DNA of 41,337 nucleotides from positions 1-41,337 of IMG/VR virus record IMGVR_UViG_3300038829_000038; one strand, 5' to 3'. Positions 1-41,337 of the stretch are shown in pieces (the stretch's first letter is position 1; each line of letters begins with the position of its first letter). A program made the translations under genes and the position numbers. This DNA comes from a virus. Below the pieces are notes generated by a model, which saw nothing but the letters and a program-made list of their open reading frames with translations, had not been told where the DNA came from and ran no database searches.

Positions 1-94
1 ATGCGCCGCCCCCTTGAGGCATGTACGCCCCACAGTATTGACAAATATACCCACCATACTGTTGAGACATACGAACAGGATGACTGCATGCCAC
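1..94. repeat. Direct terminal repeat, left copy (identical to 41244-41337)
   Basis: Read directly. Both ends spell atgcgccgcccccttgaggcatgtacgcc...caggatgactgcatgccac. This implies a closed circular assembly or terminal redundancy with a unique length of 41243 bp. Confidence 0.95.
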
Positions 95-103
95 TGTGCT
101 CAT
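1..103 (-). CDS. 35-aa zinc-ribbon mini-protein crossing the linearisation point (5' part here; last 5 nt and the stop are at 41243-41239)
   Basis: ATG at 103 follows GGGAGGTGAtagca. The hand translation across the joined ends is MSTVACSHPVRMSQQYGGYICQYCGAYMPQGGGAS, with stop TAA at 41241-41239. It shows a C-x-H ... C-x-x-C pattern. Confidence 0.45.
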   Translation of the reverse strand, partial: MSTVACSHPVRMSQQYGGYICQYCGAYMPQGGGA

Positions 104-117
104 TGCTATCACCTCCC

Positions 118-154
118 TTCATGCTCCCTGTGAAGTGGCGAGGGCGACTTATAC
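118..154 (-). promoter_or_regulatory. Duplicated leader/promoter-proximal element, copy 1 (twin at 41115-41154)
   Basis: 118-144 is identical to 41115-41141 (ttcatgctccctgtgaagtggcgaggg), followed by a gapped match. On the minus strand it reads TATAAG(153-148)..GCCCTCGCCacttcacAGGGAGcatgaa, directly 5' of the ATG at 103. Confidence 0.4.
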
Positions 155-237
155 AGTAGAAATACTGCTAGGGTTCATTCACCTTTCGGCTCTCCCCCAC
201 GGTGGCGCCCCTCGCCGTGCTTCGCTTGAACTATGCG

Positions 238-516
238 TTACAAAATCTCGTTCAAATTATCAATCTGTGCATGAAGACGGATGCAGAAGTTACGAATATC
301 AACCGTTGCTTCAAGCACGCCGAAGTTCGGTGGTGAACCAGCTATGGATGCTTCAGGAATAGGGTTAGACGTAATCCGACCCGTTAGATACTCGATCTTA
401 CCTTCAAGCGATTTTAAAGCAGTCAATGCCTCGTTCGCTATCGTCGTTATTGAATCCTGTTTAGTTGTCTTGGGCTTGTCAAGCTGAACGCCCTGCACTG
501 CATTATATGCACTCAT
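238..516 (-). CDS. Hypothetical protein (92 aa)
   Basis: ORF-track ORF. ATG 516 is preceded by AAGGAGGacaact. No motif recognised. Confidence 0.6.
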   Translation of the reverse strand: MSAYNAVQGVQLDKPKTTKQDSITTIANEALTALKSLEGKIEYLTGRITSNPIPEASIAGSPPNFGVLEATVDIRNFCIRLHAQIDNLNEIL

Positions 517-566
517 AGTTGTCCTCCTTGGTTAGGTACCGCACTCGCCCTGCTTCGCCAGTCTCG

Positions 567-716
567 CTACCTTTCGTCTTCCTCAATTGACTCCCCCCGC
601 TCCAGCAATTCCACCCTGAGCATCAACTCGATCAATTCCCTGTCTGGCATTTTGTGCGTGTCCTCTTCCTGCTGCACTCGTCGCTGCACTTCGGCATTGA
701 GTTCTGATCGTGTCAT
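567..716 (-). CDS. Small acidic hypothetical protein (49 aa, below the track cutoff)
   Basis: Hand translation is MTRSELNAEVQRRVQQEEDTHKMPDRELIELMLRVELLERGESIEEDER. ATG 716 is preceded by AAAGGAGGctaac. Confidence 0.5.
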   Translation of the reverse strand: MTRSELNAEVQRRVQQEEDTHKMPDRELIELMLRVELLERGESIEEDER

Positions 717-731
717 GTTAGCCTCCTTTGG

Positions 732-1109
732 TTAAAGCTCCGCCAGCGAGACGCTACAACGCGGTCGATTCGGCTGTACGGGAAACGTCGTCCACTGGAC
801 ACACTTGACTTGAGCATCATCCCGCACGAGCCCGACCTTCTCGATCAAATGGCACAGGGCATCGAGCAACCCAGGCACATCCCGGCGTATGTTATCGCCA
901 GGGACATAATCCACGGTCATCGTGACAGGGCCAGAGAATTCAGTCACCGGGTACGGGATCTTCCCCATCGCCTCATCCCGCCACGCCTTGAACCGCTTCC
1001 CAGGATACCGCTTGCCCGTGCGGGTAATCTGTACCGCGTTCTTCCCGCTTGGGATTTGACAATCGAGGATGAACATGTATGGCAGATCTACTATGATCTC
1101 CCTTTTCAT
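732..1109 (-). CDS. rusA: RusA-type Holliday junction resolvase
   Basis: IRRDVPGLLDALCHLIEKVGLVRDDAQV matches the RusA core (RRRDLDNL..AFDAL...G...DDAQV in E. coli RusA). I moved the start to MKREIIV (ATG 1109), which overlaps the erf stop as ATGA. Confidence 0.8.
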   Translation of the reverse strand: MKREIIVDLPYMFILDCQIPSGKNAVQITRTGKRYPGKRFKAWRDEAMGKIPYPVTEFSGPVTMTVDYVPGDNIRRDVPGLLDALCHLIEKVGLVRDDAQVKCVQWTTFPVQPNRPRCSVSLAEL

Positions 1110-1861
1110 GACGGCACCCACTCCTCGCACGGTACACCCGTATCTTTGCAGGATTGCTGGAACTCCTTGATGAAGCTCACCCGAGCCTCACCTTGCAGGT
1201 CAGACACCATGCCAATTGCGAGCGCCTCTTTGAGCTGGGTAATCACGTTCATCCGGTCAGGATCGTCGCTCGCGTAGTCGAGGAAGGCTTCCCAGTCGAG
1301 GGGTGGAGCGGCATCGCTCGGCGTGGCCTTCTTCGGTGTTTGCAGGGCTTGCATCTTCTTGGCGTTTGCGGCACGAGCGGCAGGCACCGCAGACGGTTTA
1401 GTGGCCGCCAGCACCTCGTCCGTGTGTGCATCCGCGTCATTGTCGCCTTCCGTCGGGATGCAGAAGGTTTGGATCACTGCATATTTATAGGCCGCACTCA
1501 TGCTTTTATTGCAACCCTTGTCCCCGCTATCCATCGCCTCTCCATAGGTTCTAACTGTGTGAGAGCTACCATCAGCAGCGCACACGAAATCGAACTCTGC
1601 CGTGATGGTTGTATAGAACAGAGGAGACCCACTCTTAGACATTCGCTCCACGCATTCCTTTGACAAGATCCGAGGGAGGATACACAACCCATGCTTCGAG
1701 AGGAATGGAGCTAATGCATTATAAACATCGTCGATGCCTCTAAATTTATAAGTAGCCCCCTGGGTGCATGTCTTATCTTTCGCAATCCCTTCTTTCGCAA
1801 GTTCTCCTTGAACTGCAACGATAGCCTTATACACACCTGTCTTATCTGTCTTGTCATCCAT
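1106..1861 (-). CDS. erf: ERF-family single-strand annealing protein
   Basis: YKFRGIDDVYNALAPFLSKHGL and GEAMDSGDKGCNKSMSAAYKYAVIQTFCI resemble the conserved blocks of P22 Erf. The C-terminal tail is acidic. Confidence 0.8.
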   Translation of the reverse strand: MDDKTDKTGVYKAIVAVQGELAKEGIAKDKTCTQGATYKFRGIDDVYNALAPFLSKHGLCILPRILSKECVERMSKSGSPLFYTTITAEFDFVCAADGSSHTVRTYGEAMDSGDKGCNKSMSAAYKYAVIQTFCIPTEGDNDADAHTDEVLAATKPSAVPAARAANAKKMQALQTPKKATPSDAAPPLDWEAFLDYASDDPDRMNVITQLKEALAIGMVSDLQGEARVSFIKEFQQSCKDTGVPCEEWVPS

Positions 1862-2390
1862 TACAGCGCCCCTCCCATATCTTTAGATATTCAACAACCG
1901 AACGTAGCCAGTCCTTATTTCTCTCAACGCTGTGCAGCGAGACATTGCAATGGTGACACAGAAGACCTCTGTTGCACTTCCCGCAAGTCGGAGTCTTTGC
2001 GCAGCATGAATGATCGTGGTCTACGGCAAACATCCTTTTTGATTTGCTTGCTAGTGATCCACAGATTGCACAGCTTGATCGCTGTTCTGATAGCTTCGCT
2101 TCGTACTGCTCGCGCGTTACCCCGTAGAGAGCCTTAAGCCTCGGCCACCGCATTGTTTCGTATGTGTATTTCGCCCTTCGTGCGGCATTGAGTTCCATTC
2201 TTTTACGCTCGTATCTCAGCCGACGAGTAGCGTTAAGTTTGTCAGGATTCTCTTTTTGCCATGCCACGCTCGCTGCATGGTGGCAGGCTTTGCAAAAAGA
2301 AGAGTACCCATCCTTGTTTCTCGTGTCCTTTTTCATTTCAGATGGCCCCTTGAACTGCTTGCATCTCCTACATGTTTTCCATGTCTTCAT
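1854..2390 (-). CDS. Endonuclease VII-type Holliday junction resolvase with an extra N-terminal zinc finger
   Basis: CAICG..FAVDHDHSCC....CGKCNRGLLCHHCNVSL is the T4 endonuclease VII core. GGAGGT lies 7 nt upstream of ATG 2390. GC looks lower than in neighbouring genes. Confidence 0.8.
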   Translation of the reverse strand: MKTWKTCRRCKQFKGPSEMKKDTRNKDGYSSFCKACHHAASVAWQKENPDKLNATRRLRYERKRMELNAARRAKYTYETMRWPRLKALYGVTREQYEAKLSEQRSSCAICGSLASKSKRMFAVDHDHSCCAKTPTCGKCNRGLLCHHCNVSLHSVERNKDWLRSVVEYLKIWEGRCNG

Positions 2391-2444
2391 GAATTAACCT
2401 CCAAGTAAAGCGTAGCTTAAGAATACGCCATGCCTAGAGATAAG

Positions 2445-3008
2445 TCAACCACCCTCACGCCATTGCAGTATCGACAATCCATTCTGGAACGCGGCCCAAT
2501 CTCTCGCGCTGGGCTTCACGGGCTTGAACTGAAATTTCCCATCAGCTCCGACGTACAAAAGCCACATCTTCGCCGCCTTATCCAGCATCTTCTGATAGCC
2601 GTGGATCTGTACCCGGTGCCACTTTTCAGGATCACCGGTCTTCAGATCCATCACCCCAAACTCATCGTTGATCGATCCGATAAAGTCAGGCCGTCCGGCA
2701 AATGGGCCTGTCTTGTGCTTCATGATCCGCTCGATTGACGACGGTACCGGCTTTGTCCATGCGATGAAATCCGTCATGGCCTTGTAGTAGCCTGCGTAAT
2801 GCTCTGGCACGTCAGGCGCGTCACAGAGCCCCGCGTAATGGCCCACCTCGAGCGCGAAGATGTCGTGCAGGTCTTGCCCTCGTTCCGCCGCACCAGGCGC
2901 GTAGTAATCGCACCCGCCAGAGACCACAGAGCACACTTGGCTAACCGACCAGTACCGGCCCTTGTCGTCGCCGTAGTGCCGTGGCTTGTCGCGATCAACG
3001 CTGAGCAT
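2445..3008 (-). CDS. PD-(D/E)XK (Cas4/RecB-like) exonuclease
   Basis: RPDFIG-x8-MDLKTG followed by QIHGYQ gives D...(D/E)xK plus QxxxY. Start set at MLSVDR (ATG 3008, GGTGAGGA upstream). The longer track ORF would overlap the upstream gene. Confidence 0.65.
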   Translation of the reverse strand: MLSVDRDKPRHYGDDKGRYWSVSQVCSVVSGGCDYYAPGAAERGQDLHDIFALEVGHYAGLCDAPDVPEHYAGYYKAMTDFIAWTKPVPSSIERIMKHKTGPFAGRPDFIGSINDEFGVMDLKTGDPEKWHRVQIHGYQKMLDKAAKMWLLYVGADGKFQFKPVKPSARDWAAFQNGLSILQWREGG

Positions 3009-3009
3009 G

Positions 3010-3765
3010 CTATTCCTCACCTTCTCCTGATCCAGGTATAGCCAAATACTCATAGTGCTTCATGACAAAATACTCCATCATGGTCATAAATTCTTCCATG
3101 ATGTATTTCTTGACCCCTAACGGTTCATCCGGTTTCATCTGCGCGGTTAGGTCTGACAGAAATGCCGTATCAATGCCCTGCAACTGGCGGCGCAAGTCGG
3201 CGTAGTTGTCCATCTTCAAGGAGTGAATTGACAGGCCGATTTTTAGGAGTTCAATACCCGTAATGAAAAACCCTTTCTTGACGTACTTCATCACGCGCAA
3301 CATCGAGCAGATCGGAAACATCGTGCCAGTATGGAACACTAATCTCCGTTGCCCGATATGCTTAAAGAAGTCGTCTCCAAAAACAAACCCTTCTTCTTTG
3401 CCGTCTTCACGGAATTGGTACGCTGCCATGCAGACAGTGAAATCGTAGTAATTAAAGATGGTTTTCGGATCTCCGAAGAGATCAGGCATGACAATCAACT
3501 GATACGGCTTCTCCTGCTTGCCGAGATGGTAGCTCTTGGACGTGTCTGTTTCGTTTGCTAATGTCCCATTGATTCCAAACCACGTCACGGCCTGGTGACA
3601 GTCTTTCGCATCCCTGAAATAGATGTCCCAATCTCGGATCTTCTGCCCTGTGAAAAGCGCTGTAATCGCACCGCCTGCGATAATCGCATTGCAGGAACGA
3701 AGGCCCTTGATTCCTTCAGGGCCAAGGTATTTGAGCAATAAGTACTCTTCTCGTTTCGTGTTCAT
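3010..3765 (-). CDS. Nucleotidyltransferase-fold protein (distant CCA-adding/poly(A) polymerase head-domain-like)
   Basis: IIAGGAITALFTGQKIRDWDIYF fits hG[GS]-x9-13-Dh[DE]h. YYDFTVCMAAY resembles the RRDFTINA block. AAAGGGG lies upstream of ATG 3765. My hand count of 3301-3400 gives 45% GC, against 54% for 9601-9700. Confidence 0.45.
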   Translation of the reverse strand: MNTKREEYLLLKYLGPEGIKGLRSCNAIIAGGAITALFTGQKIRDWDIYFRDAKDCHQAVTWFGINGTLANETDTSKSYHLGKQEKPYQLIVMPDLFGDPKTIFNYYDFTVCMAAYQFREDGKEEGFVFGDDFFKHIGQRRLVFHTGTMFPICSMLRVMKYVKKGFFITGIELLKIGLSIHSLKMDNYADLRRQLQGIDTAFLSDLTAQMKPDEPLGVKKYIMEEFMTMMEYFVMKHYEYLAIPGSGEGEE

Positions 3766-3766
3766 T

Positions 3767-4381
3767 TCAACCCCTTTGTGTGTAGATGTATTCCTCGCGT
3801 ATAGTCACATCGGCCCGACCATCCAACATCCCGGTTTTGGCCAGCGCGTTGAACCGTGGCATGTTCAGATCAAACAGATTCGGGAATGCTTTCATGAGTG
3901 AGTCCAGGTCCTTCGGTTCGTACACCTTCTTGACCGTCCTCGTTTGTGTGGTCCCCGCTTGCGTCTCTATGCTCTTCGGTGGAGCCTGCACCACCGGCGC
4001 TACCTTCAAGACCACCTCTGAGAGATCTTTCCCTTTCTCATCGGCCTTGGCCAACTTCTTGGCGTTGTCGGCGTCAATCTTCGCCTGGATCTTGGCTTGC
4101 TCCATCCTGGCGAGCCGATCCTGCTCACGGTCCCATTCGCTCATCGCCGCCTGCATCTTCTTTTCAGCCGCCTCGCATTTCTTGATAAACTCATCAAACG
4201 GCACTTTGGCATTGTCCCAGGCGGTCTTAAGTGGCCGGCAGGTTGTCTCCTTGTTCGCCTCTTCCTGTTTCCGAAAGGCTCTGATTGCGTCCCATAGGTC
4301 CGCCGCCTTTTGCCGATCCGGCGCCACTTTGACCGTGAGCGCGTTTGCCTTTTCCAGTAGTGCAATTGCCTTGCTATCCAT
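3767..4381 (-). CDS. Hypothetical coiled-coil protein (204 aa)
   Basis: Long ORF rich in K/E/A. Position 4393 in the track is a GTG; the first ATG is at 4381. Confidence 0.6.
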   Translation of the reverse strand: MDSKAIALLEKANALTVKVAPDRQKAADLWDAIRAFRKQEEANKETTCRPLKTAWDNAKVPFDEFIKKCEAAEKKMQAAMSEWDREQDRLARMEQAKIQAKIDADNAKKLAKADEKGKDLSEVVLKVAPVVQAPPKSIETQAGTTQTRTVKKVYEPKDLDSLMKAFPNLFDLNMPRFNALAKTGMLDGRADVTIREEYIYTQRG

Positions 4382-4399
4382 AAGAACACCCACATTTAG

Positions 4400-4630
4400 T
4401 TAAAAGAAATAGTCCGCTGTCCGATCCGCCTCTCGTGCCTCAAACCTGGCCCGATCACCCTCATACACCCCCGAGCGATGCTTGAGAATGAAATCTTCAA
4501 GCGCCTCCGCTGCCCACGTCGAGGGTTTGGTCTGGCTCTTTTGGGCCTCCGCGATGATCCGCTTTACCACCCACGGTTTTGTGATCGTGATACTCTCCCC
4601 CGTTTCGTATCCGATCTTTGGTCGTCCCAT
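4400..4630 (-). CDS. Possible ribbon-helix-helix DNA-binding protein (76 aa)
   Basis: The N-terminus MGRPKIGYETGESITITKPWVVKRI (basic stretch then a beta-strand) followed by helices is RHH-like. The start shares TAATG with the upstream mini-gene. Confidence 0.4.
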   Translation of the reverse strand: MGRPKIGYETGESITITKPWVVKRIIAEAQKSQTKPSTWAAEALEDFILKHRSGVYEGDRARFEAREADRTADYFF

Positions 4631-4752
4631 TATTTCACCCCCAGTTTTGTGAGCTTTTTGAGCAACGCCTTGGCCTTATTGGTGTTGTTGCTTTGGGTTG
4701 TGGCACGGCGTCTCACCTTCTCGCCACCTAAACATTTTATCTTTTTGCTCAT
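4630..4752 (-). CDS. Very basic 40-aa mini-protein (below the track cutoff)
   Basis: Hand translation is MSKKIKCLGGEKVRRRATTQSNNTNKAKALLKKLTKLGVK. It is coupled at both ends: TGATG at 4750-4754 and TAATG at 4628-4632. Confidence 0.4.
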   Translation of the reverse strand: MSKKIKCLGGEKVRRRATTQSNNTNKAKALLKKLTKLGVK

Positions 4753-4940
4753 CACCATCCCATCTCCTTGAGTTTCTTAGCGAACCTCACGCCCATCCTG
4801 GTGCTCGCCGCCTTCACCCGCTGTGTGTTGCGCGGTTGCGTAAACCTCGTGACCACCGGCTTACGGTTCACGAGGTAGCCGGAATCGTGCCGGTCCAATC
4901 CAAGAAAGTTATCGGCAAACATGTAGCGAAAATATCTCAT
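4752..4940 (-). CDS. Hypothetical basic protein (62 aa)
   Basis: ATG 4940 overlaps the upstream stop (TGATG). No motif recognised. Confidence 0.5.
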   Translation of the reverse strand: MRYFRYMFADNFLGLDRHDSGYLVNRKPVVTRFTQPRNTQRVKAASTRMGVRFAKKLKEMGW

Positions 4941-5185
4941 CACTCCATCCCCTTTCGCCTCGAATTCGCTTTCCAGTCGCGAAAGATCTGCTCACGGTAG
5001 TATTCAGTCCGTACCATCTCGTGATATTCCCGCCACAGATCCCGCACCACCCACCAGAGCACCCACGCCAGAAGCACCTTCAGAAGTTGCCCCACCGCCA
5101 CGAGGCCGCCGACAAGAAATGCAGTCAAGCCGCCGATCCAGAAGGCGAGCAAGATGAGCCCTTCAAACCATGTCAGGCGCGTCAT
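4940..5185 (-). CDS. Small membrane protein (81 aa, two predicted TM helices)
   Basis: MTRLTWFEGLILLAFWIGGLTAFLVGGLVAVGQLLKVLLAWVLWWVV. ATG 5185 overlaps the pentapeptide gene stop as ATGA. Confidence 0.6.
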   Translation of the reverse strand: MTRLTWFEGLILLAFWIGGLTAFLVGGLVAVGQLLKVLLAWVLWWVVRDLWREYHEMVRTEYYREQIFRDWKANSRRKGME

Positions 5186-5952
5186 GGTTTCACCCCGGCA
5201 AACGCCCCACGCATATTCGCCAACCACTGATCGATCCAGTCCAGCGCCAGCTTGGCCGCTTGCGAGGTCTCAGGCGTGTCACCTGGTTTGATCGCAAGGA
5301 AGAACCGCTCGGCTGGACGGTTGCTATTAGGCGAGAGTGAGGGAATGTCGTTATAGGTACAATGACGAGCCTTAGCGAGCGTCCCGACGAGGCAGGCGCA
5401 GGCCCCTTTGTACGTGCTCCCATCAATCTTACCATCGAGAATGGCCTGCCGGAGTTCAGCCACCTCAGCAGGGGACGCTGAGAGCACCGCCCAAATGTCA
5501 TCACGGATAGGGGTGAGATTAGCGCCCCTGAGAGAAGCACCCGTGAGAGTAGCGTACGTGAGAGAAGCACCCGTGAGAGAAGCACCCGTGAGATTAGCGT
5601 CCCTGAGAGAAGCGCCCCTGAGATCAGCGTCTCTGAGATCAGCGTCTCTGAGATCAGCGCCACTGAGATCAGCGTCTCTGAGATCAGCACCCGTGAGAGC
5701 AGCGCCCGTGAGAGTAGCGCCCGTGAGATCAGCACCCGTGAGATTAGCGCCCCTGAGAGTAGCGCCCCTGAGATCAGCGCCCCTGAGATCAGCACCCGTG
5801 AGAGTAGCGTACGTGAGATTAGCGCCCCTGAGAGTAGCGTCCCTGAGAGAAACGCGATTTTCAACCGCCGCTTCTACTGCGAGCCGTAGTGACTCCGTTT
5901 CGAGGACAAACATCACCTTAAATGACAAATGAGATCGAATTTCAACCTTCAT
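5182..5952 (-). CDS. Pentapeptide-repeat protein (about 22 near-ideal A[DNTS]L[RT][GDY] units plus a ~100-aa C-terminal domain)
   Basis: Repeats run ...SLRDATLRGANLTYATLTGADLRGADLRG... and are encoded by a 15-bp periodicity at about 5512-5850. ATG 5952 (MKVEIRS) shares TAATG with the upstream gene, and GAGGAG lies upstream. Confidence 0.85.
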   Translation of the reverse strand: MKVEIRSHLSFKVMFVLETESLRLAVEAAVENRVSLRDATLRGANLTYATLTGADLRGADLRGATLRGANLTGADLTGATLTGAALTGADLRDADLSGADLRDADLRDADLRGASLRDANLTGASLTGASLTYATLTGASLRGANLTPIRDDIWAVLSASPAEVAELRQAILDGKIDGSTYKGACACLVGTLAKARHCTYNDIPSLSPNSNRPAERFFLAIKPGDTPETSQAAKLALDWIDQWLANMRGAFAGVKP

Positions 5953-6107
5953 TACTTCCACTCCTCTAGCAAGGCATCGAGTCTTTTCAGCTCTTGCTGC
6001 TCTTCTGGATTAAACATATCCTTATCTGCGCGATTGACGAATGTGACCCCCTCTTCGATCAACACCAACCGCATATACTTCTTGAGTAATACGTAGTGAT
6101 CCATCAT
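5952..6107 (-). CDS. Hypothetical 51-aa protein (below the track cutoff)
   Basis: Hand translation is MMDHYVLLKKYMRLVLIEEGVTFVNRADKDMFNPEEQQELKRLDALLEEWK. AAGGAGG lies upstream, and the start overlaps the upstream stop as ATGA. Confidence 0.5.
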   Translation of the reverse strand: MMDHYVLLKKYMRLVLIEEGVTFVNRADKDMFNPEEQQELKRLDALLEEWK

Positions 6108-6256
6108 GCCTCCTTCTCGTCTTGGATTTTCGCATCAGCATAGAGGTCAATAACATCAAGACTGCATTCACGGCAGAGTCTTTGATGATACACTGGCGCA
6201 TCGCACATCTCGCAATAGTACCCCTCATCGTCAATCCACTGCTCAGGTACGCTCAT
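6104..6256 (-). CDS. 50-aa zinc-ribbon mini-protein (below the track cutoff)
   Basis: Hand translation is MSVPEQWIDDEGYYCEMCDAPVYHQRLCRECSLDVIDLYADAKIQDEKEA. ATGA overlaps occur at both ends. Confidence 0.5.
   Translation of the reverse strand: MSVPEQWIDDEGYYCEMCDAPVYHQRLCRECSLDVIDLYADAKIQDEKEA
6110..6147. repeat. 38-nt exact repeat, copy 1 (twin at 7027-7064)
   Basis: ctccttctcgtcttggattttcgcatcagcatagaggt occurs at both sites. On the minus strand it encodes ..LYADAKIQDEKE plus the AAGGAG Shine-Dalgarno of the next gene. Confidence 0.9.
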
Positions 6257-6588
6257 GGCTTCCCCTTAAACATAATAGGCCGTGTTGGGCATAAATCGTT
6301 ATCCGCGTGTATCCACCAACGCCCTTTCGGCCACTCACCCTCGTAATGACAATCGAAAATGCCTGTGCTGCCAGGTTCGATCACATGGAATATCGATCCA
6401 TCCTTAGGGCAATACGATGCATCCCGCCACCCTAGCTCTTTCAGTCGTATCCACGCCTCAAACATGGTGTTGATGGCGTCTTGCTCCGTTGGCATTTTCA
6501 ATGCTCGCTGCGTATCGTCTTTCTGGATATTATCAAGCAGAATCTTGGCATCGTTATAATTTAGTTTCCTTTCATGCACGGTACTCAT
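6253..6588 (-). CDS. Hypothetical protein (111 aa)
   Basis: Start set at MSTVHERK (ATG 6588, AAGGTG upstream). The longer track ORF would run into the repeat gene. Confidence 0.6.
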   Translation of the reverse strand: MSTVHERKLNYNDAKILLDNIQKDDTQRALKMPTEQDAINTMFEAWIRLKELGWRDASYCPKDGSIFHVIEPGSTGIFDCHYEGEWPKGRWWIHADNDLCPTRPIMFKGKP

Positions 6589-6637
6589 CGCTGCACCTTT
6601 AGATTTGTAATCCAATCTTTGAGTTCTTTGGCTTTCA

Positions 6638-7021
6638 TCACTTCCCCTCCTTGTATTCGTCCGTCCCGTCCACAATGCAATGCGTGCTGGATTTCCATTC
6701 AATCGTGACGTTGCCGTAGGCCTCGATAACGCCCTCGTCCCAGAGCTTGGCGCCCTCGTCCCAGAGCTTGGCGCCCTCGTCCCAGAGCTTGGCGCCCTCG
6801 TCCCTGAGCTTGGCGCCCTCGTCCCAGAGCTTGGCGCCCTCGGCCCAGAGCTTGGCGCCCTCGTCCCAGAGCTTGGCGCCCTCGTCCCTGAGCTTGGCGC
6901 CCTCGTCCCAGAGCTTGGCGCCCTCGTCCCTGAGCTTGGCGCCCTCGTCCCTGAGCTTGGCGCCCTCGTCCCTGAGCTTTAAGTAGATACTCCACGCGAA
7001 CTGTATCGATATTGTTTTCAT
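6638..7021 (-). CDS. Heptad tandem-repeat protein (12 x KL[RW][DA]EGA)
   Basis: MKTISIQFAWSIYL, then 12 heptads, then VIEAYGNVTIEWKSSTHCIVDGTDEYKEGK. GAGAAGGAGAGATAATG gives a strong SD. Caveat: every frame is open across the repeat. Confidence 0.55.
   Translation of the reverse strand: MKTISIQFAWSIYLKLRDEGAKLRDEGAKLRDEGAKLWDEGAKLRDEGAKLWDEGAKLWAEGAKLWDEGAKLRDEGAKLWDEGAKLWDEGAKLWDEGVIEAYGNVTIEWKSSTHCIVDGTDEYKEGK
6728..6979. repeat. Tandem repeat, 12 x 21 bp (gcgccctcgtccc[a/t]gagcttg)
   Basis: Read directly. Units are near-perfect. The a/t position toggles Trp/Arg, and one unit carries cgg instead of cgt. Confidence 0.95.
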
Positions 7022-7026
7022 TATCT

Positions 7027-7064
7027 CTCCTTCTCGTCTTGGATTTTCGCATCAGCATAGAGGT
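7027..7064. repeat. 38-nt exact repeat, copy 2 (twin at 6110-6147)
   Basis: Same 38-mer as copy 1. Here it lies between the stop of the 7096..7308 gene and the start of the repeat gene. Confidence 0.9.
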
Positions 7065-7095
7065 ATTCGTTATCGTACCCATTGTTTGTTGCCCA

Positions 7096-7308
7096 TCACA
7101 CCTCCTCCTTCTTCGGCTCGAACTGCAACTTGGTCGCGGCGGTGTAGAACCCAATGTCATACCGATCTTGCTCGTACGCCTCACCGGAGAAGCGAATAGG
7201 CCCAGTCCAATGAGGAAAGGTCTTGCGATCCGTAAACCCCTGCCGTTCCGCCCTGGCCCCGCGCTCCTCACGGATCAACCATTCTAAATGCTCGTCATAT
7301 GTCACCAT
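7096..7308 (-). CDS. Hypothetical protein (70 aa), first gene of the leftward early block
   Basis: ATG 7308 is preceded by AAAGGGGGTGAcgat. A 313-bp non-coding region lies upstream. Confidence 0.6.
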   Translation of the reverse strand: MVTYDEHLEWLIREERGARAERQGFTDRKTFPHWTGPIRFSGEAYEQDRYDIGFYTAATKLQFEPKKEEV

Positions 7309-7621
7309 ATCGTCACCCCCTTTCTTTTGAAAGACCCAACTACTTCAAAATCTGCTCCAGTGCCCAATACTCCGGGTTGGTGAACCCCGCCACCACCTCC
7401 AATTTGTAATGCTAGGGCATACAGCAAGGTCGGTGCCAGAAATAACTGTGTGGTTTATCAAGATGTTAGGAATGGCGAGGCGCACTGACGGCGCGGCAGT
7501 GGGGCGCAATGGCGCCCCATGTGGCGGTTTAGTAGACAGGCTACCATGCTATGTGCGTGATATTGTGAGGGTATGGAGAGGCACGAGACGTGCTAGATGT
7601 AGAAGCAACAAGGAGGGCCTT

Positions 7622-7960
7622 ATGAAAACGCTCTTATTGAGTATCAGCCTGTTGCTCGTGACATCTTGCGCATGGGATCTTGATGGGCACCAGTACGCCG
7701 AATGGTATCAAACGCTCTCGCCATCACAGCAAGCCCAGGAAGATCAGCGGCGACATGAGCGGAGAATTGCCGCGATGCAGGCGTATGGCATGATGAATAT
7801 GGGGAGACTGGCAGCCCCGGCGTATACCCCACCGCTCTATACTGAACCTCGCTATAGAGCGCCTGTCGGGTCAGATCCGCTCCCGTCCTATGTGCCGCAG
7901 AGGTCACAGCGATGCACGAGTAACGTGGTCGGCAGTTACATCTACACGAACTGCTACTGA
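7622..7960 (+). CDS. Lipoprotein (112 aa), opposite-strand moron
   Basis: MKTLLLSISLLLVTSC is a signal peptide with lipobox VTS|C. AAGGAGGgcctt lies upstream of ATG 7622. The upstream part of the track ORF has no coding support. Confidence 0.7.
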   Translation: MKTLLLSISLLLVTSCAWDLDGHQYAEWYQTLSPSQQAQEDQRRHERRIAAMQAYGMMNMGRLAAPAYTPPLYTEPRYRAPVGSDPLPSYVPQRSQRCTSNVVGSYIYTNCY

Positions 7961-7964
7961 CCGC

Positions 7965-8192
7965 CTATTCAGCTGGCGGTAGGGTGCCCCGTATCAAATC
8001 GATCAGGGCACGCTTCTGCGGTATGGTCATGCCCGCGAGGCGTGACCCCCACACGCTATTAAACCGCTCCCTGAGCCATATCTCAATATAGTTAGCAAGC
8101 TGCCCATCTGGCAGGCCGTCGTATGTCACGCGCTCATCCGTGGTCAGTGCGAGAGTCAGGGATTGGTCAGGGTTGACAGTGATGGTCGCCAT
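7965..8192 (-). CDS. Hypothetical protein downstream of the tail fibre (75 aa)
   Basis: GGAGGAG lies upstream of ATG 8192. From position it could be a fibre chaperone, but there is no motif support. Confidence 0.55.
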   Translation of the reverse strand: MATITVNPDQSLTLALTTDERVTYDGLPDGQLANYIEIWLRERFNSVWGSRLAGMTIPQKRALIDLIRGTLPPAE

Positions 8193-8205
8193 CGGTACTC
8201 CTCCG

Positions 8206-9519
8206 TTAGAAGCGGATCATTTTCTGTTTGGCAATCCAGGGCTGTGTATTACTGTGAGCCCCGTTGCTGCCGCCGACGTTCAATGCGTTCGTCTGTTCGC
8301 CCTTGTCGCTGCCCGCCGCGCAGACCGCGCCTGCGACGTTCCGCACTGCCGTGTAGTTCACGCTGTTTGATGGTGTCTCTGAGAGTACTAGGGTGTGGGT
8401 TTGCGATCCTCCCGTCCCGCCAAGCGTATCGGCGTTGGCTCCACCTGTTGAGGCCGAGGTGATCCGATTGGCGGAGCCATCCACACATATGACAACGCGC
8501 CCTGGAGCATCGCCAACATTAAATGTTGTACTTCCGTCTCCCGCCCCGAACTGTGTGCCGATTTTCTGGAAGAGCCCCGAGAAATCGGTGCGACTGACCG
8601 CTTGCCCATTCTCCCAGAGATAGCCAGCTTGGAGCGTGGTGGAGTTCCACTCAATAGAGGTGCCCGTGATGTCCTTTGGCCCATTCAGCGAATAGAAGAT
8701 CCAATTGCCACTACCGAGCGATTGAAACTCGATAATCTCATTCGGGGATGTGCGGTAGTCACACCCCCATGGGCTAATCATGGACGTGGCGTGATGGGTC
8801 AAATTTAACCCGGTCCCGGTAAACCTCGCCCGGAATCGATATCCAGCCGAGGCCAGGCTGACGGCTGAGATGGTCGTCGCCCCTGTCACCTCAATGAAAT
8901 CTCCGTCCGCTGGAACGGTGAGGGTAGCCGATGCAGCAACGGTGGTGCATTGTCTCCCAGTCCATCCCCCCTCTTTCTGCATGTGAGCCGACAGCCGCCA
9001 GACGAGCGAAGCTTCCTGAATAAAAAAGAGCACATCGCCAGCCAGCACCTTGCGATTTCTCGAATCAGGGCAGATCAGTGACGCCGAATGGACCAACGTA
9101 AAATTCCCATCGGCCACCGCCCAATAGAAGAGCGCGGTACCTGAGAGGGTTTGGACGTTGGTGGAGCCGGTCCAGTGCGCCCATGTCGCATCCCCGATAG
9201 ACATATTGGAGGATGTCGGGACGGCTGCACCCGCCGAAAAGGCTTGCTGCGCGGGATCGATAATTTTCCAGTTATCCAGCGTAAGCAGTACTTGGCCGTC
9301 AGCCTTCTTGATGATGAGCTTGTAATTGCCATCGGCGAAGAAGTTAAAGATCCCGTTGGCGTCACTGATAAACGGCTGCGCGAGGGGCGTGGTTTGCGCC
9401 GCGTCCGACCATATATTCTTGAGTGTGCTGGTCCCGGCTTCATAGTGTTCGAGCTGGGCCGCTGGGCAGATCGCGCCTTGGTCGAAGAAGGGGCCGAGTT
9501 GGATACGTTGTGCTGTCAT
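8206..9519 (-). CDS. Tail fibre protein with a phage tail-collar domain
   Basis: YLWENGQAVSRTDFSGLFQKIGTQFGAGDGSTTFNVGDAPGRV ... GGSQTHTL ... GGSNGAHSNTQPW is the tail-collar signature. The N-terminus (EHYEAGTSTLKNIWSD..PFISDANGIFNFFADGNYKLII) is a typical fibre/spike N-domain. Confidence 0.85.
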   Translation of the reverse strand: MTAQRIQLGPFFDQGAICPAAQLEHYEAGTSTLKNIWSDAAQTTPLAQPFISDANGIFNFFADGNYKLIIKKADGQVLLTLDNWKIIDPAQQAFSAGAAVPTSSNMSIGDATWAHWTGSTNVQTLSGTALFYWAVADGNFTLVHSASLICPDSRNRKVLAGDVLFFIQEASLVWRLSAHMQKEGGWTGRQCTTVAASATLTVPADGDFIEVTGATTISAVSLASAGYRFRARFTGTGLNLTHHATSMISPWGCDYRTSPNEIIEFQSLGSGNWIFYSLNGPKDITGTSIEWNSTTLQAGYLWENGQAVSRTDFSGLFQKIGTQFGAGDGSTTFNVGDAPGRVVICVDGSANRITSASTGGANADTLGGTGGSQTHTLVLSETPSNSVNYTAVRNVAGAVCAAGSDKGEQTNALNVGGSNGAHSNTQPWIAKQKMIRF

Positions 9520-11325
9520 TTACTCCTCCGCATTGTCGAGCACAGTTTTCCCGGTCATGAGCGCACTGGCGCGCGCTGCTGATTTTGGGATAGTGACGGT
9601 GAACCGAGACGGTTGCTGTAGGAGCATTTCCTGATACTTCTCAGAGAGCAGATGTCGTCTTGCTGGATTGCGAAGCAACGGTAGGCCTGCGGCGGCTAAT
9701 CCGCTCACACTCCCAGAGGCCGACGCCCCGCTGAGCCCGAGCACTGCCGACATAGCGGCATCGGTTCCGCTCACACCAGGAGGGGGGATCATGGACGCGT
9801 CCCGCGTAACTCGCGGGAAGGCTTGCGCGAACTTCCCAATAGCGGCGAGTTCTCCTGTGAGTGGACGCCCTTGGTCAACCATTCGTCCGATGATCTGAGC
9901 CGAGATATTTCCATCCCCAAGATTCAGGGCACGCTCTACGTCATACGTTCTCGCAATGAGCTGGCGAGCATCCCGTAGTCGATCGATAAGCTCTGGCCGA
10001 CCGAGCCGAGTCACCGTCTCTTCGATCTCCGCTTCAAGCTCATGGGCTTTTGCCATAGCCGCCTTCCCGGCTTTCAATGACGAGGGGTCAGCGGAACGGT
10101 CGTAGTGCCGGTAGAAAGCCGTTGCGTCATTCCTCGCTTGCTTCAGCTCTTCCAGTGGAATACCGCCTCGCATCTCCTGCACATTGACCCGCATGCCTTG
10201 CAGTGGACCTGGCACGTCTTGACCGCGAGAGGTCACTTTTGCTCGCATGCCTTCAAGGGCCCCCTTCGTCCCTTCAGACGTTTTAACGGTTTTCATGCCG
10301 ATCAAATTCCCTACATCGTCTCGTATTTCTCGAACGGCTACGCCAGTTGTCGGAGGAGGGCCTTGCTGCTTCGTGACCTTCATTCCAGTAGCAGGACCGG
10401 GCAGCATGTCTTGTTTTCTCACAGACGACACTTTCAAGCCTTGCAGTTGTCCGCCAGGGATGAGTTTCGCCACATCCTGATATGGCGTGGCTGCTCGTTT
10501 CCGAACTTCCTCAATCACGCTCATGGAAAGAGGCGTATCATCAGGTAGCCCGAGCGAACGAGCCGCTAACCGATTAGTGACGCCTTGGTTTCGCAAAGAC
10601 GCTTCCTGCGCAATCGCGGCCTTTCCTGCAATCGTTTCGAGCTTGCTCGTTGGCTGTCTGACCTGAGACGGCTCTACAACGTAGCCATGCGTACGAGCCT
10701 CTTCCAGTGTCATTTTGGCAGTCTTGTTCAAGAGGATGTTCTTTCCTCCCCTAGAGACTGCATCCGCCGCCATCTTCGTCATAACAGGAGCGGCCATACC
10801 TACAACGCTGGCCAGCAAATCTGAGCCGGTCCATTCTTTCGTGCCTTGCGCCGCCGCCCCACTCGTAAACCCTAGCCCAGCCTGCTTGGCCATGCCCACC
10901 GCCCCGCCGCCTGGAATCACAGCCGATCCAATAGCGGATTGAATCGCCATATCCACAACCCGCTGTGGGCCGGTCTGCGGCTCATTCTCTGGTTTTACCG
11001 CCCCGATTGCCTTCATGAAATCCATTGGGCGGTTCTTATTGAATGCCGGGTGATCCGCCATCCCTTGCAGGAACTGCTTCATCTCAGGCAACGTATCGAG
11101 CCCTGGCAGCGAGGCGAGTCCGCGCAGTACCAGCCCGTTGATCGTATGTGGCGTATTGAGAAGATTGGCCACGCCTTTCGGGACTGCATTCATGGCCACG
11201 GCGCCAATGGACGGCTCTGGGGTGGCCTGGACCTGCGATTCTGCGCTCTGGCTATCAGGCGCCGCTTGGTCCCACTCGTCCGCAAGGTCCGGCGTGGCCC
11301 CGTCCCAATCTTCTTGAAGGCCCAT
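9520..11325 (-). CDS. Large virion protein (601 aa), possible internal/ejection protein
   Basis: Long ORF coupled by TAATG to the upstream gene. It lies between the tail hub genes and the fibre, as in T7-like gp14-16. No catalytic motif recognised. Confidence 0.55.
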   Translation of the reverse strand: MGLQEDWDGATPDLADEWDQAAPDSQSAESQVQATPEPSIGAVAMNAVPKGVANLLNTPHTINGLVLRGLASLPGLDTLPEMKQFLQGMADHPAFNKNRPMDFMKAIGAVKPENEPQTGPQRVVDMAIQSAIGSAVIPGGGAVGMAKQAGLGFTSGAAAQGTKEWTGSDLLASVVGMAAPVMTKMAADAVSRGGKNILLNKTAKMTLEEARTHGYVVEPSQVRQPTSKLETIAGKAAIAQEASLRNQGVTNRLAARSLGLPDDTPLSMSVIEEVRKRAATPYQDVAKLIPGGQLQGLKVSSVRKQDMLPGPATGMKVTKQQGPPPTTGVAVREIRDDVGNLIGMKTVKTSEGTKGALEGMRAKVTSRGQDVPGPLQGMRVNVQEMRGGIPLEELKQARNDATAFYRHYDRSADPSSLKAGKAAMAKAHELEAEIEETVTRLGRPELIDRLRDARQLIARTYDVERALNLGDGNISAQIIGRMVDQGRPLTGELAAIGKFAQAFPRVTRDASMIPPPGVSGTDAAMSAVLGLSGASASGSVSGLAAAGLPLLRNPARRHLLSEKYQEMLLQQPSRFTVTIPKSAARASALMTGKTVLDNAEE

Positions 11326-13250
11326 TATTTAATCTCCACGATTTTACCGTCTGCTGTTTTCCCGAGCTTGCGCCCATCCTTTGTGGTGCGGGTTTCGATG
11401 AACTGTTGCGCTTGAGGCTGGGCCGCCTTACCTTGCTGTGTCGCCTTGCTTTGAAAGAGCGTGTTGGCCTTAGAATGCTCGTCCAGCCTATCAAAGAATC
11501 CCTCGTCAAGCTGCCCATGCTTCTTCCGGTACTCCCGCGCCATCTTCGCGACGTCCTGGTCTCGCTTCCCGAGCTTGCGAGCAGTCTCAATGATGAGCCT
11601 GTTGCCCTCTGCCGTTTTCGCAAGGTCAGGGGTCATGCTCTGTAGGAAGGCGAGATCCTTATCCGACAGCGCCCCTGGCATCCCTGCCCCGCCGGCCGGA
11701 CTACGAAGCGACAGCGCGATTTCGCCAGATAACGCCTGGAAGGCCTGTTTCGACGGAAGCGACTTGTCCACAGAGAACCCCAGCGATTCCGCCACCGCCT
11801 GCACGACCGTCTTGGCTGGTTCCAGCTTGCCCGTTTGCATGCCGGTTAGGAGCTGATCCATCCTGTCATACTTGGCGATCTTCGATCGGCTATCCATGTC
11901 GGCCTTTTGCAAGGCGATGTACTGCCCGCCAAACCCCTCACCGACCGTCTTGGCTTCAGCCTTCTCTTGCGTTTGAATGTTCTTCACTTCCACTAGCGGC
12001 TTATGCGTCTTCAGGTCCTTGGCCCCGTATGGCACATTCGGGTACTTCTCCGACACAGATTTCCCGGCCAGTACCGCCGCATCGTCCTCCCCGTGGCCTT
12101 CCTTGATCTTTTGGTGGAAGACTTCAAAAGCATGGTCGGACGCCAGCTTCTCCTGTTGCCCCGCGTCAAATTTATGCTGAAGCAACCCCATGCGTTCGTT
12201 TTGTATCCCCGTCATGGTCTTCCCGGCCACGTCAGAGACGATCCGAATATCTTGTTGCGCCTTGAGCATCGCGGTATGCTTGGCCTTATTGAACGGGTCG
12301 CGCATCCAGGCGTGCTGGATAGTGCGGGCCTTGCGAACAACCTCCAACCCAGCGATTTCCTCGCCCAGTTCAACAGGGGCCACGCCATCCCGCTCAATCG
12401 CCTCGTTCTTGGCTTGCATGCGTGCATCGATTTCCTGATCGAGCGCGGCCAGGGCACGAGGCCGAACATCTTCTCCAAGGGCCTGCTCAAATTCAGGGCC
12501 CACCGCGCCGATCTTTTCTAGGTGCGGCTGCATGGCCTGCGTGAATTCTTTCTCAAATTGCGGGTTTGCTTTCAGGTAGACCTGTCGAGCTTGTTCGCTC
12601 AGGCCGAACATCTTATTTGCGTGCTCTTTGAATTTCGGATGGTCTACAAGTGAGATGGTTTGTGCGAGGGACCCCATATGTTCACTAAAGAGCCCTTGCT
12701 GCAACGCCAATCGACTCGATTTCTGCGCCATGGCATGCAATTTCGCTTTATGGAGATCCAGCTTGGCGAGGAGTTCTTCATTCTGTACGCTCAGCTCGTT
12801 GCTCTGCTTAATCGTGGTTAAGAGCTTATGGCCAAAATCAGGGGACCCGATTGCTAACTGATGAAACGCCTCCTGCTTTTCCTCTGGGGTGCCGCCTCCA
12901 CGCATGAGCTTCACATTGCGTGTGAACGCATCCATGTTCCCTAGCACTTCTTCCTCTGACGGCACGGGGAAGTCTACGCCGAGCCCATCCTTGAGCATTT
13001 TCGCTTGGAGAAAGCGGAGCTTGGCTTGCTGTTGCGGGGTCGAAAAGGCTGGCGTGCCCGCGAGCTTATCGACTTCATCGAAGGCCCGATACACGGTTGC
13101 ATGCTGCGCCTGCTGGGTTGCGAGCGCGAGCCGCCCTTGCTCATTTTGCAACTGCCCTTCGTCGATGTCGTTCCGACGACGAGTTTCCTCTAAATTCTTG
13201 AATCCAAGCGCCAAGCGCCCAATCCCGTCAAAGTCAAGTAAGCTCGCCAT
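11325..13250 (-). CDS. Large coiled-coil virion protein (641 aa), possible internal/ejection protein
   Basis: Long ORF with GGAGGAG upstream of ATG 13250. Helical and K/E/Q-rich. Confidence 0.55.
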   Translation of the reverse strand: MASLLDFDGIGRLALGFKNLEETRRRNDIDEGQLQNEQGRLALATQQAQHATVYRAFDEVDKLAGTPAFSTPQQQAKLRFLQAKMLKDGLGVDFPVPSEEEVLGNMDAFTRNVKLMRGGGTPEEKQEAFHQLAIGSPDFGHKLLTTIKQSNELSVQNEELLAKLDLHKAKLHAMAQKSSRLALQQGLFSEHMGSLAQTISLVDHPKFKEHANKMFGLSEQARQVYLKANPQFEKEFTQAMQPHLEKIGAVGPEFEQALGEDVRPRALAALDQEIDARMQAKNEAIERDGVAPVELGEEIAGLEVVRKARTIQHAWMRDPFNKAKHTAMLKAQQDIRIVSDVAGKTMTGIQNERMGLLQHKFDAGQQEKLASDHAFEVFHQKIKEGHGEDDAAVLAGKSVSEKYPNVPYGAKDLKTHKPLVEVKNIQTQEKAEAKTVGEGFGGQYIALQKADMDSRSKIAKYDRMDQLLTGMQTGKLEPAKTVVQAVAESLGFSVDKSLPSKQAFQALSGEIALSLRSPAGGAGMPGALSDKDLAFLQSMTPDLAKTAEGNRLIIETARKLGKRDQDVAKMAREYRKKHGQLDEGFFDRLDEHSKANTLFQSKATQQGKAAQPQAQQFIETRTTKDGRKLGKTADGKIVEIK

Positions 13251-13272
13251 AACGCTCCTCCTGCCGGCGCGA

Positions 13273-14064
13273 TCACGTCATGCCAAAATCAAACATCGGG
13301 ACGTTGCCAGTTTTTGATGACCCTGCTCCACCCTTCCCGCCCATGCCGCCCATCATCGAGTTGAACATCCCCATCTGTCCAAACCCCAACGCGGTATCCC
13401 CGGCGGTATTCATCATGCCACCATACGTCGATCCCATAATCTGCCCGGCCCGCGCATTGGCTCCCGCTGCCCCCATCGACGCATCCAGATACATATTGGC
13501 CTTGTTCATACCAGCATTGAAAATGTTCCCCCCCATAAACTGGCCTGTGTTATTGGTCCCTGCCGCCATGCTCGTGGCCGCGCCTTGGCCCAGCTGTGTC
13601 ATATTGAACAGTCGATCTGTAAACCGTTGGCCCTCTTCTGCGACGAGCTGATTGTTAAAGCGAGCCAGCGTTTCTAGGCCAGCCCCTGACCCGTAGAGCC
13701 CCCTTGCCGAGAGTTCCCGGTTGATATTGCGCGAGCCCTGCTCTGACTGGAACTTAAACAACGAACTCTCCTTGAGGACGTCATCTACATTGCGCCCACC
13801 AAACAGCATACTTGCCAAGGTGTCCCCGGCCTGCACCCCATACCCACGGAACGGCGCAAGGTCGCCACGCGCCCGCTCGTTCATGTCGAACGCGGTTTTA
13901 TTGGCGTCTCTCGTGGCGCTGTCGATATACTGGCCACTCCGCTCCATGGCGTTCATGATATTGGTGGCCCGTTTCTTTTCAGAATTGGCCGCCATTGAGC
14001 CACTGAGGTAGTCACCGCCCATCTTCAAGGCCACGCCACCGACCGCTACAGCTACAAAGCTCAT
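13273..14064 (-). CDS. Gly/Met/Asn-rich virion protein (263 aa), possible internal protein
   Basis: Hydrophobic N-terminus MSFVAVAVGGVALKMGG and a low-complexity GMN-rich C-terminus. ATGA coupling at 14061-14064. Confidence 0.55.
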   Translation of the reverse strand: MSFVAVAVGGVALKMGGDYLSGSMAANSEKKRATNIMNAMERSGQYIDSATRDANKTAFDMNERARGDLAPFRGYGVQAGDTLASMLFGGRNVDDVLKESSLFKFQSEQGSRNINRELSARGLYGSGAGLETLARFNNQLVAEEGQRFTDRLFNMTQLGQGAATSMAAGTNNTGQFMGGNIFNAGMNKANMYLDASMGAAGANARAGQIMGSTYGGMMNTAGDTALGFGQMGMFNSMMGGMGGKGGAGSSKTGNVPMFDFGMT

Positions 14065-14624
14065 GGTGCGATCTCCTCCCGTATCTGCTGCATGATTTGC
14101 AGGACGCCCGTGTCCTGCATCGCATCCAGTGATGCGTAATCTTTGGCGATAATGTCGTCCTCAATCTCCTCGATGTCTGTTTTTTCGGTCACATGCACTG
14201 TTGTCCAGATCGTATCCGTGCAGGTATAGACCACACGTTTCGTCCCAGACTTCGACACCATCACGCGCGGCGCTTCGTAGGTCACTGGCCCTTCCTCCGT
14301 CGCCACCAGCACTCGCCCCACCATCAGCATATTCAAATGGGCATGCTTATGGATCTTCCCCACCACCAGCGTATCCTTTGGAATAAAGATGGTCCTAGCA
14401 TACGCCCCTGGCGCAAAGGTATGAGTCAGTGGGCACTCAGGATCAGGGATGCCATGCGCTTGCTTAAATGTACGGATATTGTCTTCAAGCTGAACGATGG
14501 TGTGCCTGATCTGTTCATCCTTTGTGATTGCACCGCCCGCCCTCACCAGCGCCGCTTCAATGCGTTGTTTCTCTTCGTCTTCACACGCCAGCACGTCAGT
14601 GGCTTGCAGAAGCTCTGCCTTCAT
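14061..14624 (-). CDS. Hypothetical protein, cupin-like beta-barrel pattern (187 aa)
   Basis: HTFAPGAYARTIFIPKDTLVVGKIHKHAHLNMLMVGRV is cupin-like. ATGA coupling at both ends. Confidence 0.5.
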   Translation of the reverse strand: MKAELLQATDVLACEDEEKQRIEAALVRAGGAITKDEQIRHTIVQLEDNIRTFKQAHGIPDPECPLTHTFAPGAYARTIFIPKDTLVVGKIHKHAHLNMLMVGRVLVATEEGPVTYEAPRVMVSKSGTKRVVYTCTDTIWTTVHVTEKTDIEEIEDDIIAKDYASLDAMQDTGVLQIMQQIREEIAP

Positions 14625-14971
14625 GGATGCACCCTCGCGCTATAGGTTCCTGCCCCAAGATCGATTGGTGCGCCAGTTGTATTGTACACGGCGACCGTTA
14701 CGGTATTGTCCGCGCTGACCCATGCCGTCACCTGCAACCCGCTATTCCACCCACCAGGAAGGCCATACTCGACAGTTTGCCCCTCATCCGCCAGTGCGCC
14801 AGCGACCGTGATCGTAAAGGTTGCAGTCGCACCCGCGTTGATACTGGGGAGATCCACCGTCTTTTTGTTCGCCATCCTGAGTTGGTCATACACATCCGCG
14901 TCAAAATACTCCCGTGCTCGCGGGTCTTGATGGTCGGCGGGACTCGGTGGTTTACGGACTTGCTTAGCCAT
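14621..14971 (-). CDS. Hypothetical structural protein (116 aa, Ig-like beta-rich)
   Basis: ORF coupled by TAATG at 14969-14973. No motif recognised. Confidence 0.55.
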   Translation of the reverse strand: MAKQVRKPPSPADHQDPRAREYFDADVYDQLRMANKKTVDLPSINAGATATFTITVAGALADEGQTVEYGLPGGWNSGLQVTAWVSADNTVTVAVYNTTGAPIDLGAGTYSARVHP

Positions 14972-16395
14972 TACGCCAACGGCGACACATACTCCTTCGC
15001 CCCCATAATCACAAGATCGGAATTATCCGAATGAACGAATTCGTATTGACACGTCTTATAGGTTCCGTTCGGTCCCCAGTCGATAAATGGGTACTGTTGC
15101 CCCACGCGCCCCAAGCTCTTCCAGCGTTCATTCCCAAACTGGGATCGATTGTTCACCCGCCGCCGCATCATAATCTGTGGATTCTCCGCCGCACTATTGC
15201 CGACCCCACGCTTGACATGCAGCCGAACGATATCGGATTGCTTATCACCCCCGTAGCCGTGGCTAATATGGCCCGTCCGCAACAAGCTCCGAATCGGATT
15301 CCCGTTGTCGCTGTAGATCGACCGAGCGGCCTTGTAAATCTTCCCATTCGAGTGATCGCCTACGAGATGCAGACTGAACGAGCTGGCGTAGCAATAGGAC
15401 GCGCCACGGTACCGCTCGTAGGCACCAGCCGCCGAATCCCAGTACCCCCATTTGTGCCACTGCTGCGTTACGTAGTTATAGACTAATGTTTCATCGACCG
15501 TGGGGAAATTGAGCACATAGAGCGGCATCCCCTCCATCGACACCGCGTACCCTATCGCGTTATCGACCGCTTGATACCGCTGAATGAGCCGGTCGTATGG
15601 CGACGAGACATTGACGACCTGCCGCCCCTGCATGGTTGCAAATCTCCGTTTATGATCGAGCCACATCCACGTAGACCCCACCAGCGCCAACGAGTGAGGG
15701 GCAACGGTTCCAAACGGTTGCGCTGAGCCATTGATACGAGAAAACGGGTTTTGTCCATCGTTCACCCAGAATTCGACCGTCTCACGCCCGAGGGCGATGA
15801 TTTCCCTAAACCCCTCGGCAATGGCGACCACATCATCCGGCTTCGATTCCGCCGTGAAGAGAGACAGGGCTTGCCAGCCCGTCAGATCCGTTAAATCGGA
15901 AAACATGATGACGCCTGACCCGGCATCGTTCGCCAGTGCGTACTGATCGACGGAGGTCACATGGGTAACATCGGTTGGGGCGTCAGTATCGGCCATGGTC
16001 GTCAATGAGGCGAGGTCCGTGTGCACCATTCGCCCCCCGTTTGCCATGAGCACGCGGGTCGCATCGCTCGTAAAGGTCACAGTGGAGTTGCTCCGCAAGG
16101 CCGTTGATCCAATGAGCTCAACGGTTGTTCCGAGCCCATCCGTGATCTTGAACACCCGTCCGCCACTGACCGCAATCACCACACGCCCCCGATCAAACCA
16201 GTACAGCCCATCGACCGGCTGCCCTGTGCCAAGGTCCACAAACTCTTGCAGCCCGAACCGTTTGTGCAAGTGGATCTTGTCTCCGACCAGAACCGGGATT
16301 GCGTCAATGATCGTGGCGTTGAGCTGATCGACTTCCACGTCGTCCACGCTTTCGTAGGCTTGCGTTACCAGTGGGATCTCTTGCCAATCAGCCAT
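14971..16395 (-). CDS. Tail hub/nozzle protein candidate (474 aa; role like T7 gp12 or P22 gp10)
   Basis: Assigned from position after the adaptor-like gene, from size, and from a beta-propeller-like repetitive composition. Not motif-proven. Confidence 0.5.
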   Translation of the reverse strand: MADWQEIPLVTQAYESVDDVEVDQLNATIIDAIPVLVGDKIHLHKRFGLQEFVDLGTGQPVDGLYWFDRGRVVIAVSGGRVFKITDGLGTTVELIGSTALRSNSTVTFTSDATRVLMANGGRMVHTDLASLTTMADTDAPTDVTHVTSVDQYALANDAGSGVIMFSDLTDLTGWQALSLFTAESKPDDVVAIAEGFREIIALGRETVEFWVNDGQNPFSRINGSAQPFGTVAPHSLALVGSTWMWLDHKRRFATMQGRQVVNVSSPYDRLIQRYQAVDNAIGYAVSMEGMPLYVLNFPTVDETLVYNYVTQQWHKWGYWDSAAGAYERYRGASYCYASSFSLHLVGDHSNGKIYKAARSIYSDNGNPIRSLLRTGHISHGYGGDKQSDIVRLHVKRGVGNSAAENPQIMMRRRVNNRSQFGNERWKSLGRVGQQYPFIDWGPNGTYKTCQYEFVHSDNSDLVIMGAKEYVSPLA

Positions 16396-17285
16396 TAGAA
16401 GAACTGTACCTTATTGTGAATATCATTCGATTTCGGCCTGGTGCTCGGGAAGATATCCGTGAAGCTCCCCTTGAGCATCGCCGCCAGCATCTCCATCTGT
16501 CCTTGCGGGATACGATACACCTGTCCGACGTCAATGGCGAGCCGTGTGACCAATAACCGAGGCCACGAGATCGGGAAGTCCGGCGTGGTACTGGCGCTGG
16601 CGAAATCAAAGATTGGGCGCTTGATGACCAGGCGGATTGCTTCTGCCGCCGTGTATGCCGTTCCGAGCGCCCATGTCGTTGTGGCGCCAGCACTCAACTC
16701 CCACACCATGCGCCAATTCGCGCCATCGACCGGCTTATTGGTTGCCGAGGCGGTATGCGGGTAGATGCACTTATAGATATTCCCATCGGTGCCTTCCACC
16801 TGCGATTGAGCGGTGACGCTGGATAAGTAGGGAGAGACGTAGAGCCGACGCTGCTCTAACCGTGTGTCAGTGGTTAAGTAGACAGCGTGCGGCTCTCCAT
16901 GGCCCAGTTTATCTTGAATGGCTTCGTAACCTTCCGATTTCAGTATTTTGAGCGGCGCTGAGTCCCGCCCATCCTTCGCCCGGTACACTGCCGACACAAT
17001 TTCAGAAATGTTATTCGGCAGCCCATTCTGTACGTCGTACACCCCGACCCCCGCTTCAAGGGCCAGATGAGACGGCTGCTGAACCGTCCAGACCCAATTC
17101 CCAGAATGGTCCACCTCCCGAACGATCAGACTGAGCTTCACGATCCCGACGTTGAGCTGTTCCGGTGTCAGCCCTTCCCCTTCAGCCCACAACCCAGCCG
17201 ACTTAAACGCCTCCTCGATCAGTTGATCCCGCGTGAGCGTAAAGTCTGCGGTTGATCCAACGGTTCCTAGGTACCCACCCGGCAT
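16395..17285 (-). CDS. Tail adaptor / tail tubular protein A-like candidate (296 aa)
   Basis: The N-terminus TRDQLIEEAFKSAGLWAEGEGLTPEQLNVGIVKLSLIVREV resembles podovirus gp11-like proteins. The insert IYKCIYPHTASATNKPVDGANWRMVW resembles a carbohydrate-binding motif. Confidence 0.5.
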   Translation of the reverse strand: MPGGYLGTVGSTADFTLTRDQLIEEAFKSAGLWAEGEGLTPEQLNVGIVKLSLIVREVDHSGNWVWTVQQPSHLALEAGVGVYDVQNGLPNNISEIVSAVYRAKDGRDSAPLKILKSEGYEAIQDKLGHGEPHAVYLTTDTRLEQRRLYVSPYLSSVTAQSQVEGTDGNIYKCIYPHTASATNKPVDGANWRMVWELSAGATTTWALGTAYTAAEAIRLVIKRPIFDFASASTTPDFPISWPRLLVTRLAIDVGQVYRIPQGQMEMLAAMLKGSFTDIFPSTRPKSNDIHNKVQFF

Positions 17286-17294
17286 AGCGCCTCC

Positions 17295-17726
17295 TTACCG
17301 TCCGTATCCTGCCTCAATAAGATCGTGCGCGAGTGTCCTGCCGCCTCGCTCCACCTTGCCGACGATCCGATCAATCGTGGGCTTCCCACAAGTCGCAATG
17401 CGAAACGGCCCCTTCGCCAGCCAATCCTTCGTAAAGGCTTTAGCCTCAGCCCATCCCGACTGATTCCGCTCTGGTGTGTTCACTCCTTCGACCCGAATCT
17501 TGACCACCCCACCCGGCTGAAACGCGAAGAGATGGAACGTATCACCGTCCGGTTGATTGACCACCGCACCAGGAGGCACATCAATCGTTAAACACCCCCC
17601 GGCGTTCGCCTTAAACGGGATGAGGATAGCCAAAACCGTGAGGCCGAGCAGGCAGAGCGCGATGAGCACGAGCAAGAACAGATCGATACTCACCCAGTTC
17701 TGCCACGGTCGTTGAGGAGGTTTCAT
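17295..17726 (-). CDS. Membrane-anchored staphylococcal-nuclease (SNase)-like protein
   Basis: N-terminal TM helix (VSIDLFLLVLIALCLLGLTVLAILI), then DGDTFHL..KIRVEGVNTPE...GWEAKAF...DRIVGKVERGGRTLAHDLIEAGYG, which matches the thermonuclease pattern DGDT..R..G.D.PE..G..A..DRYGR....L...G.A. Confidence 0.65.
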   Translation of the reverse strand: MKPPQRPWQNWVSIDLFLLVLIALCLLGLTVLAILIPFKANAGGCLTIDVPPGAVVNQPDGDTFHLFAFQPGGVVKIRVEGVNTPERNQSGWAEAKAFTKDWLAKGPFRIATCGKPTIDRIVGKVERGGRTLAHDLIEAGYGR

Positions 17727-18199
17727 TTCTTCTCCGTGGGCGTGGAGTGGTAGAGCATCTGATTCTTCGATTCGCTGCTCGCACTAGAGCCCAGCCAATA
17801 GCCAATCACCGCAGACAAGCCCGAGATGAGGGCGACACTGTTCATGTTGATAATCTGCTTGCCCAGCTCATCCAGCTCCTTCGGGGTGCCATTGACGAGA
17901 ACATAGATACTCCCCCCGAAAAACCCGAGCACGATGACGGCTGAAATCAGACCAGGCCAGAGGCTCTTGGTTTGGATCTGCATGGCTCTGGCATTCTGCA
18001 CATCACTGACCATGATTTCCACGGCCTTCAGCTTCTGCTCGGCCAGGGCAATCTTCATCTGCACTTTCTCTTCAGATGAGACGTGGAACTCGTCGATGAT
18101 CTTCCCGACACCATCGAAGACACCCGCAATCGCGTCCTTTGCCGCTTGCCCGACTTGCCCCCCAGGGCTCGCGCTGGTCATCCACTCAAAAAATCCCAT
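17723..18199 (-). CDS. Holin candidate (158 aa; resembles the 3-TM GTA-type holin family)
   Basis: Cytoplasmic N-domain with EEKVQMKIALAEQKL..DVQNARAM, followed by hydrophobic segments. GGAGGTGA upstream. Lies downstream of the endolysin gene, with the 81-aa gene between them. Confidence 0.5.
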   Translation of the reverse strand: MGFFEWMTSASPGGQVGQAAKDAIAGVFDGVGKIIDEFHVSSEEKVQMKIALAEQKLKAVEIMVSDVQNARAMQIQTKSLWPGLISAVIVLGFFGGSIYVLVNGTPKELDELGKQIINMNSVALISGLSAVIGYWLGSSASSESKNQMLYHSTPTEKK

Positions 18200-18202
18200 A
18201 CC

Positions 18203-18448
18203 TCACCTCCCTCGCACCGCGACCCATAGGGCATCGGTCGCTTTATCAATATGTTCGTGACGTTCATCATCCTGTCGTTCGTGCATCCCCTGCCACGTTT
18301 CCATTTTACCAACTCGTCCGTTGATCTGTCCAAGCCGAGCGTCGATCTTGTCGAGGGCATCAATGATCCGTTTCAGTCCCCACCAGGCCACCACACCGAC
18401 CGAGGTAATCGCCGCCAGAATGAGCCCCTCAATGATTCCCGTTGTCAT
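18203..18448 (-). CDS. Small single-TM coiled-coil protein in the lysis cassette (81 aa; holin, antiholin or spanin-like)
   Basis: MTTGIIEGLILAAITSVGVVAWWGL followed by a charged helix. ATGA overlap with the endolysin stop. Confidence 0.5.
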   Translation of the reverse strand: MTTGIIEGLILAAITSVGVVAWWGLKRIIDALDKIDARLGQINGRVGKMETWQGMHERQDDERHEHIDKATDALWVAVRGR

Positions 18449-18873
18449 GTCTCGGCACTCCCGCGCATCATGCCAGCCAATTCCAGCGCCCGACTCTTCA
18501 CCTGTTTGGCCCAGAGGCTATCGAGCATTTCATCGGCTGCCGTGTCGTAGTTGCCCATCTCCACCGCTTGCAGGAACTTCACGAACTTCTTCAGGCCAGC
18601 CAGCCCAAGGTTAAAGGTCATGTCGAGAATCACCCACTGCCGAGGCTGTGTCAGATCCGCGTACCACGGAAAGGCATGGGTCACTTCAAGTTGGATGTCC
18701 GTCAAGTCATCTCGAAAGATCTGATCCGCTGCCGTCTTCGTGATCGGCTTGTCCCTGAGATTGTGGCCGTAGCCAATCGTTTCGATGCCCAGCGAATCGA
18801 GATACATTCTCAGATCAGGCTTGCCCGCCCTGCACTCATGCCGCGCAATGAACTCGGCCAGCGTTTCACTCAT
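18445..18873 (-). CDS. Endolysin, T4-lysozyme type (GH24)
   Basis: HECRAGKPDLRMYLDSLGIETIGYGHN carries the Glu-8aa-Asp-5aa-Thr catalytic triad pattern of GH24 lysozymes. Confidence 0.9.
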   Translation of the reverse strand: MSETLAEFIARHECRAGKPDLRMYLDSLGIETIGYGHNLRDKPITKTAADQIFRDDLTDIQLEVTHAFPWYADLTQPRQWVILDMTFNLGLAGLKKFVKFLQAVEMGNYDTAADEMLDSLWAKQVKSRALELAGMMRGSAET

Positions 18874-19049
18874 AAATGTTCCCCCGTCCGTTCACCCGGT
18901 TTCTGACTGATGCCATCCCATCGATGGTTCCGGCTCGCATCCTCCGTGGTCCATTCGCACCCCCAGCACTTCCATGGTGACGTGAGCGTTTCCTTTTCCA
19001 GGACCCGCCCACAGGCTTTACACTTGGTCTGCCAGTATTGGATGGTCAT
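18870..19049 (-). CDS. 59-aa zinc-ribbon mini-protein (below the track cutoff)
   Basis: Hand translation is MTIQYWQTKCKACGRVLEKETLTSPWKCWGCEWTTEDASRNHRWDGISQKPGERTGEHL. The ATG directly follows the stop of the 904-aa gene, and its own stop overlaps the endolysin ATG. Confidence 0.5.
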   Translation of the reverse strand: MTIQYWQTKCKACGRVLEKETLTSPWKCWGCEWTTEDASRNHRWDGISQKPGERTGEHL

Positions 19050-21764
19050 TTAATAGCCTGCAATGGCGCCTGGTTGGGTGATGAGTATCGACGCCGTACC
19101 GTTCGCCCCATAGACCAGCGCCGTACCGTTACTGTTGTACCAGCGACACGCTATCACATCATTCGCCGTTGCGGTGAATTGCACTGCCGCCTCCATCTCG
19201 ACTCGTTCGCCGGGGCTGAGTGATGAAACGACATACGCTGTTGTCGTATCCCGCAACACGACCCCACCACGGAACTGCCCGGTATTGAGCTTTTGCAACA
19301 CCCCGCTTCCAGTTGGGGGGATAGGATTTTCGCTCGACTCTGGGCCTGGGCCGTAATAGCGGAACACGTTAGACCCGAACGTATCCAAGACCGGCGTATA
19401 CCCACCGCCATTGAGACTGCAATAGAGGGCCGGGGTGAACGGGGCGGATACATCGACGCTCGCTTCTATCTCTCCACGAATACGCGCAAACCCTTCCGGC
19501 CTCAGCCTGGCCTGAGTATTCTTCGCGACTGCTTGCCCGACAGACAACTCAGTTCCGAAGCCGTTAAACACTTGGTACTGCGTCCCTGTGAGGATCGCGC
19601 CAGACACAGGATCAGGCGTCCCCGCAATCAGCGATACTGCGATTTTCGCTTGGTAGACATTGCTCCCCGTCGAATTGGACATTACGCCGCCAAGCTGCCC
19701 ATTCTGCGTGGAGGCTTCCAGCCTGAGCGAGACGGTGCTATGCGCTAAACTGTCATACCCGGTCTGGTCTGGTCCGTGCGTGAATGTCGCGCCAGATGAC
19801 GAGACCGTGCAATCCACAACGAGTTCGCTCACGTTCGTTGCCACCGTGACGGACAAGGACCCCGCAAGCCCAGGCGTGGACCCACCAACCTCCGTACCTA
19901 GGCCACTGGTCGAGTCAAATTCCATCGACCGACCGAGAGCCCCGGAAATGGCCCCCGTTAATGTGGCCGCGATCGTTCTCACGCCGCTTGTAGGGGACGC
20001 CAGTTTCCACAGCTCAACGGCCCGATACGCCGGGGCCGTCACCTGCCGCTTCACCAGCGTCATAGCCGACCCGCTGACATCAATCCCTGAGACCGAGCCG
20101 ACATTCCCGGCATTGTCACGCAACCCTACACACACCAAGAGCTGATCTTGGCTTGCCGTAATAGTGTGATTCCATGATAGGGGAGTCGCCGTTGTGACGA
20201 GTGAAGAGGCCGCCGTGGTTCCCTTTACCACGGTGGTAGCCCCCCCACCGCCACCATACCCGGCAGGGAACGAACACCCGCCCGCATTCACATTCAGGCG
20301 CGTATGGATATCGTGTACCGAGGCCCCCGCCACTCTATTGATCCCGTCATCCGTTGCGGCCCCATGTGGGAATGCTCCCGTCACCGGGTCCCAAAGCGGC
20401 GTTGTGGTCAATACCCCGTCGCGGTATTGGTAAAGAATCGTCGCGCCGATATCGCTGCCATCTGATCCTACCCCTTTTGCTGCGGCGCCGTCCGGTATCC
20501 AGAGTTTGCAGGTCCCTATGCCCGGATCTGTCGTAGCGGCATTCGTCCAATTGGACGGAAGCACCGGAGAATAGGCAGCGCCATTGCCGTAGGAAATTAG
20601 TCGGTCTCCACTCCATGTATCATGCCCAGAAATCTGAAACCCTGTGGATGTCACACCTTTGACCAGTGTATTCGTAATCGTGATCGAGTTTTCCGCCGGT
20701 GTGGCTCCGGTCGCGGAATCCTCCGCGTAGATTCCGCTGCCAGTAGTACCCGCTCCGAGAACCGTCACATGGTCGATGGTCCCGGCAACGCAAGACTCGC
20801 ATCTGATTGCTCTAGAGAGTGATCCCCAGTCCACGATAGCGACGTGTTTGATGGTGAAATTCTGGGGGCTGTAATTGATCCCGGAGGCGGTTCGGCTGTA
20901 TGGGTGAATGGCGTTCGCAGTATTGCACTTGTAGCAAATTGACCCCAAGATTTTCGCCCCAGACATCAGGATGCTGCCCCCGTAGTTCGCGTTCAGCCCA
21001 CTCATGTACATGGGGCTTTCCGTGCCATCCGCGATTGAATTCTCAAGGATGCAATCCTTGCAGGGGTAAAACGTAAATAGCGCGTCTCCGCTGCCCAGGG
21101 CCGCCCCGCCCTCGCTGAACCCCCCAGCAATCTTCCCGCCTCGTGGGTTGCAGTATTGCTGCCGCACAGTCACCCGCTGAGAGGTGAACCCCATCACGCA
21201 ATGACGCCCGAAGGTATACCCCTCATTCCCTTCAAATAAGATATCTTGCGAGTTGATCGTGTGGAAGACGTGTGTGTTTCCGTACCTGTTTGGATTGGCC
21301 CCCACGTTATTCCTGAATTCGATATGGTGACTCCCGGACGCGGCGAACGGAAATCCTAGTTCTGTGGCCGCGTCCGTCACGTAGTTGTTATCCGCCGACC
21401 GACCATAAAGCCCGTAAATACGGATATAGGCACTGTTCTGTATCCTGACGGCGTAACCTGTGCCATTGTCGAAGATCTTGGCCTTGCGTTCATTCAATGA
21501 TGTAATGGTGTATTCAGCGCCTTGCGTGCACACACGGCTTGTGAGGTTTATTTTCCCCGTGCTCGTCCCATCCCCGTACGTCCCATCCATAAGGAACAAC
21601 ACATCACCACATGAGCTATTCGCAAACGCATACGTAAAGGTAAGCCAGGGCGTACTCGTCGTCAGCCCGTTATCGGAGTTGGACCCAGTGGGAGACAGGT
21701 AATAGGCCGTCGCCCCGGAGAGCGAAGGCATCGCCAGTAGCACAAGCAGAAAAACTACCATCAT
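19050..21764 (-). CDS. Right-handed beta-helix (pectate-lyase-like) polysaccharide depolymerase/tailspike-like protein with a signal-peptide-like N-terminus (904 aa)
   Basis: MMVVFLLVLLAMPSLSGA|TAYYLSPTGSNSDNGLTTSTPWLTFTYA is a typical start for secreted beta-helix enzymes. Repeated N/G-rich coils include RIQNSAYIRIYG, HHIEFRNNVG and ILFEGNEGY. Confidence 0.7.
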   Translation of the reverse strand: MMVVFLLVLLAMPSLSGATAYYLSPTGSNSDNGLTTSTPWLTFTYAFANSSCGDVLFLMDGTYGDGTSTGKINLTSRVCTQGAEYTITSLNERKAKIFDNGTGYAVRIQNSAYIRIYGLYGRSADNNYVTDAATELGFPFAASGSHHIEFRNNVGANPNRYGNTHVFHTINSQDILFEGNEGYTFGRHCVMGFTSQRVTVRQQYCNPRGGKIAGGFSEGGAALGSGDALFTFYPCKDCILENSIADGTESPMYMSGLNANYGGSILMSGAKILGSICYKCNTANAIHPYSRTASGINYSPQNFTIKHVAIVDWGSLSRAIRCESCVAGTIDHVTVLGAGTTGSGIYAEDSATGATPAENSITITNTLVKGVTSTGFQISGHDTWSGDRLISYGNGAAYSPVLPSNWTNAATTDPGIGTCKLWIPDGAAAKGVGSDGSDIGATILYQYRDGVLTTTPLWDPVTGAFPHGAATDDGINRVAGASVHDIHTRLNVNAGGCSFPAGYGGGGGATTVVKGTTAASSLVTTATPLSWNHTITASQDQLLVCVGLRDNAGNVGSVSGIDVSGSAMTLVKRQVTAPAYRAVELWKLASPTSGVRTIAATLTGAISGALGRSMEFDSTSGLGTEVGGSTPGLAGSLSVTVATNVSELVVDCTVSSSGATFTHGPDQTGYDSLAHSTVSLRLEASTQNGQLGGVMSNSTGSNVYQAKIAVSLIAGTPDPVSGAILTGTQYQVFNGFGTELSVGQAVAKNTQARLRPEGFARIRGEIEASVDVSAPFTPALYCSLNGGGYTPVLDTFGSNVFRYYGPGPESSENPIPPTGSGVLQKLNTGQFRGGVVLRDTTTAYVVSSLSPGERVEMEAAVQFTATANDVIACRWYNSNGTALVYGANGTASILITQPGAIAGY

Positions 21765-22507
21765 TGCAGCACCATCGGCATGGCATGCCGTCCTGTGGCA
21801 ACAGCCGCCTTAATGCTAATCGTACAGGCCGACCAGGCTTGGCTCGTGCCGAGCGTCCAGTCCACCGTATACGCCGTGGCCGTGGTTGCGACTCGATACA
21901 GTAAATTGAAGGCGTCCAAGGAGGATTGATTTTCAGAAATCTGCGTGTAGCTTCCGCCAGGGGTCACGCCAGCCGACGTTTGAAACCCCACCAGCCCAAG
22001 AATGAGGGCGTTCGCCGATGCGGTCGTGATGCCGTCTGACGGGCTCGTGCTGGTCCCTGTCGAAGACCCGCCATTGACATCAAGGATACTGCTCGTAGCC
22101 GTCCCGGAAAATTCCCCAATGCCAAACACAATTTGATTCGCGCTGGCGTCCAGTGTGGGATTCACCGTCACCGTATTGGACCCGCTTGACGGGGCAATCC
22201 CGACCGCAATGAACGGCGTCGCGGTCGAGCTCGCGGTGAGCGCCGTACACGCATAGACCGTGTAGCTCGTCCCTACCGAGTCCGTCACGGAATACCCCGT
22301 AGTCCCGCCCGTGTCGTAGGCGTTCCCGCCGACGACGAGCAGATTGCCAGCCGTCACATTGCCGGGATAGGCGAGCGCCAGTGAATCACACGAGGTACAT
22401 TCAGACGCGGTGTTGCGTTGGCCCGACAGTTCGGTAATCGCGGCGTGCGCCCAGTGCGCGGGCATCACCAGTAGAATGATGAGGCAGGCGGCTACAAATG
22501 TCCGCAT
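21761..22507 (-). CDS. Signal-peptide-bearing beta-rich protein (248 aa)
   Basis: Start set at MRTFVAACLIILLVMPAHWAHA|AITE (ATG 22507, TAATG with the upstream stop). The body resembles the C-terminal third of the 904-aa protein. Confidence 0.6.
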   Translation of the reverse strand: MRTFVAACLIILLVMPAHWAHAAITELSGQRNTASECTSCDSLALAYPGNVTAGNLLVVGGNAYDTGGTTGYSVTDSVGTSYTVYACTALTASSTATPFIAVGIAPSSGSNTVTVNPTLDASANQIVFGIGEFSGTATSSILDVNGGSSTGTSTSPSDGITTASANALILGLVGFQTSAGVTPGGSYTQISENQSSLDAFNLLYRVATTATAYTVDWTLGTSQAWSACTISIKAAVATGRHAMPMVLQ

Positions 22508-23967
22508 TAGTCGCTCCAGCTCGTGACGCTGTATTCCATCATGAAGCCCACATGATGCAGCGTGGCGGCTGCCGTGGTAGTCCCTGCCGCATCGAGTTCG
22601 TAATACCAATAGAGCATCGGCGCACCCGTGCAGGTTCCGTTCGGGGTAATAGCGGCGCTGGCAGTGAAATCGTTCCTCGCTCCACCCGTCACCCCCGCAT
22701 CATCAATCGCAATCTCGGTACCCCAGGTGCTATTGACCACAGCCCCATTCCCTCGGCATTGCGCCGCGACATCGCCGTGTAGGGCGTTCGTATCAGCCGC
22801 CGTCTGGATGTACACATGGGTTAAGGTGATCGTGCCGCCGTCGTAGGAATCAGGCATTTTCACCGCCCCAGTCAGGCGTGAGCCGTTGTTATCCGCACAG
22901 ATGAAGGTCGGAATCTTCGGGCCGCTGTTGATCGTCACCGCTGTTGGGTCAGTCGGGCAATTCGTCCCATCCCCGTACAGGTTTGCCGCACCGAACCAGA
23001 TCGACTTAATAGGGCGATAGCTCGCGCCGAACGTGTACTTGCTCCCCATGCCGGACGCCCCCGGCTCGATCTGCACAATCACATTGCCCGATGAATCTTT
23101 GAGTATCCATTGCCTCCCTGATCCAATCACCACCTCAATGTTCAGATCGTTCTCGACGCCGTTCCGTACCCCTCGGATCGTCGGCGTGCCATTGGAGTGC
23201 ACGTAGATGTAGTAGCAATCGTCCGTCAAGAGGCCAATCCCACAGATCTTCACCGGTGAGACTTCGCTCGTCGATGCAGCGGTGGTCAGCGTTTGCGGCC
23301 AGCCCGTCGCTGGCACAATGCCAGGGGTATAGACATAGTTGGTGCCGTCCGATTGGATGTCGGTGCTTTGCCCTGTTGTCAGTGTCAAGTCAGTATCGCC
23401 CTGGATGGAGCTGGTTGTCGGTGTGATGATGACATCGCCTGCACCTCGGTTGAGGGCGGTAACGCGGAATGTTGCGGTAAACCCGCTCGTCCCAGCCTGC
23501 GGGAGTGTCACCGCAACGGTCGCCGCGTTGCTGAACTCCACTACGCAGTTGTTATCCGCCGCCACCACGGTATACGATACGTCACTGACGAGCCGGTAAC
23601 AGGAAGCGGTCCCACCACCACCCCCACCCCCAGAGAAATCGTTGACATCGAAGATACCGATTCGTCGCGTCTTACTGGCATCGAAGGTGATCCCAGGATA
23701 GGAAAAGGTAATGTCATAGACGCCATTCGAGGCATAGAAGTTCAAGCTCCCGTCAAGCGCGTTCGTCAGAAATGGGTTGGGTTTCGCCGTCGAGACATTA
23801 TCGCTATAAATCGTCGCAAGCGTAGCCGATCCGGCATTCTTCACGGTCACGGTGGCGCCGGTAATGGCTCGCCCGTACTGATCGCGCAACACTTCGGTAT
23901 ACTGTTCCATGCTCCAGGAAGGGACCGCCTGCATAAGGAGCACTGCAAGTAAGAGCCACAGCCTCAT
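22507..23967 (-). CDS. Signal-peptide-bearing fibre-like protein (486 aa)
   Basis: Start set at MRLWLLLAVLLMQAVPSWS|MEQY (ATG 23967). The mature N-terminus GATVTVKNAGSATLATIYSD..NPFLTNALDGSLNFYASNGVYDITF looks like a fibre/spike N-domain. Confidence 0.6.
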   Translation of the reverse strand: MRLWLLLAVLLMQAVPSWSMEQYTEVLRDQYGRAITGATVTVKNAGSATLATIYSDNVSTAKPNPFLTNALDGSLNFYASNGVYDITFSYPGITFDASKTRRIGIFDVNDFSGGGGGGGTASCYRLVSDVSYTVVAADNNCVVEFSNAATVAVTLPQAGTSGFTATFRVTALNRGAGDVIITPTTSSIQGDTDLTLTTGQSTDIQSDGTNYVYTPGIVPATGWPQTLTTAASTSEVSPVKICGIGLLTDDCYYIYVHSNGTPTIRGVRNGVENDLNIEVVIGSGRQWILKDSSGNVIVQIEPGASGMGSKYTFGASYRPIKSIWFGAANLYGDGTNCPTDPTAVTINSGPKIPTFICADNNGSRLTGAVKMPDSYDGGTITLTHVYIQTAADTNALHGDVAAQCRGNGAVVNSTWGTEIAIDDAGVTGGARNDFTASAAITPNGTCTGAPMLYWYYELDAAGTTTAAATLHHVGFMMEYSVTSWSD

Positions 23968-23971
23968 AATC

Positions 23972-24301
23972 CTACCCCCATAAGCATCCGAACCGGCACC
24001 GCTGACGGTGCGCCCCCGAGCCCGCATTCGCAGCCGTGGCCGTCGTGCCCACCGCACCAGTCGCCGTATTGAGACACCGAATGTCTTTGTAGGTGTGGGT
24101 CCCAGCTGACCGACTCTTGAATGTCACCGTGGCCGTATTCGTGATCGCCACATCGAGCCCAGCCGTCCCATAATGCGTCACGGGCACGGTCGCCCCGGTT
24201 CCATTGGCAATCGCGCCAGAGTGCAAAATGACCCCAGTAAATTCCTCAATCGCCCATGCAGGGCCTGCGAGGAGGACGAGCAGGAGTGCGATGATCACCA
24301 T
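23972..24301 (-). CDS. Small signal-peptide-bearing protein (109 aa)
   Basis: MVIIALLLVLLAGPAWA|IEEF. TAATG coupling with the upstream coiled-coil gene. Confidence 0.55.
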   Translation of the reverse strand: MVIIALLLVLLAGPAWAIEEFTGVILHSGAIANGTGATVPVTHYGTAGLDVAITNTATVTFKSRSAGTHTYKDIRCLNTATGAVGTTATAANAGSGAHRQRCRFGCLWG

Positions 24302-24762
24302 TACAAATCCGCCTTACCGAGTGTGCGCTTGATGAGTGCCAGCGATTCTTGGCACGCCTTCAATTTCGCCTCTTCCTGTAGGACACGGCTGGACACGTCC
24401 TGCAATCTATTCCTCCGCTCCTCAAGCTTCTCCGCCAGAGAGACGGCGGTTGCGGTGAATTCGCTTTCCGCTTTATTCTTGGCCGCGTGCAGTTGCGCCA
24501 GCTCGATCTTCAATGCATCGTTCTGCGCTTGGATCCGCTCACGCTCCGTAATGGTCTCTCCCGCAATCCGCTTCAGCTCATAGTCAGACTGCAACGCGGC
24601 GGCCTCCACGCGCTCAATGATCGATCCTAACGCTTTCCGCTTCGCTTCGATCTGTGCATCCAAGGCTTTCTTGTCCGCTTCGGCTTGCTGGTAGTCTTTC
24701 TCAATCGCCTGGCGTGCTTTAATCAGCAACTCACGCCGGGATATCTCGTCGAGTTCTTCCAT
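24301..24762 (-). CDS. Coiled-coil protein (153 aa)
   Basis: Start set at MEELDE (ATG 24762). Position 24798 in the track is a GTG. Heptad-rich and E/K/A/L-rich throughout. Confidence 0.55.
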   Translation of the reverse strand: MEELDEISRRELLIKARQAIEKDYQQAEADKKALDAQIEAKRKALGSIIERVEAAALQSDYELKRIAGETITERERIQAQNDALKIELAQLHAAKNKAESEFTATAVSLAEKLEERRNRLQDVSSRVLQEEAKLKACQESLALIKRTLGKADL

Positions 24763-24818
24763 AGATCCCTCGTGAGAGGGCAGGAGGATCACTCCCACCC
24801 TCTCGTTAGGCCCATTTG

Positions 24819-25610
24819 CTAGAAGGGCAACCGCTCCCAGCTCAGGTACACGTAGCCGGCCGCCGTATCAGACCCTGCCGATCCGGTATAGCTGATCGAC
24901 TTCGCCGTGCCATCCGTACGGTACCGCTTCGAGGTGAAGCCTCCCACGGTCGCCACGGCATCAGCCCCAGTGATACTGGTCGCCAGCAGATCACCGATGT
25001 AGCGCGTCCCCACGTAGTCAATGGTCGTGCCGCCCGTGATCTGCGGAAGCAACTCCCGCCATCCTGTCGTGCCGACATCGCCAACGGTAATGAACCCATT
25101 GGCATCCCCGCCAGCTTCCCCGGACAAGAGGCCCACATCGATGGTTTCCGTCGCGTCCGCGGTCGTCACGCGCAGCGACACATTGTACGCCGTCATCAAG
25201 CAGTTCGCGGGAAGATCCAGGCCGGTATCCTGCTCGCTGTTGTTGTTCGGCCCAAACGGCACGGCTACGGTCTGGCGCGAACCCATCGGATTGACGAGAA
25301 TGCGTCCAACGGACGAACTCACCGAGTTCAGTCCAATCGCTCGCCCGTCCGCCGTAATTCCGCTCAGATCCACCGCCGTGACGGTCGCGGCGGTGAAAAA
25401 CGAGACCCGCCCATTCGTGATCGTCAGGACCCCAATCCCTCCGGTTTCCGTTAAGGTGGTCCCGTTCTCGTCCGTGTAGATCGTCGGAGAATCCGGCGTA
25501 TCTTCCGTCAACACCATGACTTTCCCGGTATCATCGTCCAGCGAGGTCTGTGCATAGCTCTGCGTCACGTCCACCAACTGGAAGCTCCACTTATTCAATA
25601 GTAAACCCAT
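24819..25610 (-). CDS. Hypothetical structural protein (263 aa)
   Basis: Start set at MGLLLNKW (ATG 25610, GGGAG upstream). Beta-rich T/G/D composition. Lies two genes downstream of the capsid gene. Confidence 0.55.
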   Translation of the reverse strand: MGLLLNKWSFQLVDVTQSYAQTSLDDDTGKVMVLTEDTPDSPTIYTDENGTTLTETGGIGVLTITNGRVSFFTAATVTAVDLSGITADGRAIGLNSVSSSVGRILVNPMGSRQTVAVPFGPNNNSEQDTGLDLPANCLMTAYNVSLRVTTADATETIDVGLLSGEAGGDANGFITVGDVGTTGWRELLPQITGGTTIDYVGTRYIGDLLATSITGADAVATVGGFTSKRYRTDGTAKSISYTGSAGSDTAAGYVYLSWERLPF

Positions 25611-25627
25611 AAGATTTCTCCCTTTTC

Positions 25628-25888
25628 TTAGCGCCCGCCTTTGCCGATTGCTAACCACATCACGGCATCGGTGCCGGTTCCCGTGATCGTAAATGACCCC
25701 GCTGAAATATCGGAAATCCGTGCCGCGTTCGCCGTTTGGGACGACGCGAATGCGACTTCCACGATTTCAAACGTAGTTTTGACGACCACGGTCCCACCGG
25801 AGAGCGCCACAATCCCGTATTCTGATCGTGTCGCCACTCCGATCACGTCCAGCAACCGACGCGATAGCGACGTAAAATTGAAAGCCAT
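25628..25888 (-). CDS. Small structural protein (86 aa), possible capsid decoration protein
   Basis: AAAGGAG upstream of ATG 25888. Directly downstream of the major capsid gene. The function is inferred from position only. Confidence 0.45.
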   Translation of the reverse strand: MAFNFTSLSRRLLDVIGVATRSEYGIVALSGGTVVVKTTFEIVEVAFASSQTANAARISDISAGSFTITGTGTDAVMWLAIGKGGR

Positions 25889-25907
25889 CGTTCAGCTCCT
25901 TTCGTGA

Positions 25908-26987
25908 TTACCGACCCACGGCTGCCGTGTAGACATGGATGATCCCATAATCTTCGTTGGATTCGCCGTTCACGGCATTGAAATCATAGACCACTTTTTT
26001 GATGCCGTTGATCTCGTGCAGTTTATAGCCCGCGTCTTCCTCGTAGTTATCCAGCTCCTCTTTGAACCGGCTATGCTGTGCCCAGGCAATGCACCCAGCC
26101 TGTGCCCCGAGAAGCAAGTTATGGGAACATTGTACGGAATTGCTGTTGGTTTCGAGCCCCATCCCTTCCCACTCATGCACTAAGACAGCGTTGTAGGCCC
26201 CTTTGAACGAACTCCCTGTAAAGAGCACGTTGTTCTTGTTGGCCATCGGTGGAATCAACAGCATCGGCTGACGCCACACGGCGTCAAGATTCACCATGTC
26301 GCGAATCGCATAGGTATGTGCAGCCATCAAGAACCATTCCTGATACCCGTCCTCCTCGTCGCGGTCCTTGACGATCATCGGGCGAATCTTCCCGGTCGCA
26401 TTCTGCGGAATCTTGGCGTATTCCTTCGCAATATCGATGATGTTGGTGGTCAACTTGTCATCGGTATTGTCCATATTCGCGAGGGCGGTCGCATGCGTCG
26501 CATTCCAATTCGTGCTCGGCGCCACGCCGTAGACGTACCGACCCTTCACGCGGCCTTCTGTGATATCGGAGAGCGCCGACGTGATCCGCTCATCCGTGCG
26601 CTGCGCTCGCTTCCGAGCGAGGCCATCACGCGCTTCCTTGAGGGTGTCAAAGGCCGCTCGTTGCTGCGTCATGGGGATGTTTTCGACGCGCACCGAGACG
26701 TTATCGTTATCGACCGTCACTTGAAACGGCGCAAAATGCATCACGCCTTCATTCCCGGAAACTTTCGCAGAGCCCGTCACCACCCCGCCGACGATCTCAG
26801 ACGCGATATTGAAGGTCATCGCATCGCCCTTGGTCTTCGTCAGGTCCGCCTTGACCTGAATCGGTGAATTCATGGACGTGGACATGAACCGATTCCAGAA
26901 CAACTGCCGGAGGTACCGCTTGTTGCAATCTGCATCCCACTGCTTCACGGTCACGCCTTGCGATGCCAAGATCTCTGTAAATCCCAT
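25908..26987 (-). CDS. Major capsid protein
   Basis: 359 aa, following the portal and scaffold genes. The N-terminal pattern FWNRFM..IQVKADLTKTKGDAMTFNI..VGGVVTGSAKVSGNEG is typical of podovirus HK97-fold coat proteins (N4-like MCP family, from memory). AAAGGGGAG upstream. Confidence 0.8.
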   Translation of the reverse strand: MGFTEILASQGVTVKQWDADCNKRYLRQLFWNRFMSTSMNSPIQVKADLTKTKGDAMTFNIASEIVGGVVTGSAKVSGNEGVMHFAPFQVTVDNDNVSVRVENIPMTQQRAAFDTLKEARDGLARKRAQRTDERITSALSDITEGRVKGRYVYGVAPSTNWNATHATALANMDNTDDKLTTNIIDIAKEYAKIPQNATGKIRPMIVKDRDEEDGYQEWFLMAAHTYAIRDMVNLDAVWRQPMLLIPPMANKNNVLFTGSSFKGAYNAVLVHEWEGMGLETNSNSVQCSHNLLLGAQAGCIAWAQHSRFKEELDNYEEDAGYKLHEINGIKKVVYDFNAVNGESNEDYGIIHVYTAAVGR

Positions 26988-27012
26988 AACTCCCCTTTCT
27001 GTTCAAACCTCG

Positions 27013-27885
27013 TCAATCAAGGAAGTGTCCGCCAATGGCCGACAAGGAAAAATCTTCCTCTACTTTGACGGGCTCTCGTCCTTCAGCCGCCCCCCGCGCT
27101 TCGCTCACGCTCGGCGCTTGCTTCCCGATGAGGGATGGAGTCGCGGCTTGCTGTTTGTGAAGTTCTTTCATGATTTCAGGCCGGACCTTCTCCGTAATGA
27201 TCCGTTCCCATTGATCAGGGTCCGGGCCCAGCTCTTCGTAGACCTTCCGCTCACGAAGAACGCGAAGTGCCTCTTCGACGGGATGATCAGCACGAGCCAC
27301 GCGCACATGATGCCACGGCTCAGCCTCAATGAGCTGTCGATACGGGGCTCCCTCGTCATAGATTTGACTATCGACAAACGAGTCTCCGTACTTTTCCGAC
27401 GCAATGCGACGGCTCGCCGTCTCTTTCCCGCGAAATTCTACTACCCGCTCTTGGTCTTCCGGTGAAGGGGCGACAGGCGCCTCATAGGTTCCCGCCAGTT
27501 GCTGTTCGAGAATCTTGAGCTTGCCTTGCGTCTCCTTCAGTTCTCGACCAAGCCGAGAATTCACGGCAGTCTGCTCATTCAGCCGCTTTTTAAACATCTC
27601 AACGGGGTCCGCCTCGCCCTTTTTGGCAGCAGGCTCCTGTTTCGCCTCGTCCTTCGCTGATATTGGCGCGGATTCGGCAGGGGTGTCCTTTGTGGCCTCG
27701 GCAGCCTTTCCGGTAGGGGGAATGCTCTCGGCCTTCGGCACCTCCTGAGATGCTCCTGCACCAGATCGCTCGGCAGACGTCGGATCACCAGATTCAGCGT
27801 GGGCCTGGTCGATCATCGACATGAGGCTATCGCTGAGTGGGGAGCTGGCTTGCGCGTGCGCTAGTGGCTGTACGGCTGTACTCAT
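27013..27885 (-). CDS. Scaffolding protein candidate (290 aa)
   Basis: Acidic, Ala/Glu/Lys-rich, coiled-coil centre (LNEQTAVNSRLGRELKETQGKLKILEQQL). Lies between the portal and capsid genes. Confidence 0.6.
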   Translation of the reverse strand: MSTAVQPLAHAQASSPLSDSLMSMIDQAHAESGDPTSAERSGAGASQEVPKAESIPPTGKAAEATKDTPAESAPISAKDEAKQEPAAKKGEADPVEMFKKRLNEQTAVNSRLGRELKETQGKLKILEQQLAGTYEAPVAPSPEDQERVVEFRGKETASRRIASEKYGDSFVDSQIYDEGAPYRQLIEAEPWHHVRVARADHPVEEALRVLRERKVYEELGPDPDQWERIITEKVRPEIMKELHKQQAATPSLIGKQAPSVSEARGAAEGREPVKVEEDFSLSAIGGHFLD

Positions 27886-27934
27886 GGGACCCTTTCTCTA
27901 TCCAGCGTAGTGGATAGGATGACACAGTGATGAG

Positions 27935-28129
27935 CTACCCCATCACCACATAGGTTTTCGGCTTCACGGTGACGACCCGAACTTGTCGGTCATCGTCATC
28001 CTCCATCTTCACCACCTCGTAGCGGTGAATCGCGTTCGCATCCCCCAACCGATCCGCCAGGAGTCGCGTCATGATCGGCGTGATCGTTTGGGCATTGCCA
28101 ATCTGTTTATACGGGATTCTCAGTTCCAT
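27935..28129 (-). CDS. Hypothetical small protein (64 aa)
   Basis: Start set at MELRIPYK (ATG 28129, GGAGG 6 nt upstream). It overlaps the portal 3' end in another frame. Confidence 0.45.
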   Translation of the reverse strand: MELRIPYKQIGNAQTITPIMTRLLADRLGDANAIHRYEVVKMEDDDDRQVRVVTVKPKTYVVMG

Positions 28130-30224
28130 CCATCGCCTCCTGTTTCGCGGCAAAGATCTCACGAGACCGCATCATCCCTTCCATCGCGGTCTGCATCGCT
28201 GACAGATCCACATTCCCGCGCTCAATCGTCGCCCGCGTGCCCTCTTTGATTTGCGTCTCCACGATGGAGGCTTGCAATTTCTTGACGAAGGCCGGGTCAT
28301 TGCCCTGTTGCATGATCGCTTGTGCCAGTTCCGGGCTCTGCATGGCCGTGAGTGCATAATAGGCTTGTACCTCTGGCGTGAGGTCTTGCCACGTCATCGC
28401 AATGTTCATCTTCGGCATGGCAGGAGCCGGTTGACTTTGCGCGTCAATCATCTTGAGCAACCCTTCCTTCTCCCGAAGGTCGCTCAACTGAATGCCGAGC
28501 TTCACCATCCATGATCCATGTTGCGCCAGTTGCGGAAGCGCGGTCAGAAGCATTTCGGTCTGCTGCTCCCTGACTGTCGCCCAATCCTTCGTTTCAACGA
28601 TCACAATGTCGTAGATCCGTTCTTTCATCGCCGCAATGTCACCCTTCGACACCGTGACCGTACGGGGTGTGTTCGGATCGTCCGTGAGCTGAAAGGCGAT
28701 TTCTTCCGTCAGATACTGCTGTTGATAGGCAAAGCAGAGTTTTGCCTTGAGATGCCGTGTCCGACGCAGATTGTTCATGGTCGGGAGCACGATGTAATTG
28801 CTCATCATCTGCTTCCGCGCAATGCCCGTTCCGCTCCGCACTTCCGACGGCATGCCCATGGATTCGTTCCCATGGCCAGACACGCGACGGATCGCGTCTT
28901 TGTCTTCCTGCAAGAGCGAGAGCTGCCCTTGTCCAAGATCGATATTGTCACGAATGAGGATCTTGCCGTTCGATAGTGCCCCTTCCTGCACCTCCATGAA
29001 CCCATCAGGCTTTGCCTTCTCGGCTTGATGCCGCTCAACATCCTCGACCGCGTTTTTCTCAGCAAGCGTTTGCCGGTTCGACAGCAGCGAGAGGGCTTTC
29101 GACTCCCGCTTATTGATCGCTTCATTGATGGGGACCAACCGCCTGCACAGCGAGATCGGCTCCCCATTTTTCCGACGATGGAAATACATCGGCACGTAGG
29201 GGAAGAGGTTTGTTCGGTGTGGCGAGTAATCATGATGAATCAGGAGGCCCGCAACAAAGACCCCAACATGCATCCGATCCACATAGACCGGCTTCTTCGT
29301 GATCCCATCGCCCAGCTCTCGGATGATCTCGTTGGCCTGCTGGTTGTCGAACGGCACGGGCAACGGGACGATGCGATCTTCCAGGAAGAGGTGGTAGAGC
29401 TTGATTTTCCGCTTGTACCAGACCTCGAACGGGCGGAGGCGATGCCGCTTGACATCGACATAGACCGCCATCGCCTCGTTGCGGAGCCCGGCGCTCACCT
29501 CCGTAAACGACTCCACGCTATAGCCATGTCCATTCGTGAGCTGCTTTAATTCATTGGCTTTGTCCGGCCAGAGACTAATGGAGTCTTCCAGGTCCATCCA
29601 GCGGCCTTCCGCGATAAACTTGGCCTCGCCGTCTTCATTTGGGTCATAGCGCGTTGAATAGGGATCGCAGACGATATTGAACGGATTGCGAGCCCGTTCG
29701 ACAATCTGCATCTGCCCCATTTCATTCGGACGCGGCTCAATCTTGAGCCAGCCGACGCCGCCGACTAAGGCGTCATCCACCATGTCCTGTTCCTCAAACT
29801 CATAGAGGTTCACTTGGTCAATGAACCGCATATAGTCTTGGGAGAGCTGCCCGATGAGATCGTCAGATGGGGTATTGCGCCCGAGGAAGGTAGCGACTTG
29901 GCGCGTTTGAATCAGTTGCCCGGTAATGCGCTCGATAATGGGGGCGATTTCGTTGCGCTTCGTGGGGGGCTGCTTCCGCTCGGTATACGCCGCCAATTCT
30001 TCGGCTGTGTAATGGTCGCCTTCGCGGAAGTGATAATCGAGCGAGGCGTCCCGCTCGTAGGCTTGCCGGACGGGATGCGTAATGCCCCCAAACACCATTC
30101 GGTCCAGCCGGTGCAGGACCGTATCGTCCGTCTCGCGCTTAATGGACTCAATAAGAAAATCGAGTTCGGTGGTGGAGTATCGTGGGGTGCTACGCGCCAT
30201 GTACGAAGGGTCATTCCTTCGCAC
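28107..30224 (-). CDS. Portal protein
   Basis: About 700-aa ORF immediately downstream of terL, with an acidic C-terminus. The start is uncertain: GTG at 30224 or ATG at 30200. Confidence 0.7.
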   Translation of the reverse strand: MRRNDPSYMARSTPRYSTTELDFLIESIKRETDDTVLHRLDRMVFGGITHPVRQAYERDASLDYHFREGDHYTAEELAAYTERKQPPTKRNEIAPIIERITGQLIQTRQVATFLGRNTPSDDLIGQLSQDYMRFIDQVNLYEFEEQDMVDDALVGGVGWLKIEPRPNEMGQMQIVERARNPFNIVCDPYSTRYDPNEDGEAKFIAEGRWMDLEDSISLWPDKANELKQLTNGHGYSVESFTEVSAGLRNEAMAVYVDVKRHRLRPFEVWYKRKIKLYHLFLEDRIVPLPVPFDNQQANEIIRELGDGITKKPVYVDRMHVGVFVAGLLIHHDYSPHRTNLFPYVPMYFHRRKNGEPISLCRRLVPINEAINKRESKALSLLSNRQTLAEKNAVEDVERHQAEKAKPDGFMEVQEGALSNGKILIRDNIDLGQGQLSLLQEDKDAIRRVSGHGNESMGMPSEVRSGTGIARKQMMSNYIVLPTMNNLRRTRHLKAKLCFAYQQQYLTEEIAFQLTDDPNTPRTVTVSKGDIAAMKERIYDIVIVETKDWATVREQQTEMLLTALPQLAQHGSWMVKLGIQLSDLREKEGLLKMIDAQSQPAPAMPKMNIAMTWQDLTPEVQAYYALTAMQSPELAQAIMQQGNDPAFVKKLQASIVETQIKEGTRATIERGNVDLSAMQTAMEGMMRSREIFAAKQEAMDGTENPV

Positions 30225-30273
30225 GCGGCTCCGTGGAGGCGGGTGCTACAGTTGAATCTACCTTAGCCCTCTA

Positions 30274-30429
30274 TCATTTCCCCAGGTACTTGTCAAGCTC
30301 GTGCAAGGCCAAGGAGAGTTCCGTAAACGCCCCCTTGACCTTGCGCCGGATCGCCATCAGGGCTATTTTTTCTTCTTGCCGGACTTCTTGCTCGGCATGC
30401 CGTATCCCATGGCCATCACCACCTTTCAT
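30274..30429 (-). CDS. 51-aa ORF between terL and portal (below the track cutoff)
   Basis: The ATG directly follows the terL TGA. Hand translation is MKGGDGHGIRHAEQEVRQEEKIALMAIRRKVKGAFTELSLALHELDKYLGK. Confidence 0.35.
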   Translation of the reverse strand: MKGGDGHGIRHAEQEVRQEEKIALMAIRRKVKGAFTELSLALHELDKYLGK

Positions 30430-32052
30430 TCACACCACCTTCCACGAAACCGATACGCCCGTCTGCCGTGTTCGTGTCCGCCTGAAGCGTTCAGGCACTT
30501 TTGTGCAATAGCGAAGATAGCCGCGCCACGCCAGACAGAGGCTATCGGCTTCGTTTGGCGAATGGAGCAAAGGTTTGACGTTCGGAATTCCAGAGGACGA
30601 CCCTTTCCCTTGCACTTTCGTCCGGGTCCGCCCGTTCAACGCCACCGACGCCCATTTGATGGACGTGAGCTGCGCGATCAGCTCATCATAATTCTTCACC
30701 CTCGGGTCCAGCGCAATTTCCTTCGTTTCCATAAACGCCTCGCGGAGTTCCCACCACAATTCATCGCGCATCCGATGAAATTCCTGGTCCCGCATGGGCG
30801 ATTGCGCGGCATCGATGCCATAGACGTTCCTGAGATGGTGCTTATCGACCAGCATTTTGTAGGTGGACCGCCCGAGCCCCCCCGAGTCCACCATGACCGC
30901 GAAGGCCGCATCTGGCGCGAGGTTCGCTTGCTCTTTTGAGAGAATATCCGCGACATGATCGGCGAGCCGAAACTCGTCCACCGTCACAAATTCGTACAGT
31001 GCCACGAGCTTAGGCCCGCGCAAGACCGTCACAATCGACGGATCGCCCCCCGAGCCACCCCCGCCCACATCTACCCCAATCGACAGCGGATCGTGAGGCA
31101 TGAGCAGGATCTCGCGCTCACTCGCGGCCATCGCCGCGTCGTAGTGTATCAGGGTGTCCGCCGCTTGCTTCGGGGGCATCCCAATCACGCGAATCCGCAC
31201 GGTGTCCGAGTCTTCCCCGTACTTCTCAATCAACACATCTTGCGCCCGCTCGTTAAACCACGAGAATCGTCCTTTTGACGACAGCTTCTCCTGCTTCAGC
31301 TTCCGCGCATCCCATTGCAGGCACACCCACTGCTTCCGGTTGTTCGTGTGCGACTCGGCGGCAAACCCTGTCCGTTTCGTGGGGTTAAAAATCATAATCA
31401 TGAGCGAGAGGGGGTCCGTCAGCCCGCCCTCAATCGGCTTAAAGACCGGATCTTGGACGCCGGACGCTTCCGTAATGAGATAGATCACACCAATCGCATG
31501 AATACCGGCCAAGACCACCCCTTGCTCGTCAGGGCTGGAGTTCTGCTGAATCGTCCGTGGCTCAATGCGGGAGAACTCCCCGTTGTTCGGGTCCTCTTTC
31601 AGATAGATCCGATTGGCCTGCTTCTCAAAGAGTGCCGACAAGATCTCACTACTGGCAATGACCTTGCCAAACTCCGGCCAGAGCGTCGATTGCAGCGTCG
31701 GGCCGGCGGGAGCCGTACAGACCCCTTTCGGCTTGTAGACCTTCAAGACGGAGAGGTAATGGAGCCCGATCCCGGTGACGGATCGCTCTTTCCCGAGCCC
31801 ATGCCCCGACATCACCGAAATCCCCATCTTGTCGGCAAGCTCCGTCTCTTCCGGCGTCAACGCCTCTGGCCCTAGTTGGTAGCGTTTGAGCTTCGCGTTT
31901 AGGAGCTTCCGGTAGGCGTCCCATAACTGCTCTTGCCCTGACCACGGATCAAAGTCCTCACCGAGAAAGCGTGTGGCCCAGTAGAACGGGTCCAGCACCC
32001 ACCGATCCGCCTCAGCGGCTTGGTCCTTGGTGAGGGTCGTGGTACTCGTCAT
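30430..32052 (-). CDS. terL: Terminase large subunit
   Basis: The N-terminal ATPase region has SGHGLGKERS (Walker A-like) and VIYLITEASG (Walker B-like). The C-terminal nuclease region has IGVDVGGGGSGGDPSIV and MVDSGGLG. It lies upstream of the portal gene. Confidence 0.85.
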   Translation of the reverse strand: MTSTTTLTKDQAAEADRWVLDPFYWATRFLGEDFDPWSGQEQLWDAYRKLLNAKLKRYQLGPEALTPEETELADKMGISVMSGHGLGKERSVTGIGLHYLSVLKVYKPKGVCTAPAGPTLQSTLWPEFGKVIASSEILSALFEKQANRIYLKEDPNNGEFSRIEPRTIQQNSSPDEQGVVLAGIHAIGVIYLITEASGVQDPVFKPIEGGLTDPLSLMIMIFNPTKRTGFAAESHTNNRKQWVCLQWDARKLKQEKLSSKGRFSWFNERAQDVLIEKYGEDSDTVRIRVIGMPPKQAADTLIHYDAAMAASEREILLMPHDPLSIGVDVGGGGSGGDPSIVTVLRGPKLVALYEFVTVDEFRLADHVADILSKEQANLAPDAAFAVMVDSGGLGRSTYKMLVDKHHLRNVYGIDAAQSPMRDQEFHRMRDELWWELREAFMETKEIALDPRVKNYDELIAQLTSIKWASVALNGRTRTKVQGKGSSSGIPNVKPLLHSPNEADSLCLAWRGYLRYCTKVPERFRRTRTRQTGVSVSWKVV

Positions 32053-32315
32053 ATGCGCGGGACCCCAGGCAGCGCCGTCACCGGCTGCACGAGCGCCGTG
32101 CTGTGGTACAGCCGTAACAGCTTCTCCGCCCGCTTCAAGATCGACGCCATCAGATTCGGCTCAGTCAACGGCCCTGAGACATGGAGCCGCCCGTCTTCCC
32201 CCAGCACCAGCACGACCACCGTCTTGATCCCGCCCGGACGAATCGGCAGCTCAATCACCATGCCGTCCTTCCGCGCGTTACTGTGGACATCCGCTGAAAT
32301 CCGTTGCTCGCTCAT
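32049..32315 (-). CDS. Hypothetical protein (88 aa)
   Basis: ATGA coupling at both ends. No motif recognised. Confidence 0.55.
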   Translation of the reverse strand: MSEQRISADVHSNARKDGMVIELPIRPGGIKTVVVLVLGEDGRLHVSGPLTEPNLMASILKRAEKLLRLYHSTALVQPVTALPGVPRI

Positions 32316-32518
32316 GTGGTCTCCTCTCCGTGACGCATCCGCAACATCAAGCGGGTCAACCCGTTCGCGTCACCATCTTCCTGCGCGACACTCCGCGCAA
32401 TCCCGCACACCTGGCAGCACCAAAACACCGCGATAACGTCCACTCCGTTCTCTGCGTACACCTCCGTCTGAATCGGCCACGTCCGCCGGCAGTCAGGGCA
32501 CCGCATCTCTTCACTCAT
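32312..32518 (-). CDS. Zinc-ribbon mini-protein (68 aa)
   Basis: Start set at MSEEMRCPDC (ATG 32518, ATGA with the upstream stop). CPDC ... CCQVC. Confidence 0.5.
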   Translation of the reverse strand: MSEEMRCPDCRRTWPIQTEVYAENGVDVIAVFWCCQVCGIARSVAQEDGDANGLTRLMLRMRHGEETT

Positions 32519-32679
32519 CCGGGTCGCTTCCCCGCTTTCATCATCATCCATTCCCCACACCATTCCGTCACCTCCACAATCGGAAACCGTCGATCAAACG
32601 GCGGGTACCGATGACATTCCGGGTAATCCCCTTTCGGAATTTCCATGTACCGACATGTTTGACAGGTACGTGCTTCCAT
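32515..32679 (-). CDS. Cys-rich mini-protein (54 aa)
   Basis: Start set at MEARTCQTCRYMEIPKGDYPECHRY (ATG 32679, AAGGAGatcc upstream). The upstream part of the track ORF looks non-coding. Confidence 0.5.
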   Translation of the reverse strand: MEARTCQTCRYMEIPKGDYPECHRYPPFDRRFPIVEVTEWCGEWMMMKAGKRPG

Positions 32680-32907
32680 GGATCTCCTTTTTATGAAAAT
32701 AAAATTTTGGAACGATTGAGCTGCGGAGGATGGTATTCGGAGACATCGCCTCACTTTTCCCCCCGTACCACCAGGTCCCCCGGCCTCTCGAATCTGGCGA
32801 GCCATGGCACGGTCGATGCTCTTGCCTGGTACCATGGAGAGTTAACAGTTTGTACATTATCAGACTCTATCAATGAAACACCGCTGTTTATGCGGTATTC
32901 CTCATTC

Positions 32908-33441
32908 CTACATAATATCTGCAACATTAGAATCAACAGGTTGCGAGGGAGCTGGCTCAGAACTAGGGGTTAACCCTGAGGTACGTTTGTAGAGCGTACT
33001 CACCTGACCATCGAGCATTTTGCTAATTGTGCTGATATTGGCTGTGGATTGGCCTGTTTCGAGGCGCTCTTTGTCGTAGAGCGTGCCGTGCTGAGTATTG
33101 AGGGCGAAAACAAGGCCGCTTATTTGCGAGGGAGATAGTGAGGCGAGGAGTCCGTCTTTCCGCAACAGATCCAGCAATTTATCTTGCACGATGAGATTCT
33201 TCGCTTGCATCGTCGCCAGCGTATCAGCTCGTCCTGATCGAAAGTCTTTAAGGGCTTGATATTCTGGCTCTATTTTATCAAGGAATCGTCGGATGGTCGA
33301 GGGGTGGACATTGACAATCTTGGCGATTTTTTCGCTGTTCACACCTTTGTGAGCGAGGTCGAGAATGGTCTTGGAGTGCTGGCCGGTCTTCGTGCGCTGC
33401 GAGCGGATGCGAGGAGTGGGCGAGGGCGCTGGCTCAGGCAT
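32908..33441 (-). CDS. HTH DNA-binding protein, small terminase subunit candidate (177 aa)
   Basis: The HTH is ILDLAHKGVNSEKIAKIVNVHPSTIRRFL, and LYDKERLETGQSTANI resembles a block seen in small terminases. It is the first gene of the packaging operon. The start is ATG 33441 or TTG 33477, and there is no clear SD. Confidence 0.45.
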   Translation of the reverse strand: MPEPAPSPTPRIRSQRTKTGQHSKTILDLAHKGVNSEKIAKIVNVHPSTIRRFLDKIEPEYQALKDFRSGRADTLATMQAKNLIVQDKLLDLLRKDGLLASLSPSQISGLVFALNTQHGTLYDKERLETGQSTANISTISKMLDGQVSTLYKRTSGLTPSSEPAPSQPVDSNVADIM

Positions 33442-33798
33442 GGAGACAGTACTAGCACAGAGGAGAGGAGGGTGCAACTAGGATGAGGGATGAGGGATAA
33501 CGCCTACGGCTAGGCTACGATGGATGCTCCTATTATTATCGGATAATGGTCGGCCTATGTGGGGTGGGCCGCCCCCTTAGTCTGCCACGCCCGCCTGCCG
33601 CCCTTCACTCTAGGCTGGTTGAAAGCAAAAGTCAAGAACGAAAATGCAATTCCGCCACACTGAGGCAGTTTAGTTGCCAGATCGCCCCAACTCGGGATGA
33701 TCCGAATAACGCACTCTCAACGATTCCGCGTAGTTAGCCATGGCACAGGGCATGCACTACAGTTCAGTATGACCGCACACTCAACCCAGGAGGACAGC

Positions 33799-33978
33799 AT
33801 GAAATTCACAACATTCACAGGTTTACTAGCGGACCGATACGCGCAGGCGGTTGAGCGAGAGCAGGAACGGACACGGCTGTACGAGGTACTGTTGCAGGCG
33901 CAACTGGTTGGAGATCGTGCGGCTACACAGCGAGCACAACAGGCCGTTGATACGTTTGAGGGGCCGGGAGATCACTAG
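33799..33978 (+). CDS. Hypothetical 59-aa protein, plus-strand island
   Basis: AGGAGGacagc upstream of ATG 33799. Translation is MKFTTFTGLLADRYAQAVEREQERTRLYEVLLQAQLVGDRAATQRAQQAVDTFEGPGDH. Confidence 0.5.
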   Translation: MKFTTFTGLLADRYAQAVEREQERTRLYEVLLQAQLVGDRAATQRAQQAVDTFEGPGDH

Positions 33979-33983
33979 CAGGA

Positions 33984-34164
33984 ATGGCCATCACCAAAGC
34001 CGAAGGTATTTCCTCTTTGCAATTGTCTAAAGAAATCGGCATTACGCAAAAGTCGGCGTGGTTCATGTTGCAGCGACTCCGTGCGGTACGTTGACGAGTT
34101 CACCTTCCGACTGAACGACGGCAATGTGCAACGGCACACACTGGAGCGGTTGGACAGCTTTGTC
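33984..34164 (+). pseudogene. Remnant of an IS1595-family transposase (HTH fragment fused out of frame to the C-terminal tail; DDE core deleted)
   Basis: The first frame reads MAITKAEGISSLQLSKEIGITQKSAWFMLQRLRAVR* (33984-34094). A +1-shifted frame from 34081 reads RYVDEFTFRLNDGNVQRHTLERLDSFV. Both blocks are characteristic of IS1595/ISXO2-like transposases, which are normally about 300 aa. Confidence 0.7.
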
Positions 34165-34304
34165 GCGGTGTGGATACTCCACTCCTGCTACGCGGTGTTC
34201 TGTGCGTGGTGGAAGGAAGGCAAGGCGGAAGTGATCGTTGAAGAGATGGAGCACACCGACCCAATCGTGGTCCAGGCCCATAAGGTGAATCCATGGAGGC
34301 GGCT

Positions 34305-34460
34305 ATGATCCTCATCCGCTTCCCAACCCGAGAGGCCATGTTGCAGTACCTGCTGGCTGAGAGCATCAAAGTACGCGCCGGCCAGCCCTGTTCAACTCTC
34401 ATCCTCGACCGAAAGGAGCCCCATGAAGATCACATTGATCCTCGACGTGCCGAAGATTAA
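34305..34460 (+). CDS. Possible 51-aa ORF, plus-strand island
   Basis: GGAGGcggct upstream of ATG 34305. It overlaps the next ORF by 38 nt. Confidence 0.3.
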   Translation: MILIRFPTREAMLQYLLAESIKVRAGQPCSTLILDRKEPHEDHIDPRRAED

Positions 34461-34581
34461 AACCGTGAAAGGCGGACAGGAGTTTGCAACCATCCTTGCC
34501 GAGCATATCGTCGAAACATTTAACGATGACACCAGCATCAAGAGCGTGTTGACATCCGTCCCGAAAGAGAGGGCGTCATGA
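34423..34581 (+). CDS. Hypothetical 52-aa protein, plus-strand island
   Basis: GAAAGGAGcccc upstream of ATG 34423. Translation is MKITLILDVPKIKTVKGGQEFATILAEHIVETFNDDTSIKSVLTSVPKERAS. Confidence 0.5.
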   Translation: MKITLILDVPKIKTVKGGQEFATILAEHIVETFNDDTSIKSVLTSVPKERAS

Positions 34582-34706
34582 CCGAACAAGAGACGAGAGA
34601 CATGTTTGCAGCCCACGCCTTAGCGGCACTGATCTATCGGGGCGTAGGTGATCCGACGCGGTATACGGCTAGGGATGTAGACCACACCACGATCTACCAC
34701 GCATAA
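34578..34706 (+). CDS. Hypothetical 42-aa protein, plus-strand island
   Basis: ATGA overlap with the previous ORF. Translation is MTEQETRDMFAAHALAALIYRGVGDPTRYTARDVDHTTIYHA. Confidence 0.4.
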   Translation: MTEQETRDMFAAHALAALIYRGVGDPTRYTARDVDHTTIYHA

Positions 34707-34713
34707 ACCTCTC

Positions 34714-34739
34714 GACGGGCTGGCCTCCGCTGGCCCGTC
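34714..34739 (+). terminator. GC hairpin just after the plus-strand island (possible terminator; no U-tract)
   Basis: gacgggc(34714-34720)-12 nt-gcccgtc(34733-34739), 8 nt after the stop at 34706, in the convergent gap before dnaB. Confidence 0.25.
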
Positions 34740-34964
34740 ACGTTACCGCACCTTCCTCGTCGCATTCACCGCTCCTGCTTGCTGGTCCTGCGTCAGGATA
34801 TAGGCCGTGTCGACCAATGTAACTCATTGTTACTGCACAGCTTTACTGTATTGTACGCCAATAATTACCATAGTTGTCGACTATACCACCGTGATCAGTC
34901 CATCGTCTTTTCTATAAAGTACGCTCATATTGGCAAGCAGGCCACTTCCTGAGCCATTCCTGCC

Positions 34965-36275
34965 TCATGTCAGATCCGTAAACTTAGCCGACGTGCTCAC
35001 AAACGAGACTCGTACATCCCCAATCGGCCCGTTCCTGTGTTTTCTGATGAGTATTTCGGCGGTCCCTAAGTCTGGTGACTCACGGTTGTAGACCTCATCA
35101 CGATACAACTCGATTACAATATCCGCATCCTGCTCAATCGATCCACTTTCCCGAAGATCTGAAAGAATAGGCCGCTTGTCTTCCCGTTCCTCACATTTCC
35201 TAGAGAGTTGTGACAATGCGACCACGGTGATACCCAGCTCTTTCGCTAAGAGCTTCAGGCCGCGTGAGATCTGCGAGACTTCGACCTGTCGATTGTCCCG
35301 GCTGTTCTTGCCTTCCATGAGCTGGAGATAATCCACAAACAAGACATCAACCTGTTTTTTGACCTTCAGCTGTCTCGCCTTCGCCCTCAGCTTATCCATC
35401 GTCATGATACTGGAATCGTCGATAGAGATCGGCGCACTGGAGAGCACTTGCGCCGCGTCCGCAATCGGCCACATGGCCCCTTGATGCAACCGCCCGTTGG
35501 TCAAGTCAAACACATTCACTTTCGCTTCAATCGCCAGCATCCTAGAGCCGAGCTGCCGTGCACTCATTTCCAAGCTAGAAACCGCCACCGTATGCCCAGC
35601 CTTGGCCGCTGCAATCGCAGCCCCGCACATGAGCGCAGTCTTGCCCATACTTGGCCGTGCTGCCAAAATGACCAGATCGCTTGGTTGCCACCCGCCGAGC
35701 ATTTTATCTAAGTCGGTCAAGCCGGTCGTAATCCCACTTAACACCTCCCCGCGCTTCTGCATCAACACCACATGGTCAAGCGTTTCACTGATCACGTCGG
35801 CACTCGTGCGCCACGGCAGCACTTGCCTCGCCCACATGGTCGTGAAGAGTTTCCCTTCCGCCTCTGTCGCAATCACTGAGGCGTCGTGCTTCTGCTCGGC
35901 TTGCATCGTGAGATCCTGCCCGATCCTCCGCAACCCACGCAAGAGCGACAGCTCTTTGACCGCCTTCGCGTGAGACTGAATGTTCGCCGCTGACACGACA
36001 TTCGCCACGAGTTCAGCGAGGTACGCATTCCCGCCAACCGTCTCAAGGCTGCCGGTCTGTCCGAGCATCTGCCCGACCGTGAGGTAGTCAATAGCCTCGC
36101 TCTGCCTCCGCAGCATCAGCATGGCTGAATAAATTGCCTGGTGCTTTCTAAAATACCAATCCTCCACGCTGAGATGCTCGGCCACGTCGTCAAACGATCC
36201 GCCGATCAACAGCGCCCCTAAGACCGCTTGCTCTAACGCTTCGTCATGTGGCTGTACGGCTAATTCGTGATTCAT
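34965..36275 (-). CDS. dnaB: Replicative DNA helicase DnaB
   Basis: N-domain EQAVLGALLIGG. Walker A ARPSMGKTAL. SLEMSARQLGSRMLA. Walker B LFVDYLQLM. ISRGLKLLAKELGITVVALSQLSR and ILSDLRESGSIEQDADIV. Start set at MNHELAV (ATG 36275, AAGGAGG upstream). Confidence 0.95.
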   Translation of the reverse strand: MNHELAVQPHDEALEQAVLGALLIGGSFDDVAEHLSVEDWYFRKHQAIYSAMLMLRRQSEAIDYLTVGQMLGQTGSLETVGGNAYLAELVANVVSAANIQSHAKAVKELSLLRGLRRIGQDLTMQAEQKHDASVIATEAEGKLFTTMWARQVLPWRTSADVISETLDHVVLMQKRGEVLSGITTGLTDLDKMLGGWQPSDLVILAARPSMGKTALMCGAAIAAAKAGHTVAVSSLEMSARQLGSRMLAIEAKVNVFDLTNGRLHQGAMWPIADAAQVLSSAPISIDDSSIMTMDKLRAKARQLKVKKQVDVLFVDYLQLMEGKNSRDNRQVEVSQISRGLKLLAKELGITVVALSQLSRKCEEREDKRPILSDLRESGSIEQDADIVIELYRDEVYNRESPDLGTAEILIRKHRNGPIGDVRVSFVSTSAKFTDLT

Positions 36276-37053
36276 ACGCCTCCTTGTGTGTTTGGCATCG
36301 CGGTTGCCCCCCGATCTGCACAACAGACGGCTCCCCGCACGGTTTCAGAAACGCCCCTCGCTGCACTCGCTCTTGGCAGGTTGAAGTATCTTTGTTGGCT
36401 ATCATCGGCTTATCGCTCATGGCCTTGATTAGCCAGTTCACAAACGCACGACGAGTGAGCTGCCGATTATGCTCTGGATACCATACCGAGGCTTTCTTGT
36501 GTTCTAGGTCGATATCAATCCCGGTATACACCGGGTTCTCTTTCAAACTCTGTACCCACTCCACATCGCAGACGGCGGCGCGTGACCGTTTCTGAACGGA
36601 TCGCGCTTCCCCTTGCATCCCCTTCTTCTCTTCTTCTTTATCTTTAGGAACGGAAGGGAACGGAACGGAACGGAGGGGTGAGGTATCAATCCCCGATGCT
36701 GTTTGCAATGAATCTTTTTGTGGATACCGTGATTTATTATATTTCAACCAGTTACGCCCTTTTAAAACCAACGGCGAACCATCCGCCGCGACTTCGCCAA
36801 CCAGTAGCCATTCCTTCGCCACCAGTTGGCCAACCTGCCGCCGTACCTTGGCGGATGACTGGCGAACACTCCGCGACAGCACGGCCAACCAATCTCCAAC
36901 CAATCTCCAGTGGTTATCCGTCCGTTCTAAATAGATCAAAATTTGGAGCCAGGTGAGGATGAACCGGTCTCCAAATTCATTGATCATCTCCCAAATTTCA
37001 GGGTCTGCAAGAATCTCTTGGCTACAATGAAAGTAGCGTTTAATCGGAGGCAT
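36244..37053 (-). CDS. Replication organiser / helicase-loader candidate (269 aa)
   Basis: It lies immediately upstream of dnaB and overlaps it. The N-terminus is winged-helix-like, and the C-terminal block ASVWYPEHNRQLTRRAFVNWLIKA resembles phage replisome organisers. Start set at MPPIKRYF (ATG 37053). Confidence 0.45.
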   Translation of the reverse strand: MPPIKRYFHCSQEILADPEIWEMINEFGDRFILTWLQILIYLERTDNHWRLVGDWLAVLSRSVRQSSAKVRRQVGQLVAKEWLLVGEVAADGSPLVLKGRNWLKYNKSRYPQKDSLQTASGIDTSPLRSVPFPSVPKDKEEEKKGMQGEARSVQKRSRAAVCDVEWVQSLKENPVYTGIDIDLEHKKASVWYPEHNRQLTRRAFVNWLIKAMSDKPMIANKDTSTCQERVQRGAFLKPCGEPSVVQIGGQPRCQTHKEAYESRISRTAT

Positions 37054-37175
37054 ACTCACCCCACCCTCAAATAAAAAGGGGGCCAGACAATCTGCGAGAA
37101 TTGTCCGGACCCCCATTGTCGCGAACAGGATTACTCCTGTCCGAGAACATCATTACTGTGCTCGCAGACACAGCC

Positions 37176-37376
37176 TCAATTATTCTCACTACAGCACATC
37201 AGCCACCCTCTGTCAACCGTTCTGGCAGCACTTCTCTGCACCGCCCCCTGATACGTCCGCTTCAGGACTTCTTTCGCTTCAGGATTCTTGTAGAAATAGA
37301 GACGCCAACAAGCTTGGCAGGTCCCTGTCGGTTCACCTTTAGCTTGGTACGTTGGATGAATCTGACACCATGCCAT
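37176..37376 (-). CDS. Doubtful 66-aa ORF (Cys/His N-terminus; 3' part overlies a relic of another gene in a different frame)
   Basis: MAWCQIHPTYQAKGEPTGTCQACW... It overlaps the HNH gene end by 38 nt and contains the 28-nt repeat at 37225-37252. Confidence 0.3.
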   Translation of the reverse strand: MAWCQIHPTYQAKGEPTGTCQACWRLYFYKNPEAKEVLKRTYQGAVQRSAARTVDRGWLMCCSENN

Positions 37377-37794
37377 ATTCAGATCTCATTAGTTTCTTTT
37401 TAAGTAAGGCTGCTAATCTGCAAGTTTTGTGATATGCCTGCTTGTCTGGTGCGTAAAACCCTACCGTGCCTGCCGGTTCCCATTTCCCACAAAACTGACA
37501 CTTCCGATATGTTGGGTCTCCGCATGATCTGTATGCGCGTGTCCTTCTATGAAGCAACTTATGATAAGCCAAGCTGTCGCATATCACGAGGTTTTCTGGT
37601 CGATTGTCAGAGCCGATCTCGTTAACGTGGTGGACTTCGCATCCTTTTGGTAAAGGTCTTCCAAGGGCCTTTGACGCAATAAGAACATGCTGGTATACGT
37701 GGCCTGAGTTATTCGCCAGATCATGCGTTGGCATCCATATTCTAATATATCCACATCCATTCGACCTTGGATAAACCGGTCTGTACCATGGCAT
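37339..37794 (-). CDS. HNH homing endonuclease (151 aa)
   Basis: GHVYQHVLIASKALGRPLPKGCEVHHVNEIGSDNRPENLVICDSLAYHKLLH is the HNH (H-N-H) motif. Start set at MPWYRP (ATG 37794, AAGGAGGtttctatat upstream). GC is visibly lower here. Confidence 0.85.
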   Translation of the reverse strand: MPWYRPVYPRSNGCGYIRIWMPTHDLANNSGHVYQHVLIASKALGRPLPKGCEVHHVNEIGSDNRPENLVICDSLAYHKLLHRRTRAYRSCGDPTYRKCQFCGKWEPAGTVGFYAPDKQAYHKTCRLAALLKKKLMRSEYGMVSDSSNVPS

Positions 37795-37808
37795 ATATAG
37801 AAACCTCC

Positions 37809-37886
37809 TTAGTCTTGCCGGTGAGAGCCCATCCACAGCAACCCGCCAATCGCCACAGCTAAGAGGGCTAAGATCCATTCCATCAT
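37809..37886 (-). CDS. 25-aa hydrophobic peptide (below the track cutoff)
   Basis: ATGA overlap with the upstream stop. Translation is MMEWILALLAVAIGGLLWMGSHRQD. Confidence 0.3.
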   Translation of the reverse strand: MMEWILALLAVAIGGLLWMGSHRQD

Positions 37887-38089
37887 GATGGCTCCTCTGG
37901 GCCTGGAATCGGGCCTGCCCATGCACCACCCAGACTGCGCACTGCATTGTCTTTTTCATCATCTTGGAACAGCGCAAACAACAACCGGCCATCTTTTATA
38001 ACTTCAACCACTTGCTCCCCATCACAATATGCACGTCTCCACCAGTACCAGCCTATTACAGTGGGTCGGGTCTTCGTCCAGGTCAGCAT
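37883..38089 (-). CDS. GWYWW-family small protein, paralogue 3 (68 aa)
   Basis: MLTWTKTRPTVIGWYWWRR...GAWAGPIPGPEEPS. GGAGGAGGGGA upstream. Confidence 0.65.
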   Translation of the reverse strand: MLTWTKTRPTVIGWYWWRRAYCDGEQVVEVIKDGRLLFALFQDDEKDNAVRSLGGAWAGPIPGPEEPS

Positions 38090-38125
38090 TTCCCCTCCTC
38101 CTAAAATCTACTAATCCGTGGCATG

Positions 38126-38311
38126 TTAGTAGTTACTTCGCTCAGCATGGATTTGTCTCTGCTTCGCATCGTCCGCCGCCATCTCCAACCCCGCCGCCAT
38201 CGCTTCGCGGTAGAGGGACTCAAGCACATCCAGCTCCCTCTTGGCGTGCTCGGCGTCAGTGAAATCACGCAGCACTTCTCTGCACCGCCCCCTGATTTGT
38301 TCGGGGGTCAT
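38126..38311 (-). CDS. MTPxxxRxRC-family small protein, paralogue 2 (61 aa)
   Basis: MTPEQIRGRCREVLRDF...LESLYREAMAAGL. ATGA overlap with the upstream gene. Confidence 0.6.
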   Translation of the reverse strand: MTPEQIRGRCREVLRDFTDAEHAKRELDVLESLYREAMAAGLEMAADDAKQRQIHAERSNY

Positions 38312-38502
38312 GCTGGCTCCTTTGGTTCAGGGATGGGGCCTGCCCATTTGCCAGGCATGTCCTGGACTCTCCTGGGCGCAAACTCAATAAATAAAGCCCA
38401 TCCATCAGTACTCACCCAACAAATCAATCCATTCATCAAGCCCGGTTCCTCACTCCACCAATACCACCCCGGCGTTGTCGGTCTGTCATTCGTCCAGTGC
38501 AT
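38308..38502 (-). CDS. GWYWW-family small protein, paralogue 2 (64 aa)
   Basis: MHWTNDRPTTPGWYWWSEE...GKWAGPIPEPKEPA. ATG 38502 has AAAGGGGA upstream. Confidence 0.65.
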   Translation of the reverse strand: MHWTNDRPTTPGWYWWSEEPGLMNGLICWVSTDGWALFIEFAPRRVQDMPGKWAGPIPEPKEPA

Positions 38503-38633
38503 CACGTTCCCCTTTCGGTGAGTTTCTTGAGGATGTCACGGCACTGCTTAGCTCTCTCATGCCTTAATGTTGGCGCGCTAGCGTACCCATTCGGTGATGT
38601 CGTGGCCCACACCTTAAATTCACGTAACACCAT
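38502..38633 (-). CDS. Possible 43-aa ORF (below the track cutoff)
   Basis: Translation is MVLREFKVWATTSPNGYASAPTLRHERAKQCRDILKKLTERGT. Its stop overlaps the next ATG (TGATG), but the SD spacing is poor. Confidence 0.3.
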   Translation of the reverse strand: MVLREFKVWATTSPNGYASAPTLRHERAKQCRDILKKLTERGT

Positions 38634-38654
38634 CCTCACTACCGGCTGATGCTG

Positions 38655-38753
38655 TCACGCTCCTCCGCAATCAGCATCAGCCGCATCTGATCGATCATTG
38701 AAATAGCAGGCTCCAACCATCCGCTCAAACCGATCCGATTTCTTTTGTGTCAT
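38655..38753 (-). CDS. Possible 32-aa ORF (below the track cutoff)
   Basis: AAGGAGcgag upstream of ATG 38753. Translation is MTQKKSDRFERMVGACYFNDRSDAADADCGGA. Its 3' end forms an 11-bp hairpin. Confidence 0.3.
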   Translation of the reverse strand: MTQKKSDRFERMVGACYFNDRSDAADADCGGA

Positions 38754-39075
38754 CTCGCTCCTTGCAAGGTAGGCGAGGGGTCGCACACCGTTCTGACCTG
38801 CCCCATTGAAGGAGCCGGTAGGTAGCGTCTTCTGTTGTCACCCCTTTCGAGGCCCCTCGCCATCTCCCTCTTACCCTATTGGTTATTTAGGTAATCGTTC
38901 GCACTTGTAGCTATGACTCGATTGGCTGTCTCCGAATTTCTCCACGCTACGTACCATCGCTTGCTCGGCGATGATACACAGATCCTTACTCGTAAATTAC
39001 CCAATGGCCTGACTCATGTTTCCACCTGTCGGCCACATACTGATGAGTAACAGTACCCACATAAACCCCCCTTGG

Positions 39076-39237
39076 TTAATTATTTACCGCCCTCCTCAAG
39101 CCTTCCGCGATCATCTCCCGGCAGAGGGCTTCAAGATCCGACACCCTCACGGTATCCCCAACGTAGTCATAAAACTCGTAATGATCCTCACACTTGGCAA
39201 ACGCCTCGCACCTCGCCCTCAGTTCGTCGGGGGTCAT
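39076..39237 (-). CDS. MTPxxxRxRC-family small protein, paralogue 1 (53 aa, below the track cutoff)
   Basis: Hand translation is MTPDELRARCEAFAKCEDHYEFYDYVGDTVRVSDLEALCREMIAEGLRRAVNN. ATGA overlap with the upstream stop. Confidence 0.55.
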   Translation of the reverse strand: MTPDELRARCEAFAKCEDHYEFYDYVGDTVRVSDLEALCREMIAEGLRRAVNN

Positions 39238-39389
39238 GGTTTCACCTTTGATTTCGGTGTAACATCGTTATCTGTGTAGGTCGATCTACAATCCTTACAG
39301 AACCAATGCAGAGGCTCAATTGTCAATTCATGACATGTACGTTTCACTAAATGTCCTTCCGGGCAAACATATTTAGGATTCCGTGTCAT
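39234..39389 (-). CDS. Zinc-ribbon mini-protein (51 aa)
   Basis: Start set at MTRNPKYVCPEGH...FCKDC (ATG 39389, ATGA overlap). Confidence 0.5.
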   Translation of the reverse strand: MTRNPKYVCPEGHLVKRTCHELTIEPLHWFCKDCRSTYTDNDVTPKSKVKP

Positions 39390-39595
39390 ACTGGCTCCTC
39401 TGGTTCTAGAGGCCCTTGCCATTCACCGTCTATCTGATCCAGACGGGTCGTTGTGCCGCACCCTTGCCGGATTACCCATAGACGTTTACTGTTTCGACCG
39501 CCCCCGAGAATGATTTCTACAATCTGGTCTGCACAATGCGGCACCCTCCACCAATACCACCCCGGTTTCGTCGGCTTCACCGTCGTCCAGATCAT
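39386..39595 (-). CDS. GWYWW-family small protein, paralogue 1 (69 aa)
   Basis: Start set at MIWTTVKPTKPGWYWWRV...GEWQGPLEPEEPV (ATG 39595, ATGA overlap). Confidence 0.65.
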   Translation of the reverse strand: MIWTTVKPTKPGWYWWRVPHCADQIVEIILGGGRNSKRLWVIRQGCGTTTRLDQIDGEWQGPLEPEEPV

Positions 39596-40134
39596 TTCCA
39601 CCACCTCCCGATTGGTACATACCGTTTCGTGACCAATGCCACCACGGCACCTGTAGCCAGCCATCCCCCTCGTTCATACCAACTCAGTTCTACTCCCTCC
39701 TTCAGTTTCGCTTCGTAGGCTTCATTCAGTTGCACCTGGATACGCTGGCCTTCTTCTAGGGTTTCGATATAGGACTTCTGTGAGTCGATCACGGAGGCCT
39801 GGGCCTGATCCTTCTCTTTGTAGGCCGCGACCGCCTTCCGGCAAACATGGCACTGTTGCACCATGTTCTTAAATTCTCCATAATCGAGCGTGACATCGGC
39901 AGCATAGGCAGAGGAACACCACACTGCCACGAGGAGCACGGATACGTACACATACCCTGTTACCCGTTTCATCTTGAGTGCCTTCAGTATTTTCTCCCCT
40001 GGCTCACGCTTGCCGTGGAGCACATCATTCACATACGGCAATGAGACATGGTGCTTTTGGCTGAATCGTTTCTGTGATCCGAGCGCCGTGCATTTCAGCT
40101 CAAGCTGCCGCCTCACGTATTCAACCGGCATCAT
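39592..40134 (-). CDS. Membrane-spanning protein with an N-terminal XRE-like HTH (180 aa)
   Basis: The HTH is QKRFSQKHHVSLPYVNDVLHGKREPGEKILKAL. It is followed by a hydrophobic segment (MKRVTGYVYVSVLLVAVWCSSAYA), a coiled-coil of about 90 aa, and a second hydrophobic segment. ATG 40134 overlaps the upstream stop as ATGA. Confidence 0.5.
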   Translation of the reverse strand: MMPVEYVRRQLELKCTALGSQKRFSQKHHVSLPYVNDVLHGKREPGEKILKALKMKRVTGYVYVSVLLVAVWCSSAYAADVTLDYGEFKNMVQQCHVCRKAVAAYKEKDQAQASVIDSQKSYIETLEEGQRIQVQLNEAYEAKLKEGVELSWYERGGWLATGAVVALVTKRYVPIGRWWK

Positions 40135-40382
40135 GGCGTCACCTCTTCTGTGCGCGGTCTCTCCATCCCAGGTGTCCATTCGAACCACCCGCCTTCTTCA
40201 CGCGCTATCTCCGTCATAGCCACGTAGCATTCAGGATGCATATACACCGTGTACGCATGCCCGCCATCGTAAAACCGATACCGACGGTACTCATCACCAA
40301 GCTTAATATGCTCCCAGCACCACTCGCAATTCCTCGTCCTCCTCCTAGCTACGTGAGTCTCAACCGGAGAGCTATGATTCAT
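40131..40382 (-). CDS. Zinc-finger-like small protein (83 aa)
   Basis: CEWCWEHIKLGDEY...YMHPEC pattern. ATGA coupling at both ends. Confidence 0.55.
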   Translation of the reverse strand: MNHSSPVETHVARRRTRNCEWCWEHIKLGDEYRRYRFYDGGHAYTVYMHPECYVAMTEIAREEGGWFEWTPGMERPRTEEVTP

Positions 40383-40795
40383 TTCACCACCATCCTGCTC
40401 ACGCCCAACTCAGCCGCTATCTTCCGAATATCATCCGCTCCATCTTGGGCCGTCACGAGCTGCGCGTCATGGACCTGCTTCGCCAATTCTAGCTTGTCGG
40501 CCTTAAAACGGACTTCCTTTTGCCGCTGTAGCTGTTGGGTATAGTTGGCGTCGATCTTGGCGTTGAGTGTTTTAATCTGCGTCTCTAGATCAGACCGCTT
40601 CTGCTCTTCTTTCCAATGGCATTCTTTATCACCAATTCTCACCGAGAGCACAGACTGAGGCTTCGGCTTCGTCTCGACCTCATGCCAGACCATCAGCATC
40701 CCCAGCGCCCCAGTGAGAACCCCTAGCATATACAACCCCAGCCCCTTGAAATAGGGGATCAGAGCTTCGCGTAGTTCTCGCCAATACTGGTTCAT
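40379..40795 (-). CDS. Membrane-anchored coiled-coil protein with a C-terminal HTH-like tail (138 aa)
   Basis: TM helix GLGLYMLGVLTGALGMLMVW, then a coiled-coil, then DIRKIAAELGVSRMVV at the C-terminus. Confidence 0.5.
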   Translation of the reverse strand: MNQYWRELREALIPYFKGLGLYMLGVLTGALGMLMVWHEVETKPKPQSVLSVRIGDKECHWKEEQKRSDLETQIKTLNAKIDANYTQQLQRQKEVRFKADKLELAKQVHDAQLVTAQDGADDIRKIAAELGVSRMVVK

Positions 40796-41112
40796 GAGTG
40801 CTCCTCCTTATCTAGACAGAGCAGGCGTTCAACCTGCTCCATGCAATGCAACCAATCTTTCTCATATTTTGGGAGCGGGCATCCGTTTTGTAGGCCGTGT
40901 AACTGCCCTAATAGTTCCCGCAACCGTACTATCTCCTGGCGATACTCGGCATTGGCCGTTTGCATCAGCTTCACATCTGCACGCAGACCACGACTCTCCT
41001 CGACTTGCTCATCAATAATACTCCGCTGCTCGGCGTCGTGGGCAAGTAACAAGTCTCGAAATCCCGTAAACATTTCATGATACGACAGGAATTCAACATC
41101 TTTTCGTGTCAT
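40792..41112 (-). CDS. Hypothetical protein (106 aa), first gene after the main intergenic region
   Basis: ATG 41112 is preceded by AGGGAGcatgaaca, which lies inside the duplicated leader element. Confidence 0.6.
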   Translation of the reverse strand: MTRKDVEFLSYHEMFTGFRDLLLAHDAEQRSIIDEQVEESRGLRADVKLMQTANAEYRQEIVRLRELLGQLHGLQNGCPLPKYEKDWLHCMEQVERLLCLDKEEHS

Positions 41113-41114
41113 TG

Positions 41115-41154
41115 TTCATGCTCCCTGTGAAGTGGCGAGGGGCGAACTTAATAC
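41115..41154 (-). promoter_or_regulatory. Duplicated leader/promoter-proximal element, copy 2 (twin at 118-154)
   Basis: 41115-41141 is identical to 118-144. The minus strand reads TATTAA..CCCCTCGCCacttcacAGGGAGcatgaaca-ATG. Confidence 0.4.
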
Positions 41155-41158
41155 CAAT

Positions 41159-41195
41159 GTAGCGCCCGTCCTTCGGGGCGGGCGAGGATTGAAAC
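41159..41195 (+). CRISPR. Solitary CRISPR-repeat-like unit (type I-C-like); not an array
   Basis: The sequence is GTAGCGCCCGTCCTTCGGGGCGGGCGAGGATTGAAAC. The stem pairs 41163-41171 with 41176-41184 (8 Watson-Crick pairs plus 1 G-U) around a TTCG loop, followed by the 11-nt tail AGGATTGAAAC. It is a single copy, with no spacer/repeat continuation and no cas genes. Confidence 0.55.
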
Positions 41196-41243
41196 ATGAT
41201 GTCCACTCGCACCAGCCCGCCAACTCCTTACGGCGTGGTTAGG

Positions 41244-41337
41244 ATGCGCCGCCCCCTTGAGGCATGTACGCCCCACAGTATTGACAAATATACCCACCAT
41301 ACTGTTGAGACATACGAACAGGATGACTGCATGCCAC
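41244..41337. repeat. Direct terminal repeat, right copy (identical to 1-94)
   Basis: Read directly. Confidence 0.95.

Follow-up and report, generated by a model that had tools for sequence, protein, structure and literature searches.

A solitary CRISPR repeat, assigned to type I-C, beside the end of a groundwater phage genome: a candidate RNA anti-CRISPR

The window (i.e. the whole stretch of DNA that was analysed, 41,337 nucleotides) is a complete linear, terminally redundant tailed-phage genome, with genes for a terminase, a portal protein, a major head protein and a tail fibre. Its physical ends are marked by a 94-bp direct terminal repeat; a contig from another assembly begins exactly at 41337, and a 6.8-kb contig from another assembly stops exactly at position 1. 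The left genome end carries a recombination module (an exonuclease, an endonuclease VII, an Erf-family annealing protein and a RusA-like resolvase), and no integrase or other sign of lysogeny was found in the phage. A possible counter-defence neighbour is the gene at 3010-3765, for which a Gad2-type match is on record; the Pfam scan performed here did not reproduce that match. The features discussed below are as follows.

1-94, no strand: left copy of the 94-bp direct terminal repeat, physical genome end (identical to 41244-41337)
1-739, minus strand: left part of an accessory cassette, with the orphan ORFs 238-516 (92 aa) and 567-716 (49 aa) (comparison with L112)
120-152, minus strand: copy 1 of a duplicated motif, 25 nt inside the left terminal repeat (core count)
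40792-41112, minus strand: first gene downstream of the repeat on the coding strand, 106 aa (ORF)
41113-41337, no strand: right part of the cassette (comparison with L112)
41117-41152, minus strand: copy 2 of the duplicated motif, core CTCGCCACTTCACAGGGAGCATG, carrying the ribosome-binding site of the first gene and abutted by the repeat (core count)
41159-41195, plus strand: solitary CRISPR repeat unit, assigned to type I-C, Rfam CRISPR-DR9 (Rfam, copy count, array identity, cas neighbours)
41163-41184, plus strand: predicted repeat hairpin, 9-bp stem (41163-41171 with 41176-41184, one G-U pair) and UUCG loop 41172-41175 (fold prediction, Rfam)
41185-41195, plus strand: 11-nt 3' tail AGGAUUGAAAC, would-be crRNA 5' handle (position from the fold)
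41196-41243, plus strand: unique 48-nt stretch from the repeat to the right terminal repeat, not repeat-like; the RNA that would carry the handle after a cut
41244-41337, no strand: right copy of the 94-bp direct terminal repeat, physical genome end (identical to 1-94)

The 37-nt element that a sequence-only reading had singled out was confirmed by direct reading of the plus strand, where positions 41159-41195 are GTAGCGCCCGTCCTTCGGGGCGGGCGAGGATTGAAAC. Between it and the right genome end lie 142 nt, and it precedes the first gene by 46 nt. It is intergenic: in L031, a contig from a different run, it falls between called genes, and the ORFs that overlap it have no coding signal. Its surroundings had been described as the main intergenic region and as the largest non-coding region of the genome. 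The first description needs correction, since the genome is linear with real terminal repeats, which makes the region its right-terminal untranslated end; the second is not established, since 7309-7964 and 38640-39075, both without coding signal, are as large or larger. A plus-strand ORF starting at 41196 is called in L031, with the GAGGA of the repeat as a possible ribosome-binding site; it has no coding signal and was rejected as a gene. A small minus-strand ORF across the terminal repeat, with a C/H pattern suggesting zinc binding, would be whole only if the genome were circular or concatemeric; having an ambiguous coding signal, it was likewise set aside. The 48 nt at 41196-41243 had no match in IMG/VR and none in 1.06 Mb of fetched loci.

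On its other side the repeat abuts the duplicated motif, the core of which occurs exactly twice in the window against 0 expected; the likeness of the two copies reaches the edge of the repeat. As a finder of phage relatives the motif was abandoned, since it gave 0 matches in IMG/VR and its single metagenome match (L121) is unrelated repetitive sequence. The shorter GGCGAGG, which had been pointed out as a motif repeated in other control regions, is indeed in modest excess (17 copies against 9.1 ± 3.2 expected), and the remark is retained as a minor caveat only. The 106-aa product of the first gene (40792-41112) has no PHROGs, Pfam or PADLOC match. The gene has homologues in related phages, with 91% nucleotide identity in L112 that begins at the ATG.

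The element matches Rfam family RF01322 (CRISPR-DR9) at 55.5 bits (gathering score 45; E = 1.6e-10), over model positions 1-37 of 37 and on the plus strand only; this family match is far beyond chance. The window holds one copy of the 37-mer, even when up to 3 mismatches are allowed (shuffles gave 0 matches). Within 150 bp on either side no further repeat, full or partial, was found, the local alignment score being no higher than in shuffles, and Rfam gave no other plus-strand repeat in 40900-41337 (E <= 10). Similarly, no cas genes were found among the ORFs of the window that were scanned. The earlier claims of exactly one copy without repeat-spacer continuation and of an absence of cas genes are thus upheld, the latter for the ORFs scanned. 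A CRISPR array or mini-array consists of at least two repeats and a spacer, and the phage element is neither; the alternative once offered, a decayed viral mini-array, finds no support because the flanks hold no degenerate second repeat.

The plus-strand RNA of the repeat is predicted to fold with −19.7 kcal/mol (z = −3.1), the minimum-free-energy and centroid structures being in agreement, and this fold reproduced the 9-bp stem with one G-U pair, the UUCG loop and the tail described earlier. The structure is the Rfam consensus structure of CRISPR-DR9, and among related repeat variants the upper stem changes on both arms (GCGCC/GGCGC, GTCC/GGAC, GCCC/GGGC). The fold has the hairpin followed by an 11-nt 3' tail that is expected of a type I-C repeat. 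The predicted Cas5c cut would fall between 41184 and 41185, and this cut site and the 11-nt handle fit published biochemistry (PMC8524198).

Identity of the phage element to array repeats extends over 37 of 37 positions in 25 genome loci, 12 of them from Nitrospira/Nitrospirota. The arrays contain up to 42 exact copies of the 37-mer and are found in Nitrospira, Sulfuricellaceae, Hydrogenophilales and others. In L029, L008 and L019 they lie directly downstream of genes for Cas8c/Csd1, Cas7/Csd2, Cas4 and Cas1c, on the same strand, and wherever cas genes flank arrays of this 37-mer the type is I-C and the strand is that of the repeat. The same repeat family is labelled I-C in a candidate list based on CCTyper (PMC10651486). 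By these matches, the element is a genuine type I-C CRISPR repeat. Its initial designation as type I-C-like is supported by the identity to repeats of arrays adjoining type I-C cas genes, and the searches gave both CRISPR-DR9 above threshold and exact array repeats in 25 loci. Two of the loci, L022 and L005, are leader-plus-one-repeat ('empty') arrays in which the same 37-mer occurs once, and the single repeat of L013 has a type I-E repeat as its neighbour. No prophage or relative emerged from the single-repeat genome loci, there being no similarity outside the repeat. The 'empty' host arrays have a conserved leader like that of true arrays (L007 versus L022), whereas the phage copy has no leader-like sequence; no resemblance to a host-type leader was found upstream of it.

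SRUFinder (PMC10651486) defines a solitary repeat unit (SRU) as an intergenic sequence that matches a known repeat with identity and coverage of 90% or more each and has no full or partial repeat within 100 bp. The phage element shows 100% identity and 100% coverage (25 genome loci), is intergenic and has flanks that are clear for 150 bp. It is an SRU as defined in that study, in line with what had been proposed for it as a single copy on a phage with no cas gene among the ORFs scanned.

The source sample came from a Nitrospira-rich groundwater well, and the tetranucleotide usage of the phage is closest to that of Nitrospira loci. A k=31 contig from the same project (L030) breaks exactly 30 nt into the repeat, from which we infer further occurrences of this repeat, in other contexts, within the same run. 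None of the 273 spacers from the 25 fetched host loci matched the phage beyond chance, and this phage was not found next to an array in these loci. The most likely host is Nitrospira, among whose members are complete ammonia oxidisers, or another groundwater bacterium with this I-C system; the link of phage to host is circumstantial. No such repeat was found among the cultured phages in INPHARED, and the sole match in PLSDB was an 88% match in a Deinococcus plasmid.

The repeat is located inside an 870-bp cassette that is missing from the relative L112 (80-91% nucleotide identity): homology to L112 ends at 740 and restarts at 41112, and L112 has 37 nt instead. Inserted counter-defence genes typically look like such a cassette. 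A search of 5.8 billion proteins found no homologue of the 92-aa ORF 238-516, and the idea that it encodes a Tad2-like protein was dropped for want of any similarity. No recognised acr or aca gene was found nearby, and the neighbouring small ORFs are without PHROGs, Pfam or PADLOC match. The neighbouring gene has no relatives in IMG/VR; its homologues led to L112-L120, and one of 80 Erf-bearing loci (L032) shares the gene order. No Rfam CRISPR repeat was found in these relatives (L032, L112-L120), and the element is not conserved.

Coding signal above 0.1 was obtained for 50 of 141 minus-strand ORFs versus 3 of 177 plus-strand ORFs. Both the flanking genes and nearly all of the coding signal lie on the strand opposite to the repeat-sense one. 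A consensus scan found no sigma-70-like promoter or intrinsic terminator on either strand, and a promoter scoring scan gave at most 4.3 bits upstream of the repeat versus about 9.6 bits for the best sites elsewhere in the genome. In a small survey of comparable 37-nt I-C units in IMG/VR, 6-7 were co-oriented with neighbouring genes, 1-2 were antisense and 2 were ambiguous. Two caveats had been attached to the element at the outset, and both remain: neither scan found a promoter for the repeat-sense strand, and the antisense orientation weighs somewhat more than was then stated, given the coding-signal counts and the small survey of I-C units.

[quoted passage not shown] In the preferred reading the element is a repeat captured by the phage that may act as a type I-C Racr decoy. 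In its favour stand the family match, the exact host repeat beside type I-C cas genes, the solitary intergenic state on a phage, the accessory cassette, the possible Gad2-type neighbour, the source sample with the other contexts of the repeat, the published precedents and the fit to Cas5c biochemistry. Because its orientation is antisense and no promoter was found, we hold this reading tentatively, at somewhat less than an even chance; the lack of coding signal in the plus-strand ORF after the repeat, of a recognised acr or aca neighbour, of conservation and of a firm host link also counts against it. In the mechanism that we infer, comprising plus-strand transcription, binding and cutting by Cas5c and an effect on immunity, a short plus-strand RNA would run outward through the repeat toward the nearby genome end and would fold into the repeat hairpin. 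Host Cas5c would recognise this hairpin RNA and cut it between 41184 and 41185, the 11-nt handle and the non-targeting RNA downstream would load Cas5c and Cas7, and Cascade subunits would be drawn away from genuine crRNAs.

Rather unlikely, though the first rival to be weighed, is a recent footprint without function, i.e. a repeat recombined from a host array into a dispensable terminal cassette and not yet decayed. The perfect identity to the host repeat would fit such an event, as would the lack of the repeat in the closest relatives, the orphan status of the cassette ORF that was searched (92 aa, 238-516), an orientation wrong for co-transcription with no promoter found, and the phage's own exonuclease, endonuclease VII, Erf and RusA-like proteins. 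However, the capture is clean, with exactly one complete repeat and no spacer fragment. Upstream, the phage-native duplicated motif reaches the repeat edge, whereas sloppy recombination would carry pieces of spacer. It also speaks against a footprint that unrelated phages have independently gained solitary repeats of the CRISPR-DR9 family, and that SRUs are a class with a preference for intergenic regions and a match to host subtypes (PMC10651486).

The orientation of the element suggests a further reading, to which we assign a low probability. A minus-strand RNA, arising as an early transcript or by read-through of a concatemer junction, would be an 'anti-repeat', the exact complement of the host I-C repeat. 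Pairing would begin at the free 11-nt handle, would involve all repeats of the host pre-crRNA and would mask the Cas5c recognition site, such that crRNA maturation would be blocked or double-stranded RNA open to cellular RNases would be made. Evidence of expression (coding signal) exists for the minus strand only, and the element lies upstream of the first gene at a distance of 46 nt. The first 11 nt of the antisense RNA are unpaired in the fold, and the predicted duplex reaches −84.2 kcal/mol against −33.2 kcal/mol for the two hairpins, with a toehold of −13.7 kcal/mol. For recognition Cas5c relies on the nucleotides that directly follow the cut, and it does not process antisense repeats (PMC8524198); since Cas5c needs these nucleotides, masking them would be effective in principle. 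However, no precedent for the mechanism was found, the scans located no minus-strand promoter that would place a start upstream of the element, both RNAs are stable hairpins, which would slow pairing, and Cascade assembled beforehand would escape the effect within one lytic cycle. Furthermore, most comparable units are in sense orientation, which points to Racr action as the general route. Should the anti-repeat exist, its position by the first gene, 142 nt from the genome end, would place it among the first sequences expressed.

Similarly improbable is a role at the DNA level, the other alternative offered earlier, in which the 37-bp match would be a homology handle that lets phage proteins recombine with host arrays, with a split array, integration or the pick-up of a spacer as the outcome. 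The perfection of the identity is needed more by recombination than by mimicry, and such a function would be independent of orientation. The four proteins at the left end (exonuclease, Erf-family annealing protein, RusA-like resolvase and endonuclease VII) would supply the means, and integration into arrays is mentioned in the literature (PMC10651486). Yet no integrase or sign of lysogeny was found, none of the fetched host loci has this phage beside an array, 37 bp is near the lower limit for efficient recombination and the benefit to a lytic phage is unclear.

Viral elements of the guide type exist, type I-C included (bioRxiv 10.1101/2024.10.29.618823; PMC11656645). That the present element is one of them (a mini-array or a Cracr, with the repeat and the downstream 35-48 nt aiming host Cascade at a competing phage or at a host cas promoter) is very improbable. 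After a cut by Cas5c the downstream RNA would have the correct 5' handle, but there is no second or degenerate repeat, and no seed of at least 10 nt was found in 144 kb of host cas/array loci (host promoters partly covered). The three 9-nt matches are unremarkable against 1.1 expected, none being preceded by a TTC motif, and the downstream sequence is unmatched in IMG/VR and in the fetched loci. To count as a Cracr, an element should have a part resembling a spacer that matches the promoter of a host cas or toxin gene at 9 or more PAM-proximal positions, and sequence resembling a repeat should bound this part; no second repeat-like sequence was found here. Finally, the chance that assembly made a chimeric join of phage to a host CRISPR array is negligible: the k=31 contig L030 does break inside the repeat, as a 37-nt sequence common to arrays would cause at k=31, but the k=127 contig L031 spans it (142 nt on one side, 508 nt on the other) with 100% identity and both flanks are phage, the first gene on one side and the terminal repeat common to the left end on the other, so that the join is a real junction and not an assembly artefact.

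If the element is an ordinary Racr it brings no new principle, the class being already known, and it would be one more example in the catalogue of more than 2,000. It nevertheless provides an uncultivated phage, from a groundwater well rich in nitrifiers, with a candidate for counter-defence. Through its exact match the repeat also predicts a specific host, namely a carrier of type I-C, most likely Nitrospira; the records searched showed no other virus-host link for this group. An antisense unit beside a physical genome end is also a test case for orientation, since the identity of the expressed strand would tell whether solitary repeats can work in ways beyond sense-strand mimicry.

Compared with known systems, viral mini-arrays and Cracr/crlRNAs are likewise virus-borne host-type repeats that exploit host Cas proteins; they require both a matching target and a spacer closed off by a second, often degenerate, repeat, neither of which was found here. 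The same in concept is RacrIF1 of a Thiocystis violascens prophage (type I-F), an intergenic solitary repeat that gives a small RNA tying Cas proteins into aberrant complexes (PMC10651486). It belongs to another subtype with another processing enzyme (Cas6f, which stays on the hairpin), whereas in type I-C Cas5c binds the handle, so that the RNA following the repeat would be the site of the aberrant complex (PMC8524198). RacrIF1 also has a mapped native promoter, whereas none was found for the unit in the window.

Within type I-C, RacrIC1 of a Bifidobacterium pseudocatenulatum prophage inhibits type I-C and restored phage infectivity against it (PMC10651486). Like the element described here, it consists of one phage-borne type I-C repeat, accompanied by neither spacers nor cas genes, in which the hairpin is followed by an 11-nt tail of the ...GGAUUGAAAC type. 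It differs in that it sits 11 nt downstream of acrIC5 and is co-transcribed with it, whereas here no acr gene was recognised, the repeat is antisense and a promoter was not found; moreover, the repeat of the window is a 37-nt variant with a long stem instead of one of 32 nt, and it is a candidate Racr. A further counterpart is an I-C SRU candidate already listed at 7151-7187 of IMGVR_UViG_3300028803_000029 (L003; Supplementary Data, PMC10651486). It scores 53.8 bits against CRISPR-DR9, the family of the window's repeat, and agrees with that repeat at the 5' end, the 3' end and the 5' stem arm; five bases in the loop and 3' arm are different. The phage that carries it is unrelated (64% G+C), and its unit is co-oriented with the flanking genes whereas that of the window is antisense. 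It, too, is solitary on a true phage fragment, which encodes a portal/adaptor, a protease and a major head protein.

The identity of the element close to the right end of the window as a CRISPR repeat is certain. It occurs once in the window, even with up to 3 mismatches allowed (shuffled sequence gave 0 matches), and its plus-strand RNA folds into a 9-bp stem (41163–41171 paired with 41176–41184, one G-U pair) closed by a UUCG loop, with tails of 4 nt on the 5′ side and 11 nt on the 3′ side (−19.7 kcal/mol, z = −3.1; the reverse complement folds more weakly, at −13.5 kcal/mol). Both the sequence and the hairpin described in the sequence-only reading were thus confirmed. Among Rfam families, RF01322 (CRISPR-DR9) matches it on the plus strand over model positions 1–37 of 37 with 55.5 bits (gathering score 45), the only match above gathering score in the whole window. 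The Rfam consensus is identical at both ends (5′ GUAGCGCCCG, 3′ CGGGCGAGGAUUGAAAC); departures are confined to the upper stem and loop, where pairing is kept. The features on which the argument turns are as follows.

41159–41195, plus strand: solitary CRISPR repeat, sequence GTAGCGCCCGTCCTTCGGGGCGGGCGAGGATTGAAAC
1–94 and 41244–41337: 94-bp direct terminal repeat, identical copies
120–152 and 41117–41152, minus strand: duplicated motif with a 23-nt perfectly conserved core CTCGCCACTTCACAGGGAGCATG, exactly two occurrences

When 185,579 species genomes were searched for the exact 37-mer, 25 loci were found, the majority of which are true arrays (42, 34, 24 and 21 exact copies in L019, L011, L024 and L008, respectively; 50 copies at ≤6 mismatches in L016). 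Twelve of these loci are labelled Nitrospira, Nitrospiraceae, Nitrospiria or Nitrospirota, the others including Sulfuricellaceae, Hydrogenophilales, Rhodocyclaceae, Elusimicrobiales and Desulfobulbia. In L029, L008 and L019, the genes directly upstream of the array match NCBIfam models for Cas8c/Csd1, Cas7/Csd2, Cas4 and Cas1c far over the cut-offs and share the strand on which the repeat reads GTAGCG...GAAAC; the same reading direction is supported by the degenerate leader-distal repeat of L018. What had been called a 'type I-C-like' repeat is therefore an exact, not an approximate, type I-C repeat. Since an identical 37-nt repeat occurs in several phyla (Nitrospirota, several Proteobacteria families, Elusimicrobiales, Desulfobulbia and Troglogloeales, with I-C cas genes where checked), its distribution suggests that one type I-C system has recently spread by horizontal transfer. 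Three of the loci depart from the array pattern. In the Nitrospira contig L013 (880–983) a single copy of the type I-C repeat is preceded, at a distance of 25 nt, by a type I-E-like repeat GTGTTCCCCGCGCGAGTGGGGATGAACCG, perhaps through an odd junction or a chimeric assembly. In L022 (6180–6338) and L005 (minus strand, ~3778–3814) one repeat follows a conserved array leader; these two resemble empty arrays, which might be misread as solitary repeat units.

The window encodes a DnaB-type helicase, an HNH endonuclease, a large terminase, a portal, a major head protein, tail proteins and an exonuclease/endonuclease VII/Erf/RusA-like module, a gene set which identifies it as a tailed-phage genome; G+C content is 55.5% and no tRNA genes were found in it. 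An independent k=127 assembly of another run gave one contig that stops exactly at 1 and another that begins exactly at 41337, both 100% identical to the window. Because contigs break at these positions and 94 is, to our knowledge, no recognised assembler overlap length, these are taken as physical ends, and the phage appears to have a linear, not circular, genome with 94-bp direct terminal repeats. Several other regions deserve mention. A 259-aa pentapeptide-repeat protein (5182–5961, minus strand; Pfam PF00805, E = 7e-39) is encoded by ~30 tandem 15-nt units (tandem repeats 5469–5918); proteins of this type can mimic DNA, so this product may serve in counter-defence. Some 16 near-perfect tandem 21-nt units (TCGTCCCAGAGCTTGGCGCCCTC register) at 6667–7021, within ORFs 6253–6702 and 6699–7271, code for a 7-residue repeat. 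The 251-aa product of 3010–3765 (minus strand) is labelled Gad2 (PF26128, anti-Gabija) in the protein collection's precomputed Pfam hits; our own Pfam scan of this product did not reproduce the match, and PHROGs gave a weak nucleotidyltransferase match. Tad2-like genes stand in the same neighbourhood of three more distant phages with homologues of the first gene (L114, L115 and L117). Between 37225 and 39595, paralogous segments of 25–50 nt recur ~425 and ~1,050–1,090 nt apart and include repeated gene starts (reverse complement of TCATGATGGCTCCTCTGG), which suggest a family of duplicated small early genes.

From the repeat it is 142 nt to the right end; on the other side, 46 nt separate it from the first minus-strand gene (41112–40792), of which it lies upstream. 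In L112, a close relative, the RusA-like protein shows 88% identity and the nucleotide sequence of the first gene 91%, and 37 nt (L112 4128–4164) separate the two genes; in the window, read in concatemer order, the distance between them is 870 nt (739–1 plus 41243–41113). An 870-bp stretch thus replaces 37 nt of a relative at 80–91% nucleotide identity, and by this comparison the repeat sits in an accessory cassette. Besides the repeat, the cassette holds the terminal repeat, both copies of the 23-nt core motif and two small ORFs, one of 49 aa and one of 92 aa (238–516), an orphan with 0 homologues among 5.8 billion proteins. The motif copies flank the concatemer junction, one per side, and each terminates at a ribosome-binding site; its candidate roles are early promoter or leader, operator and packaging signal. 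A further ORF of 35–38 aa is whole only across the concatemer or circle junction (112–1 joined to 41243–41239, minus strand); it has a strong ribosome-binding site, shows a C-x-H...C-x-x-C pattern and is a candidate gene of doubtful coding status.

The repeat is indeed solitary, as had been claimed: no partial repeat above shuffle level was found in the 150-bp flank on either side, no other plus-strand Rfam match at E ≤ 10, and no resemblance of the upstream flank to host-array leaders. On every sequence feature tested it agrees with a solitary repeat unit. Array, mini-array and viral CRISPR-like regulatory RNA (Cracr) identities were rejected: there is no second repeat, and no target was found in IMG/VR or in the fetched loci. 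A k=31 phage contig from run ERR977417 (L030) opens, at its positions 1–30, with exactly 30 nt (k−1) of the repeat, which is the signature of an assembly-graph branch; from this break we infer that the same repeat is also present in other contexts, presumably arrays, in that run.

The phage contigs L030 and L031 come from project PRJEB10139, which one paper cites for Nitrospira bins from groundwater-well 'pasty iron sludge'. Tetranucleotide correlation with the phage, computed per 7 kb, was 0.77–0.85 for Nitrospira loci, 0.63–0.80 for Sulfuricellaceae and 0.69–0.78 for others, which weakly favours Nitrospira; the 273 spacers of the fetched arrays gave 0 phage matches. Nitrospira is the most likely host, and any carrier of the horizontally spread type I-C system with this repeat is a possible one. 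This link to Nitrospira-type carriers is a main point of interest of the element.

Small RNAs expressed from solitary phage repeats trap Cas proteins in aberrant complexes; RacrIC1 is such an RNA anti-CRISPR against type I-C, and in 83% of prophage units the subtype agrees with that of the host (PMC10651486). RNA anti-CRISPR is the only experimentally established role of such elements. Applied here, a plus-strand RNA through 41159–41195 would fold into the repeat hairpin, Cas5c would cleave it at 41184/41185 and remain bound to AGGAUUGAAAC, and Cas7 would then progressively occupy the non-targeting RNA in the direction of the genome end, with a presumed effect on immunity.

Orientation bears directly on this proposal. 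Cas5c cleaves the sense repeat only (PMC8524198), so a mimic would need plus-strand transcription. The plus strand through the repeat is antisense to everything around it, and nearly the whole coding signal falls on the minus strand (codon-model scores above 0.1 for 50 of its 141 ORFs, against 3 of 177 ORFs on the plus strand), as the sequence-only reading had cautioned. Two of those three, of 75 and 52 aa, lie at 34081–34581 and may form a small unit of divergent transcription where the rest of the genome runs one way. That reading's caution that no convincing sigma70-type promoter is present also stands: consensus scans found no promoter or terminator on either strand, and position-weight scores upstream of the repeat reach ≤4.3 bits, versus ~9.6 for the best sites elsewhere in the genome. 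Given that the DNA ends 142 nt away, an outward transcript would need no terminator. A 68-aa plus-strand ORF (41196–41337 continuing to 159) has an ATGATG start directly after the repeat, whose GAGGA is placed 7 nt before the ATG as a ribosome-binding site, and is called by the gene caller in L031; we rejected it as a gene for want of coding signal (all log-odds ≤0 versus 0.23 ± 0.10 for real-gene pieces).

Other solitary 37-nt I-C-type repeats fetched from IMG/VR were surveyed for orientation. Six to seven are co-oriented with flanking genes (L127, L129, L130, L133, L135 and L003, plus L134), one is clearly (L124) and one probably (L132) antisense, and two are ambiguous (L123 and L126); in this small sample with rough gene calls, co-orientation appears to be the rule, and the present repeat atypical though not unique. 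Its closest parallel is in L124, a 47-kb viral contig whose repeat (4470–4506) runs antisense to the genes on either side and directly adjoins a 465-aa gene at its stop codon. Antisense placement beside a genome end is unusual and another main point of interest. On this orientation evidence we hold the RNA anti-CRISPR as a tentative candidate, at somewhat less than an even chance: of the original proposal, the repeat itself is certain and its function plausible but putative.

Recent neutral capture of the repeat, which would account for its perfect identity to the host repeat, its absence from relatives and the orphan cassette, we consider unlikely, though still worth weighing: just one repeat, a clean one, was taken up, the motif sequence native to the phage reaches right to its edge, and a member of the same family was gained independently by an unrelated phage. 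Improbable, but a further focus of interest, is a minus-strand anti-repeat RNA. The expressed strand carries the complement, in which the first 11 nt stay unpaired, and pairing with a host repeat is strongly favoured (−84.2 versus −33.2 kcal/mol; toehold −13.7); however, we found no precedent and located no early promoter. Equally improbable is a DNA recombination handle, which fits the exactness of the match and the recombination genes that the phage carries; no integrase was found, nor any junction in the fetched host loci. A guide-type element, with neither a second repeat nor a target, is very unlikely, and an assembly artefact scarcely credible, since the k=127 contig L031 runs across the repeat and extends beyond it by 142 nt on one flank and by 508 nt on the opposite one, backing its junctions with long k-mers.

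The RNA anti-CRISPR candidate has one close counterpart in the published candidate list, IMGVR_UViG_3300028803_000029 (7151–7187), the sole entry there of the same Rfam family, labelled I-C, on a contig that we confirmed as a phage fragment. Many other 37-nt ...GAGGATTGAAAC I-C units are in that list, and by its sequence the present repeat would add one member to this known class of solitary repeat units.
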